A stretch of DNA of 63,981 nucleotides, counting the filler, from Octopus bimaculoides (Eukaryota), in NCBI RefSeq assembly GCF_001194135.2. It is 4 parts of 3 records of this genome, joined end to end, with 100 filler letters (N's around TTAATTAATTAA, not from the genome) between each part and the next. Parts side by side here need not be neighbours in the genome. Positions count along the whole stretch, not along the records: positions 1 to 16,205 come from NC_068985.1; 3 more parts are not named here. The stretch is one strand, 5' to 3'. The notes under the pieces were generated by a model, which was given only the letters and a program-made list of their open reading frames with translations, was not told the origin of the DNA and ran no database searches. The number at the start of each line of letters is the position of its first letter. Within the stretch, counting starts at the first letter, position 1. Positions 1 through 63,981 of this stretch are shown here, in pieces. A program made the position numbers and the translations under genes.

Positions 1-192
1 GTTTTCGTGCGGGTGACACGTAAAAGCACCCACTACACTCTCTGAGTGGTTGGCGTTAGGAAGGGCATCGAGCTGTAGAAACTCTGCCAAATCAGACTGG
101 AGCCTGGTGTTGCCATCCGGTTTCACCAGTCCTCAGTCAAATCGTCCAACCCATGCTAGCATGGAAAGCGGACGTTAAACGATAATGATGAC
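1..192 (+). mobile_element. 3' tail of the RTE-associated repeat family ending (GAT)n
   Basis: GTTGGCGTTAGGAAGGGCATC...CCAACCCATGCTAGCATGGAAAGCGGACGTTAAACGAT. Further copies at ~8170-8365(+), 9600-9760(-), 11085-11450(+), 39190-39450(-), 54725-54790(-) and 61255-61477(+). Confidence 0.8.
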
Positions 193-784
193 TATTACTA
201 TAATTATTATCATTAAGCTGGTGAGCTGGCAGAATCATTAGCACACCAGGCAAAATGCTTGGCAGCATTTCATCAATCTTTATGTTCTGAGTTCAAGTTC
301 TACCATGGTTGACTTTTCCTTTCTTCCTTTCAGGGTCAATAAAATAAGTACCAGTCAAATACTGGGGTCAATGTAATCGACTTACCCCTCCACCTCAAAT
401 TTCTGGCATTGTGACAAAATTTGAAATCATTGTTATTACTATCATTGAGGTTGTTGGATGGCAGATTCGTTTGTGTTTCAGGTAAAATGTTAAGTGACAT
501 TTCTTTCAGTTCTTTATGTTCTGAACTAAGATCCTTTTGAAAGGATAATGTATCCTCATTTAACATCTGTTGTCCATGGGTTGGACATTTGACTAAAATT
601 TCAAGGCAGTGCCCCAGCATGGTTGCAGTCTAATGACTGAAATGAGTAAAAGAAAAAAGATAGAGTAAAGACAGATGAAAAGCTGCTATGCATTTTGCCC
701 CACATGCTAATAATTCTGCCAGCTCACTGCCTTAAGAAATACAAATAATCTAAACTAGAAGAGTTCAATAAGATTGTCACTTAC

Positions 785-937
785 CTTGTTGTACAAGACA
801 TCTAACCAATAGTCTGCTACTTTAGAGACGGCACTGTAACATTCATCTAAAGTGCTACCTTTCAAAAATGCTTCAAAGACGGATGACTGGAAGATCTTTA
901 TCAATTGCAGCTCGCCTCGCCGTTTTATTTCGAAACC
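785..937 (-). CDS. POLE: POLE exon (gene continues beyond the window start)
   Basis: 153 nt, phase 0/0. Acceptor TTTGTTTTAG|GGT, donor AACAAG|GTAAGT. Translates [51 protein letters not shown]. Confidence 0.97.
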
Positions 938-2102
938 CTAAAACAAATACAAAATTTTCTTGCACTTCAATGGAATATCTTAGAAAAATGAATAAATGTA
1001 GAGGAAGTCTCATTCTTTGATAAGTGGAGGGGTGGATGGTGGTCCTTTATATGGTTACTTGACCTGTTAGAAATAGCAGTCAAATCAACCATAAAATTGC
1101 ACTTTTCTGCTCATCTTCAAAAAAGGAAAAGAAACCTTGGATTATGAAGGTAAAGATATATCTCAAACTAAGGTGGGATGGTTATTGTCGGAATGCTTTT
1201 GATCATAGGTTTGCTCCATCAGCATTGACATTGGGCCAAAATACATGATTTCTTATTGTTTTCCTAGTTAATGTAGTTTAACCCCAAGTCAACTCTGACT
1301 GAGTAGATACCTGATGATCCAGTTTTGATTATCACTGCACTCAACAATACAACACTTCCACTGAACTCAACTGCACTATCACTGCATTCAACACAACAGA
1401 CAACTCCACTCTCATGACACTCAACACAACCAACCTATTTAATAGATATCTCTGTCCTTTCCCTTTCTTCACTTAGCCATTGACTCATTCAGTCACGCTT
1501 CTTTCAGGCTCTACTTCCAACAGACAGTTTGTTTCTTCACCTTTCGTGCTATCTTTCCATCTCTGCTTTCTGTTTCCAGTCCTTTAAAACATTTATCTTG
1601 TGTTACTCACACATGTCTTGTCCTATCCTTGTTTCAGAGCCATATGGCCCTTATTTTGTTTGCATATTGTATATTTTATTTCGTTTATATATTTATATAT
1701 GTACACTACCTACGTTGCTTGTTTTTATTACTGTCCTCAACATTTACTCACTATTAAGAGCAGTTTTTCATTGAGGATGCCACCAAAAATGAACAATATC
1801 ATTGTTAAAGGCATGAAACTGTAAGGATTTTTTGGACGATAATTAACAAGGAACGAACATGTTCCATATCTAATGTATTTTCTGTTCATTCCTGTGTTGT
1901 GTTTGTTTAGTTTTTTAAACTTATTATCAAAGTTCCAGACCTGACTAAAATATGGCATATACAAACTGTTTACATGTATCTGGTATCAAGTAAAGTTGTA
2001 TCACAGGTCAACCAGAGTTACTTAACAACAAACAACTTAACTAGAGTTTCCACTCAACTTCAATTCTTAATGAAACAAAATATGAATAAACCACATTCTT
2101 AC

Positions 2103-2303
2103 CTTCAGTTCTGCAAGAGAACCATCAAAATTAAAGACAGCGTATCGTTTCTTCAGTTTTTTGCCTTCTTCTTTGGAAGCTGGAAGAATCATTGCTAAGT
2201 AAGGCCCATCAACTTCAAAGAATATTGAATTTTCACTGCGGACTTCATATTTCAGAGCATCTGGGTCAACTAATTCTTGATATTGGTGATTAGTAAATTC
2301 ATT
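2103..2303 (-). CDS. POLE: POLE exon
   Basis: 201 nt, phase 0/0, not in the ORF track. Acceptor CACTTTTAG|AAT, donor CTGAAG|GTAAGA. Translates [67 protein letters not shown]. Confidence 0.97.
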
Positions 2304-2483
2304 CTAAAAGTGACAGAAAAACAACAATTCACCAAAAATTTTATTTTGTCAAATTTTTTCACAATAATGTCTGTCATGGATAAATTAATTTCATAAACAT
2401 TGATATGCCTTTTTTCGTTGACATTAAGCAAATAAATAACCTCATCATACCCATAATACTGGGCTGTTTGATCTGCTGTTGTG

Positions 2484-2975
2484 TACTGGCTGTGTGGTTA
2501 AGAAGTTTATTTTCACAACCATGTAGTTTCTGATTTAGTCCCATTATGCAGCATCTTGGGCAAGAATTTTCAACCATCACCCTGCTTGAAAACTCCACTC
2601 TCATTGTGAACAAATTTGGTAGACAGAAACTGTATTAAGTCTGTCATATATACAAATATATGTAGGCACAGGTGTGGCTGTGTGGTAAGAAGTTTGCTTC
2701 TCAACCACATGGCTCTGGGTTCAGTCCCACTGCATGGTACCCTGGACAAGTGTCTTCTATAGCCTCATGCTGACCAAAACTTTGAGTGAATTTGGTAGAG
2801 GGAAATTGAAAAAAGACCATTGAGTGTGTAGTAGCTTAGCGATTCAGCATAAGAGAATAGAATAAGTACCATGCTTTAAAAAATAAGTACTGGGGTCAAT
2901 CCACTTGACTAAAATTCTTCAAAGCAGTGATCCAGCATGGCTACAGTCAATGACTGGAACAAATAAAAGATAATA
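2484..2975 (+). mobile_element. Tandem tRNA-derived SINE copies (family 1)
   Basis: Head GTGGCTGTGTGGTAAGAAG...GGTTCAGTCCCACTG with A- and B-box-like motifs. Other copies at ~4245-4615(-), 9375-9525(+), 12088-12315(-), 16914-17000(+), 42420-42575(+), 52010-52320(-) and 55060-55230(+). Confidence 0.75.
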
Positions 2976-5092
2976 GATGTGTGTGTGTGTGTGTAAATAT
3001 GTATTGTGTATCTGCAAATGCATGTGAATGTTGATACTCTACTTGTCACCATTTGAACAAAGTGATGCTGACATTCCTCACTGACATTATAACTGATAGT
3101 TCTGCACTCTTGAAGACCTATAAAAATCTTTTACTTGAAAACCAGTTGAAGGTTAGTGACAGGAAGAGCATCTGGCTATAAAATTTTGCTTCAAAACCAA
3201 TTTCAATCCAGATCAAGCCATGCTAGCATGGAAAAACAGATGTTAAACAAATGAATGAACTAAATTAAACAACTTCAATGCATCTAACAATCATTGAATC
3301 CTGGGTAGTTTGATCTGTGGTTATGTAATGCAAGCAGCTGTGAAATTACAAATACTAACAGTCGTTATAATAAATCCATGTTTATATTATATTACAACAA
3401 TTATAATCATCATAATCATAAACCCCTGTCCCACAAATGTCTTGTTTCCTCTTTATGCTTTTCCCCACTATTACAATAGGCACTGTTCCTCAGAAGTGAC
3501 TGGTTTACATGTTTCCTTCACACAAGTGCTTTCAACCCACATATCTCTTCTCTCCTCTCACCACTATATTTAATACCAGAAAACTAGCACTTGTTCTATG
3601 AGATACCCAACCCTCAGAGTAAGCAACTCATGCAGAGATTTACATTTATGTGACAAACATTGGGTGGTAGATCTAACCCTTGCATGGTTTAACACCACCG
3701 CCTATATCTTGGTGGGTCATGAAGCAGACTCTACTGTTACAAGAATCCAAATCATGTTTTTGGTTTGAAGATAACTCAGACCAACACCTGCTTCTTAATT
3801 TACCTTTTCTTGGCATCATAGTGATACTGTTCGTTAGAGGGCACAGGTGGCAAGGAGTCATTCATAGAAACCTCTTACTAGATACAAAAATTTTCTGCCT
3901 TATTTGCTAGTAGGTCTACCTGTGGTCAGTGGATTACTTAACCAGGTTACTTACAGGAACCATAATAATGGTTAGTGACAATCTGTGTTGTGACATAGTC
4001 CTTCCTTTCTCCAAGACTGAAGGTCCAGCAAATGTGAATGCTACTCTTCTTTCTTTAACTGAGGGCTTCTGTATATCTTGGGAGAACATCAATCCAAACC
4101 TGTAAAGCTTTGCTTGAAAGCACACTTACTCTTATATTCTTTCAATGAGAATTACTAGACAGACAAATCACTGGATTAGTAAGATTAGGAGGAACAAGAG
4201 GAGACGGTTTTACAGATCAATGACGATGGGGAAGTATTTTCTTTTTTTAACTTGTTTCAGTCATTAGACTGCAGCCATGCTGGGGCACTGCTTTAAAGAA
4301 TTTTTAGTTGAATAAATCTTTCCCAATACTTATTGTTTTAAGCCTGATACTTATTTTATCAGTCTCTTATGCCAAACTAATGAGAATATAAACACACCAA
4401 CACCAGTTGTCAAGCAGTAAGGGAGGAAGGAAATAAACACACACACACACACAATAGGCTTCTCTTTCACTTTCTGTCCACTAAATCAATTCACTAGTCT
4501 TTGGTTGACCTGAGGCTGTAGTAGAAAACACTTGTCTAAGATGCCACGCAGTGGGACTGAATTCGGGACCACTTGGTTGGAAAGCCAACTTCTTACTACG
4601 TAGTCACATCTGCACCTGAACAAAGTTATTGAATTGCAGTCCATATGCTAGCATGGAAGGCAGATGTTAAGCGATGATGATGATGATGACTATATTTATA
4701 AATGGCATAAAAACCATTTGCTGTTATGCCATGGTGATGCATATATAAAATTAAATTCAATAACACATTCAAGACCAAACATACCCAATGTATGTGTTTT
4801 GCTTCTTTGCCAGTTCACTGCACATAGCATTTGGGGAATGACTCCTTCATTACACTGACTGTTAAAACACCTGAAAGTCATAGACAGGTGAGATGATTTA
4901 CTTCTGATCCCATTCAGAAGTGATGGATACCGATATTTCACCATTTCTGTAGCTTATCAACATCACATACCTGAATCGAATAAAGATAATCAAGCAATGT
5001 CCCAAGGAGAGAGAAGAGAGTAGAAGTTTAGCTGCCAAAAAAGGAGCAATTTGTTGCTACCCTGACAAAGATATACGAAAATATTGTCTCAC

Positions 5093-5237
5093 CTGCACCA
5101 TTACATTAAGCATGGCTCCTGGGTAAGAAATTGTCAATTTTGCTTTCTTTGGATGGGTTGTTTTGACAACGTAATTTTCTGGAAATGTTGCTGGCAATAC
5201 ACACCATATACCATCTGTGTCCAGTTCCAGAGGCCGT
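5093..5237 (-). CDS. POLE: POLE exon (catalytic motif C, DTDG)
   Basis: 145 nt, phase 2/0. Acceptor CCTTGTTAAG|A, donor GTGCAG|GTGAGA. Translates [48 protein letters not shown]. Confidence 0.98.
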
Positions 5238-5558
5238 CTTAACAAGGAATGGAAGAAAGAGAAGTAGATAACAGATGGAGGTATAATATATTAATGGTTT
5301 ACAGAACAGGTAGAAAGATATATCTTTTCAACATGTAAATACTGAGCAGTATATATATAAAGGATAAAATCCTTTTAAGAGTAGAAAAATTTGCCAGCAA
5401 CCAACCATGAGGATCAAACTCCCACCCCTCCAATATCCGGTTNNNNNNNNNNNNNNNNNNNNNNNNNNNNNNNNNNNNNNNNNNNNNNNNNNNNNNNNNN
5501 NNNNNNNNNNNNNNNNNNNNNNNNNNNNNNNNNNNNNNNNNNAGCAAATGAATAATTA

Positions 5559-5747
<189 letters not shown>

Positions 5748-7044
5748 TCATAACAAAATCAGTTTTGCATCATAAAACAAATATATAGTGTATCGAGAAA
5801 GCAGTCTCGGAATTTCTATTACTTCATTACAATTGTTTTGGTAGGTGTAACAAAATTTTATTTTTTTATTTTTTTTTATTTGTTAGTTCCTATTTGCCTC
5901 TATCTAGAAATCAAAGGAAATAACTACTATTCCCTTCAAACTCTGCTTTTGTGACCTGGACATCGATGTTTTGAAACTGACCTTTTTCCATTACTTTTCA
6001 GATAGATTCAGAACTGAGTTGCTGAAGCAAAAATATCATTATAGCAAATATTCTGCTCAATCACAGATTTGCTTGTCAGTTGCTTGACCGTAACCACTTG
6101 AGCATGTCCCATAGTGACTGACAATATGTGCATCTCTGATCATGAGCAGAGGTAGAACCATGTGTTGAGAGGGATTCTTTGGAGTTTGAATAAATATAGT
6201 AATAAGAGCAAAGTTTGAAGGAAACATTAGCTATTGTTCATAGTTTCTATCACCTGAGATTTGAAATCGCATCTCAGAATTACTGGTCACACTTTCCCTC
6301 ACCAAATCAGTTTGCAGCGGGAAAAACTTCTTTGTCCTGTCAACTGAAACAATGATTGATGAGTTTTTAATGACCAGCTAGGAGCAATTAAGTTCAAATG
6401 AACCAGATCTAACCTCAATATTTAGCTAAGGTTTATCCATCTTTCTATCGGCTGCAGACTGTTATAAATAGACCAACTGACCAGCCAAAGGGGTCAGTTC
6501 CCTGCTTGCAATCGTGACAGCCTGTTGCAGATGGTTTTTGGGCTGAACGAGAAATGATGTCACTAAGTCAAACGAAAACTACTGTAAGCATCTCTCCGTT
6601 CTCCCCCACTCATCTGTTTCGCACTAACATTCATCTATTCACACTTTATTAATCTAGCTAACTGTCATGTCTACCACATTTACAGATTACTCTTTCTATA
6701 ACATCTGCCACACACCTTTTCCTCAATACTAATTTGACAAGGCTAAGTAGATTGTTGACAAATGCATACAATTAAAATTATATGTTGATTTTCATTGATC
6801 CGACATGGTCAATTTATAATTGTAAATGTAACAAAAATAAATCATGTTTTTTGAAACTTTGCCTTTGAGTTACACACTTTTCAACAAGACATACTCTGCA
6901 AGCATCATCATCAGTTATGTCCGATAACTCCAACCAACACATCCTCATCTGATTTTTGGTCCTCTTCATTACCGACATGAACTATGCATCAACCAATGAC
7001 AGGAAGAAAGATATAAAGGAAAGTGATAACAATAACAGGAGTCA

Positions 7045-7272
7045 TTAAACCTTTAGCGTTTAAACCAGCCATATCCGGCCCAAAATATTCTTCCTACTTT
7101 ATGGTCAAACCAACCACATCTGGTCTCTCATACTTATCCTACAGTGTCATTCTAAAAATTATCAGTTACCTCATCAAAATTGCAAATCTATAAGATAATG
7201 CAAGATTAATTCAAAACAATGAGAATAAATAGGCATTACTTTTGTCAGAGTAATCTGAATGCTAAAGGGCTG
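7045..7272. mobile_element. piggyBac-type MITE, same family as 9084-9311
   Basis: Termini TTAAACCTTTAGCG / GCTAAAGGGCTGA. Internal sequence is the reverse complement of the 9084-9311 copy. Confidence 0.55.
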
Positions 7273-8401
7273 AGGATATTTATATATATATATACAATTG
7301 TCCAAAAGAACATATCCCTGTTTAGGTTTATATGGTTAAGGAGTGAAGATGACATGCAAAAGGAAAGTCATTGGAATAAATTGATTCAAATTATAACAGA
7401 AAAAGCAAAAATAGTTAAAATAATAATAAGGAAAAATATTCAAGTTGTATAAAGCACATAAAGGGTTGTAAAACACAAAGACAAAAAAAAAAAAAAAAAA
7501 AAAAAAAAAACGTGTTGGGGAGATCAAAGATCAGGCTGGAAGTATATGTAGTCATAAAGTCACTTTATCAATTACACTGTAAGGGTGGAAGGAAATACAA
7601 GGCATCTCTATCTCCTATGCCAGCATGGAAGGCAGACATTAAACAATGACGACAATATATATACAAGCACTTGTACATACATACACACACATATATACAC
7701 ATGTAAACATATACACCTACATATAACCACACAAATATGTACATGGACTTACAAAAACAGACACTACTTAAGTAACAACTGCCACAATGATGATACCAAG
7801 ACTGACAAAGGCACAAAGCTTGAAATTTGGAAGAGGGAGGTAATCGATTACATCATCTCCATTGTTCAACTGGTACTTATTTTATCGATCCCAAAAGGAT
7901 GAAAGTCAACCTCATTGTAAAGCCAGAAGAAATTCAACTAAGTATTTTGTCAAAAGTGTTAACAATTCTGCCAACTCATTGCCTTATAATAATTATTATT
8001 ATTAGTCATACCCAACTGGTGTAGCAGCATTATAGTCAACTGCTACAAAGGTAAAGGTGATGCCTTAAACAGAAATAATTACAGAAGTATCAAATTGCTG
8101 GACCAGATCACGAAAGTTACAGAGAGGGTTTATAGCTCAACTGATTAGGAAGAGAGTTAGCCTGGATGAGATGCAGTGCCAGTGCCAAGTATAAAGCACC
8201 CAATACACTCTCTAAAGTGGTTGATGTTAGTCAGGAGATCCAGCCATGGAGACCATGCCAAGACAGACACAACTGGAGCTTGGGCAGCTCTCTGGCTAGC
8301 CAGCTCCTGTCAAACTGTCAAATGCCTACCAGCTTGGAAAATGAATGTAAAATGATGATGATGATGGCACATCACAAACAAGAATTAAAATTATTTCTTA
8401 C

Positions 8402-8696
8402 CCTTTCCTCATGACATATCCATAAAAGGAATTTAAGATACATTTATGTGCCAGTTGTAGTGAATCATACAAAACAACCATTCCATTGGCTCTTTTTATC
8501 TCTGCGGCATCTTTTGCTGCTTCAGCTTCTCCCAACTTGCGTTTCCATACCTTCACTAATCCTTTGAACTCATAGCGTCGGTCTCGAAATGCCCGAACTG
8601 TGTCAACATAGAAAGAATTTTCTCTTTGACAAATGGTAGCAACTTTTTCTCCTTTTCTTGTCACATGGATCTTCTTGTAAGCTTTCCTGCAATATT
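8402..8696 (-). CDS. POLE: POLE exon (fingers, motif B)
   Basis: 295 nt, phase 1/2. Acceptor ATGTTTCAG|AA, donor AAAGG|GTAAGA. Translates (E)[10 protein letters not shown]...[26 protein letters not shown]...[19 protein letters not shown](G). Confidence 0.98.
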
Positions 8697-8727
8697 CTGA
8701 AACATAAATTAAAACAACAATAATAAT

Positions 8728-8925
8728 CCTTTCTACTGGAGGCACAGGGCTTCGAATTTGTGGGATGGTAACTAGTCGATTATATTGACCCTAGTGTTTA
8801 ACTGGTACTTAATTTATCGATGAAAGGCAAAGTCGACCTCAGTGGAATTTGAACTCAGAACATAGCAATGGGCGAAATAACGCTAAGAATTTCGTCTGGT
8901 GCACTAATGATTCTGCCAGCTAGCC
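8728..8925 (-). mobile_element. tRNA-derived SINE (family 2)
   Basis: Reverse complement of AGCTGGCAGAATC.TTAG...GTTCTGAGTTCAAATTCC...GTCGACTTTGCCTTTC. Related copies at ~215-430(+), 7830-8060(-), 16400-16530(-) and 46715-46900(+). Confidence 0.7.
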
Positions 8926-9083
8926 ACCTTAACAAAAACAACAACAATAATAAAAACCCAAGGCATTACTCATAGGGCTGAACTTTTGCTATATTCTAGC
9001 TGTATTTAGTAGCAACACATCAAGTTTATTCCCAAACCAGTGACCTGGTCGAAATTCTTGAAACCAAAGACTAGGGGAGGGCA

Positions 9084-9311
9084 TTAACTCCTTAGCATTC
9101 AGATTATTCTGTCAAATGCAATGCTTATTTATCTGTATTGTTTTGCATTAATTATGCAGTATCAAATAGCTTGGAGACTTCATTGATGTGATTGTTTGTT
9201 TTCAGAAGGACACTGTAGTGCAGGTGTAAGGGGCCAAATCTGGTTGGTTTGAATGTAAAGTATGTAGAACATCTGGGATGGATAGGGCTAGTTTAAATGC
9301 TAAAGGGTTAA
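9084..9311. mobile_element. piggyBac-type (TTAA-flanked) MITE
   Basis: Termini TTAACTCCTTAGCATT / AATGCTAAAGGGTTAA. A related reverse-orientation copy lies at ~7045-7272. Confidence 0.6.
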
Positions 9312-9551
9312 ACCAGATTACGTATAGCTGCCAAAATGTGTGTGAGTGTCTATATGTATATATATATATATAAAGCTGCATGGTTAAAAAGATTTGTTTT
9401 GTAATAACATAGTTTTGGTTTCCATTCAATTGTGTGATATCTTCTGCATGAGTCTTCTACTCTATCCTTAGACTAAGCAATGTTTGGTGAGCAAAATTTA
9501 GTAGATGGAAACTATATGGTAGCCTGTCATTACACACACACACACACACAC

Positions 9552-9593
<42 letters not shown>

Positions 9594-10179
9594 GCGCCAT
9601 CATCATAATTATCATTGAACATTCATCTTCCATGGCTGGCATGGGTTGGACCGTTTGACAGGAGCTGGCAAGCCTAAGGACTGTGCCAAGCTCTACTGTC
9701 TGTCTTGGAATGGTTTCTACAGCTGGATACCCTTCTAATGTGGGTGCTTTTATTTCATGGCACTGGCACTGCAAGGTCTCCAAGTATCTTGCAAGACAAG
9801 ACCCCCTCAACTGAGGGAAGGAGGGTTTCTGCTTGGTGATGAGAGGTTAAATTATGATAGGACGGGAATAGGTGGTATATAGCAACCCCCAAAAAAGGTG
9901 GTAGTGAAGATGTGTCTGGGTGTACACATACATGTAAACAAAAGTAAGACAGGGTTGTCACTAGTGGAATCACTTGTGATTATAATTTACTCAATCACAG
10001 CTGACTCTGAGTGAAGCACGACAGACACAGCATGCTGTATGAATGAGTCATTCTTAACACTAACTCTTTTAGTCAGGATCAAGAACATGTAAACATGAGG
10101 GAATATGGCATACTGTATTTGAAACTTGAAATATTTGTAAGATGGAGAAAAGAAAGAAGGAAAGAAAAGATTCACTGAC

Positions 10180-10429
10180 CTGCCAGTCTCTTTTTCTCTA
10201 TGGCAGCTTGTTCCACAGCTGGAAGCTGGTGAAAAGCTCTTTGTGGTCCACCAGGAAAAAATGGTGGAAATTTCTCATTTTCCAATTGCTGCTGGATTCG
10301 TTGGAACTCACTTCTGGTAGCAGGCATATATTCTCCTCGCCACATCCAAGTCATCTTCCTCTGACATGTTGCACCAGGTTTGTTGAAGTCACAAGCAGCA
10401 CAAATTTCTTCATCAACCATTGCAGAAGG
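10180..10429 (-). CDS. POLE: POLE exon (P-domain, CysX cysteines)
   Basis: 250 nt, phase 0/1. Acceptor TTGTCCAG|CCT, donor GCAG|GTCAGT. Translates [37 protein letters not shown]...EKKRLA. Confidence 0.97.
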
Positions 10430-10819
10430 CTGGACAATTGTAAAAACGAAACAGGACTCTGAATTAATCTTTAAACATTTACTGTGTTCCATCTTTCACT
10501 CCCTCCACTATCTTCACATCCCAGTAGCTCTTTTTCCTCCCACCATACTCTCACTCCTCTCATGTCATCACCATGCTCCTTATGATGTCATCTGCACTTT
10601 ATCTTGGACATGCTCACTTGAACAAATGGAATCACTGCGAAGTCAAGAGAGTCTTTACTTTCACTGAGGACATTCCAACTTTTCTAGTGTTGGTATGACA
10701 TAAAATACACCTCCACCCTCTCTTCTAAAATGTGGGTAGCCACAGAGCCTCTCCATAGCAAGAAATCTCTGTTCAGCTCTGGCCCCTTCTCTCATAATTT
10801 AACCCTTTATCTTTTAGCA

Positions 10820-11037
10820 CAGAGGTTCTCAACCAAGGTCCATATAAGATTTTGTTAAAATTTATATGCCATAAATTGGTTATACTTCCACAATTCACAA
10901 AATATTTTAATTTTTTCTATACAATTCCTAATATTTAAATATAAAAATATAATAGGATTTTTTAGACATCAAATGGCTTGGAGGGACCCTCTGAGTAAAA
11001 TAGGAATCAAAGGGGTTCATAAGGCTGAGAAACACTG
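10820..11037. mobile_element. hAT-type MITE in a POLE intron
   Basis: Terminal inverted repeats CAGAGGTTCTCAACC / GGCTGAGAAACACTG, flanked by a perfect 8-bp target duplication TTTTAGCA (10812-10819 and 11038-11045). Confidence 0.85.
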
Positions 11038-13512
11038 TTTTAGCATAAAGCAACCTCTCTCAATGGTCGTAGTCTTGCAAGCTGTTTAGCAACCTCACTA
11101 GTGCTGGTGGCATGAAAAATAGCATCCAGTCCACTTCAAAGTGATTGACATTAAACAGGACATCTAGTTATAGAAAGCATGTCAAAGCAAACACTTGAGT
11201 GCAATGTAGACCTCAGGCTCAGCAGATCCTGTCAAACTGTTTAACCCATGGAGACGCACTACGCTTTATAAAGTAGTCAGTGACAGAAAGGGTGTCTTGC
11301 AATAGAAACCAAGCCAAAAATGAAGTGTTTGAGTGAGACGCAGTCCCATCAACCCATCTATGAAGGTAGTAACTCTAACATTTGATTTGGACCCTGCTGA
11401 CCAACTCAAGCCAATATGCAAAGCAGACATAAATGATGATGATATGGTTACCATAAATATATTGGAAATTCAGTAATTCTTATAACAAATGAGTCACAGT
11501 TCCCCAACCCATCAATGAAGGAAGTAACTCAGAATAAGAATTGACTCAAGTCATGGCAACTCATCAAATCCATGCAAGCATGGAAAGCAGACATAAATGA
11601 TGATGATAATAATCATGGCTCATTCACAAGTTTGCATCTGTTATGTCTCTTCAATGAAGTACAATAGTGGTAAGGGGATTAAAACTTCAAATCTTACACA
11701 ATTAGTGTTAAGTCCTTTTGTTTTGCTTCATATCTATGTCCACTTTATTTTTCATGCCAGCACGGACGCCTTAATTTTTTTCATACAAACCCACCTGAAA
11801 CTGTCACTTGGTTCTACAATACAAACTTCCTGTTTTAAAGTCAAATAAATTAAAACTTCCCATGTAGTGCACCTGAGCACTTTATATGATAAGCTCATTA
11901 ATTCATAAAATTTCATGTTAATTTATGTTCCAAACACCAACTTTTCTGAACTATGTCTGCATATATCCATCACCCTGACAATGATGATGATGATGACAAT
12001 GACAACAACAACGATGATGATAATGAATAGCTGATGCAAGGAAGTACATGCAACAGTATCAAAACAAAAAAAAAAAANNNNNNNNNNGTTACGGGGACAT
12101 AAACACACCAACATCGGTTGTCAAGCGATAGTGGGGGACAAACACACACACACAACCATATATACGACAGGCTTCTTTCAGTTTGTCTACCAAATCCTCT
12201 CACAAGGCTTTGGTTGGCCTGAGGCTATAGTAAAAGACACTTGCCCAAGGTGCCACAGTGGGAATGAACCTGGAACCATGTGGTTGGGAAGCAAGCTTCT
12301 TACCACACAGCCAAATTGAGCAATGGTGAACATAAAAATGTGCATGGTTAAGAATTGGATACTTTGATTTCAAAAAGTGAAACAAGTGATTCGGACAACA
12401 GTTCTGATAGCAATAAAGAAAATAAATTTGTACCAGAACAGAGTAAGAATTAAAAAAAATTTTAGTGATTTTTTGGAAGAAGAGTGAACCTTGCTACTGT
12501 CTTTCCAAGGAAATGAAACTGTTAGATTAATTAAAAAAAAATTTTCCACTTAATTTGTTTGAAGCAACCACTGGAAATGAATCATTAAACAAAGAGGAAA
12601 CCTGAGCACTTTTTGCCATCTTATAGTAATTCTACTTGTTTCTCTGTTGACGGGAGGGAATGGTGGATGATGGAGGGAAGATGGAGAGGAAAAAGAGAGG
12701 GGAAGATGGTAGTGAGTGAAATGTGTAAGCCTGTCTGTAGAGATTTCATGTGATTATTTGAAGGGAAAGGTGAAGAGCGAAAGAAAAAGGAGAAAAAGAG
12801 GGTAAGGTGAAGAGTGAGAGGGAAAGAGAGTGCGAGTGCTGTGTATTAAGTCTATAAAATTATGCATAATGTATATAAAGTGTATATATAAAATGCATTA
12901 AGTAACCATTATATTCCAGTTTCCATCACTTTTCAATGATTAGCAGATGAGCGACTATCTTTTGATAGAGACGCAACACAGGCAACGCTTTCAGGTTTTT
13001 TAGATAAAGTTTTCAGAAATAACTCAATAAGTTTACCATTAATTCCATGAAATATTCACAGGTCCTGCTAGTCAACATTATTACAGGCATAAGAAAACTA
13101 TTCAGAATTACAAACTGACAGATAATCCTGTAATTTGTGCAATTCTTTTGTATTAAAATTTTGTCATATACCCAATTGAATATTAGCTAATGTTTCATTT
13201 TCTATGGTGATGTTTAAACAAAATTTTAATAATTTTGTATTTTCTTGAATTTACTTATATTTACTTGTAATTAGATTTGCTTTGAGACAAAAATTATGAA
13301 ACAGATTTGGCTTGGAACCTTTTGTTAAATTGTGATCCAAAAATCACATTAATATGTTGATAAATAAAAAGTTAGGTGTATTTTGTTTAGAAATATAATA
13401 ACAGGATTAAACATAAATTTACATAAAAGAATAAGTATTATAAAAGAAACAAGAAATAATAAACCATGTTAATCTGTGAAGAAAGAAGATTTGTTTTAGA
13501 ACGACAAAATAC

Positions 13513-13749
13513 CTGAAGTCGGTTGGTGAGAATAATATTTGGATACATAGCACCAACATCTAAATGGTAAATTATTGGGTTTTCTAAACGGTTTGGACAA
13601 TCTCTCAACATAGCCAATCGGTCTTTAATATCTTCACAAACTTCATCAAAGTTGGTTACTTGTTCCAAGGACACTTTCTCTTCAACTTCTATTGCATGTT
13701 TCATGGTTTTCTCAACAGTATTCATAAGAGTCTGGAAAGCATCAGGTAC
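13513..13749 (-). CDS. POLE: DNA polymerase epsilon catalytic subunit, exon (most 5' exon visible), polymerase motif A
   Basis: 237 nt, phase 0/0. Acceptor TTCTGTTGTAG|GTACCT, donor CTTCAG|GTATTT. Translates [26 protein letters not shown]...[22 protein letters not shown], containing the Pol epsilon motif A ([10 protein letters not shown]). Confidence 0.97.
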
Positions 13750-13964
13750 CTACAACAGAACAAATATATACAGTTGACGTCTTTCAATAGATAAGGTATA
13801 CACCAGAACATCAGCATCAGGTACCTACAACAGAACAAATATATACAGTTGACGTCTTTCAAAAGATAAGGTATACACCAGAACATCAGCATCAGGTACC
13901 TACAACAGAACAAATATATACAGTTGACGTCTTTCAAAAGATAAGGTATACACCAGAACATCAG
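13738..13964. repeat. 75-bp tandem repeat, 3 copies visible and running into a gap, overlapping the POLE 3' splice site
   Basis: The unit AGCATCAGGTACCTACAACAGAACAAATATATACAGTTGACGTCTTTCAA(T/A)AGATAAGGTATACACCAGAACATC recurs at 13738, 13813 and 13888 with one substitution. Confidence 0.95.
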
Positions 13965-16249
13965 NNNNNNNNNNNNNNNNNNNNNNNNNNNNNNNNNNNN
14001 NNNNNNNNNNNNNNNNNNNNNNNNNNNNNNNNNNNNNNNNNNNNNNNNNNNNNNNNNNNNNNNNNNNNNNNNNNNNNNNNNNNNNNNNNNNNNNNNNNNN
14101 NNNNNNNNNNNNNNNNNNNNNNNNNNNNNNNNNNNNNNNNNNNNNNNNNNNNNNNNNNNNNNNNNNNNNNNNNNNNNNNNNNNNNNNNNNNNNNNNNNNN
14201 NNNNNNNNNNNNNNNNNNNNNNNNNNNNNNNNNNNNNNNNNNNNNNNNNNNNNNNNNNNNNNNNNNNNNNNNNNNNNNNNNNNNNNNNNNNNNNNNNNNN
14301 NNNNNNNNNNNNNNNNNNNNNNNNNNNNNNNNNNNNNNNNNNNNNNNNNNNNNNNNNNNNNNNNNNNNNNNNNNNNNNNNNNNNNNNNNNNNNNNNNNNN
14401 NNNNNNNNNNNNNNNNNNNNNNNNNNNNNNNNNNNNNNNNNNNNNNNNNNNNNNNNNNNNNNNNNNNNNNNNNNNNNNNNNNNNNNNNNNNNNNNNNNNN
14501 NNNNNNNNNNNNNNNNNNNNNNNNNNNNNNNNNNNNNNNNNNNNNNNNNNNNNNNNNNNNNNNNNNNNNNNNNNNNNNNNNNNNNNNNNNNNNNNNNNNN
14601 NNNNNNNNNNNNNNNNNNNNNNNNNNNNNNNNNNNNNNNNNNNNNNNNNNNNNNNNNNNNNNNNNNNNNNNNNNNNNNNNNNNNNNNNNNNNNNNNNNNN
14701 NNNNNNNNNNNNNNNNNNNNNNNNNNNNNNNNNNNNNNNNNNNNNNNNNNNNNNNNNNNNNNNNNNNNNNNNNNNNNNNNNNNNNNNNNNNNNNNNNNNN
14801 NNNNNNNNNNNNNNNNNNNNNNNNNNNNNNNNNNNNNNNNNNNNNNNNNNNNNNNNNNNNNNNNNNNNNNNNNNNNNNNNNNGCGACTGCGCGTTCAGGA
14901 CCACTCTGCTTTAGTGGTACCCTTATACTCTGTGTGTTTTCAAACGCATGGATATAGGTGTCAAATTTGTTCCAATAACTTTCGAGTGATAGATAGAGAG
15001 AGAGAGACAGACAGACAGACAGATAGCTCGCTTCAGCCAGTCATGGTATTAGCTGTCAGTAGCCAAAGAATCAACTCAAACCAGCAGTAACGTTCCTTCA
15101 GATTTTTCTACTTTCACTTCTGACAGCTAATACCATGACAGTGCCAATTTTTGTAATGCAAGTATGTAAATATAAAAAGAGTTTATTTGTTAATCAAAAT
15201 TGGCAACTCAGTTTTTGAATGTATTACTTGAATCCCATAAATTTTAAAAATTTCTTTATGCTTTGAAGAGAGAAAATGAAAGAGAAGAGAAAGTGAAACC
15301 ATGACATTTGCTTTGAAGTGAGAGCAGAAAGTAAAAGAAAAGAGAAAGTGAAAGATGTATGTACATGTATATGAAATGTGTGTGTGTGTGCGTGCATGAG
15401 AGAGAGGAGAGTGAGTGAAGGTGTGTTGTTATGTGTAAGTGGTACTCACTCAGTCTTTCTCTGTCCTGCACACACATCTTTTATATATACATACATAAAT
15501 ACATATGCATACATCTTTTTTGTATATATGTGTGTGTGCATGTGAGAGAGAGAGAGAGAGAGAGAGTGAGTGACTATTTCCTCATAATATATAGAGAAAT
15601 GGATATCTTTTAAGGAACACACTCATAGAAAATGTGATGATATTGTCATGGTATAAAATGTTTATGATAATTGACTTATAGAAAAGATGATAATGTAAAA
15701 TTTTTGTAATGTAAATATGTAAATGAAAATTAAGTTTATTTGGTAGTCGTAAGATAACTGGATCTTTTGATACCCTATACGTCAAAACTGGAAACTCAGT
15801 TTTTAAATGCATAAGGAAGAGATGCACACACACACACACACACATAAAAACTCTCTTTTATATATATATATATGGAAGTGTCCCTGTCTATTTCTTAAAT
15901 TTTCTGTGTGTTTATCTCTTCCTGTCGCCTCACCTTCCCTAATATCAGCCACCCTCATTATACCATATTTCCCTGAACCTAACATTTTTGCAGCCCTCTC
16001 ATTTTAACCCTGTAGTTGGTCCATTATTGATTTTTATTGAAATCCAATTAGCCTATAATTGAACTAGATCTTAGTTCAACATGTATACAAAGTTTGGTGA
16101 AAATTAGTTCCCTGGTTTGGGCAGCATGAGAGTAACAGACAGACAGAAATTGCCATTTATATTTAAGATATATGATGGGCTTCTTTCAGTTTCTGCTTAC
16201 CAAATNNNNNNNNNNNNNNNNNNNNNNNNNNNNNNNNNNNNNNNNNNNN

Positions 16250-16261
16250 TTAATTAATTAA
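16250..16261. other. Synthetic assembly spacer (TTAATTAATTAA in a 100-nt gap)
   Basis: Exactly 44 N + TTAATTAATTAA + 44 N. The 12-mer encodes stops in all six frames. Confidence 0.9.
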
Positions 16262-16581
16262 NNNNNNNNNNNNNNNNNNNNNNNNNNNNNNNNNNNNNNN
16301 NNNNNTATATATTAATAATAAGGATTATTATGAAGTTACATATATATATTAATACATTGCATATACATACATTGATTTCATATTCGAGCACAAGTCAACA
16401 TTTTCTTGTGAGGTGCTAAGTCTATTATATCGATCACAGAGCTCAACATGTGCCTACTTTGCCAACTCTGAAAGGATGAAATGCAAAGTCGAACTCGTTG
16501 GAAATTGATATGAGAACGTACAGATGGACAAAATACTGCTAAGCACGGCCTGTTAACGGTTCTACCAGCTCATCGCCTTTA

Positions 16582-16791
<210 letters not shown>

Positions 16792-17918
16792 TTATGCAAA
16801 GATTTTCATATTTACGTATACAATTCTTATATATTTTGACATAAATTTGACAAATATTTATACATTTACATGAATATTTATATAATTTTATATATTGAAT
16901 ATATATATACATAGGCGCAGGCGTGTCTGCATGGTAAGAAGTTTGCTTCCCAACCCCATGCCTTTCGATTCAGTTCAACTCCGTAGCACCCTGGTCAAAA
17001 GTTTCGATTACCTGTTGTCATCCGTAGATTTACAGCTGGAACTTCGTAGCGGCGGTTGGGGTAACAGTATTAATAAAATAGATGTAGTGAGTAAAATATT
17101 TTATTGGCTACGATACATGTTTCGACCCGTTTTGAGTCTCTTCGGGTACATCAATAAAAAGTTTCTTACTAGACAATTTCTGATTCGGTTTTATGTACTG
17201 CTATATGTCCATCAACTTTGAGAATAAGTAAAAAACTAGGAAAAATCGAAACGCAAAAACTTCAAATATATGAAAAATACATGAAAATTATACATTCTAG
17301 TCCAAGGAAAATGACGTAATGAGCCTTCCCTGTTGTAACTGCTAAGAGAAAGAAAAGGATGTTGAAGTTGAAAGGAAGATAATACTTAGACGAATGTTAT
17401 TTCTTGTATTCTTGCTTAGACGCAAATATACACAGATACACACATATACGCACATATACATGTTTGTGTCTATATGCATAGATTCATGCATACATATATG
17501 CGTATATGACTCTAGTGAGTATTTCTTTAATTATTACAACGCGGTTGTTTTGCTGAACGAACACAAATTAACAGCTGTCTGAGGAAGCTGTTCTTGATTA
17601 TTTCTTCTGGTGTGTTCCTGAGACCAGGAAGTATGTCACCTAAACTCCCCTTTCAATCTGAATAAGGGCGAATATTATTTCGATTCTAGCTATAAAAAAA
17701 AAATACGAGAATTAAAATTCATTTTTTTTTTCTACTAAACCGATTCCGTTTTATCTCTATTACTTCTCCAAAACCATCATTCCTTCTATACACGCAGATT
17801 TACATTTGTTTGTTTGTGTGTTGTTGTATTCCCATCCGTTGTAGTTTGCAGAAAGTACTTTCAATGACCTGTAGGAAGAAAATCACGCATTGAATGGGAT
17901 TTGATTCATGTGCGTGTG

Positions 17919-17950
<32 letters not shown>

Positions 17951-18193
17951 NNNNNNNNNNNNNNNNNNNNNNNNNNNNNNNNNNNNNNNNNNNNNNNNNN
18001 NNNNNNNNNNNNNNNNNNNNNNNNNNNNNNNNNNNNNNNNNNNNNNNNNNNNNNNNNNNNNNNNNNNNNNNNNNNNNNNNNNNNNNNNNNNNNNNNNNNN
18101 NNNNNNNNNNNNNNNNNNNNNNNNNNNNNNNNNNNNNNNNNNNNNNNNNNNNNNNNNNNNNNNNNNNNNNNNNNNNNNNNNNNNNNNNNNNNN

Positions 18194-18224
<31 letters not shown>

Positions 18225-19437
18225 GAGAGAGAGAGAAAGAGAGAAAGAAAGGGGTTGAAAAAGAGATACGAGGCAATTCAAGAGCCCCTTTGACTTTAAT
18301 GCATTAATATATGCCAGCTAACACCCAAGATTGGTTGACGTTCTCAATGTCCCCCCTCACTTGCACATTGTCAAAAATTCCATCATCTCACTGCAAACTA
18401 CAATCACTTCCTCAGTGCATTCATTAAACCTATTCGACCCTCGTTCCCATGCTGACTTCTACGCCTCAGGTATTCCGGTATAGACGTTTTAATGTTTTGC
18501 CTTTCACGCATTTTGCACAGGATATCAGTTTTATTGCACCATGTGTAGGGCAATGAACATTGCCATAAATTTCGATACGAACATTTTTCAAAACTACATG
18601 CATATAAATATTTATATGTGTGTGTGTGTTTGTGTGTGTGTGCGAGGGTGCATTCAAAATAGACATTCATGATAGCATTAAATATGGTAGTATTAAAAAT
18701 ATATAAAAACTAAGTTGTAACAGAATGTGAAAACTAATGATGTGCTATTTAAATTCTAAAAGAACTACTATTTTAATGCTATAGGAACATCCTTTGTTGT
18801 ATTTATATATGCATGTATATGTATGTACATATGTATGTATGTTTGTATGTATGTAAGTATGTATGTATGCATGTATATATGATGAATAATCAAAAACAAG
18901 TAAAACACAAGCGGGAGCAGTTTTCTCAAAGACGTTATTTGTTTCACACCTCAAAAGAAGAAGGCAAAAAGAAAAGGCTTTGTGATGTATCAGACATGGA
19001 ATTCCTTATCAGAAATAAGAAGAAAGATGAAAGTAAAGTGTGATGGAAAGAAGTGAAGAAAAATGTTATGGATCGGGTAGAAATGTAGTTCCAATGGGAG
19101 GATGTGGGGGAGACGAGGAGTCATGTACAAATGAAGGAGTATCTGTATAAAGAGAAAGTCATAGGGAATGTGACCAGTGTGGAGTGCAGATAGCAGGCTG
19201 AGTGTATGTGAAAATGTTTGTGTGCACGTGTGCATGTACGTAGTCAGCAATTCCTCGTACTCAATAATGTTTAGCCATCTCATGTAACTTGGATCAGCAT
19301 ATGATTAAGTAAGCTTTTATAAGTCAATTTAAAGGGAAAATATGCTAATATTGCACTTTTGAAGTATGATGACCATCCGAAATAATACCTTGTAGAGAAC
19401 AGCTTGCGAATTGAAGATTTAATACTTGTTTGTTAAA

Positions 19438-19640
19438 TACGAGGGTGTGCTGGAAAATAGAGGAGAATCAGTTAATTATCATTTTATTCAGCTTACTCCC
19501 CTCTCAGATTCACAAACTTATAAACTTATTGCAGCGGTCCATCAGTTTTTAAGCCTTGTAGAAGAACTGGGAAGGCTGGGCCTCTAACCAGACCCTTCGC
19601 AATACCCTTTAAAAAGGTATTTTTCAGCACCCACTCTGTT
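19438..19640. mobile_element. Mariner-type MITE remnant
   Basis: Left end TACGAGGGTGTGCTGGAAAA with a degenerate inverted TTTTCAGCACCC near 19621-19632. Confidence 0.4.
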
Positions 19641-19679
19641 GTAAAGTGGGTTCCTCTCACTAATATGATGTGTGACTGC

Positions 19680-20460
19680 CGTTGTACATTAATTGTTGTT
19701 TTATACTAATAGCCACAAAAGATAGTAGTCATCAAGTACCGTTGTATCTCTTCATATCGGAATAGTAATACACTAACTTCTTCTGTCTTACTATCGCTGA
19801 TAGCTCTACAAGACACCGACTAGAACTGTCGACTCTTAACTCTTCGACCCTTCTTGACGACCGGCCACTGGTCTATTTATAAAAGCAGCTCCTACTACTT
19901 TTTACCTGGAGGGGTATACAGTTTCACTATACAACATCTCCCCTTTTAATTATTTTAATTGACAATCAATTTCTTTTATTCAACCCACCTCCCCCGTTTG
20001 TTTTTATATACTCAATATCTTTTCTACTTAGGGTCTACTTTTAGGAATTCAGTGCTCTTCCTTTTCCTTGTACGTGTGGTTTCGACTTTTTTTTAACGGT
20101 GTTAGAACCTGAAAAGTGTCATATAGTCAATCCATTGGTATTTCCTTATCACTGATTCCAAAGAATTTTAGCATATCTTTGCAAGCACGTATTTTTTTCT
20201 TCACTAGCAACAGTTTATCTGGCAAACATTAATTCTGCTGGTGAACTTCAATCTGGCGCATTTGTGTTCGGAGTTAGCCTGTATACACTAAAGAATTGTT
20301 GGATCGTGTCCTCGTCCGTAGCTCCCTTATTAGCTTTCTTTAAAGCTCTCTTAAAATTGTCCACGAACCGCTCGGCCCTTCCATTCGATCTAGAGTGATA
20401 CGGTGCTATAGTGACTTTATCGCAGAATTTTTTAAACTCACAGGATACAAACTGTGTTCT
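19680..20460 (-). mobile_element. Ty3/Gypsy LTR retrotransposon 3' remnant (decayed integrase, PPT, 3' LTR)
   Basis: About 20200-20460 translates RTQFVSCEFKKFC..TIAPYHSRSNGRAERFVDNFKRALKK..QQFFSVYRLTPN..*SSPAELMFAR*. Polypurine tract AAAAGGGGAGA (19937-19947) abuts TGTTGTA at 19936. The far LTR end is ambiguous (19680 or 19637). Confidence 0.85.
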
Positions 20461-22361
20461 GGGATAGGAGGTAAATGTTGACAGTGGAAGGGGTTTTAGA
20501 ACACGGTGGGGATGGTATACACAGGAAGAAGGGAGTAGGGTATAGGGAGGTGGAAAGAAAGTAAAATTCTAATTGAAAACAATACGTTGTACATAGTAGT
20601 ATATGATGCATTAAGTCGTGGTCAGGTCCCGGTGAAGGTCAATGTGGTTAGGAAAACCTGTATTATTTTATATCTCATCATATTGATCAGGATAATGTAT
20701 TTGACCATTGTGCATCATTTTGAGTCATATGATGTTTTCCTTTTCTCTATGAAACTGATTTAGTTTGTTGAAATAAGAGTTCGTTGTGTACCTAAAGAAA
20801 AAAAAGCATTGTCGCTACTTTTGCAAAATATAAACATTTTTTATATATATACTCACACATGTACAGGTATAAATGAATGTATACATATTTAGTTACATAT
20901 AAAGATGTACATACATACATATATTCACATACACACACATGTATGCATGTGTGCGTGTATGTATATATAGCAGTGGAGGGGGGTTCAGTGTACACAAATT
21001 ATTATAATTGGGTTGCTGCTGCTGAAAAAACACAAAATAACAGCTGTCTCAGGAAGCTGCCCCTGATTACTTCATTTGGTGTCTTCCTGAGACCAGGAAG
21101 TATTTCAAGCGAAGGACCCTTTCAATGCGAATGAAGCCGAATATTAATTCGATGATAGCTCAAAAAATAAATAAATCAGACAAAATAAAAATATAAAACC
21201 AAGAGTCATTTCCGTTTTGCTAAACACCTTTCAGTTTTTATTTCTATAGCAACTCCAACATTTCCCCCCCCCCCATTACTTCTCTATTCACAGATTTCAA
21301 AATTTTTATTGCTTTTTGTTGTTATAGTCCCATTGGTTAAATCTTGGAGGAAGAAACTTTGGAGGGGGAAAATATGGGGTTGTTGTAGGAAACAAATAAG
21401 TTAGTGAATGGCAGTTCGTTTACATTCATACATATCTACATACATGCATACAATCATATATAAGTATATGTATGTATATACATATATATATATATATATA
21501 TACATAAACATATATATGTATCTATATATATACATACTCTTTTNNNNNNNNNNNNNNNNNNNNNNNNNNNNNNNNNNNNNNNNNNNNNNNNNNNNNNNNN
21601 NNNNNNNNNNNNNNNNNNNNNNNNNNNNNNNNNNNNNNNNNNNNNNNNNNNNNNNNNNNNNNNNNNNNNNNNATATATATATATATATATAATATTCGGA
21701 GAGAAAGGGAGAGAGAATGACATATTCATATGCTTTCTTTTACAGAATATAATGTAAATATATATAAATCATATAACAATGATTTCTAAAAATAAGATAT
21801 ATATATCTATATCTACATCTATGTATGTGTGTATGCTTGCAAGTATGTATATATGTATGCAAGCAATATACACACAGATCGAACACATATATTAATTTCT
21901 CCATATCATAGTTACGCATATACAACTCAATTCACAATGAAATCTCACATGCAGAAATTTTTTCGCCCAAGTCTAATATAAACAAAATATTTCTTATAGA
22001 ATATTTCATGACATTTCTTTGAAAAAGCTCATCACATCTGACATATATGTTTTCATACTTCATGACCTTTCTTCGCAAATCTGAAATTTTTCTTTTAATT
22101 TTTTAGAAAAATATTTTCACATGAAAGTAAGTAGTTGATCTAAGACACATAACTCAGCTGACGAATATCTATGGTATATCTTATTCTTCATTTCCATCTT
22201 CTCTGAGTTGTATACTGTTCCTTCTATTCCGCCTCTTTCCCAATTTTGCACAAGATATGCATTTGAGGACTGATAAAGTCGGAAAGCACAAATGTGCACT
22301 CTACATAAAGTGCAGATAAACTCATATGCTTGAAACTTAAATAGCAAATTTTTATGCATTA

Positions 22362-22620
22362 ATCTATACTATATATAAAACAGAGATGTGTGTGTAATCG
22401 CTTATCACGTGAAAACGGCTTCACCATTTACTTCCATACGTGTCATACATGAATAATTTGACCTCGGATAAATCTTAGGTTCTTCATTTGTTTTTTCTTT
22501 ATCTCTAATTAAAAATAAATAATATTGCTTTATATTTAAGATTCACTTCTTTAAAAAGGTTTCTCAATGTCAACTTCCGGTACGGACGTGAAAAAACGGC
22601 GACGTCTCTCACTCTCTACT
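22362..22620 (+). mobile_element. Possible non-autonomous Helitron-like element
   Basis: Begins ATCTATACTATATAAAA and carries CACGTGAAAACGGCT, resembling the 5' ends of short Helitron-derived repeats. The 3' CTAG end is not clear. Confidence 0.3.
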
Positions 22621-22779
22621 TTTAATGTTCGCTTTCTGTAAACAACTACGATCAATTACTGAAACACATATTTACGAAGTTCATAAATTTAAATATTCCG
22701 TACAAGATAGTTTTTAACGTGCTTTTATTTATACGATTTTTGGGCGTTCCATATTCATCACATTCATTCTTTGCAATGT

Positions 22780-22812
<33 letters not shown>

Positions 22813-22949
22813 CTCTCTCTCTCTCTGTGTCTNNNNNNNNNNNNNNNNNNNNNNNNNNNNNNNNNNNNNNNNNNNNNNNNNNNNNNNNNNNNNNNNNNNN
22901 NNNNNNNNNNNNNNNNNNNNNNNNNNNNNNNNNNNNNNNNNNNNNNNNN

Positions 22950-22983
<34 letters not shown>

Positions 22984-24699
22984 CACTCACTCCAGGTTTG
23001 ATTTCGTTCTGAACTCGCACACTTCGTTAATTTCTGTAAATAAATTTTCTATTATTTTTTTTTGGCACGCCGTGTTCAGCTCTATGTATTCGTAGTGAGT
23101 CAGACACGCACATGTGTGTTTCTGTATGTGTGTGTGAGTGAAGGGGTGTGTTGTGATGTCTACGTACATACATAAATACATATGCATACATCTTTTCTGT
23201 GTGTATATCTGCACGTGTGTGTGTGAGAGAGAGAGAGACAGACAGAGAGATGTTTCAGTGACTCTCTCTCTCTCTCACACACACTCACACATACGTACAA
23301 GAAATGTATGACTATTTATGTATGTACGTATAATTGTCGACACATCCCTTCACTGGCTCTGTCTGTCTCTCTCTCTATCTGTCTCTGTCTCTGTCTCTCT
23401 CTCCCTGTCTGTCTGTCTGTCTCTCTCTCTCTCACACACACACAGCACACACGCGCACGCGCGCGTACACACGTGTGTCTTTGTAAATATGTTTGTATAC
23501 ATTTATGTATGTGTGTGTTTGTAAGAGACAGAGTGTGAGTGAGTCAAGGGGTGTGTTGTCATATGCATCCATCATTTTTGGATGTATGTGTGCGTGTGTA
23601 TGTGTGTGAGACAGAGTGAGAGAGCGGTGTGTATGTAGTATTTACTCTCTCTCTTTCTCATACACACGCACACACACACACATACACACAAAGATGTATG
23701 CATATTTATGCATGTACGTATACATGACAACAAACCTCTCTCTCTCTCTCTCTCTCTGTCACACACACACACACACACTTCCATTTCATCTGATGTGTGA
23801 TACTCTGTGTGTGTGCGTGCGCGTGCGTGTGTGCTTTCGTGCGTGCGCGAGGGGTTCCACAATCGCAATTTATTTCAATTACTCTTGTGAGGATATTCAC
23901 GTAAATCATTTTTTTCATTTAATCTACATTTTAATTTTCGTAAATGTTTCCAAGTACCAATGAGGCTTTTTGGCGCATCTTCAATTTTCCAATTCATGAG
24001 ACGTGCCTAGTCATCATTCATCTGAGAGTTCATCTACAGAATGTCTTCAGATTTCTATACAGCATATTTTGCTTCTTTCCTTCCAGTATATAAGCAACAA
24101 TTTCATTTTCGGGCAACGCCGGGTTGCTCTGCTAGTACTGTATAAAGATCATATATGCATGTGGGAGTGTCAAAATGTGTGCGTGTATTCATGTATAATT
24201 GTGCGTATTTTTGTTTATGGAGAAACAGCTTTTCTTTAAAGAGATGGATTGAAGTTGACTGTTATGATTTAATAATTTTTCTTAACCTTTCGTTTCCGGA
24301 CATCAGATACAAGTATTTTGTTTCGAACAATAAATTCCAAAAGTAAGCTTTATCATCAACATGATAATAAAGATTAGATTCATCTTCAGGTTATGACGTG
24401 ATTTGGCTGCTGTGTGGCTCATTGTGTAGAGTCCGGTTTGTGTTTAAATACATTTTCCTGACAATACTAGACGTTAGAATATTAGGATTCATCGGAATTG
24501 CAATTTTAACATCTGTATGATAATTGTAGCCCTGTGCTACGATATTAGTATTACTTCTATAATCAGACTTCTATTTCTGTTGGGAATTCTCTTTCTGTGA
24601 GGTTTCAGTTACGCAACTCATTCCTGGTACCAGCTTCCTTCTGCAACCAAAAATACGTCTATAACAAGAAAACGTTTGAACTGAAGGCTACATCACAAA

Positions 24700-24930
24700 A
24701 ACTAGAAAACATTAGGGATTAAATCCTTATAAACACCGATTATAAACTCCAAAGCTTACTATGTGATGAATACAGTACAATAGATACCAGAAAAAGAAGA
24801 ACCAAAGAACCAACAAAACACTCAAACAAGACGTAAAATATAATGCCTACATAATAATATGCAAGATAGTCAAAGCGGTATATGCAGGACAATACGTTAC
24901 AAAAGTCAACAAGTTACTTAGATAATGACA
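24700..24930 (+). mobile_element. Possible Penelope-like (GIY-YIG) remnant
   Basis: Degenerate KLQSLL followed by NAYIIICKIVKAVYAGQ, resembling the VY.IPC..C...YIGQT GIY-YIG start. Many stops. Confidence 0.35.
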
Positions 24931-26649
24931 ATTTACAAAGATCCAAAAATATCGTAACAAATCATCAACCAAATTAAATAAAATTGTTATAGTGCACATA
25001 GGATTTTCGCACTTATTCCACATTAAAGGAGAATTTACTCCGGCACATATATATGATACAGTACAAATGCATAAACAAAATAAGCCAATCAGGCGTATTA
25101 CATGTCAAAGTAAAGATACCTAGATATAGAAAACGCCTAAGAAATAACTGTCATTTATGTCATTGTTACAGCTCTTATGGTTGACGTGCAACATCTCACC
25201 ACCACCGAAGCAACCTTTACCACCTATACTACCACTACCTACACCACCACCATCTAAGCTACACCACCACCATCACCTAGCTTACACCACAATCTACACC
25301 AACACTACCACCATTTTTCCAGTTGTCGCCGCTAATGAGGGCCATCCTTACGTCTTTTACCGTAACTATGACGTTGTGCATCTTTGTTGATTACAAAGAA
25401 GAATACAGTGATTGAGTACATCAGCCTAGTGGGTTAAGTCGATATAAACTACACTGCTATAAGAAACTGGTTTTTGGGTATGGTAGGTAAAATATCCAAC
25501 GTTTCTGATTAGCCCGTTCATCGGAAAAGAGATCTATAAAACAACTGTTGATGTTCTTTCATCGTAGTGTATATTTATTTGCTATTTAATTAATTTGCAG
25601 AAAAGAACAATGTCCCTAGCCTTCATAAGCCCTCCAGCGCCGGTGAAACAGATGATGTTAATGTTCGGCTTAAGCTTTTGCTACTCAAACATGTTGGAAA
25701 GAAATGAGCCTGGAAGAAACTGCAGCAGAGATAAAGGAATAAGTATAGGGGTTTAGTTCAGTGTCTAGGAGTACTGACATCAATATGGTAATATGAGAGC
25801 CGCGAGGAGGAAATATGCGAGGAAGGTTGAGAATACCACTGCAGAGGTGACGGCGGTAATGAAAAATAGAGGTCTATGCATAGTTGCTGCTCACATTATT
25901 CTTACAGCTACTGTAATTTGTATTGAGGGCTTATAATAAACATGGGCACAGCACCTTATACACGAGTGCCAGCAAGTAAAAAAGGAAATGTTGAATATCT
26001 GTCTTCCAGCTGCTAATAATACGATCACCTCCTTATTCCTAACGCTAACACCATTGTAAAAAACACTACCAATATCATATGTCTTGTGAATCTTAATACG
26101 GCTACCATTCCACTCAGACCACAACTATGATTATAGAAATCCACTAATGCTAATAACATACTATCAGTTTCACCACTATCAAAACTACCGCAGTAACTCC
26201 ATCACCTCTGTGACCATCATGCTACTACACGAACATCTACCTAACAGCCACCACCACTACCACTACTTCTGTCATATTTCCTACCATAATCAACACCACT
26301 ACTCAACACCCTGCCTTCATCCCTACCATACCACCCTAAACGGAGCAACTAACATTTGTCATGTCATCGCTATCACACCCATCAAAACAATTGCCCTTAT
26401 TACTACACTTATTATCCTGTCACTAGTAATAGGGCTGTAGTTCAACACCGCGTTAGCCCTGGTATTATTTGATGCGCAAGACAAAGGATTCTTTACACAG
26501 TATATTGAACTGTTAGAAACAAATAACAAAATACACCCTCCCCGCAAAACAGCACAAGTGCAGCCATTTTTTAAAGGTCTAGACTTACACACACACACAT
26601 ACACATGTACCTTCATGCTTATATAGAGATATAAATATACACAAGCACA

Positions 26650-26689
<40 letters not shown>

Positions 26690-27797
26690 CAGAAACGCAC
26701 ACATATGCAATATGATGGATATGAATGGAATGATCGATCACAAAGTTTTAGTCTTTCAGTCATCCAATCATTAAATTAACAGAGGCAAGTGGCTGAGTAT
26801 TCGAAAGACCCATAGCATAAGCCCCAGGCAGAATGAGCATTCCAATGCTTGTGACAAGCCTTATCTTTAAATTACAGCAGCAATCCATCAGACGGGCTTC
26901 TATACAGTTCCTCTCAACCGAATTTCATTTCATTTATAATTCATGGATCAAGACAAGCTATAGAAAATAAAATTTGTGCAAGCGTTGCATAGAGACCAAA
27001 CCTAGGACCTAGTAGTTGAGAAGTTCTTAACACCACGCGCGCGCGCGCACGTGAAAACAGATACACGCACGCACGCACAGAAGCACACATATACACATGC
27101 CTCCGAAAAGGGGTTTGCCCATACTTTGAGCATGTTGGGATCAGAGATTTGCTCAGTCATGGTTAGCCTGAGGCTAAACAGCCAAACAATGATAGTAATA
27201 ACAATTCTTTCTGCCGCTCTTAGTAGTAACGTATAAGCTGGTGAGAGAAAAGAAAGAGAAATGAAAGGAGACTAGGCTATGTCTGACTCATTGAAACTAT
27301 CTAACTAATTAAATAATGGTGTTATTGTATTCTTTATTCTTATTTTCTCATTCTTTTACTGTTTTTAGTCATTGGTTTGAGACCATACTGGGTCATTGTT
27401 TCTGAAGCCGATAACATCTAGTTTTGAAAAGTTTAACTTTATTTTCTTCTGTGCCAAAAAGTTAAGATAGAAGACAAAATTTCCTTCACTACAAACGTGT
27501 ATGTAGATATGCATGCAGATAAACATTTTTTTATATATATTCATGCAGATAAACATGAAATTTATGTGTGTATGTGTTTGTGTGTTTGTGTGTGGGAGTG
27601 TGGGGTGTGTGTGTAAACGCGTACGTGTTATTAGTAGATATATGTATACGAGCATACAAAAAAAAGAAGACGCCCACATCTATACACGTATGCAGAATGT
27701 TTAGTTGCATACAAGTCTCTATACACGCACGTATATACATATAGTTATAAATATATATATACATGCATTCACATCCATATATATATATACATAGGCG

Positions 27798-27832
<35 letters not shown>

Positions 27833-29691
27833 NNNNNNNNNNNNNNNNNNNNNNNNNNNNNNNNNNNNNNNNNNNNNNNNNNNNNNNNNNNNNNNNNNNN
27901 NNNNNNNNNNNNNNNNNNNNNNNNNNNNNNNNNNNNNNNNNNNNNNNNNNNNNNNNNNNNNNNNNNNNNNNNNNNNNNNNNNNNNNNNNNNNNNNNNNNN
28001 NNNNNNNNNNNNNNNNNNNNNNNNNNNNNNNNNNNNNNNNNNNNNNNNNNNNNNNNNNNNNNNNNNNNNNNNNNNNNNNNNNNNNNNNNNNNNNNNNNNN
28101 NNNNNNNNNNNNNNNNNNNNNNNNNNNNNNNNNNNNNNNNNNNNNNNNNNNNNNNNNNNNNNNNNNNNNNNNNNNNNNNNNNNNNNNNNNNNNNNNNNNN
28201 NNNNNNNNNNNNNNNNNNNNNNNNNNNNNNNNNNNNNNNNNNNNNNNNNNNNNNNNNNTATACATATATACACTGATGAATTAATATGTATGTTGTTTAT
28301 GTGCTTATGTGTACGTTTGTGTATATGTAACAAACAGACAAAGAATTAAAAAAACACAATACGTAAGATAAGTGTACTCCAATAAGACGGTTTGCCCTGA
28401 AAACTAAAGAGTCGATTGAAAAAGCAGCACGATAAGTAGGGACGGGAAGAGAGGGAAGAAAAAATGTGGAAAGCTAATTCGATGTTATATAAGTTATCAG
28501 ACAGAGAAAACATTAGCGGCCACTAACGAAGTAATTAACAATGTGATTAACAGTGCAGAAAACTAATCAAGAATAGTTGCCTTTATGCTCAACTTATAAC
28601 GAGATGATAATGCTTCGTAAACATTAAATGGACGAGAGTTGAGGAAGAAATAGGACGTGGTGTAATGATATAATTAATAATAACAATAATAATAATAATA
28701 ATAATTATAATAATGATAATAATAATAATAATAATAATAATAAAACAATAGCAATGAGAACAAAAGAGAACAATCAAAATAAAAACAAGAAAAGGTTTGA
28801 ATAAGAATGAGGAAAAGAGTGAAAGAATAAGGATTGAAAAATAAGAGAGAAGAAAAGCACTATCAACATTAAGAAGACGAACATGACTAGCAATAACAGC
28901 AAATACAACAGCAATGTAAATAACGAAAAGAAGATGACGAAGAATAAATAATCAATACCTAAGTAACACAAAGAAAAGAAGAAAGACCGTAATAAAAATG
29001 TTAGTTAAATAATCACAGCTATAAATGCATTTGGGTTGTTTTAGATGCTTGCAAAGAATAGGATCTGAATATAAAACGTAAAATATAAGAAGAGTTGAAG
29101 GCTGGGTGGATGGCGGCAATAATTGTTTCAAAAGAGTCTTTGAGTAAACGTCATTGTCTTTATAATTATTGTTCTTGTTTGCTGTTGTTGTTGTTGTTCT
29201 TCTTGTTCTTCTTCTTCTTCTTAGCTGTTATTGCTAGTGGTGATAGTGACGTAGGTGGGTTTTGTTGGTGTTGGAAGAAGAAAAACAAAATAATTAAATA
29301 ATAAGATAAAAATAACACTCCCCGCCATTCTTATCTACGGATAGCATAGAAGTTTTTACTGTGCTGCTCTTGAACCAGATGAAAGAAAACGAAAACCGTC
29401 TCAGAGATAAAAGTTTCTGGATGACATGTAATAATAGATAGACATGTACGTTATCTCGCATTTGAACATGGAGAAGACATAAGTTTAGTACAGAAGGCGA
29501 AAAGAAGATTCATGAGAAATGAAGACATGTTCGATTCGCCACAAGGGCATTATGTACATGTTTGTTAGTTCTAGCAGTGATAACAGAAGATACCACTGTG
29601 AATGAGAGTGCCGACTTTCTCTCCTATAAGTATGCTACAAACATTTATTATTCTCATTATTATAATTATTATTATCATTGTTGTTGTTATT

Positions 29692-29729
<38 letters not shown>

Positions 29730-29795
29730 TATTATTATTATTATTATTATTTTATGTTTGACTTTTGTTTTGCATTTGTACAAGTTGGATCCAAG

Positions 29796-29853
<58 letters not shown>

Positions 29854-29867
29854 CGTTATTATTATTG

Positions 29868-30410
29868 AATGTGAGAGCAATGCATGTCATCAAAGTGACA
29901 CTGGGGTAAAATATACGAAGCCCATTATACCCATCATGACGACCCGTCTGATAAGGGTACACCAGGCACATGCATCACAACCATATATGCGCGACATGGT
30001 GATCCCATATCAAGATAAACATCGCATGACCTCGCAGGTGTGGCTCAGTTAGAAATTTCTTCAGGTCGAGTAGCCCATCCCGCTCAAAAGGTCCTTCAAT
30101 AAGGTTCGTTAAGGGATGCTGTGCAAAACACGCATGTTTCCAAAGGTGAATCATTCAAACCCCAAAGAATACCTCTCAACCCATGGCTATAATGCTCCCC
30201 CACTACTTCTGCTCGTGATCAGAGATGCACATATCGTCAGCCACCAAGGGACATGCTCAACTGGTTAAGGTCAAACAACTGACAAGCAAATCTGTGGCAT
30301 TAAGCAAAATATTTGCTATAGCCCATCTTTTTATACCAAGACAAAACAATGTACATGATAACACTTCCAATCAATTAAGATCAGAAGCCATGAAGCCACT
30401 GCCTGGTACT
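29868..30410 (-). mobile_element. ~540-bp non-coding interspersed element ending in (AAT)n
   Basis: Ends in a long (AAT)n on the minus strand. A partial copy in the opposite orientation is at ~6030-6195 (GCAAATATTCTGCTCAA...CATCTCTGATCATGAGCAGA...). Confidence 0.6.
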
Positions 30411-30411
30411 A

Positions 30412-30826
30412 CATTATTCAGTAGTCTTATTTTTATAACGTGCTTTCAATGCACTACCGAGCGCAGCTCTGTGTGGCTTGGGTATGTGCTGTGGTTTGCT
30501 GTGATGCTCTTATGGTTACTGTATTGAGTGTGTTTTACGTAGGATGTGTGCAGTGTCTAGTAGTGCTCTTTTCTGTATGTTATATATATTTGTTAGTCCT
30601 GGTGTTTTTGCTACGCAGTTGTTTGAATATTTTTTTTTATCATACCTAATGCGCCTACTATAATAGGAATTGTTTCTGTTTTAGATTTCACATTCGAGTT
30701 ACCTCTATTTCCAGGTGTTTGTAGTTTGAAGGTTTCTCCATTTCTTGTAGAGAAATGTTGGCTTTGATACATCCATTAGAAAGAAATTTTTTCTTCATGA
30801 TTTCTGACAACTATATCTGGCATTGT
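30412..30826 (-). mobile_element. RLE-type non-LTR retrotransposon (R4/Dong-like), 5'-truncated 3' end
   Basis: Frameshifted translation PDIVVRNHEEK..LMDVSKP ... TETIPIIVGALGMIKK ... stop at 30516-30518. This matches the PD-(D/E)xK restriction-like endonuclease C-terminus. A 3' UTR ending in AATAAT follows. Confidence 0.7.
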
Positions 30827-30833
30827 CATTATT

Positions 30834-30864
<31 letters not shown>

Positions 30865-30876
30865 TTGTTGTTGTTC

Positions 30877-30914
<38 letters not shown>

Positions 30915-33175
30915 CAGCTGAATGATTAGAGTATCTGATAAAACGTTCCTGTGTTCACGTTAGTTCTTCAAATCCTGACTGTTGAAATTGACATTTGATC
31001 ACTTCGAGATCAGTTACAGTACTAGTCAGAAACTGGAAGTCGATTTAATCATGTAATTACTCTGATTGCCTGTAGACTGCGCACATTAATATCTGTAATT
31101 GCATAAAAATACATAGATCATATTCATCCATCGGAGTGACGAGCACCCTCTAGTCATCCAAAGTAACTAATGACCTGCGCGGTGACTATTTTTACAATGA
31201 AAACGTGTTGTACACCATCAGCTTCACGTTGTCACCCGTGATCATCCTCAATCCAGTAGTAAAATCAGATCAAGACGGCTTCTGACGGAGCTGGATACAA
31301 AAATGAACGTGGTGATTTATTTGCTCATCTTCCTCTTCAAAATGCGTTGCTTCAGCCGTCTTACTCTATATTGTACCAAGATGGTTTCTTACGCAGTGTT
31401 CACTAAATCCAGTCATCACATGCATACGTAGGCAAGCCCTAATAGCTTATTAAAACTTGCCGGGACCCTGACATATACTTCTACTCCGGATTAGAGTATT
31501 AGAGGTGTTTTTACAACTCTTTTCCTCAAAACACTGGGTCTCTGAAAATAGGGCTCACCACCACTACTGGATGCAGTTTATACATACATACACAGGTACG
31601 TACATCAGACACACACAGACACATGCATACAAGCTCACACACAGACACGCACATAATTATGAACGCACACTCACTTTTAAAAGTATAAATGGACTAACCA
31701 CTCAGTACACGTAACAATTCGAATTGAAAGTTTTACAAACTCGGTACTGTGAGTTTCGTCATACTGCCCTGGTATTGTGTCAGTGGCGACATTGTAAATC
31801 TGCAATAAAGTTCTTAACATTTCGTAATGTACAATACTATCAAGATGCGAAGCAGAAATGAAGAACATGATATAATTGTCTCTGTATCATAACACGGTTT
31901 TAGATAAAGACATTTACTAAAGAAGCGCATTACCGAAATTATGTATGTATGTGTGTGTGTATGTATGTATGTATGTATCATGTATGTATGCATGTATGTA
32001 TGTATTATGTATGAATGTATCTATGTATGCATGTATGCATGTATGTATGTATGAGTGTATGCATGCATGTATGTATGTATGTATGTATACATTTAGATAT
32101 ATATATGTATGTAAATGTGTGTTTGGCGCGCACTGTTTGTATTTTCGCCTTGTCTTCTGGTTTAAACATGAGACATAATTTCACTCTCTCCTAATGCACG
32201 ACTTTTTTCCTCGTCCGAGGAAGTCATCAACACATTTCCGATGCCGTCGGAAACTCGGAGTAGCACTTGCGTAGAAATTACAATTTGTATGATTGAATAA
32301 GCTTCCTTATGCAAATTGAGTAACTCTTCATCATTTTATACTTACAAATGTGTGTTTCAATGTTTAAATATATGCATAAGTATGCAATGAAAGGTACTAA
32401 TATGGTTAGTCTTATACAAAATAAAACGATCATAACTATATTATATACTATGCAAATATACATCTCTATATTGTCACTGGAACTGGAAAATAAATATAAA
32501 TGTCCAGCAAACTGTAAAGGAAGAATATAAACACAATAAACAAACACACACTTCCTTTCAAATATCGAGACAGTTCTAAACAGTCTAAGTCGATTAAATC
32601 TTTGAAATTTCTCAAAGATTCTCTAAGTATAATTGCATTTCAGGTCTGGTAATCGTTTGATTCCATCAATGTTTGGAAAACAGGAATTTGGTTAAAAGAA
32701 TTTTCAAGTATTATTCTCTATTTATAGTTGTTGGATTCCTCTTTTATATTTCTATTTCTAGTGCGTTAATTTTGTTTTATTGTTTTCGTCAAAGCCCTTT
32801 ATTTTGCTTTAATGTTTGTTTTTAAATAATAATTGATTAATTTTAAAAAATAACAAAATTGACATTAAAAGAAAACTAGAAGTAAATAAATCCAAAACAT
32901 TACATTTTGAAGTATTGTGACAACGTTTGCATGATTTTCGTTCCATTTCGACTTCGTTGTTGATTCTTTCTTTGAAAGTCAAAAACAGTCTTTGTCCTAA
33001 TAGGTTTGTGAAGGTAATAATAAAAGGAAACAGAATTTCATGCTATTTCCGTGACTGATGTCCCAGTTTATAGAGGTATGTTTTTAGCACTTATAGAAGC
33101 ATATAAACACACACACACACACACACACAAACAAACAAACACACACACACACACACGTGCATGCACACACATGCG

Positions 33176-33207
<32 letters not shown>

Positions 33208-36200
33208 CAAACACACACATACACACACACACGCACACTACGCGTGTTTATATATATATGAGTAAGTGGTGTTCGTATGTATGTGTGCATGGGAAACAAA
33301 AATAAACTGCAACGAAACAACTTCAAGTGGCAATAAACATGTATTTAAGCGACAAAATGAACGACCCTATACTTAATACCATAGAAATTAAATTCGTGAT
33401 TTATTAAAGTTATTTTTACTTTCAGGTGTTGTAGAACAACTGCATTGTGGAAATTGAGATAAATTCTTAACGAGAGGCAATGCAAAATTCAGTAATTCTC
33501 AAAAAGTTGCATAACATTAAAGAAAAAACAAGTTAATTGTCTGGAGACTAGATGATAGGCGTTGACATGTTTCTGTCTCCACAGTGCAGCAGTTTTCTTA
33601 TCTTTTATCTAGCAGATGGGACGCTTAGACATATAGAAGAAAGAGGAGAGCGGATATTATTTCTAGATTATTTACATAAACAAAATGATATTATTCTAGG
33701 TGAACTAAATCAGCTCTTATTTGGACTTGTTCATAACTGCTAATAAGCAATTTGTTTACTACTCATGGATGGGAAGATAATTTCAGGAAATCAATAACAT
33801 ATTGTGTTATATGATATTTAATATATCCTCTTTTATCTTTGTTGTGAAAATACAAGCGACTGGCCACTCTTGAGAATTTGTATCAGTACAATGCTAAAAT
33901 TCTTAATCATTTTCACGTCTAAGATTCTAAGCATGAAATGACAAACTTTTCCAGTGAAGGTGTTCTCAGACGTACTGCGGCTTCCTGCTTATTTGCTAAG
34001 ATAATGGAACTAGATATACGCAGTGATAGTGAAAAAAGACAATCTGTATTCTAAGATGATTATATTCTCCAAGGAAACCTCTTTCTTATAAATATAGCTA
34101 GACACTAACAAAATATCCACTCAGTCTGAAGGAATATAAGATGAAACCATTAGTCTCTGGTATACACTGATCTTTAATTCAATGTGTATTTACATATTAT
34201 ACATATACATAAGTACACACACACATATAGACACATAGACACAAGCACACACATATGTATATATGTATATACATATGCATACATCTACCGCATACACAGA
34301 TACATAATATATACTTAAATATACATATGTATATGTATATAAATATAAGTTGTTGTACTTGGGGATGGTCATATTGCCAGTTTAGCCAATAAATATACAT
34401 AAACATGTATTTATATTTATTATTCTGAAACAAGATTAGTGACAGTGACTTCGAAGTTTCGGTCAACTAACTTATCGCATGACTGTGATGAATCGAAGTT
34501 AATATTGACTCTATATAATCTCTGTTGAGTTAAAGCCTTCCTTGGGTATGTGAATTTGATTCGAGTGGTAATTAGGTTATAGGGGGTGTTGTGATAGAGA
34601 AGTATTTTGTAGAAATTGTTATAGATTAAATTTATCAACAAATATCGTATATATTACTACGGTAACCGTAAACATAACACCATCTACATATATAGAATCA
34701 ACAGGAAATCAGTTCAAGATACGATATAACCACCACACGTGCACATTTCGTAACACAAGCAAGAAAAAGATATATCGCTATACATACTAATATAGATATG
34801 AATATAAAAAAAATAATCCGTTTAGCATCAAATTGAAAATAATCGCGCACGCACAACCATACCAAGGTAACAAGAAAGCATGCCATCTTATAGGCCAATG
34901 AAACCTGGAGAGAAACATACAGACCAACAACCTTAACACTTACCCACATCCTCTTGTTAACACCATTCACAAGTTAAACAAATTTCTATACTAACAATAC
35001 CATGATATGCCAGACTACTAACCCCAACTAATAACACCCAAATTCCAAATACAAACAGAAAATTCGCTAAAAACAACAAGCTAAGAAGTTGACAAGTTAA
35101 AACATATTAACTACCTACATACTTTATTAATCCTTAGAAAATTCCATTGCAAATAAGGTGATACACCCAATTAGTAAGTGTTTATATACTGAAATAAATT
35201 ATGAGTCTTATCTTTACGTTGTCAAAGCAATGGATTAAATCCAGTTGAATTTTTCCTATATATATATTCATGAATTTTATATCAGCTTTCAAAATTGGCG
35301 TTTTGGATAAATTGTTGAATTTCGATTTCGACTTAGAATCACTGCTGTCCTAAATAGGTTCCATAATCTATCCAAAAGTAACTAAATGTACTGGCACATT
35401 CTAAACCACTAAAAGACAATCCCAAGATTTGAAGGGGATACACCTTAATATACATAATTGCCTACTCTTCAGGTCAAATTGACTGATTTGGGGATTAAAA
35501 TCATTTCCCTGTTCTAATGAACTTGGATAGAATTTGCTTATGATTTTATATAGTCCTATTTCAGCCATGAAACGCGCGTAGTCTATGTACTAGCACTGAG
35601 TTTTATACATTTATACTTTTACACATTATACTATTGTATTAATTTTTACTGTCCTATTTATAATTTATTTGATTTTTAAATTAATATTTTTATGATGAAT
35701 GTTTCTTTATATGATATATTATATATTATTAAAATTATAAAAATTTTAGATTAAAATCTAAGATAAATATTGATATGGTATATGTCTCACAATATGGTTT
35801 TGGACGGGTTCTTCGTTGACTGAGTTGTAGAGTGGTGGTTCGTCTCTAAATATATACATATATATTATATATTACGAAACCCGGTGTAGTATTATACCGA
35901 TTTTTACCTGTAAGGTTGGAATAAGTTTTTATTCCCTAATNNNNNNNNNNTACATAATTATATACACATATATATACATGCATACAAGGGTGTGTACGAT
36001 TGTGTATGGAAGAATATATTAATCAAAGGAATTCCAACTTTGATTTTTCACGTTTTATTTACAATCTTATAATAATATAATATAAACTAATATAATACAT
36101 TGAAATTATAGAATATTAAATGTCCACTGTGATTGAACTAGTACTTTCATTTATTAAGCTATGCAATCTTCTGGTTCATGTAGTAGTGGTGGTAACAGTT

Positions 36201-37899
36201 ATGTTTTACAGTTTACAACAGTCTGGTTTTAAATTGTAAGACATAACGTAGACACACCACCATCGGATGTGAAGTGATGTTGGGGGACAAACACAAACAC
36301 AGACGCACACACACACACACACACACGACTGGCTTCTTTCAGTTTCCGTCTACCAAATCCGTCTATATGAACCTGGAGATTGCATATTTTAAGGCAATCA
36401 AAATGGAAATTTAATATTCTACCATTACATTATATTATATTATATTATATTATATTATATTATATTATATTATATCATTTATAACATTGTAAATACAACG
36501 TGAAAATCAAAGTGGAATCCCTTTGAGATATATATATACATGAATATTATATCAGCTTTCCAAGTTGGTATGTATTGGATAAGTTGTTAAATTCTGCGTC
36601 AGTTCCGATTTCGACATAGAAACATTACTCTCCTAAATAAGTTGTAAGACGACGTCTAGCTTGCACATTCCACTTTTAACATGGTTATATAGATGAACTG
36701 ACACATTTTAGGGCGCATTGGGTGCAGTTTAACATGCTATCATCAGAGAAGTGGCTATCATGTTCTTGGACGCAGTATAGGATACTCCTGAACCCATAAA
36801 TTAACTCTTTCTTACTACGTTCACTGAGTAAGCATGTTGATGTACGAATATTCTTGTCTCTTACAAATCTTAATTATGCAGCTATAAGAAGAGATATATT
36901 CAGTTACCTATCCTGACTGTTCAAAATATCCGTAGCCGATTAGAATTATTGATGTACAAGCCTAGTATAATGTGTTATATTCACGTGTCCATAATTTATC
37001 CATGCTTCCATAATCTATCCACACTTGAATGCATAGTTTACTGTCTCTCAGCAAGTGTACATTAATTGTGGGTTGTAAAATGGTAATATTGCTGAGTATA
37101 AAAGTACATAGGAAAGAAACGGTATTTATCGAGAGACAATATTGAGTAAATATATGGAGAAATAATATTTGTGTGTATGTATGTTCATGGTTATGCATAT
37201 TATATATGTCTAAGCGTTTATATGCATCTATGTATAAATATACATGAAAGATATAACTTATGATTGAATACACATACACGCACATTAATGAAAATGCATT
37301 TATGAACGACTATTTGCATAGCTATACGCACGCGCATATATAAATGTGTATGTGTGCATGTCTGTGTTTAAATGAGAGCGCCCGCACATATACACAGCGG
37401 CATTGAACAAATTTTTACAATTTCTACAGACACATGTGTATACATGTTCCTCTGTGTAACTCTATTATCGGATTTACACCTTGTGTTATTTTGACAGAGC
37501 TCATTATCATGCAACTCAGATATATTCTAGCTAAAACATTGCTGCAACAATATTCACAGAATAAATATTTGCTCTTCAAATTTTTTCCTTGTTCAATTTT
37601 TTCTTCTTTAGTGTTGATCCCCCTCCACTATTCACATCTTATATCTTTCCTTCTTTCCTTCGCCTTTAATAAGTTCTCTAGTAATTGCATGTTTTCACTT
37701 ACGGTTTGAACTATTGCTTATGACAGACCTTAACATTTGCCCTTTCAAATCCCCATCTATTTTCACTTTCTGCTTAATATTTACTCATTTCTATTTGTTA
37801 ACTTGTAGTTGTTATTTACTTTCACTTCTGAGGATGTCATCTCCTGCAGGATGGCTATTTATTTTATTCTCTTGTAGTTATTTGAATATTTTGTTTGTC

Positions 37900-37976
<77 letters not shown>

Positions 37977-38733
37977 CTATTTTGATCTTTATCTTTCCTT
38001 GTTTTTAAACCTCCAGGGGTTATGGTAGAAAATATTGGTGCCCTTTCATTTTAGTTACCAAAATATTTTTTTATGCTGTGGACTGCTATGCAATAGTGAA
38101 ATAGGGAAAAACTCAGACATCAACACAAATTTGTCAAATACACAGATGCACGCATACGCACAAACATACATATACAAAATTACACAGACTTTTTAGATGA
38201 ATATATTTGCATAAGCATAAATCCATGCATGTATCAATATATGTTCATTACATGTGTAAACATGCATTTTCACATACACAAGTGAGTGCATACATACATG
38301 CATACATACATACATGCATAGAAACATGCATACATACATACATATACACGCATACATGCATAAGTATAGTCTTAATGTACTTGTCAAACACAACGCTCTC
38401 AGTATTCACTCAGGTACACACACACACACATTATTACATACAATTTGACGCACATACGGACAGCGAGAATCACATTTTACAAACCATGTATTGCATTCTG
38501 GGACATGATTTTCTAACACTTGTATGTAACGTAAACATTTTAATGTCTGCTTATATAAACGCATATATATATGTGTATGATATATATATACATTCTTTGA
38601 ATGATTGAATCACTATGAGATCGCTCGATGATACAAGAAACGCATCCATCCTTCTTTCCATTAAATATATATATATATATATATATATANNNNNNNNNNN
38701 NNNNNNNNNNNNNNNNNNNNNNNNNNNNNNNNN

Positions 38734-38745
38734 TTAATTAATTAA
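38734..38745. other. Synthetic assembly spacer
   Basis: Same 44 N + TTAATTAATTAA + 44 N layout. Confidence 0.9.
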
Positions 38746-39712
38746 NNNNNNNNNNNNNNNNNNNNNNNNNNNNNNNNNNNNNNNNNNNNATATATAACTG
38801 TGTGTGTGTGTGTGTGTGTGTGTGTATTTCTTATGCTGCAAAGTATTTATAGTAAGCAAAAATTTGAATTGATATTTTTTGGCTGAAAAGTCAAAAGTTC
38901 CTAAACATGATAACATAGACATAAGAAATAATTTAATATTCGACTACCAGTACAATGTAATCACCTTTCTCTTTCTCTATCCCCATTTGTATCTATGAAT
39001 ATGGTGTACACACTCACACACACACACACACACACACACACAAATGGTAAGTGCTGACTCATCACAGAATATGAGCATGTTTTCTATATCATTCAACAGT
39101 TAACTCTATAACTTGTATTGGGTTCCCATTTGAACTTTGAGTCCTTTGATCTTTGACTAATATATATATATATATATACCACGATCATCAACATCGTCGT
39201 CATTTAACATCCACTTTGCATGCTGGCATGGGTTGGATGGTTTGACTGAGGACTGACAAGCCAGAAGGCTCCACCAGCCTCCAATCTGATCTGGCAAAGT
39301 TTCTACAGCTGAACGCCCTTCCTAATGCCAAACAATCTGAGAGTGTAGTGGGTGCTTTTACGTGCCACTAGCAAAAGAGCCAGTCAGGTGGTCCTGGCAA
39401 CGACCATGCTCAAAGGTGTATTTGCCACATACAAAAACTATCTTCCCAGCTAGGCTTCCTTTGATATTGCTTCNNNNNNNNNNNNNNNNNNNNNNNNNNN
39501 NNNNNNNNNNNNNNNNNNNNNNNNNNNNNNNNNNNNNNNNNNNNNNNNNNNNNNNNNNNNNNNNNNNNNNNNNNNNNNNNNNNNNNNNNNNNNNNNNNNN
39601 NNNNNNNNNNNNNNNNNNNNNNNNNNNNNNNNNNNNNNNNNNNNNNNNNNNNNNNNNNNNNNNNNNNNNNNNNNNNNNNNNNNNNNNNNNNNNNNNNNNN
39701 NNNNNNNNNNNN

Positions 39713-39805
<93 letters not shown>

Positions 39806-39808
39806 GAG
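39713..39808. repeat. (AG)n microsatellite at a gap edge
   Basis: Direct reading. Many other (TA)n, (CA)n, (TATG)n and (ATATT)n tracts occur, often at gap edges. Confidence 0.95.
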
Positions 39809-41166
39809 AGATTGATATATAGATAGGCTGATAGGCAGACAGATAAATCAACGTGGTATAATCAAGGCATTTACTTTGTTTCCTGTCATTTAAAAATGAC
39901 ATGGTCTCTATTCAGTAAAGAGATGACTGTAACAGAAATATCTAGCATCAGAGACAAAAGGTACAAAGCTGAGAGTTTTATTATTGTTGAGTCTATATAA
40001 TGAGGAGTCACTGCTTGAATGCTCAAGAGTCCTTACTGTCTCATTTAAGTATTTCTGCATTATAAGCACCAGGAATAGTGACAGCTCTCTTCAGTTTCTA
40101 TCCAGCAAATCCACTCAGAATAAATGGAGCTTTAGCAGAAGACACTTGCCCAAAGCTGCCATGCCATTGAACTGAATTTGAAACCATGCGTTTAGGAATC
40201 AAACATCTTCATTAACTACACAGTTATAGCTGCACCCATAAGTTAAAATATAACTAGACATGTTAAAGCAAAATATTATGTTAAAATGGTTGACTTTCAC
40301 TGAATTTGATCTTAGGATAGTAAGGTATGAAACCACATACAGCAATAACCTTTTTATATCCAGTACTAATCTTTAAAGTCTTAACTCCACCATACTTGCT
40401 AGATGGTTCTAAGATAGGTACTGTATACATAACAATGTTGAGTTAATGCCATAGCTTCTTGGACGCTAATTGAATTCTTGAGTTTGTTCTGTCTTCACGC
40501 AATGCATGAATAATCGCAAAAAGCATTAATATAAGTGTGTGTATGTATATGTATGCTGGCGTGTGCTTGTGTGTCCTTTTGTGCGCTTCTGTGCTTGCAT
40601 ATGTTTCTGTGTGTATCTACATATCTACATGTATATAAATATGTATATATAAATGTACATATGTATATGTATGTAGATATGTGTATATTTATGTGAGTTG
40701 ATACATCCACATGTAGAAATATGTATATAGACATGTACATAGACACACACATATATTTACATGTATATGCATATACATAAACGTGGACATGTGTGCATAT
40801 GTGTGTGTATTGATGTCTATGAGAGAGACAGCGAACAAGAGAGAGGAAGATATTAAGAGAGTAGGCAACAGAGAAACAATAGACATGTAAAAACAAAAAA
40901 AAGAACACGAGAAAAAACAGGGTTTTTGTTTATTTGTTATTGAGGAAAGAATGAAAATGAAGGTTGCTATATTCTATGTATTGCTCTTGTTTCTTTACAC
41001 ACACACATACATACGTGTATACATGCATGCATAAGTACATATACATATGCATACATAATTACATATATAGATACACACACAAATACACACAGATACATGT
41101 ATATAAGTATATGTGTATGTATGCTAATACATATGTATATACACACACAACATACACACTCGTGTG

Positions 41167-41209
<43 letters not shown>

Positions 41210-41429
41210 TGTGTGCATGTGCACGAGTGTATATCTATACATTCTGTTGTTTACTGAGGAATCTTGATAATGCCATTAATTACAGTCAATAAAATGTCCA
41301 ATTCTGATCAATTTTGATGACAAAGACTTCTTTCCTTCTGTGAATTCTGTGTGTTAATACATTCATATATGTGTATATCTATCTATATATGTACGTATAT
41401 ACACACATATATATATATACATATATATA

Positions 41430-41466
<37 letters not shown>

Positions 41467-41776
41467 NNNNNNNNNNNNNNNNNNNNNNNNNNNNNNNNNN
41501 NNNNNNNNNNNNNNNNNNNNNNNNNNNNNNNNNNNNNNNNNNNNNNNNNNNNNNNNNNNNNNNNNNNNNNNNNNNNNNNNNNNNNNNNNNNNNNNNNNNN
41601 NNNNNNNNNNNNNTATATATATGTATTTATATATATACATACATACATATTTATATATATATATAACACAAATAATGATGTATATTACTAATGGTTTTAC
41701 ACACACTCATATGGATAAATACATACATATATATGTATGTACATTCACCTGTCTGTCTATCAATTGATCTATATAT

Positions 41777-41831
<55 letters not shown>

Positions 41832-44666
41832 CTACATTGAACTGGACCACACCCTCACACACAAACACCCGTTTGAAAGTTTCTGAAACATATGTACAAC
41901 GGCATGGATACTTACATACATACACACCGATGTATACAGCGATTTACCAAGATAAGATACAGCAAGAAAGCAAACAAACATAGAATGGAAATTCATTGAA
42001 TGCGACAATCACATGATTTCTCCAATCACCACAGGCAGTTTATCAAATGATACATTAGAAATATTATGTTGGAATACTTGTAGAAATCTATTGGATTGTT
42101 CATTTAATATTTGTCACCTTCAAAGAACAGGGAAAATTCGTTTGATTATTGTCATATTTATATATTTCTCTATTTAACATTTACTTGTCAGTCACTGTGA
42201 TTATTAATGATAGATTACAGGATGATCTGTTGTATATGAGAATGTGAAATTTATTTGTATGGTTGAACAGATACATTAAATTTGAGTGTTGGCATGGAAT
42301 TTGTTAGTGAAGGTGGGCATTCATTAGAAGCTTCTATACAGGTAAGCATAGATGCCTCTAAAGCAGAGTCATTAGAGTATTGGATAGAATCTCTTGCAGT
42401 ATTTGTTCTGATAGGAACACACATGACTGTGTAGTAAGTGGTTTGCTTCGCAACCACATGGTTCTAGATTCAGTCATACTGTGTGGTACCTTGGGCAAGT
42501 GTCTTTTACTATAGCCCTGGGCAGACCAAAGCCTTGTGAGTGGATTTGCTAGAGGAAAACTGAAAGGAGCTCATCATATATATATATATATATATATTTA
42601 ATCATAAATAACAAGAGAAATATACTATGATAAAATTTATTTTAACTTGAGAAATTCTTATTTAACAACAATTGTTTCACAGCTTAATAAACTTGTATAG
42701 ATAATTTATTATATTATATTTTATAATAAATAATAAATTACTTACATCATTGCATTAATATATGAACTATCTTTAAATGAATGCTGATATCAAAGTAGCT
42801 CTTCCAGTTAAAAGAAGTCCATATTAAAATAAGATCTCGACATAACGTTTCAAGAATTCTGACTTGGTGTTCTTAAAACGCTATGTCAAGAACACACCAC
42901 TCTATTTAGACAACGTGTGTTCATAACACACATTGCCTAAGAGGAGGAGGTATCCTTTGATGACGTAAAACAACAGTGATCAGGTATTTATGCAGAAATT
43001 TGCAAGAACTTATAGTATGAAGAGATATGTTATTGTTTCAATTCTCACCGTTCTGCATGAACCCTATTCAGAAAACAGATGAATAAAGAAGCAGGTTGAC
43101 AATTTAATTTATGTCTTTTTTTCTGTTCTCTCACATGTAATTAAAATGTGCATCTCTGAAATCAACTGATGGGGCCCATAATAATCCACATGTAATCTCA
43201 ATTTCATAGTGCTAAGTTGTTGAGAGCCAAATCTCATTCCCACCTCAATCTCTCTCTCTCTCTCTCTCTCTCTCTTTATCTTGGACATGATACAAGTTTA
43301 GCATTGATATTCTCAGAAGATCCTAATTTATTGTTGAATTAACAAATAATAGAATTATAATCCAACCAAACACGAGGTAAAATTCTTGTGGTAGATTGAA
43401 ATTCAAAACTTATGCAAGCATCCCACTATGCAATTAATCACATAATCATTTTAACTTTCTAATTTAAATGATGATATTGAGCATTACATTTGAAGTGGAG
43501 GAAGAGAATTAAAAGAGTGCTCTATGTCAAGTTGAGTGATGACATCTGGATAGTGTTGCAAATCAAAAGTAAATGCATTAATTTTATTGGAGATACATCA
43601 CAAGTTTTGAATTAAAGTGAGAAAATATATATTACATGTCAATATAAAAGTGACACATACAAGCTTGCTAATGTTACATGAAGATATAACAGGGATATCA
43701 AATGGTTTGGTTGGTTTATTATTCCATCACTGAAGCAACATAGAAGGCTACTGGTGGTTTTGAATAAAGGGGGAGTGGGGTGGACTGCTGGAAAGCAAGC
43801 TGGGGCTTGATCAATCCTGACTGGATCAACTGGGTAGAAGAGAGGGTCTGATGCTGAAAGATCCCAAAAGATCCCAGAAGCATCACTAATATTGCATCTC
43901 AGAACATCTCTGAGATGTTTCTTGGAATATGTTATATATATATATAGGTATATAGGTATTTTATTGCAATAATCCTCCACTTTTAGTTTTACAAATAACT
44001 GACCAGATTAAGATATTTATAAAATATAAAACAACATTGGTTTGTCACTCTCTCCAGCTGCTGTTGATTTTAATATTTTAATTTTTATATTCACTATTTA
44101 ATAAACAAATAGATAATGATAAAACAAAGAGTCTGAGTAACTTTTCAGATTTACTCTTAGAATTATTCCTATCTTGGAGGTCAAACTGTATATTAAGATT
44201 AGTAATATACTTATCTCATAGGTTAAAAGGTAAATTAAGAATGATAGTATCTTTAATGTATTTCTTACAAACAAACACTCTAATATCCTTCCTGATCTGG
44301 AATCAGAAACAAACAAGTCCTGATATGAATTTCTAAATCTTACATAATCCAGCTCTTAACAAATAATTCTCATTGCTACTAACTACTATGTAGTCTTCAG
44401 ATGAATATGGGATACATTATGCAGTAGATGTAAAGAGAGTGGTGATACTGTCGGAATCACTACTGATAAATAGTCAATGGCTTTAAGAGAAGAAAGAAAT
44501 GTATCAGACACAAATTGGTGTTAATTTCTATTAATATTAGAATTGATCAGTGAACATTTATGGTTACATTGATATGAGAAATGACCAAAAGTATAACTGA
44601 TTAAATTTGGTATCAGAAAAAGCTGAAAGCAAATTGTGAAAGAAATCAAAGAATTTTTGGACTTAC

Positions 44667-44788
44667 AGTTTTGGTTCCCAAATTTTTAACAGTGCACTTC
44701 AAAACAGCCAACTCTCCCCTAGTTACTGAAACATTAGTTGGGGTTGACATCAACTCTGGTCCTTGTTTCCCATGTCGTTGATGTTTAC
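44667..44788 (-). CDS. Isolated exon encoding the start of an Ig domain, Dpr / zig-8 (zwei Ig)-like cell-surface protein
   Basis: 122 nt, phase 1/0. Acceptor CATCCCTCTTTTCAG|, donor |GTAAGT. Translates (G)KHQRHGKQGPELMSTPTNVSVTRGELAVLKCTVKNLGTKT, covering Ig strands A-A'-B with the B-strand Cys. The exon ends at LGxKT, as is typical of the Dpr/zig-8 family. Other exons were not found. Confidence 0.65.
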
Positions 44789-47700
44789 CTGAAAAGAGGG
44801 ATGAAATGAAGAATGATAGGCATAATCCATTTGGTGATTATTGTAGAGAAGCTAAATCTAGAGTAATTTCATATCATTTGCATTATTAATGATTCTGCTA
44901 TGTCACAAATTTCATTTACACTTGTCTTAAAGGCAACACAGCTAATTAACAATTGATGGATTGGGATGATTAAGAATATTCAAGAACATAAGATATTTTG
45001 ATGTTAGGTGAGCGTGCAAGGGAATTGAGGAACAACTCAGTGTTGAAAGCTTCTATTAACATGCACTTAAAATATATTTGTATTTGTATGGACCATAACT
45101 GGGAATGGTTGAATGGCAATGGAGGTTATCCATGATAGAAGAAAACCAAATATGTTACAGGGAAGAAATGTTGAGATAGGATATCTAAGATGCTAGCTGG
45201 TCTTCACAGAGAAGTAACACAGAGCTAAAAGGCTGTAGTAGTTTGACATATTGCTAACTTGCCCAACCTACGTCAACATGAAAACTTGCATGCTAAAACA
45301 GTAATATAATGTTGATAAACTACTTTATATCTGTAAAACCAATAATTATTTTATCAATGATATATTGCGATATACCTTATAAATATATGTATGTAAGTAT
45401 GTACGTACACATGTATGTAGGTATGTATTTATTCATATGTGTGTGTATGACACACACATTTATATCAATATATTAAATATATATAAACGCATATTTATCA
45501 ATGTAAATATGAATTTTTATAATGGATAAATGATAGATGATAAAGTTCTCTGACTCTGCTGTTGTGGAAGATATCTCTTGTAGAAGACCAAGGAAATTAT
45601 ATGAAGAGGTGCTAAGAGAAAATATTGAGTAAGAGATACTAGCTTTCCATTACAGAAATGATACAAATACTGGATTATGTGGTGTATAAATGTTCCATAA
45701 GGCTAATTTACCCAAAGCACCAACATGGAATCATGGATGTTATAACAACAATGAGGATAAATTCTTTTCCAATATTTCTGTAAAGTAAATAATTATTTTA
45801 TTGGAGTATTTTATTAATGTACATACCCTTATTGAATAATATATAATAATATCTTCATAGTTGATACAAACTTATGAGCGGTGAGTTCCACTTCCAGTAT
45901 TTTGTACATTTTAGCTATTCCACTAAATGAATATTTGTTTTGATAAGTTAAAATTTCAAAACTGCCAGTACTAAAATGGTCTCATTTTGTTATTAACACA
46001 CATTGTGGTCATAGAAATTTCTATAATGGTCACAGAAGGTAAAACAAGATCAAAACAGAATATAAAAACATTTTATGACTTGTCTGGTATTCTATCAGAG
46101 ACATGGAAATAGTAATTGCAGCAGTGACATATTTAGTGATAAGAGCAGCTGCACAGGTGAAATATGGCGGCAAGGTAAACAGTTCTTATGACAGTAGTAA
46201 AAAAAATATGAAAAAAAAAAAGCATAGGAATGTGTGTGTGTGAAAGAGAGAAAGTGGAGGAGGGGCAGTTTTGTATAGTGTTTGTTGTAGAAAGGTATTT
46301 TCATTCAACAACCTGCTTTGATTTTAGAATTAATAATGAATGAATCTAGTTCAAATATGATATGCTTTATTGTGAATGATTTATTTGGGTGTATAGAGGA
46401 TATAAAAACAAAGAACAATAAATTATGGCATAGAGAAAATTTTGTACATCATCTGAAGTGTAAAAGGTAACTTTATGCATATGAAGAAAAAGACAATCCA
46501 TCAGAAAAATGTTGTCTGACAGAATTATCTGCCATACAGACATCAAGAATTCTGTGCACAGAAGCATTTGAGAAGATTTCATGATATTTTCTGTTATTAT
46601 TTCAAAGATAATAAAAACTAAAAGAAAATTGTTCTTCTTATTGTTGATGTTTAAAGCTTTTTGCTTACCCGAACCATAATATTCTGGTTAAATTTTCTTG
46701 CAGTATGTACTTGAGTATTACTTTAGAGTGGAGAATGAGCAGAACAGAGTGTGGCACAAAATGTATTACAGTAATTGTTCTGGTTCTTTACATTTTGAGT
46801 TCTAATCCCGTTGTGATCAACATCACCTTTTATCCTTCCACGGTCAATAAAATGAATCACCAGTTAAATTTTGGGGGTTCAATACCCTCAAAGGTTTTGC
46901 CCTCTGAAATCTGAGACCTTGTAACTGTGTAAGAAAGCAATACTTACTTGTGTCCCCTTTTATTCTGAATTCAAATTCTGCTTGCATTTGACAACTTTCA
47001 TCCCTTCTTGGAATCAATAAAATAAGAACCACCAGCAATGTATGTAGATTATCAAAGTCTCTTTACACATACACCTACAAATGTGTGGTTTTTTGTAACA
47101 ATGCTAAAAAATCAATACTGGCTTCATACAAGATTGGTAAATCGTCAGAACCAGTTGAGTGCCAGACTACATGTAGCTACATCTGTTAACTCACCATTTT
47201 TATTTATTGGAATGCTTCATTTTATTGCACTTGGAAGGATAAAAGGTAAAGTTGTTGTTGATTAGATTTGATCTCAGAATCAAGAGGTTTGAAATTAAAT
47301 ATAGTAAAGTAGGGGTGGCAGTTGTCTTGCCAGCAGTTACAATTTTACCAGATTTCAAATTTAAAAGCTCAGACTAGCAAAGTCGATAAAAACCCAAGTA
47401 ATGAACAAATAAATGGTTCAAAAGTTAAGGTTTAAACAGTAAGTTAAATATTTATGAATTTGTAAATTCAAGGGTTCATTTTTTGTCTCAGTACCCCACA
47501 TGAATTTTTATGCCTTTACCATTTGCCCCTGATAGTAAAAAAATCCTGACCCCCTGCTATAAAGCATCTAATCTAACATTTGTCTATGTGTCTATCTTCA
47601 CGACTTATAGCTTTCATATTTATGAATTATTAACATGCAACCATTCAGATTTTTCACAAACAACTGTCAGCATGGTTAAACGTGAAAGTGTGACGAATAC

Positions 47701-50700
47701 CAAATGAGGTGTTAATACCTACACTAGATAAACATTTTAAACAGAAGACTAGACACCAAAAATAACTGGAACATATGCTGTTGCAATAAGATAAAAAAAG
47801 AGAGAAAGCGAAAAAGAAGATACACATTTTTCTTTAAATGTACATTAGATGTAAATAAATATTTAGAAAAATATAATTTAATTCCAACATATCGAAAAAT
47901 TCTTCAGGCTGGTTCAGCAAAATTTATTTGCTTGGGCATAAACAGATGTCAAAATAAAATAGTTTGTGTGGGGAAAAAAGATAAAAAAGACAAAAATATT
48001 ATTTAGCTGTCTTTAACAGTTCAGCAGAGTAAAAAAAAATTGTTTATGTGTGTGTGTGTGTTTGTGTATGTTATTAGATGTCTTGGATTTCCAAAATTAT
48101 TGATGCTAGCTAACATGTCTGGATATAAAATGATGTTAGGAGAAGCCATGTTTTAGCATGGTATAGTTTATAGCTTATTCTTCTTTTGGTAGATGATTGA
48201 TCTTCTTACATGCAATTGGCTCTGCCAGTGATGCCTACATCTTGCTAGTGTCCAATGAGCACAGTGAGTCAAAAGTTAAAACCAAAGTTAGAAATAAACT
48301 AAACTAATACAACCCAATTTATGAGAACAATCTCCTGCACTACTTGCATCTTGAGAGCTCTGTCCATTAGTACAATCACTGATGTACATGATTTTAATGC
48401 TGAGATGTACAATGATCATTTCTTTGTGTCTGTTACTTTTTGTCTCTTTGAAGAGTATTAACAATGAAAGTTAAGAAAAATCTCAATGCAATTTCAATAC
48501 AATACAAATCTCAAAATGCAACTTTTTTAATGTTAATTTTATATGCATGAAGCAATGGAACTTGTATTGATATTTAAACAAAGCACATCTAATGCAAACC
48601 AAATGAAAGGCCTTTTTATTTTCCTTTTCTTTGTTTTTTTTTGTTTTTTTTATTATTCTCTCCCATCTTGTGAAAAACTTCAAAGAAATCTAGGTATGAT
48701 TAATTAACAAAAACATGATTTTACTCACTATATTTTGTTTTCTATTATATATTAATTTTTTACTTTCACAAATTTTTCTAGTGTTAAATTAGATCAAAAT
48801 TTCATAATCATATTTAGACAAAAAAAAAAATTAATAAATGAAAATAAAGGAAGAACAAAACGTTTCAAATGAATATGCAGAAGGTGGCAGAAACTGCAAA
48901 GCAATGAACACCATTTTCAACTGTCTTCCATTTTGTTCTAGATTTTGAAATGAAATCCCACAGGGGTCAATGGTGCTACAATCAGATTGGGTGGAGGAGA
49001 AAACAATGCAACATCCAATTACTGGGGTTGGGGTTCTTGACTCAACTGAGCATATCTTGTAACCTTGTGTTGTCTAAGAAATCATTCCATTTTAAACAAT
49101 GGTGTTCCTAAACATTTGGAAATATACTTAGAAATTATCTCCTTGTACGTATAACCACAGGCTTTCATAGTTTTTGTCCACCAAATTTACTCACAAGGCA
49201 TTGGTTGGACTAAGGTATAGTACAAGATACTTGCCCAAGTTGCTACACTGTGGGTTCAAGCCAAAATCCACAGCAGTACAAAGAAAATTACTCAACCATA
49301 CAACCAAGCTTCATATAATTTTCAACTGGGCAAGAACACTGCACTTTATGTAAATAACTCTCCTTATCAAGGCCTAGTTGATCTCTACCAACAGCTAGAA
49401 TATGGTTAAATTAAATGGAGGGATGTATCAGTACACCTACAGTATTTTGTACTTTAACACTCATCAGCCAGTAGTCTGATTATTATTTTTTTTATTCTAC
49501 ACAATGTTGGGAGGCCTTTTTGGAGTTACTTAATCTACTAGAAATCTCAGTCAAATGAACTTTCAAATCACAATTTATCATCTTAAATAAGATTGCCATG
49601 GACGAAATACTTTTGATTATAATTCTGCTGAATCAGGGTTGATCTAAGCTAAATGACAGCACAATGGATGAACAGAAAAGGCACAATAAATGCAGCTCCA
49701 GTTTTATAAGAGACTGGAGTGGACAAGGCCTCAAAAGCAATTTAATCTTCAGTAAAGTAGTTGTCAGATATATTGCTGTAAATCCCTCCGATCAAATTGT
49801 GAAGAAATCTTTCCATTTTACAGCCTGGTCTCTTGTAAACTTCCAACTTATTAAATGAAATTTCTGTTTCCAAACAGCCTCATGAAAATATTTGCCTTGC
49901 AAGATAATAAAAAGGCTGCCTCAAGCATCCCAGTTCATAAGATCGGATCTTAATCAAGGTTTCAGAGTAGTCTGGCTTAATGTACCACATTCCCTGCTAA
50001 ATAGGTTATCAGTTTGTCAACAGGCTAGTCTACAACTACTAGTGGTACTCATTTTCAGTTGAATGTATGGAACAATGTTAAATGAAAGGCACTTTTAGGA
50101 CACTTATTGCCTAGTTTGAAAACGAACCAAGACCTAATGATTGTGAGCCCAATCGTCCTAACTACTGAGACCTAACAAAAAATACAGTCAATTTTGCATA
50201 ACTTGCTGCTTAAAACTGTGAGCTTTATCCCACAAAATAGCTATTGATAACTAGCTAGCAAGAACTCACAACCTCGTGATTGTAAGCACAACACCCTAAC
50301 CAGTAGGCCATACACCTTCACATGCAAACAAAACTCTCACCAGTTACATAATGCACTTCATACTTATAACACTGAGGTGTACCTTGCAAATGTAGCTATT
50401 TATAGACAGCTTTCATGAAGCAATCAGTGTTAAGCTCCTTGAATGTGAACACCATACAGTACTAGTTATGTGATAGTAACTATAGTAACTACGTGGAATA
50501 ATTGACCAAAAGTCTGAGATCCTATTGATTTAGTGATCAAGAGCAATGATAAACTCACACATAACCTTACTCTCAAAGGTTCAAAACTTAAGTTTAAATT
50601 CTAACAGAGCAATAGTCATCCTTAATTTGATTGGTAATGTTGTTTATTCCAAATGATTTCTCCAGAGAACAACAATAAATAACGTTATATTTTTACATTA

Positions 50701-51570
50701 TCTAACATTTCCCAAAATGGTTTTCGTGCAAATATACAAGAACTGAGACTAAGAAAGTTGAAGCATACTTGCCATCAACTTCAACTTAAATAAAACTTCA
50801 GATAAACGTTGCCAACACACACACACACACAGAGTTTCTCTCTCTCTCTCTCTCTCACACACATACACTCACTCTCCTATATTCACACGTTCATACATAT
50901 ACACGTTGGTACAGAAATAAGTTTTACTTGACACAATAAGTGGAAATGCTGGTCAGAGAAATGAGAAAAAAAGCATTTTACTTTCTTAAAAATTAAAATT
51001 CATTCCGTCTTGTTACAAGATAAGAAATAAAAGATAAAAGATAGAAGAAAATGGCTAAAGAAATTAAAAGAATAAACAATAAAATATTTTTAAAAAAACA
51101 TACACACACACACAAAAGAAATTGCAAAACTAAAAATGATTAACAATGAAGAATACATTGAAAGAAGAATGAAAAATCTAAAAATTCTAAGATGTGGCTG
51201 ACATTAGTTTGGTGATGAACAGAAAGCTATATATCACAAGCCAGAAGATTGTTTTAATAGGTGGCAGTTCTCTAGCTCTGAATTTTTATAATATATTGAT
51301 TTCAAACTAGTGAACTATTAAAGCAGCAACCTAGCTATCCACAAGAAAAGATGAATGTTCAAATAGTTTTGTTTTAAATATTTCAGAATGTTCTACAAGT
51401 GTGTCATTCATTGTTTGGCTTAACATTGCGACTTTACATTGTGTTATATTTATTTGAGTATATCGATAGAGTTGTTGGTGATTCCTATATGGTTTAACAC
51501 AAGAATTGCATCCTGTCCATTGGTTATACACTTAACTCTCAATAAGAATAATATATAATATTATACATAT

Positions 51571-51600
<30 letters not shown>

Positions 51601-51605
<5 letters not shown>

Positions 51606-51985
51606 GACGAGTGACAGGGACCTTCTCTTTGTGGCTGGAGACTTCAACGGTCATGTCGGACGTCGTGCTGGGGGCTTCCATGGCATACATGGAGGCTATG
51701 GCTTCGGTTCCCGCAACGAGGAGGGAACCAGACTGCTGGAGTTCTGTGATGCAACCAATCTTATGGTCTGCAATACCAACTTCAGGAAACCTGCCANNNN
51801 NNNNNNNNNNNNNNNNNNNNNNNNNNNNNNNNNNNNNNNNNNNNNNNNNNNNNNNNNNNNNNNNNNNNNNNNNNNNNNNNNNNNNNNNNNNNNATCCGGT
51901 TTCACCAGTCCTCAGTCAAATCGTCCAACCCATGCTAGCATGGAAAGCGGACGTTAAACGATGATGATGATGATGATGATGATAT
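51601..51985 (+). mobile_element. RTE-clade LINE: AP-endonuclease fragment, gap, then 3' tail ending in (GAT)n
   Basis: Open frame ...LLFVAGDFNGHVG...GGYGFGSRNEEGTRLLEFCDATNLMVCNTNFRKP with the APE GDFN motif and RTE-type GYG..RN.EG..LLEFC. After the N gap comes the shared 3' tail. Both flanks are (TA)n. Confidence 0.85.
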
Positions 51986-52799
51986 ATATATTTTAACATA
52001 TATTCTTATTCTTTTTATTCTTTTACTTGTTTCAATTATTTTAACAGTGGCCATGCTGGATCACTGCCTTTCAGTTGAAGAAATTGACCCCTGGACTGAT
52101 TCTTTGTAAGCCTGGTACTTTTGCTGAACTGCTAAGTTACAGACACATTAACACACCAACAATGGTTGTCAAGCAATGGTGGGGGGAACAAACACTGATA
52201 TGAACACACAAAGTCTGAGGCTTTATAGTAGAAGACACTTGGCCAAAGGTGCCATACAGTGGGACTGAACCCAGGACCATGTGGTCGGGAAGCAAGCTTC
52301 TTACCACACAGCCACACCACACACATTACATGCCTATATTACAGACACCTATATATATATATTACACACACCTGTAAATATGGGATGGTCATGGCTATAA
52401 TGATCAAAAATTCGCAAATTTGCTTGGTCAGCTCTGACCATGGGCTGAACAATAACAACTTAATTATTAAATTTCTGTTAAGTAATTTTCATTGATAATG
52501 CTGTCTCATTCGATTCATTAAGATTCTTGAATGTGTTTTCCATTCTGAAAAGACTGTAGACTTTTACTTTCAATCGGCAAATATACAATGAATAGGGTTT
52601 TCACTTATCAAAGCCATTCCAATGTTTTATTAAATACAATTATGTGAAATCGATACAGCAACAAAAATATCTCCGGTATGGAGCAATAACATAAACAAGT
52701 GTTATTCTCTCTCAAGAATGGCATTCACATTTTATAACTACAAATCACTTTGTTGACCTTCAATATTTCCAAATATTAATAACAATAACAACAACTACA

Positions 52800-52835
52800 A
52801 TAACCATTTTAACGATAATAATGATGATGATGATG

Positions 52836-52878
<43 letters not shown>

Positions 52879-52999
52879 TGACCTCTGATGGTAGGCTGCT
52901 GTCCGCTCTCACAGAATCTACCGGAACAGACAAGACTGAATGTTCTGAGAAGTATAACAATAATAATAATGATGATGATGATGATGATGATGACGATAG

Positions 53000-53070
<71 letters not shown>

Positions 53071-53694
53071 CGATAGTGATGATGATGATGATGATGATGA
53101 TGACGATAGTGATGATGGTGATAAGCAGAGAAAGAAAGGAAGTAAGAAGAAATAATGGAGGAGTAACAACCAAGTTCGAGAAATATGCCAAAGAAATCAG
53201 AATTGACATGAGAACAGAGCAAGCCCCCCCGAAAAACTTCTCTGCAGGGGAGACAGGGGTAGGGATTTGGAGATTGGTACTCGGATGTTGAATGTCTCAC
53301 ACGATAAATAACAACCAAGTATCAAAGCTTATGATGTGCAGAAATTCGGTTAAAGAAATATTCTGATTGCAGAGGGTTTCAACAGAAGTAATTACAGAAG
53401 TTATAGCCACCTTAGGCATCTTCACCAACAGATTTAATGGGTTCCTAATTGAGATTGGTGTGACTCACACACAATTGCATTGATTGAGAAATATTCTCTT
53501 TTGGGGAACAGCAAGAATTGTCAGAAAGGTCCTCAATATCTAAGGAAACCGGTTGTGACCTGATATCAAAAAACATTGATTCCGAATCTGTAAAACATTC
53601 GTACATACCATAAAAACAAACAATAAAAACAACAGCAACAACAACAATAATAATAATAATAACTGCAGCAGCAGCAACAGCAGCGGTGGTGGTG

Positions 53695-53772
<78 letters not shown>

Positions 53773-53853
53773 ATGGTGGTGGTGGTNNNNNNNNNNGTAG
53801 TAGTAGTAGTAGTAGTAGTAGTGGTGATGGTGGTGGTGGTGATGGTGGTGGTA

Positions 53854-53901
<48 letters not shown>

Positions 53902-53972
53902 ATGGTGGTGGTGGTGGTGGTGGTGGTATTAGTTGTAGTAGTAGTAGTAGTAGTAATGATAATAATAATAAT
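52800..53972. repeat. Compound trinucleotide microsatellites: (AAT)(GAT)n and (AAC)(AGT)(GGT)n
   Basis: Direct reading: 52800-53120 and 53630-53972. Confidence 0.95.
53300..53660 (+). mobile_element. Older RLE-type (R4/Dong-like) LINE 3' remnant
   Basis: Degenerate KYQSL..EI and VITEVIATLG...LFWGTARIVRKVLNI*, matching the GALG...GTARILRKVL C-terminus of this group. Followed by (AAC)/(AAT)n. Confidence 0.55.
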
Positions 53973-55369
53973 CTTAAATAATGAAAGGTTTTGGCCTGTC
54001 CAGTTCCATATACATCATTCATCAAGCTATCAACTTGAAAACCAGAAAGAAGACCAAGAACGAGGTTGAAGATCTACTCCGACATTATTTCTCTGTTCTC
54101 ATCTATTGTGTTTTTGTCACACAATAAGATTCAAACATTTCTCTATTGCTAATCTTGTCTTTGTTAAATTCCTTTCCAGAACCACTTTCTCTGTGATCTC
54201 ATTGTCATTCTTTATAAATGTCCAACTTTGCCAGCAGAAAACACCTTATTACTTTACAAAATCTCCTCTCTGTTTTGATGAAGCACCCACATTCTTCACC
54301 NNNNNNNNNNACTCCCTTTCTTCTCACCTAAAGCACAATGGCTACTGAGATCTATAGTGAAATTTCTAATTTAAGGAACTCATAAATTTGATTTAGAATT
54401 CTTTGAAAGAATTGATAGATTTGGTATAATTCTGAAACAACTCTAAACTTTTTGGTTTTATCAAGTAAGAATGGAACGGAGAGAAATATTATTTTCAGAA
54501 TTTCCATCTGCCATGTCAAAAGTCAGAGGTACTTACCAAATTGAAACAGAATCACAGAAGAAATGCAAAGTTTTTACTTTATTTTTCACTTATGTCTTCT
54601 TACCTGCTTCGTACCATTAAAGCTTTCATGAAGAGATTAAACTACAAGTAGTAGGCCTAAGACAGATTAACCTAGGGGATCATTTTTGGTGGCCAACACC
54701 AAATTCAAGAAGGACTACTTTACGATCATCATGTCATTGTCAACTTCATTTTAACATCCACTTTCCCATGCTTGCATGGGTTAGAGGAAACTTACTGAAG
54801 TAGATTTTATATGTCTAAATGTTATTCCTACTATCTATAGTTGGGTACCCTTCCTATTCTTCTTATTACAAACCCTTACAAGTTTCTAACAAAGATAGTT
54901 CTTGATGTCATTTGAACACAGAATGGGCATAAATGATTGCAAAGAAGATTGAAAACAAATAACCACATTTTTTTTGATTGTATGAATGGAAGTTTTGTCT
55001 GCAATACACACATAAATATGTCTATACATACATAAATACATTTGTATTTCTATATCTACATCTTGACAACTGATGTTGGTGAGTTTATGCCCCGTAACTT
55101 AGTGGTTTGGCCAAAGAGACCGACAGAACAAGTACCAGGCTTACAAAGAATCAGTCCAGGGGTCAATTTCTTCAACTGAAAGGCAGTGATCCAGCATGGC
55201 CACAGTCAAAGGACTGACACAAGAAAAAAAAAAAACAAAGATTTCTTCTGTTATCAATCTCTTTATTTATCTATTTATTTGCCACTCAGTCCATTTGATA
55301 GAAACAATTCTCTGGTGATTTCAAAATAGAGGATTCAGTTGTTCAAAGAATTAGCTGCTTAAAGAATTA

Positions 55370-55720
55370 GCTCATAAGTGGCTGACTACTGCTCCGATGC
55401 ATATGACTTTAATGTAATCATGTGATCACATGATTGTCCAGACTATACAATATTGTTATACATCGCTGGTCACACTGTGAATTTGTATCATTTAAACTTT
55501 TGAATGACGCCACCCCACTGGCTGGGTGAGGAGGCCAACATTCCCCCTGACCAGAACGATATTCCCCCATATGGTCACCTATTTACAGCTGAGTGGATGG
55601 GGCAATGTGAAATGGGGGAATTTACCTGAGAACACAATGTGCCGCTCAGTCTAGGAATCAAACCCACGAATTAGTGATCATGGGTACAACACCCTAACCA
55701 CTGAGCCATGTGCCTTCACA
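55370..55720 (-). mobile_element. tRNA-headed SINE with a conserved central domain (family 3)
   Basis: Minus-strand head GTGAAGGCACATGGCTCAGTGGTTAGGGTG...GGTTTGATTCC, and central CCTATTTACAGCTGAGTGGA on the plus strand. Related decayed copies at ~49970-50330. Confidence 0.6.
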
Positions 55721-56807
55721 CCTTTCACTTAACAACCATGCAAAATCAATGTCACACAAGTGTGTGGGACAAAGTTGTTCCTTTCGAATTACATGTTAAG
55801 TCTGTCCAACAGAATTCCACATAGATCCTGTCTAAGAAATTTCACTTACACAGCATCAGTCGTCCTTACACTTCTCACCTTAAACCATAGACTGCCAACA
55901 TACTATTCAATCCCCAAATATTTCTCACTTCTTGAAAAAATTGCTTTAATTGAAATCATAGAACATATAACTCACCAGATCAAAAAAAAACTTCATGAAT
56001 TTTATAGCATAATTTGTTTAATCTTGTGCTTCTTCAGAAATAAAGGGTTTGAATGAATAGCCATTCTTTCTAACATAGGAAAATGCTTATATATTTGCTG
56101 TTGGGGCCAACAGATATTTATTTGGCTTCTACATATTCATAACTTTTGCAATACAATTCTTTCAAGATCTTTACTTTTAGTAGATAATTGAATTTTCGAG
56201 AGAAACCATACCAAATTAACTGTGGAAAAGTATATTTACAATTAGAAAAAAAAAAAAAAAATGATTCCAGCTGAATTTTGAAGATAAAATAGTATTAAAA
56301 TCTCAAAGATATTCTCAATTATGCCTTGTACAATGTAATTGCTATAGGAAGTGTTCACATATTTATATATATATATACATATATATATAAATAAACATAC
56401 TTCTATACATATGCATGTATATCTATATGTATATGTACATATATAGACACATATATGTATATATAATGCACTTATGTGTACCCACATTCGCTCTCTCTCT
56501 CTTTCTCCAAATAATTATATAAATTCTGGAATATCTGCAAGTGTAAAAGGTTCTGCTTCAGTTTGGGATAAATCGAAATATTCTTAGTAAGTTAGCGGAG
56601 AATAATTTTTATACACACTTTTAAGAAGCAGATGATTCTATTTCTAATTAATGTAATTCACTTAATTACATATATTGAGAATCTTCAAAGACAATTCCTT
56701 GTAGAATATATAGCACATCATACAAAATTACCATATACACAAATTATCATATATATACATGCATACAAACATACACACACAAACACATATATGTAGTGCT
56801 CTATATC

Positions 56808-56886
<79 letters not shown>

Positions 56887-56918
56887 ATTTATATATACAT
56901 ACATATATATGTATATAC

Positions 56919-56953
<35 letters not shown>

Positions 56954-57661
56954 GTAAGAGAGAGAGCAAGATAGAGAGACAGACAGAGATGGAGAGAAAG
57001 AGAGAGAGAGAAAGATGTACTCACACATATATGAAAGGAAAAATTAATTCCTAAACAGGAATGTTGCCCCAAATGCATGCCACATAGCAAATTGAGCTAA
57101 AGGCTCTACAGAGCCCAGTACTTGTATAAAACCAACAAACAGCCTAAGTTAATGAGCCGAGAATAGGTACCCTCTTAGAGGCTTCTGAACAGTTTTCTGT
57201 ACATTGTAGTAATGTAACTTACAAGATTTCATTCACCTTGAGATTATAAGGGAAGTCACAGATACTGCACAGGCAGAAGAAACAAGACAACTGAGATGCA
57301 TAATGAAGAACTCAAGTGAGAAAGCAATTCTCATTACCATATGTGTATATATATATATGTGTATCTATATATGTATGCATTTGTATAAATAGGTATGCAA
57401 ACACATACATATATGTGCATATACATAACCATGTATACATACCATACACATATGAGAAGCAGCTACACAATTTCCATCTACTATATTCGAGCATTGGTCA
57501 ACCTAAGGACACAGAAGAGAATATTTGTCCTAAGAGGCTGCATTAGGAATCCCAAGCAATAAGATTGAAAGGCAATATTTCTAACCATGTAGCCATACCA
57601 GTGCCCAGTGTTTATCGTTATATACATACATAGATACACACACATATATATATGTATATAA

Positions 57662-57693
<32 letters not shown>

Positions 57694-57750
57694 AAACACG
57701 TATATACATATATATCATATGTACATATATATATATACATGTATATATGC

Positions 57751-57787
<37 letters not shown>

Positions 57788-58040
57788 NNNNNNNNNNNNN
57801 NNNNNNNNNNNNNNNNNNNNNNNNNNNNNNNNNNNNNNNNNNNNNNNNNNNNNNNNNNNNNNNNNNNNNNNNNNNNNNNNNNNNNNNNNNNNNNNNNNNN
57901 NNNNNNNNNNNNNNNNNNNNNNNNNNNNNNNNNNNNNNNNNNNNNNNNNNNNNNNNNNNNNNNNNNNNNNNNNNNNNNNNNNNNNNNNNNNNNNNNNNNN
58001 NNNNNNNNNNNNNNNNNNNNNNNNNNNNNNNNNNNNNNNN

Positions 58041-58078
<38 letters not shown>

Positions 58079-58087
58079 GGTTTATAT

Positions 58088-58130
<43 letters not shown>

Positions 58131-58143
58131 TATGCACATATAC

Positions 58144-58195
<52 letters not shown>

Positions 58196-60924
58196 TATAT
58201 GAGTAACTCATAGTATAAAATATGCATACAATGCTAAAAGTAATGATTATTGGAATCGATAACTCTCTGGAGAAAATCCTGTCAGTTCCATTATAGCAAT
58301 AAACCATTTATTTCTGTAAAGTTTACTTGATAGAATAATGAAATTTACACTGTATTAGAGGTTTTGTTATACAGACCAACAGGAAACCATCTTGAAGAAG
58401 ATCATACTGTATAGCCTTTCTTTATATACACTCTAGCACAATGGTGTCTGAGCTTCTGAACTTGCTACCCTATTTAAACCCAGTTGACACTTTTACCTCT
58501 ACTCCAACATTTATCCTTATTCTGTCACATGAATTTAAAATTGTAAATAAATGTTTCCAATAATATTAAGTGACAATTAATAGATGGTGCTTAACCCAGC
58601 CTTCATTATGTTTGGAGAATGGAAGATATGTCTTTTCTTTTAGAACGGTAACTTTATGAAACACTTTTCTTAACCACGTTTTCCTCTTGCATCAATAACA
58701 GTAATAATGGTATCTCAGCACACTGCCTTGAATAGCTTGAAAATGAAGTCAAGTCTAACCTCATATTAAATCTTACAATTTAAAGAATAAAAAGAAAGAG
58801 GACACTTGAAAATGTAACCTTGGGTAAACTATGACTTAAAGAAAACAAAATAAACAATGTGATGGTCACACTGGAACTGATCATAGGCTTACTCAATGAA
58901 TGCTGATCTAGGATAAAGAATAATAAGAACCTCTGTTTCTCTGAGAATGAAAGGCTTAATTCCAGCATGAGATATTTCCCTTCATTACAAAAACTCAATA
59001 TACTTTACGTTGTGCTTTTACTTCATTCATTGGAGTTCTTCACAAATTTGGATGCTATCCTTACAAAGGAACATGTACACCTTTCTATTGTTTCAATTTT
59101 AGTATACACACTGCCGAGGTTGTGTATTCAAATTAATTAGTCAAATGTACTATAATTTTCGTGACTTACTAAATCATTATTTGAACTCTTTCTTCACTAT
59201 ATTTACAACTGTGTTTACATATATTAATTAACAGATAATTTAATAGAAAATGCTATTTTAAAGACATGTACAAACATTATTTAATTTTGCTGAGATAGTG
59301 AATCTCAGATATAGACTAATCTCTGTAGAGATTATATATATCATTACCTTGAGTTATAAACTAATTGTGAAAAGGATTTCTTCCTTCATTTACTTTGATG
59401 CCTCAGAATCATAATTAAGACCAGGAATGTTTAGAAAAGTGACAGCAGATATAATGATCTGTAATGGCAGGGATATACAGATGGCTTGTCAACCAAAGAT
59501 AATTGTTGCAGAATGTTCCAGCCAAATTCTCAAATATGCTCTCTTCTAGAGAAAGAAAGCAAAGATTTTTGAGAATTTAGTTTATATAAATCCACATAGC
59601 TACTATTTCTGCAGTGTGCCAGCTGAATAGATTGGTCTTAATTATGTTTTAAGAACAATTATTTTGTACCGCGTGTCAGAAACATCAAGAAATGTAGACG
59701 TATTCTAAATCCATGGCATTAAAGTCTTTCGGTAAATCAAGAAATTTCAATGGAATTTGCTAAGCAGTTAATGACTTGAATTTTATATATGTTTACAATC
59801 TTTATCCACGGATAAGAGCAAATGTTTAAAAGTCTTAAATATCCGAGCTGTGACTCAATTTATGACACTCAAGTACAATAAAACTTTCAATGATTAGCGA
59901 ACAGAATGAAACAGATGAAACCATTTTCCCAATGACAATATGGAAGTGAAAACACAGAGAAGTTTATTTCTTTATAGTTATGTATAGTTATAATATTCAG
60001 CATTCAATACTCCCATAGAGACGTTGCTGTTAATACAATAACCGTTAGATGATGAGAACGGATGGAGAACATTCCACCAAAATGTGTGAAAACACACTTC
60101 AATCTATTACTTCCAATAACATAGTCAATAACAGCTTATTATAGGAAGAATGAAGATAAGCTAGTTTGGCTGAAAATAAATAATAAAAAATAGTAAAAAA
60201 AAAACACTATAAATTTAAGTTCAATATTTAAACTAAAGGAATTTTTCCATTAACTTCATTCTAAAAATATGCTTCATAAACAGCACACTTATTTTTTGAC
60301 ATTATGATGTATACATTGTAAAGCTATAGAAATTTTCTCAAATCTATGTTTTCATTGGAAAACCAATTTATATATGTGTGTATATGTGGGTGTATGCATA
60401 TCATGTATGCATATTATATATGTGTTCATGTGTGTATACACATGCACACACATATATAAAGATATACATATCGATAAATATATATATATATTTTTTTCTA
60501 TTTAAGGTTTTCTTCGATATTTTTTTTAATAGGATGAATCTGTATTAAATTTATTTGGTCTGTGCATTACGCAACCATGACCATTAATTGAAACGACCAA
60601 TCCATGACCGTTATTTGAAACGACCAATCAAACGAATCCATGTGTTTTAAATTTTATATTACTTTCGATTGCATTGTTATCCTTTCTCCATTTCTAACAA
60701 AACTGTCCGATGAACAGGAACGTGAAACTCAGAGTAACGGTTTTTTTGTTATATTTCTGCTGCTTTTAAATAAAGCATATTACTCTACTTCTGGTATTNN
60801 NNNNNNNNATATATATACATATATATATAGTTAACAGATCTAATAGAGGTAGGATCAATAAAAATAATACTCCATCCAGTGAGGGGTAAATATCCATTTA
60901 ATGCATAACTCTTTTGGTTGTGTA

Positions 60925-61150
60925 TTAACCCTTTCATTACCAACCTGGCTGAAACCAGCCCTGGCTCTGAGTACAAATGTCTTGTTTTCATAAGTTTTGA
61001 ATTAAAATCTTCCGCTAAACCATAGATACAATTTATGCTCCTAACACTAGGTTAATGATAACCAAGTTATTTTACTAAATTCTTTGTTATATTTAAAATA
61101 ATTCAAAGAAACAGAGAGCATCTCAAAATAAATACAGTAACGAAAGGATT
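60925..61150. mobile_element. TTAA-CCC-terminated MITE (piggyBac-type)
   Basis: Termini TTAACCCTTTCATTAC / GTAACGAAAGGATTA form an imperfect inverted pair. Confidence 0.5.
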
Positions 61151-61207
61151 ATATATTATATCAAAATATATATATATACACACACACACATACTATATAA
61201 GTGTGTA

Positions 61208-61250
<43 letters not shown>

Positions 61251-61760
61251 ACATCCGAATGTGGCCAATGCCAGTGCTACCTGACTGGCTCCCATGCCGC
61301 TGGTATGTAAAAGGCACCCACTTCACTCTCAGAGTAGTTGGTGTTAGGAAGGGCATCCAGTTGAAGACACATTGCCAGATCAGATTGGAGCCTGGTGCAG
61401 CCTCTTGGGTTGCCAGTCCTCAGTAAAACCGTCCAACCCGTGGAAAATGGACGTTAAATGATGATGATGATGATGATATATAAAATTCTATTTTGAAATT
61501 TCTGGCAGCAACAGTCTTTGAAAGCTCATATTATCGTTGGATGCTCAAAATGAAGAGTAGATAGACAGCCAACAACTGATGAAGGGTCGTTCTCTATGTT
61601 ACTTGTCCTGTTTTTACACATGTTCTTTGTGTATTTACTTGTTTGTTTTTGTACTTCATGTTGTTTACACAGTTGGTGATGGACGGTACCCATACACACA
61701 CACACACACACACACANNNNNNNNNNNNNNNNNNNNNNNNNNNNNNNNNNNNNNNNNNNN

Positions 61761-61772
61761 TTAATTAATTAA
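61761..61772. other. Synthetic assembly spacer
   Basis: Same 44 N + TTAATTAATTAA + 44 N layout. Confidence 0.9.
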
Positions 61773-62227
61773 NNNNNNNNNNNNNNNNNNNNNNNNNNNN
61801 NNNNNNNNNNNNNNNNATATATATATATATATATATATAAATACACATGCATATATACTCACAAATATATATACATACATCTATGCGCACACAACAATGT
61901 CTGAGTGAATATTTATTCTTGTGCCAGTGCATATAAAATTATATAACGCATACACAATGAATATAAAAGAGGATGACAAAAAACCCGAAAAATAAAATAA
62001 TATTACGAACATTAAAATGTAAGGGTAGACAGATGAAATGTGCATATATTTAGGCACAGACAGATAGTTTAGAAAAAAAGACAATTTTCTGCATAATTCC
62101 CTTCATACAAAACAGAACAATGCAACGTTTAGAGAATTATATTTGTATAAAAGAAAAAATAGTTGCTATATGTTATAAAATATAAAGAATAGGACCTTTT
62201 CTCTCGTACCAATGGTTTCGTATTAGA

Positions 62228-62260
<33 letters not shown>

Positions 62261-63009
62261 NNNNNNNNNNNNNNNNNNNNNNNNNNNNNNNNNNNNNNNN
62301 NNNNNNNNNNNNNNNNNNNNNNNNNNNNNNNNNNNNNNNNNNNNNNNNNNNNNNNNNNNNNNNNNNNNNNNNNNNNNNNNNNNNNNNNNNNNNNNNNNNN
62401 NNNNNNNNNNNNNNNNNNNNNNNNNNNNNNNNNNNNNNNNNNNNNNNNNNNNNNNNNNNNNNNNNNNNNNNNNNNNNNNNNNNNNNNNNNNNNNNNNNNN
62501 NNNNNNNNNNNNNNNNNNNNNNNNNNNNNNNNNNNNNNNNNNNNNNNNNNNNNNNNNNNNNNNNNNNNNNNNNNNNNNNNNNNNNNNNNNNNNNNNNNNN
62601 NNNNNNNNNNNNNNNNNNNNNNNNNNNNNNNNNNNNNNNNNNNNNNNNNNNNNNNNNNNNNNNNNNNNNNNNNNNNNNNNNNNNNNNNNNNNNNNNNNNN
62701 NNNNNNNNNNNNNNNNNNNNNNNNNNNNNNNNNNNNNNNNNNNNNNNNNNNNNNNNNNNNNNNNNNNNNNNNNNNNNNNNNNNNNNNNNNNNNNNNNNNN
62801 NNNNNNNNNNNNNNNNNNNNNNNNNNNNNNNNNNNNNNNNNNNNNNNNNNNNNNNNNNNNNNNNNNNNNNNNNNNNNNNNNNNNNNNNNNNNNNNNNNNN
62901 NNNNNNNNNNNNNNNNNNNNNNNNNNNNNNNNNNNNNNNNNNNNNNNNNNNNNNNNNNNNNNNNNNNNNNNNNNNNNNNNNNNNNNNNNNNNNNNNNNNN
63001 ATATATATA

Positions 63010-63043
<34 letters not shown>

Positions 63044-63794
63044 CACACACATACGCGCGCGCCACACATGCAAACACACAACACAACGCATATATAAACA
63101 TACGTAAAAATACATATAGTTATATATATATATAACATGCCCATACGCATTGACATATATATATGTGTCTGTGTGGGTGTGTGTGTATGTATTATGTATG
63201 TATATATGTATGTATGCATGCATGTATATATGTGCGATTGTATATATACACATATAAGAATACTGTAAAAATGAAGAAAATGACGTGGTGAATTGACAGT
63301 CAATATTCTAAGCTTCACGCAAAATGGAAAGGAAAATGTTAACGGTGATAACATTTCGTACCGTGTACTTCTTCGTTTAGTGGACAATGCGGGAGAAAAC
63401 CCGAAGGAACGAGAAAAGAGCGACAAAAAAGGGAGCAAAGTACAGTTTTAGTGAGACATTTCATTTGGTGCTTATCTACCCTTTTGTCTGCTTGATATAG
63501 AAATAACTTCTCCACACCTTCGTACCTCCCACTTACGCGGACGTACACTCATCTGTCATCATGACCACTTGTAATATCATCCTATACCAGCATGGATACC
63601 ACACATAGATATACACACTGTCATGTTGACCTACGCATACCCACGCGTACAACTACACACACATATACGCCCACCGCCTTGTCACCTTGATGATACATAC
63701 ATATGTACATACATACATACATCCTTACATACATAAATACATCCTTACATGAATACATACACTGGGAATTGTGGATATGTAACACAGGATATCC

Positions 63795-63981
63795 TTTTTT
63801 TTCTTCTTGGCACTCCGTCGCTTACGACATCGAGGGTTCCAGTTGATCCGATCAACGGAACAGCCTGCTCGTGAAATTAACGTGCAAGTGGCTGAGCACT
63901 CCGAACACACGTGTACCCTTAACGTAGTTCTCGGGGAGATTCAGTGTGACACAGTGTGACAAGGCTGACCCTTTGAATTAC
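63795..63981 (-). mobile_element. SINE 3' portion running off the window end
   Basis: CpG-rich, repeat-like sequence ending in an A-rich tail (AAGAAGAAAAAAA) on the minus strand. Confidence 0.5.

What the first reader, a model, noticed from the sequence alone, without database searches (positions are those of the whole stretch)
13738..13964. Minisatellite built from POLE's own 3' splice site: tandem decoy acceptors that each lead to a stop codon
Seen: on the minus strand each 75-nt unit ends TATATTTGTTCTGTTGTAG and is followed by GTACCTGATGCT. This is the same pyrimidine tract, AG and first 12 exon nucleotides as the real acceptor at 13750-13751. Identical acceptors therefore sit at 13825-13826 and 13900-13901, and the array continues into a 918-N gap. 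The unit is exactly 25 codons. Splicing to a decoy reads VPDADVLVYTLS(F/I)ERRQLYIFVLL*, so the next acceptor's TAG becomes an in-frame premature stop. A CATCAG microhomology at the unit junction (AACATCAG|CATCAG) suggests a slippage origin. Inference: an essential replicative polymerase must select the most distal of at least 3 identical acceptors, or lose transcript to NMD. Copy number could tune POLE dosage. The repeated AG|GT could also allow stepwise (recursive-type) splicing.
Basis: partly seen in the sequence, partly recalled or inferred. Interest (0 to 1): 0.72.

Follow-up and report, generated by a model that had tools for sequence, protein, structure and literature searches.

The report
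Tandemly triplicated POLE splice acceptor
A 75-base stretch spanning the end of an intron and the first 12 bases of a DNA polymerase epsilon exon is repeated three times head to tail beside an assembly gap, which gives two extra look-alike splice acceptors; it is most likely a young, largely harmless duplication, and neither its true copy number nor any use in splicing could be tested here.

Summary
Bases 13738-13964 are 3.03 head-to-tail copies of a 75-nt unit with 1 mismatch in 225 nt. On the minus strand each unit is the last 63 nt of an intron plus the first 12 nt of an exon. The exon (13749-13513) is POLE, the DNA polymerase epsilon catalytic subunit: five spliced exons match human POLE residues 564-901 at E 7e-183. 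Identical AG acceptors sit at 13751-13750, 13826-13825 and 13901-13900. Splicing to either upstream copy reads 24 codons and then an in-frame TAG.

What is not shown:
- The contig ends inside the array at a 918-N gap, and the far flank has no unit. Continuation into the gap and copy number are unknown.
- A 101-nt exact self-overlap means short reads cannot count copies. Two copies plus a heterozygous A/T site could mimic three.
- No same-species DNA or RNA was retrievable, so use of the decoys, NMD, dosage tuning and recursive splicing remain untested inference.
- The in-frame stop follows automatically from a phase-0 TAG acceptor and a unit length divisible by 3.
- The doubled CATCAG at the unit junction is not a slippage signature.
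- The closest retrievable orthologue has a single acceptor.

Best reading: a young, lineage-specific intronic tandem duplication that leaves the coding sequence intact. Interest is modest.

The parts
13738..13964 (-). 75-nt tandem array, 3.03 copies. Each unit is 63 nt of intron 3' end plus the first 12 nt of the exon.
   Evidence: TRF. Units in register. The 24-mer acceptor pattern occurs 3 times.
13738..13812 (-). Unit 1, exon-proximal. It holds the authentic acceptor (AG at 13751-13750, minus strand) and has A at 13788.
   Evidence: Homology to POLE starts at 13749.
13813..13887 (-). Unit 2. Look-alike acceptor with AG at 13826-13825 and T at 13863. An exon starting at 13824 would be 312 nt long and meet an in-frame TAG at 13752-13750.
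13888..13962 (-). Unit 3. Look-alike acceptor with AG at 13901-13900 and T at 13938. An exon starting at 13899 would meet an in-frame TAG at 13827-13825.
13788..13788 (-). The only difference among the units. The minus strand has A here (-38 from the real acceptor) where units 2 and 3 have T.
13965..14882 (.). 918-N assembly gap directly 5' (in the gene's sense) of the array. The array's 5' boundary lies in it.
   Evidence: No unit sequence beyond the gap.
13513..13749 (-). POLE exon of 79 codons, VPDAFQ...[18 protein letters not shown] (polymerase motif A). Its donor is CAG|GTATTT at 13512.
10180..10429 (-). Next POLE exon ([15 protein letters not shown]...KKRLA).
8402..8696 (-). POLE exon (EYCRKAYKK...YGYVMRKG).
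5644..5736 (-). POLE exon ([31 protein letters not shown]).
5093..5237 (-). POLE exon ([15 protein letters not shown]...MLNVMVQ).

Best explanation
This is a young, lineage-specific tandem duplication (a small minisatellite) of the 75-bp segment that straddles the 3' splice site of a POLE intron. The duplicated block ends 12 nt inside the exon and the last copy is followed by the intact exon. The extra copies therefore only lengthen the intron at its 3' end, and the coding sequence is untouched.

Each extra copy carries a candidate branch site, the pyrimidine tract, the AG and 12 exon bases, so it is a potential competing acceptor. Using one would add 75 or 150 nt with an in-frame TAG. Such transcripts should be removed by nonsense-mediated decay.

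My inference is that the exon-proximal copy does most of the work. It alone is followed by real exon sequence, and it gives the shortest exon (237 nt against 312 and 387 nt) for exon definition with the donor at 13512. Any leak to the upstream copies would be either degraded or repaired by removal of the 75-nt GT...AG block.

Shown: the anatomy and the gene identity. Inferred: the splicing outcome. The copy number is at least 2 and nominally 3, and the true value is unknown.
For: - Repeat anatomy, near-identity and uniqueness in the piece.
- POLE identity and an open spliced frame over five GT-AG exons.
- The exon boundary is a conserved phase-0 intron position in relatives.
- The nearest retrievable orthologue (L003, 81% amino-acid identity) has one acceptor, an unalignable intron and no tandem repeat, so the array is not ancient.
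- The unit-to-unit junction shares only a short motif with the real exon junction. Collapse of a de Bruijn graph cannot create it, so reads with that junction must exist (inference from the sequence).
- The copies are contiguous and no copy lies across the gap, unlike the usual false-duplication pattern (PMC9516828).
- Contig breaks at the other gaps in this piece are also at hard sequence, for example an A12 run. This fits a real repeat that stopped the assembler.
- Literature shows tandem AG|GT duplications can be spliced out, at 6-16% efficiency with a minimum length of about 60 nt (PMC3265369).
Against: - No reads, long-read assembly or transcripts of this species could be reached.
- The array sits at a contig end next to a gap. 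It contains a 101-nt exact self-overlap, so the copy number is not trustworthy.
- In a human reporter library, two equally strong tandem acceptors showed no preference by order (PMC6783452). In a BRCA1 intron 9/exon 10 tandem duplication, the duplicated block, intron part included, was detected in the mRNA (PMC11839443).
- Decoy use could therefore be large. That would be costly for an essential gene, and it raises the chance that the array is heterozygous or over-counted.
Confidence: 0.6

Rival explanations
1. Assembly artefact or over-count. The genome has one copy, or two, and local extension or gap closing at the contig end looped through a short duplication. A heterozygous A/T site may have helped, producing extra copies before the contig was abandoned at the gap.
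For: - The array ends exactly at a contig end beside a 918-N gap.
- Units 2 and 3 are identical, and the exact self-overlap is 101 nt and is cut off by the contig end. No read of about 100 nt can fix the copy number.
- A T-unit followed by a T-unit could come from a second haplotype whose proximal copy has T.
- Draft assemblies do contain false duplications linked to heterozygosity and gaps (PMC9516828).
Against: - The unit-to-unit junction cannot arise from k-mer collapse, because the shared motif is only 6 nt. At least one extra copy is therefore very likely real.
- The copies are not separated by a gap, and nothing across the gap repeats them. This is unlike the reported signature of false duplications.
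Confidence: 0.25
2. Functional decoy array. The repeated acceptors are used at a substantial rate, so copy number sets POLE output through NMD. Alternatively, the AG|GT sites act as recursive splice sites, so the intron's end is removed in 75-nt steps.
For: - Each unit is an exact copy of a working acceptor from -63 to +12.
- Equal-strength tandem acceptors are both used in reporters (PMC6783452).
- The regenerated donor GTACCT matches the intron-side consensus no worse than this exon's own donor GTATTT.
- A 75-nt GT...AG block exceeds the roughly 60-nt minimum intron length cited in PMC3265369.
Against: - There are no expression data.
- There is no conservation: the nearest orthologue has a single acceptor.
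- The near-identity of the copies points to a recent event rather than a maintained device.
- GTACCT lacks +4A and +5G, and the exon-side bases of the regenerated donor are unknown because the upstream exon is not in the piece.
- Known recursive sites lie deep in very long introns, not within 150 nt of the exon (own knowledge).
- The array shows no RNA structure that could mask copies (z = -0.22).
Confidence: 0.1

Closest known systems
Intron creation by tandem duplication of an AG|GT site (Rogers model; Hellsten et al. 2011, PMC3265369)
   Same: A tandem duplication contains AGGT. The GT of the upstream copy and the AG of the downstream copy bracket exactly one unit, so removing it restores the original message. 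The 75-nt unit is above the roughly 60-nt minimum the paper cites.
   Different: In that model the AGGT lies inside coding sequence and a new intron is born. Here the AG|GT is an existing intron-exon junction, so no new intron is needed: the copies join the old intron if the last acceptor is used. The donor-like GTACCT is poor. No splicing was observed here.
Disease-type tandem duplications spanning an intron-exon boundary (for example BRCA1 intron 9/exon 10, PMC11839443)
   Same: The duplicated block is the end of an intron plus the start of an exon. The acceptor is duplicated, and retention of the block in mRNA gives a premature stop.
   Different: The BRCA1 block carries 1617 nt of exon, which is then interrupted by the duplicated intron piece. 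Here only 12 exon nt are copied and the array lies wholly upstream of an intact exon, so normal mRNA remains possible.
Competing tandem 3' splice sites (alternative acceptors; designed libraries, PMC6783452)
   Same: Two or more acceptors lie a short distance apart and compete for one donor. With equal strength, no order preference was seen in human cells.
   Different: Natural tandem acceptors differ in sequence and are mostly 3-59 nt apart. Here whole 3' splice-site modules are exact copies 75 nt apart. Their use is unknown.
Recursive splice sites (ratchet points) of long introns
   Same: An acceptor is directly followed by GT (AG|GT), so splicing to it regenerates a donor-like sequence.
   Different: The consensus is a pyrimidine tract followed by CAG|GTAAGT, usually conserved and deep in very long introns (own knowledge). 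Here the site is TAG|GTACCT, within 150 nt of the exon, and not conserved.
Intronic minisatellites (VNTRs)
   Same: A head-to-tail array with a 75-bp unit, nearly identical copies, in an intron, at a place where a short-read assembly breaks.
   Different: Only 3 copies are seen. Polymorphism is not tested. The unit is derived from the gene's own splice junction rather than from anonymous intron sequence.

Membership tests
DNA polymerase epsilon catalytic subunit (POLE) | Sequence homology to POLE across the polymerase (palm) region, including motif A | tested here: met
   The spliced 340 aa match human POLE residues 564-901 at E 7e-183. Pfam DNA_pol_B scores 37 bits against a cut-off of 23. 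Database relatives are named DNA polymerase epsilon subunit 1.
Minisatellite / VNTR | Head-to-tail array of a 10-100 bp unit | tested here: met
   Period 75, 3.03 copies, 99% identity, no indels.
Minisatellite / VNTR | Variable copy number among alleles or individuals | not testable with these tools
   No reads or second assembly of the species were reachable.
Competing (decoy) 3' splice sites | Branch-site-like motif, pyrimidine tract and AG in each copy | tested here: met
   Each unit equals the real acceptor from -63 to +12. CTTAT lies at -42. The only AGs in the unit are at positions 31 and 62. Pyrimidines are 12/18 at -20..-3, within the range of the gene's other acceptors, 11-15/18. This is motif-level evidence only.
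Competing (decoy) 3' splice sites | Observed use in transcripts | not testable with these tools
   No transcript data for this species are in any collection searched.
Recursive splice site | Acceptor fused to a strong donor (consensus CAG|GTAAGT) | tested here: inconclusive
   TAG|GTACCT matches GT, +3A and +6T only. This exon's own working donor, GTATTT, has equally few intron-side matches. The exon-side bases of the regenerated donor are unknown, because the upstream exon is absent from the piece.
Recursive splice site | Evolutionary conservation of the site | tested here: not met
   The nearest retrievable orthologue has a single acceptor and no repeat. No close (same-order) relative was available.
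AGGT tandem-duplication intron (Rogers/Hellsten) | Tandem duplicate containing AGGT, with a unit longer than the minimal intron, whose removal restores the frame | tested here: met
   The unit is 75 nt. GT at 13824/13899 to AG at 13750 brackets exactly 75 or 150 nt. The roughly 60-nt minimum is from PMC3265369.
AGGT tandem-duplication intron (Rogers/Hellsten) | The duplicate is actually spliced out as an intron | not testable with these tools
   No RNA data.
False duplication in a draft assembly | Copies separated by an assembly gap | tested here: not met
   The copies are contiguous, and no 12-mer is shared across the 918-N gap. The criterion is from PMC9516828.
False duplication in a draft assembly | Haploid or low read depth, with heterozygous k-mers in the copies | not testable with these tools
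   Reads are not available. The single A/T difference could be either a difference between copies or a heterozygous site.

The most novel reading that the evidence does not exclude
The array is real and longer than three units. POLE pre-mRNA is then routinely spliced to upstream copies and either rescued by stepwise removal of 75-nt GT...AG blocks (a natural recursive-splicing ladder made from the gene's own acceptor) or lost to NMD. In the second case, minisatellite copy number would set the dosage of an essential replicative polymerase.
Probability: 0.08. Interest if true: 0.65.

Novelty: new member of a known kind. Interest (0 to 1): 0.3.

Why it matters
If the array is real, it is a natural experiment in 3' splice-site choice. 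It offers two or more exact copies of a working acceptor, 75 nt apart, in front of an exon that encodes the catalytic motif A of an essential polymerase. It would show how far exon context alone decides between identical acceptors. It would also show whether an AG|GT tandem duplication is tolerated through NMD or through re-splicing, which bears on the tandem-duplication model of intron change. If it is an assembly over-count, it is a reminder that tandem structure at contig ends beside gaps should not be interpreted without reads.

Tried and rejected
- **Exact-product look-ups.** Two window ORFs (the exon E1 ORF and the exon E3 ORF) found nothing on record.
- **Protein searches.** Two searches were run, one with spliced E1+E2 and one with the E1 genomic ORF. 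The best hits were only 76-88% identical, so no same-species or close-relative contig or transcript is reachable.
- **Metagenome scans.** Scans for the acceptor 24-mer and, as a control, for an exon-internal 38-mer both gave 0 hits. A prokaryote genome scan also gave 0, as expected for an animal gene.
- **Upstream exon.** The exon ending ...GVFRxDIPCRFRL was looked for in 14883-16205 and not found. It lies beyond the piece or in the gap, so the exon-side bases of any regenerated donor are unknown.
- **Structure masking the decoys.** Rejected: the fold of the array gives z = -0.22 against shuffles.
- **Unit as part of a dispersed repeat family.** Rejected: there is no other copy in the piece, although many other interspersed repeats are present.
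- **Known RNA family.** None at Rfam gathering thresholds.
- **CATCAG hexamer as slippage microhomology.** Rejected on geometry: the two hexamers lie side by side, and slippage between them predicts a 69-nt unit.
- **P0001 loci (L001, L002).** These turned out to be a compact, intron-poor POLE with no intron at this position, so they could not serve as an orthologous-intron comparison.
- **Copy numerology.** I noted that the 75-nt period and the 101-nt self-overlap resemble common read lengths. I could not turn this into evidence either way.

Full report
**1. What is in the sequence.**
Tandem Repeats Finder reports one strong array in the 16.2-kb piece: 13738-13964, period 75, 3.0 copies, 99% matches, no indels, score 447. 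The next best array scores 89. Read on the minus strand, the units lie at 13962-13888, 13887-13813 and 13812-13738. They differ at a single position: unit position 25 is T at 13938 and 13863, and A at 13788 in the copy next to the exon.

Each unit is GATGTT...TATATATTTGTTCTGTTGTAG (63 nt) followed by GTACCTGATGCT (12 nt). The 24-mer covering the tract, the AG and the 12 following bases occurs exactly three times. No match appeared in 200 shuffles, even with three mismatches allowed. No other part of the piece resembles the unit. The array abuts a run of 918 N at 13965-14882.

**2. The gene.**
Five GT-AG exons on the minus strand join into one open frame of 340 codons. They are 13749-13513, 10429-10180, 8696-8402, 5736-5644 and 5237-5093. 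The product matches human DNA polymerase epsilon catalytic subunit residues 564-901 at E 7e-183. It passes Pfam DNA_pol_B. Its database relatives are named polymerase epsilon subunit 1.

The exon behind the array encodes [18 protein letters not shown], the motif A region of the polymerase. Its start at 13749 is secure for three reasons:
- Homology begins at VPDAF.
- The codon directly upstream is an in-frame TAG.
- Genomic ORFs from several other animals break at the same place. Examples are ...FLIQ|VPDAFDTL...FFK|VPEAFQNL and ...NFQ|VPEAFQKL. One relative carries a retained short intron between RFKL and VPEIF.

The intron is therefore an old phase-0 intron. The preceding exon (...GVFRxDIPCRFRL) is not in 14883-16205. 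The intron is thus longer than about 2.4 kb, unless that exon lies in the gap.

**3. What the array is.**
It is a tandem duplication of the block from intron position -63 to exon position +12. The last copy runs straight into the intact exon, so the coding sequence is undamaged. If the last acceptor is used, the extra copies are simply intron.

Each extra copy is a full replica of the 3' splice-site region:
- A YTNAY match (CTTAT) lies at -42.
- The only AGs are at unit positions 31 and 62.
- The pyrimidine content at -20..-3 is 12/18, within the 11-15/18 range of the gene's other four acceptors.

These are motif-level statements. Branch-site use was not and cannot be tested here.

**4. Is it real?**
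Three points argue for a real duplication:
- The unit-to-unit junction (GTACCTGATGCT|GATGTTCTGG) shares only a 6-nt motif with the true exon junction. Graph collapse cannot manufacture it, so reads carrying it must exist (my inference).
- The copies are contiguous, and the sequence across the gap shares no 12-mer with them. False duplications described in draft assemblies are typically separated by a gap and show haploid depth (PMC9516828).
- Another gap in the piece follows an A12 run. Gaps here therefore mark hard sequence, which fits a repeat that stopped the assembler.

Three points argue for caution:
- The contig ends inside the array.
- The longest exact self-overlap is 101 nt (13789-13889 = 13864-13964) and is cut off by the contig end, so reads of about 100 nt cannot count copies.
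- A T-unit followed by a T-unit could come from a second haplotype whose proximal copy carries T. The safe minimum is therefore two copies, meaning one extra acceptor.

Whether the array continues into the gap is unknown. Only CT, 2 nt of a possible fourth unit, is visible. I put the chance that at least one extra copy is real at about 0.75-0.8.

**5.
- The in-frame stop is automatic. The acceptor is TAG|G in a phase-0 intron, so its TAG is in frame with the exon, and any unit length divisible by three keeps it in frame.
- The doubled CATCAG (CTGATGCTGATG on the gene strand) is not a junction microhomology. A microhomology-mediated duplication leaves one shared copy at the junction, and slippage between the two CTGATG sites would give a 69-nt unit. 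Here the unit merely begins (counting the preceding CT) and ends with the hexamer. The true breakpoint homology can be at most CT, and the array's 5' edge is unseen.
- 'Octopod' could not be tested.

**6. How it most likely works (inference).**
The exon-proximal copy differs from the others in three ways:
- the A at -38;
- everything from +13 onward, which is real exon rather than another intron-like unit;
- the distance to the donor at 13512, which gives exons of 237 nt against 312 and 387 nt.

Introns in this gene are kilobases long (3083, 1483 and 2665 nt). In such genes, exon definition (established knowledge) should favour the shortest, exon-backed choice. Some leak to the upstream copies is nevertheless to be expected. 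In a human designed library, two equally strong tandem acceptors showed no preference by order (PMC6783452). In a BRCA1 tandem duplication of intron 9 plus part of exon 10, the duplicated block, intron part included, was detected in the mRNA (PMC11839443).

Leaked transcripts would stop after 24 extra codons, far upstream of many exon junctions. They should therefore be NMD targets (established rule, not tested here). A second route is re-splicing. GT at 13824 or 13899 and AG at 13751-13750 bracket exactly 75 or 150 nt. This is the geometry of the AGGT tandem-duplication model, in which such a block was spliced out at 6-16% in human cells (PMC3265369). GTACCT is a poor donor, but this exon's own working donor GTATTT has equally few intron-side matches, so the route cannot be dismissed. 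The array has no RNA structure that could hide copies (z = -0.22).

**7. Comparison with relatives.**
No sequence of the same or a closely related species could be reached. Exact-product look-ups failed. Two protein searches gave at best 76-88% identity. DNA scans of metagenomes found neither the acceptor nor an exon-internal control.

The closest genomic orthologue (L003, a Logan contig, 81% amino-acid identity) has the same exon boundaries, with the exon starting CAG|GTCCCTGATGCC. It has one acceptor, an unalignable intron, and no tandem repeat near the acceptor. Other relatives whose ORFs read up to 29 codons into the intron show no repeated VP(D/E)A start either. The array is therefore not an old conserved feature. 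Its near-perfect copies point to a recent event.

**8. Verdict.**

The array is best filed as a new instance of known kinds of event: an intragenic tandem duplication across an intron-exon boundary, or equivalently an intronic minisatellite. Its notable feature is that each unit is a working acceptor of an essential gene.

| Reading | Confidence |
|---|---|
| Real and largely silent | about 0.6 |
| Assembly artefact or over-count | about 0.25 |
| Functional decoy or recursive device | about 0.1 |

Interest is 0.3.

Noticed in passing
window 138-178, 4630-4670, 7602-7642, 8311-8351, 11393-11433, 11557-11597; also 2675-2732 / 12256-12313, 2664-2759 / 4522-4617, 7080-7265 / 9092-9277, 193-326 / 8819-8952: The POLE introns are full of diverged interspersed repeats in both orientations, 60-90% identical. 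One family has a 41-nt core (...ATGCTAGCATGGAAAGCAGACRTTAA), in at least one copy (4630-4699) followed by a GAT microsatellite. They look like a SINE-type family. There was no Rfam hit at gathering thresholds.
   Followed up: partly
window 15040-15068 and 15111-15139: A 29-nt inverted repeat, 90% complementary with a 42-nt spacer, lies in the intron about 160 nt beyond the far side of the 918-N gap. A (GACA)n/(GA)n microsatellite lies beside it at 14991-15023.
   Followed up: no
window 12078-12087 and 5443-5542: The two other gaps are a 10-N gap directly after an A12 run and a 100-N gap in the intron between the exons at 5644 and 5237. Neither has tandem or cross-gap duplication at its edges.
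   Followed up: yes
window 13507-13512 and 5638-5643 (minus strand): Two working POLE donors are far from consensus: CAG|GTATTT and AGG|GTTGGT. Weak-looking donors are therefore tolerated in this gene.
   Followed up: partly
window 13745-13752, 13820-13827, 13895-13902: The splice junction sequence AGGTACCT is an 8-nt palindrome containing a KpnI site (GGTACC). It is repeated with each unit, which is handy for a restriction-based copy-number check.
   Followed up: no
window 13722-13961 (minus strand, another frame): One reading frame runs open through all three units, giving a 79-aa ORF ([25 protein letters not shown] repeated). This is a by-product of the repeat and has no sign of being a gene.
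   Followed up: no
L001 and L002 (GCA_029979865.1, GCA_013332795.1): The best protein hit to the spliced query, P0001, comes from a compact, intron-poor POLE gene of an unidentified eukaryote. That gene has no intron at the RL|VP position or at the NRLQ|PS position.
   Followed up: partly
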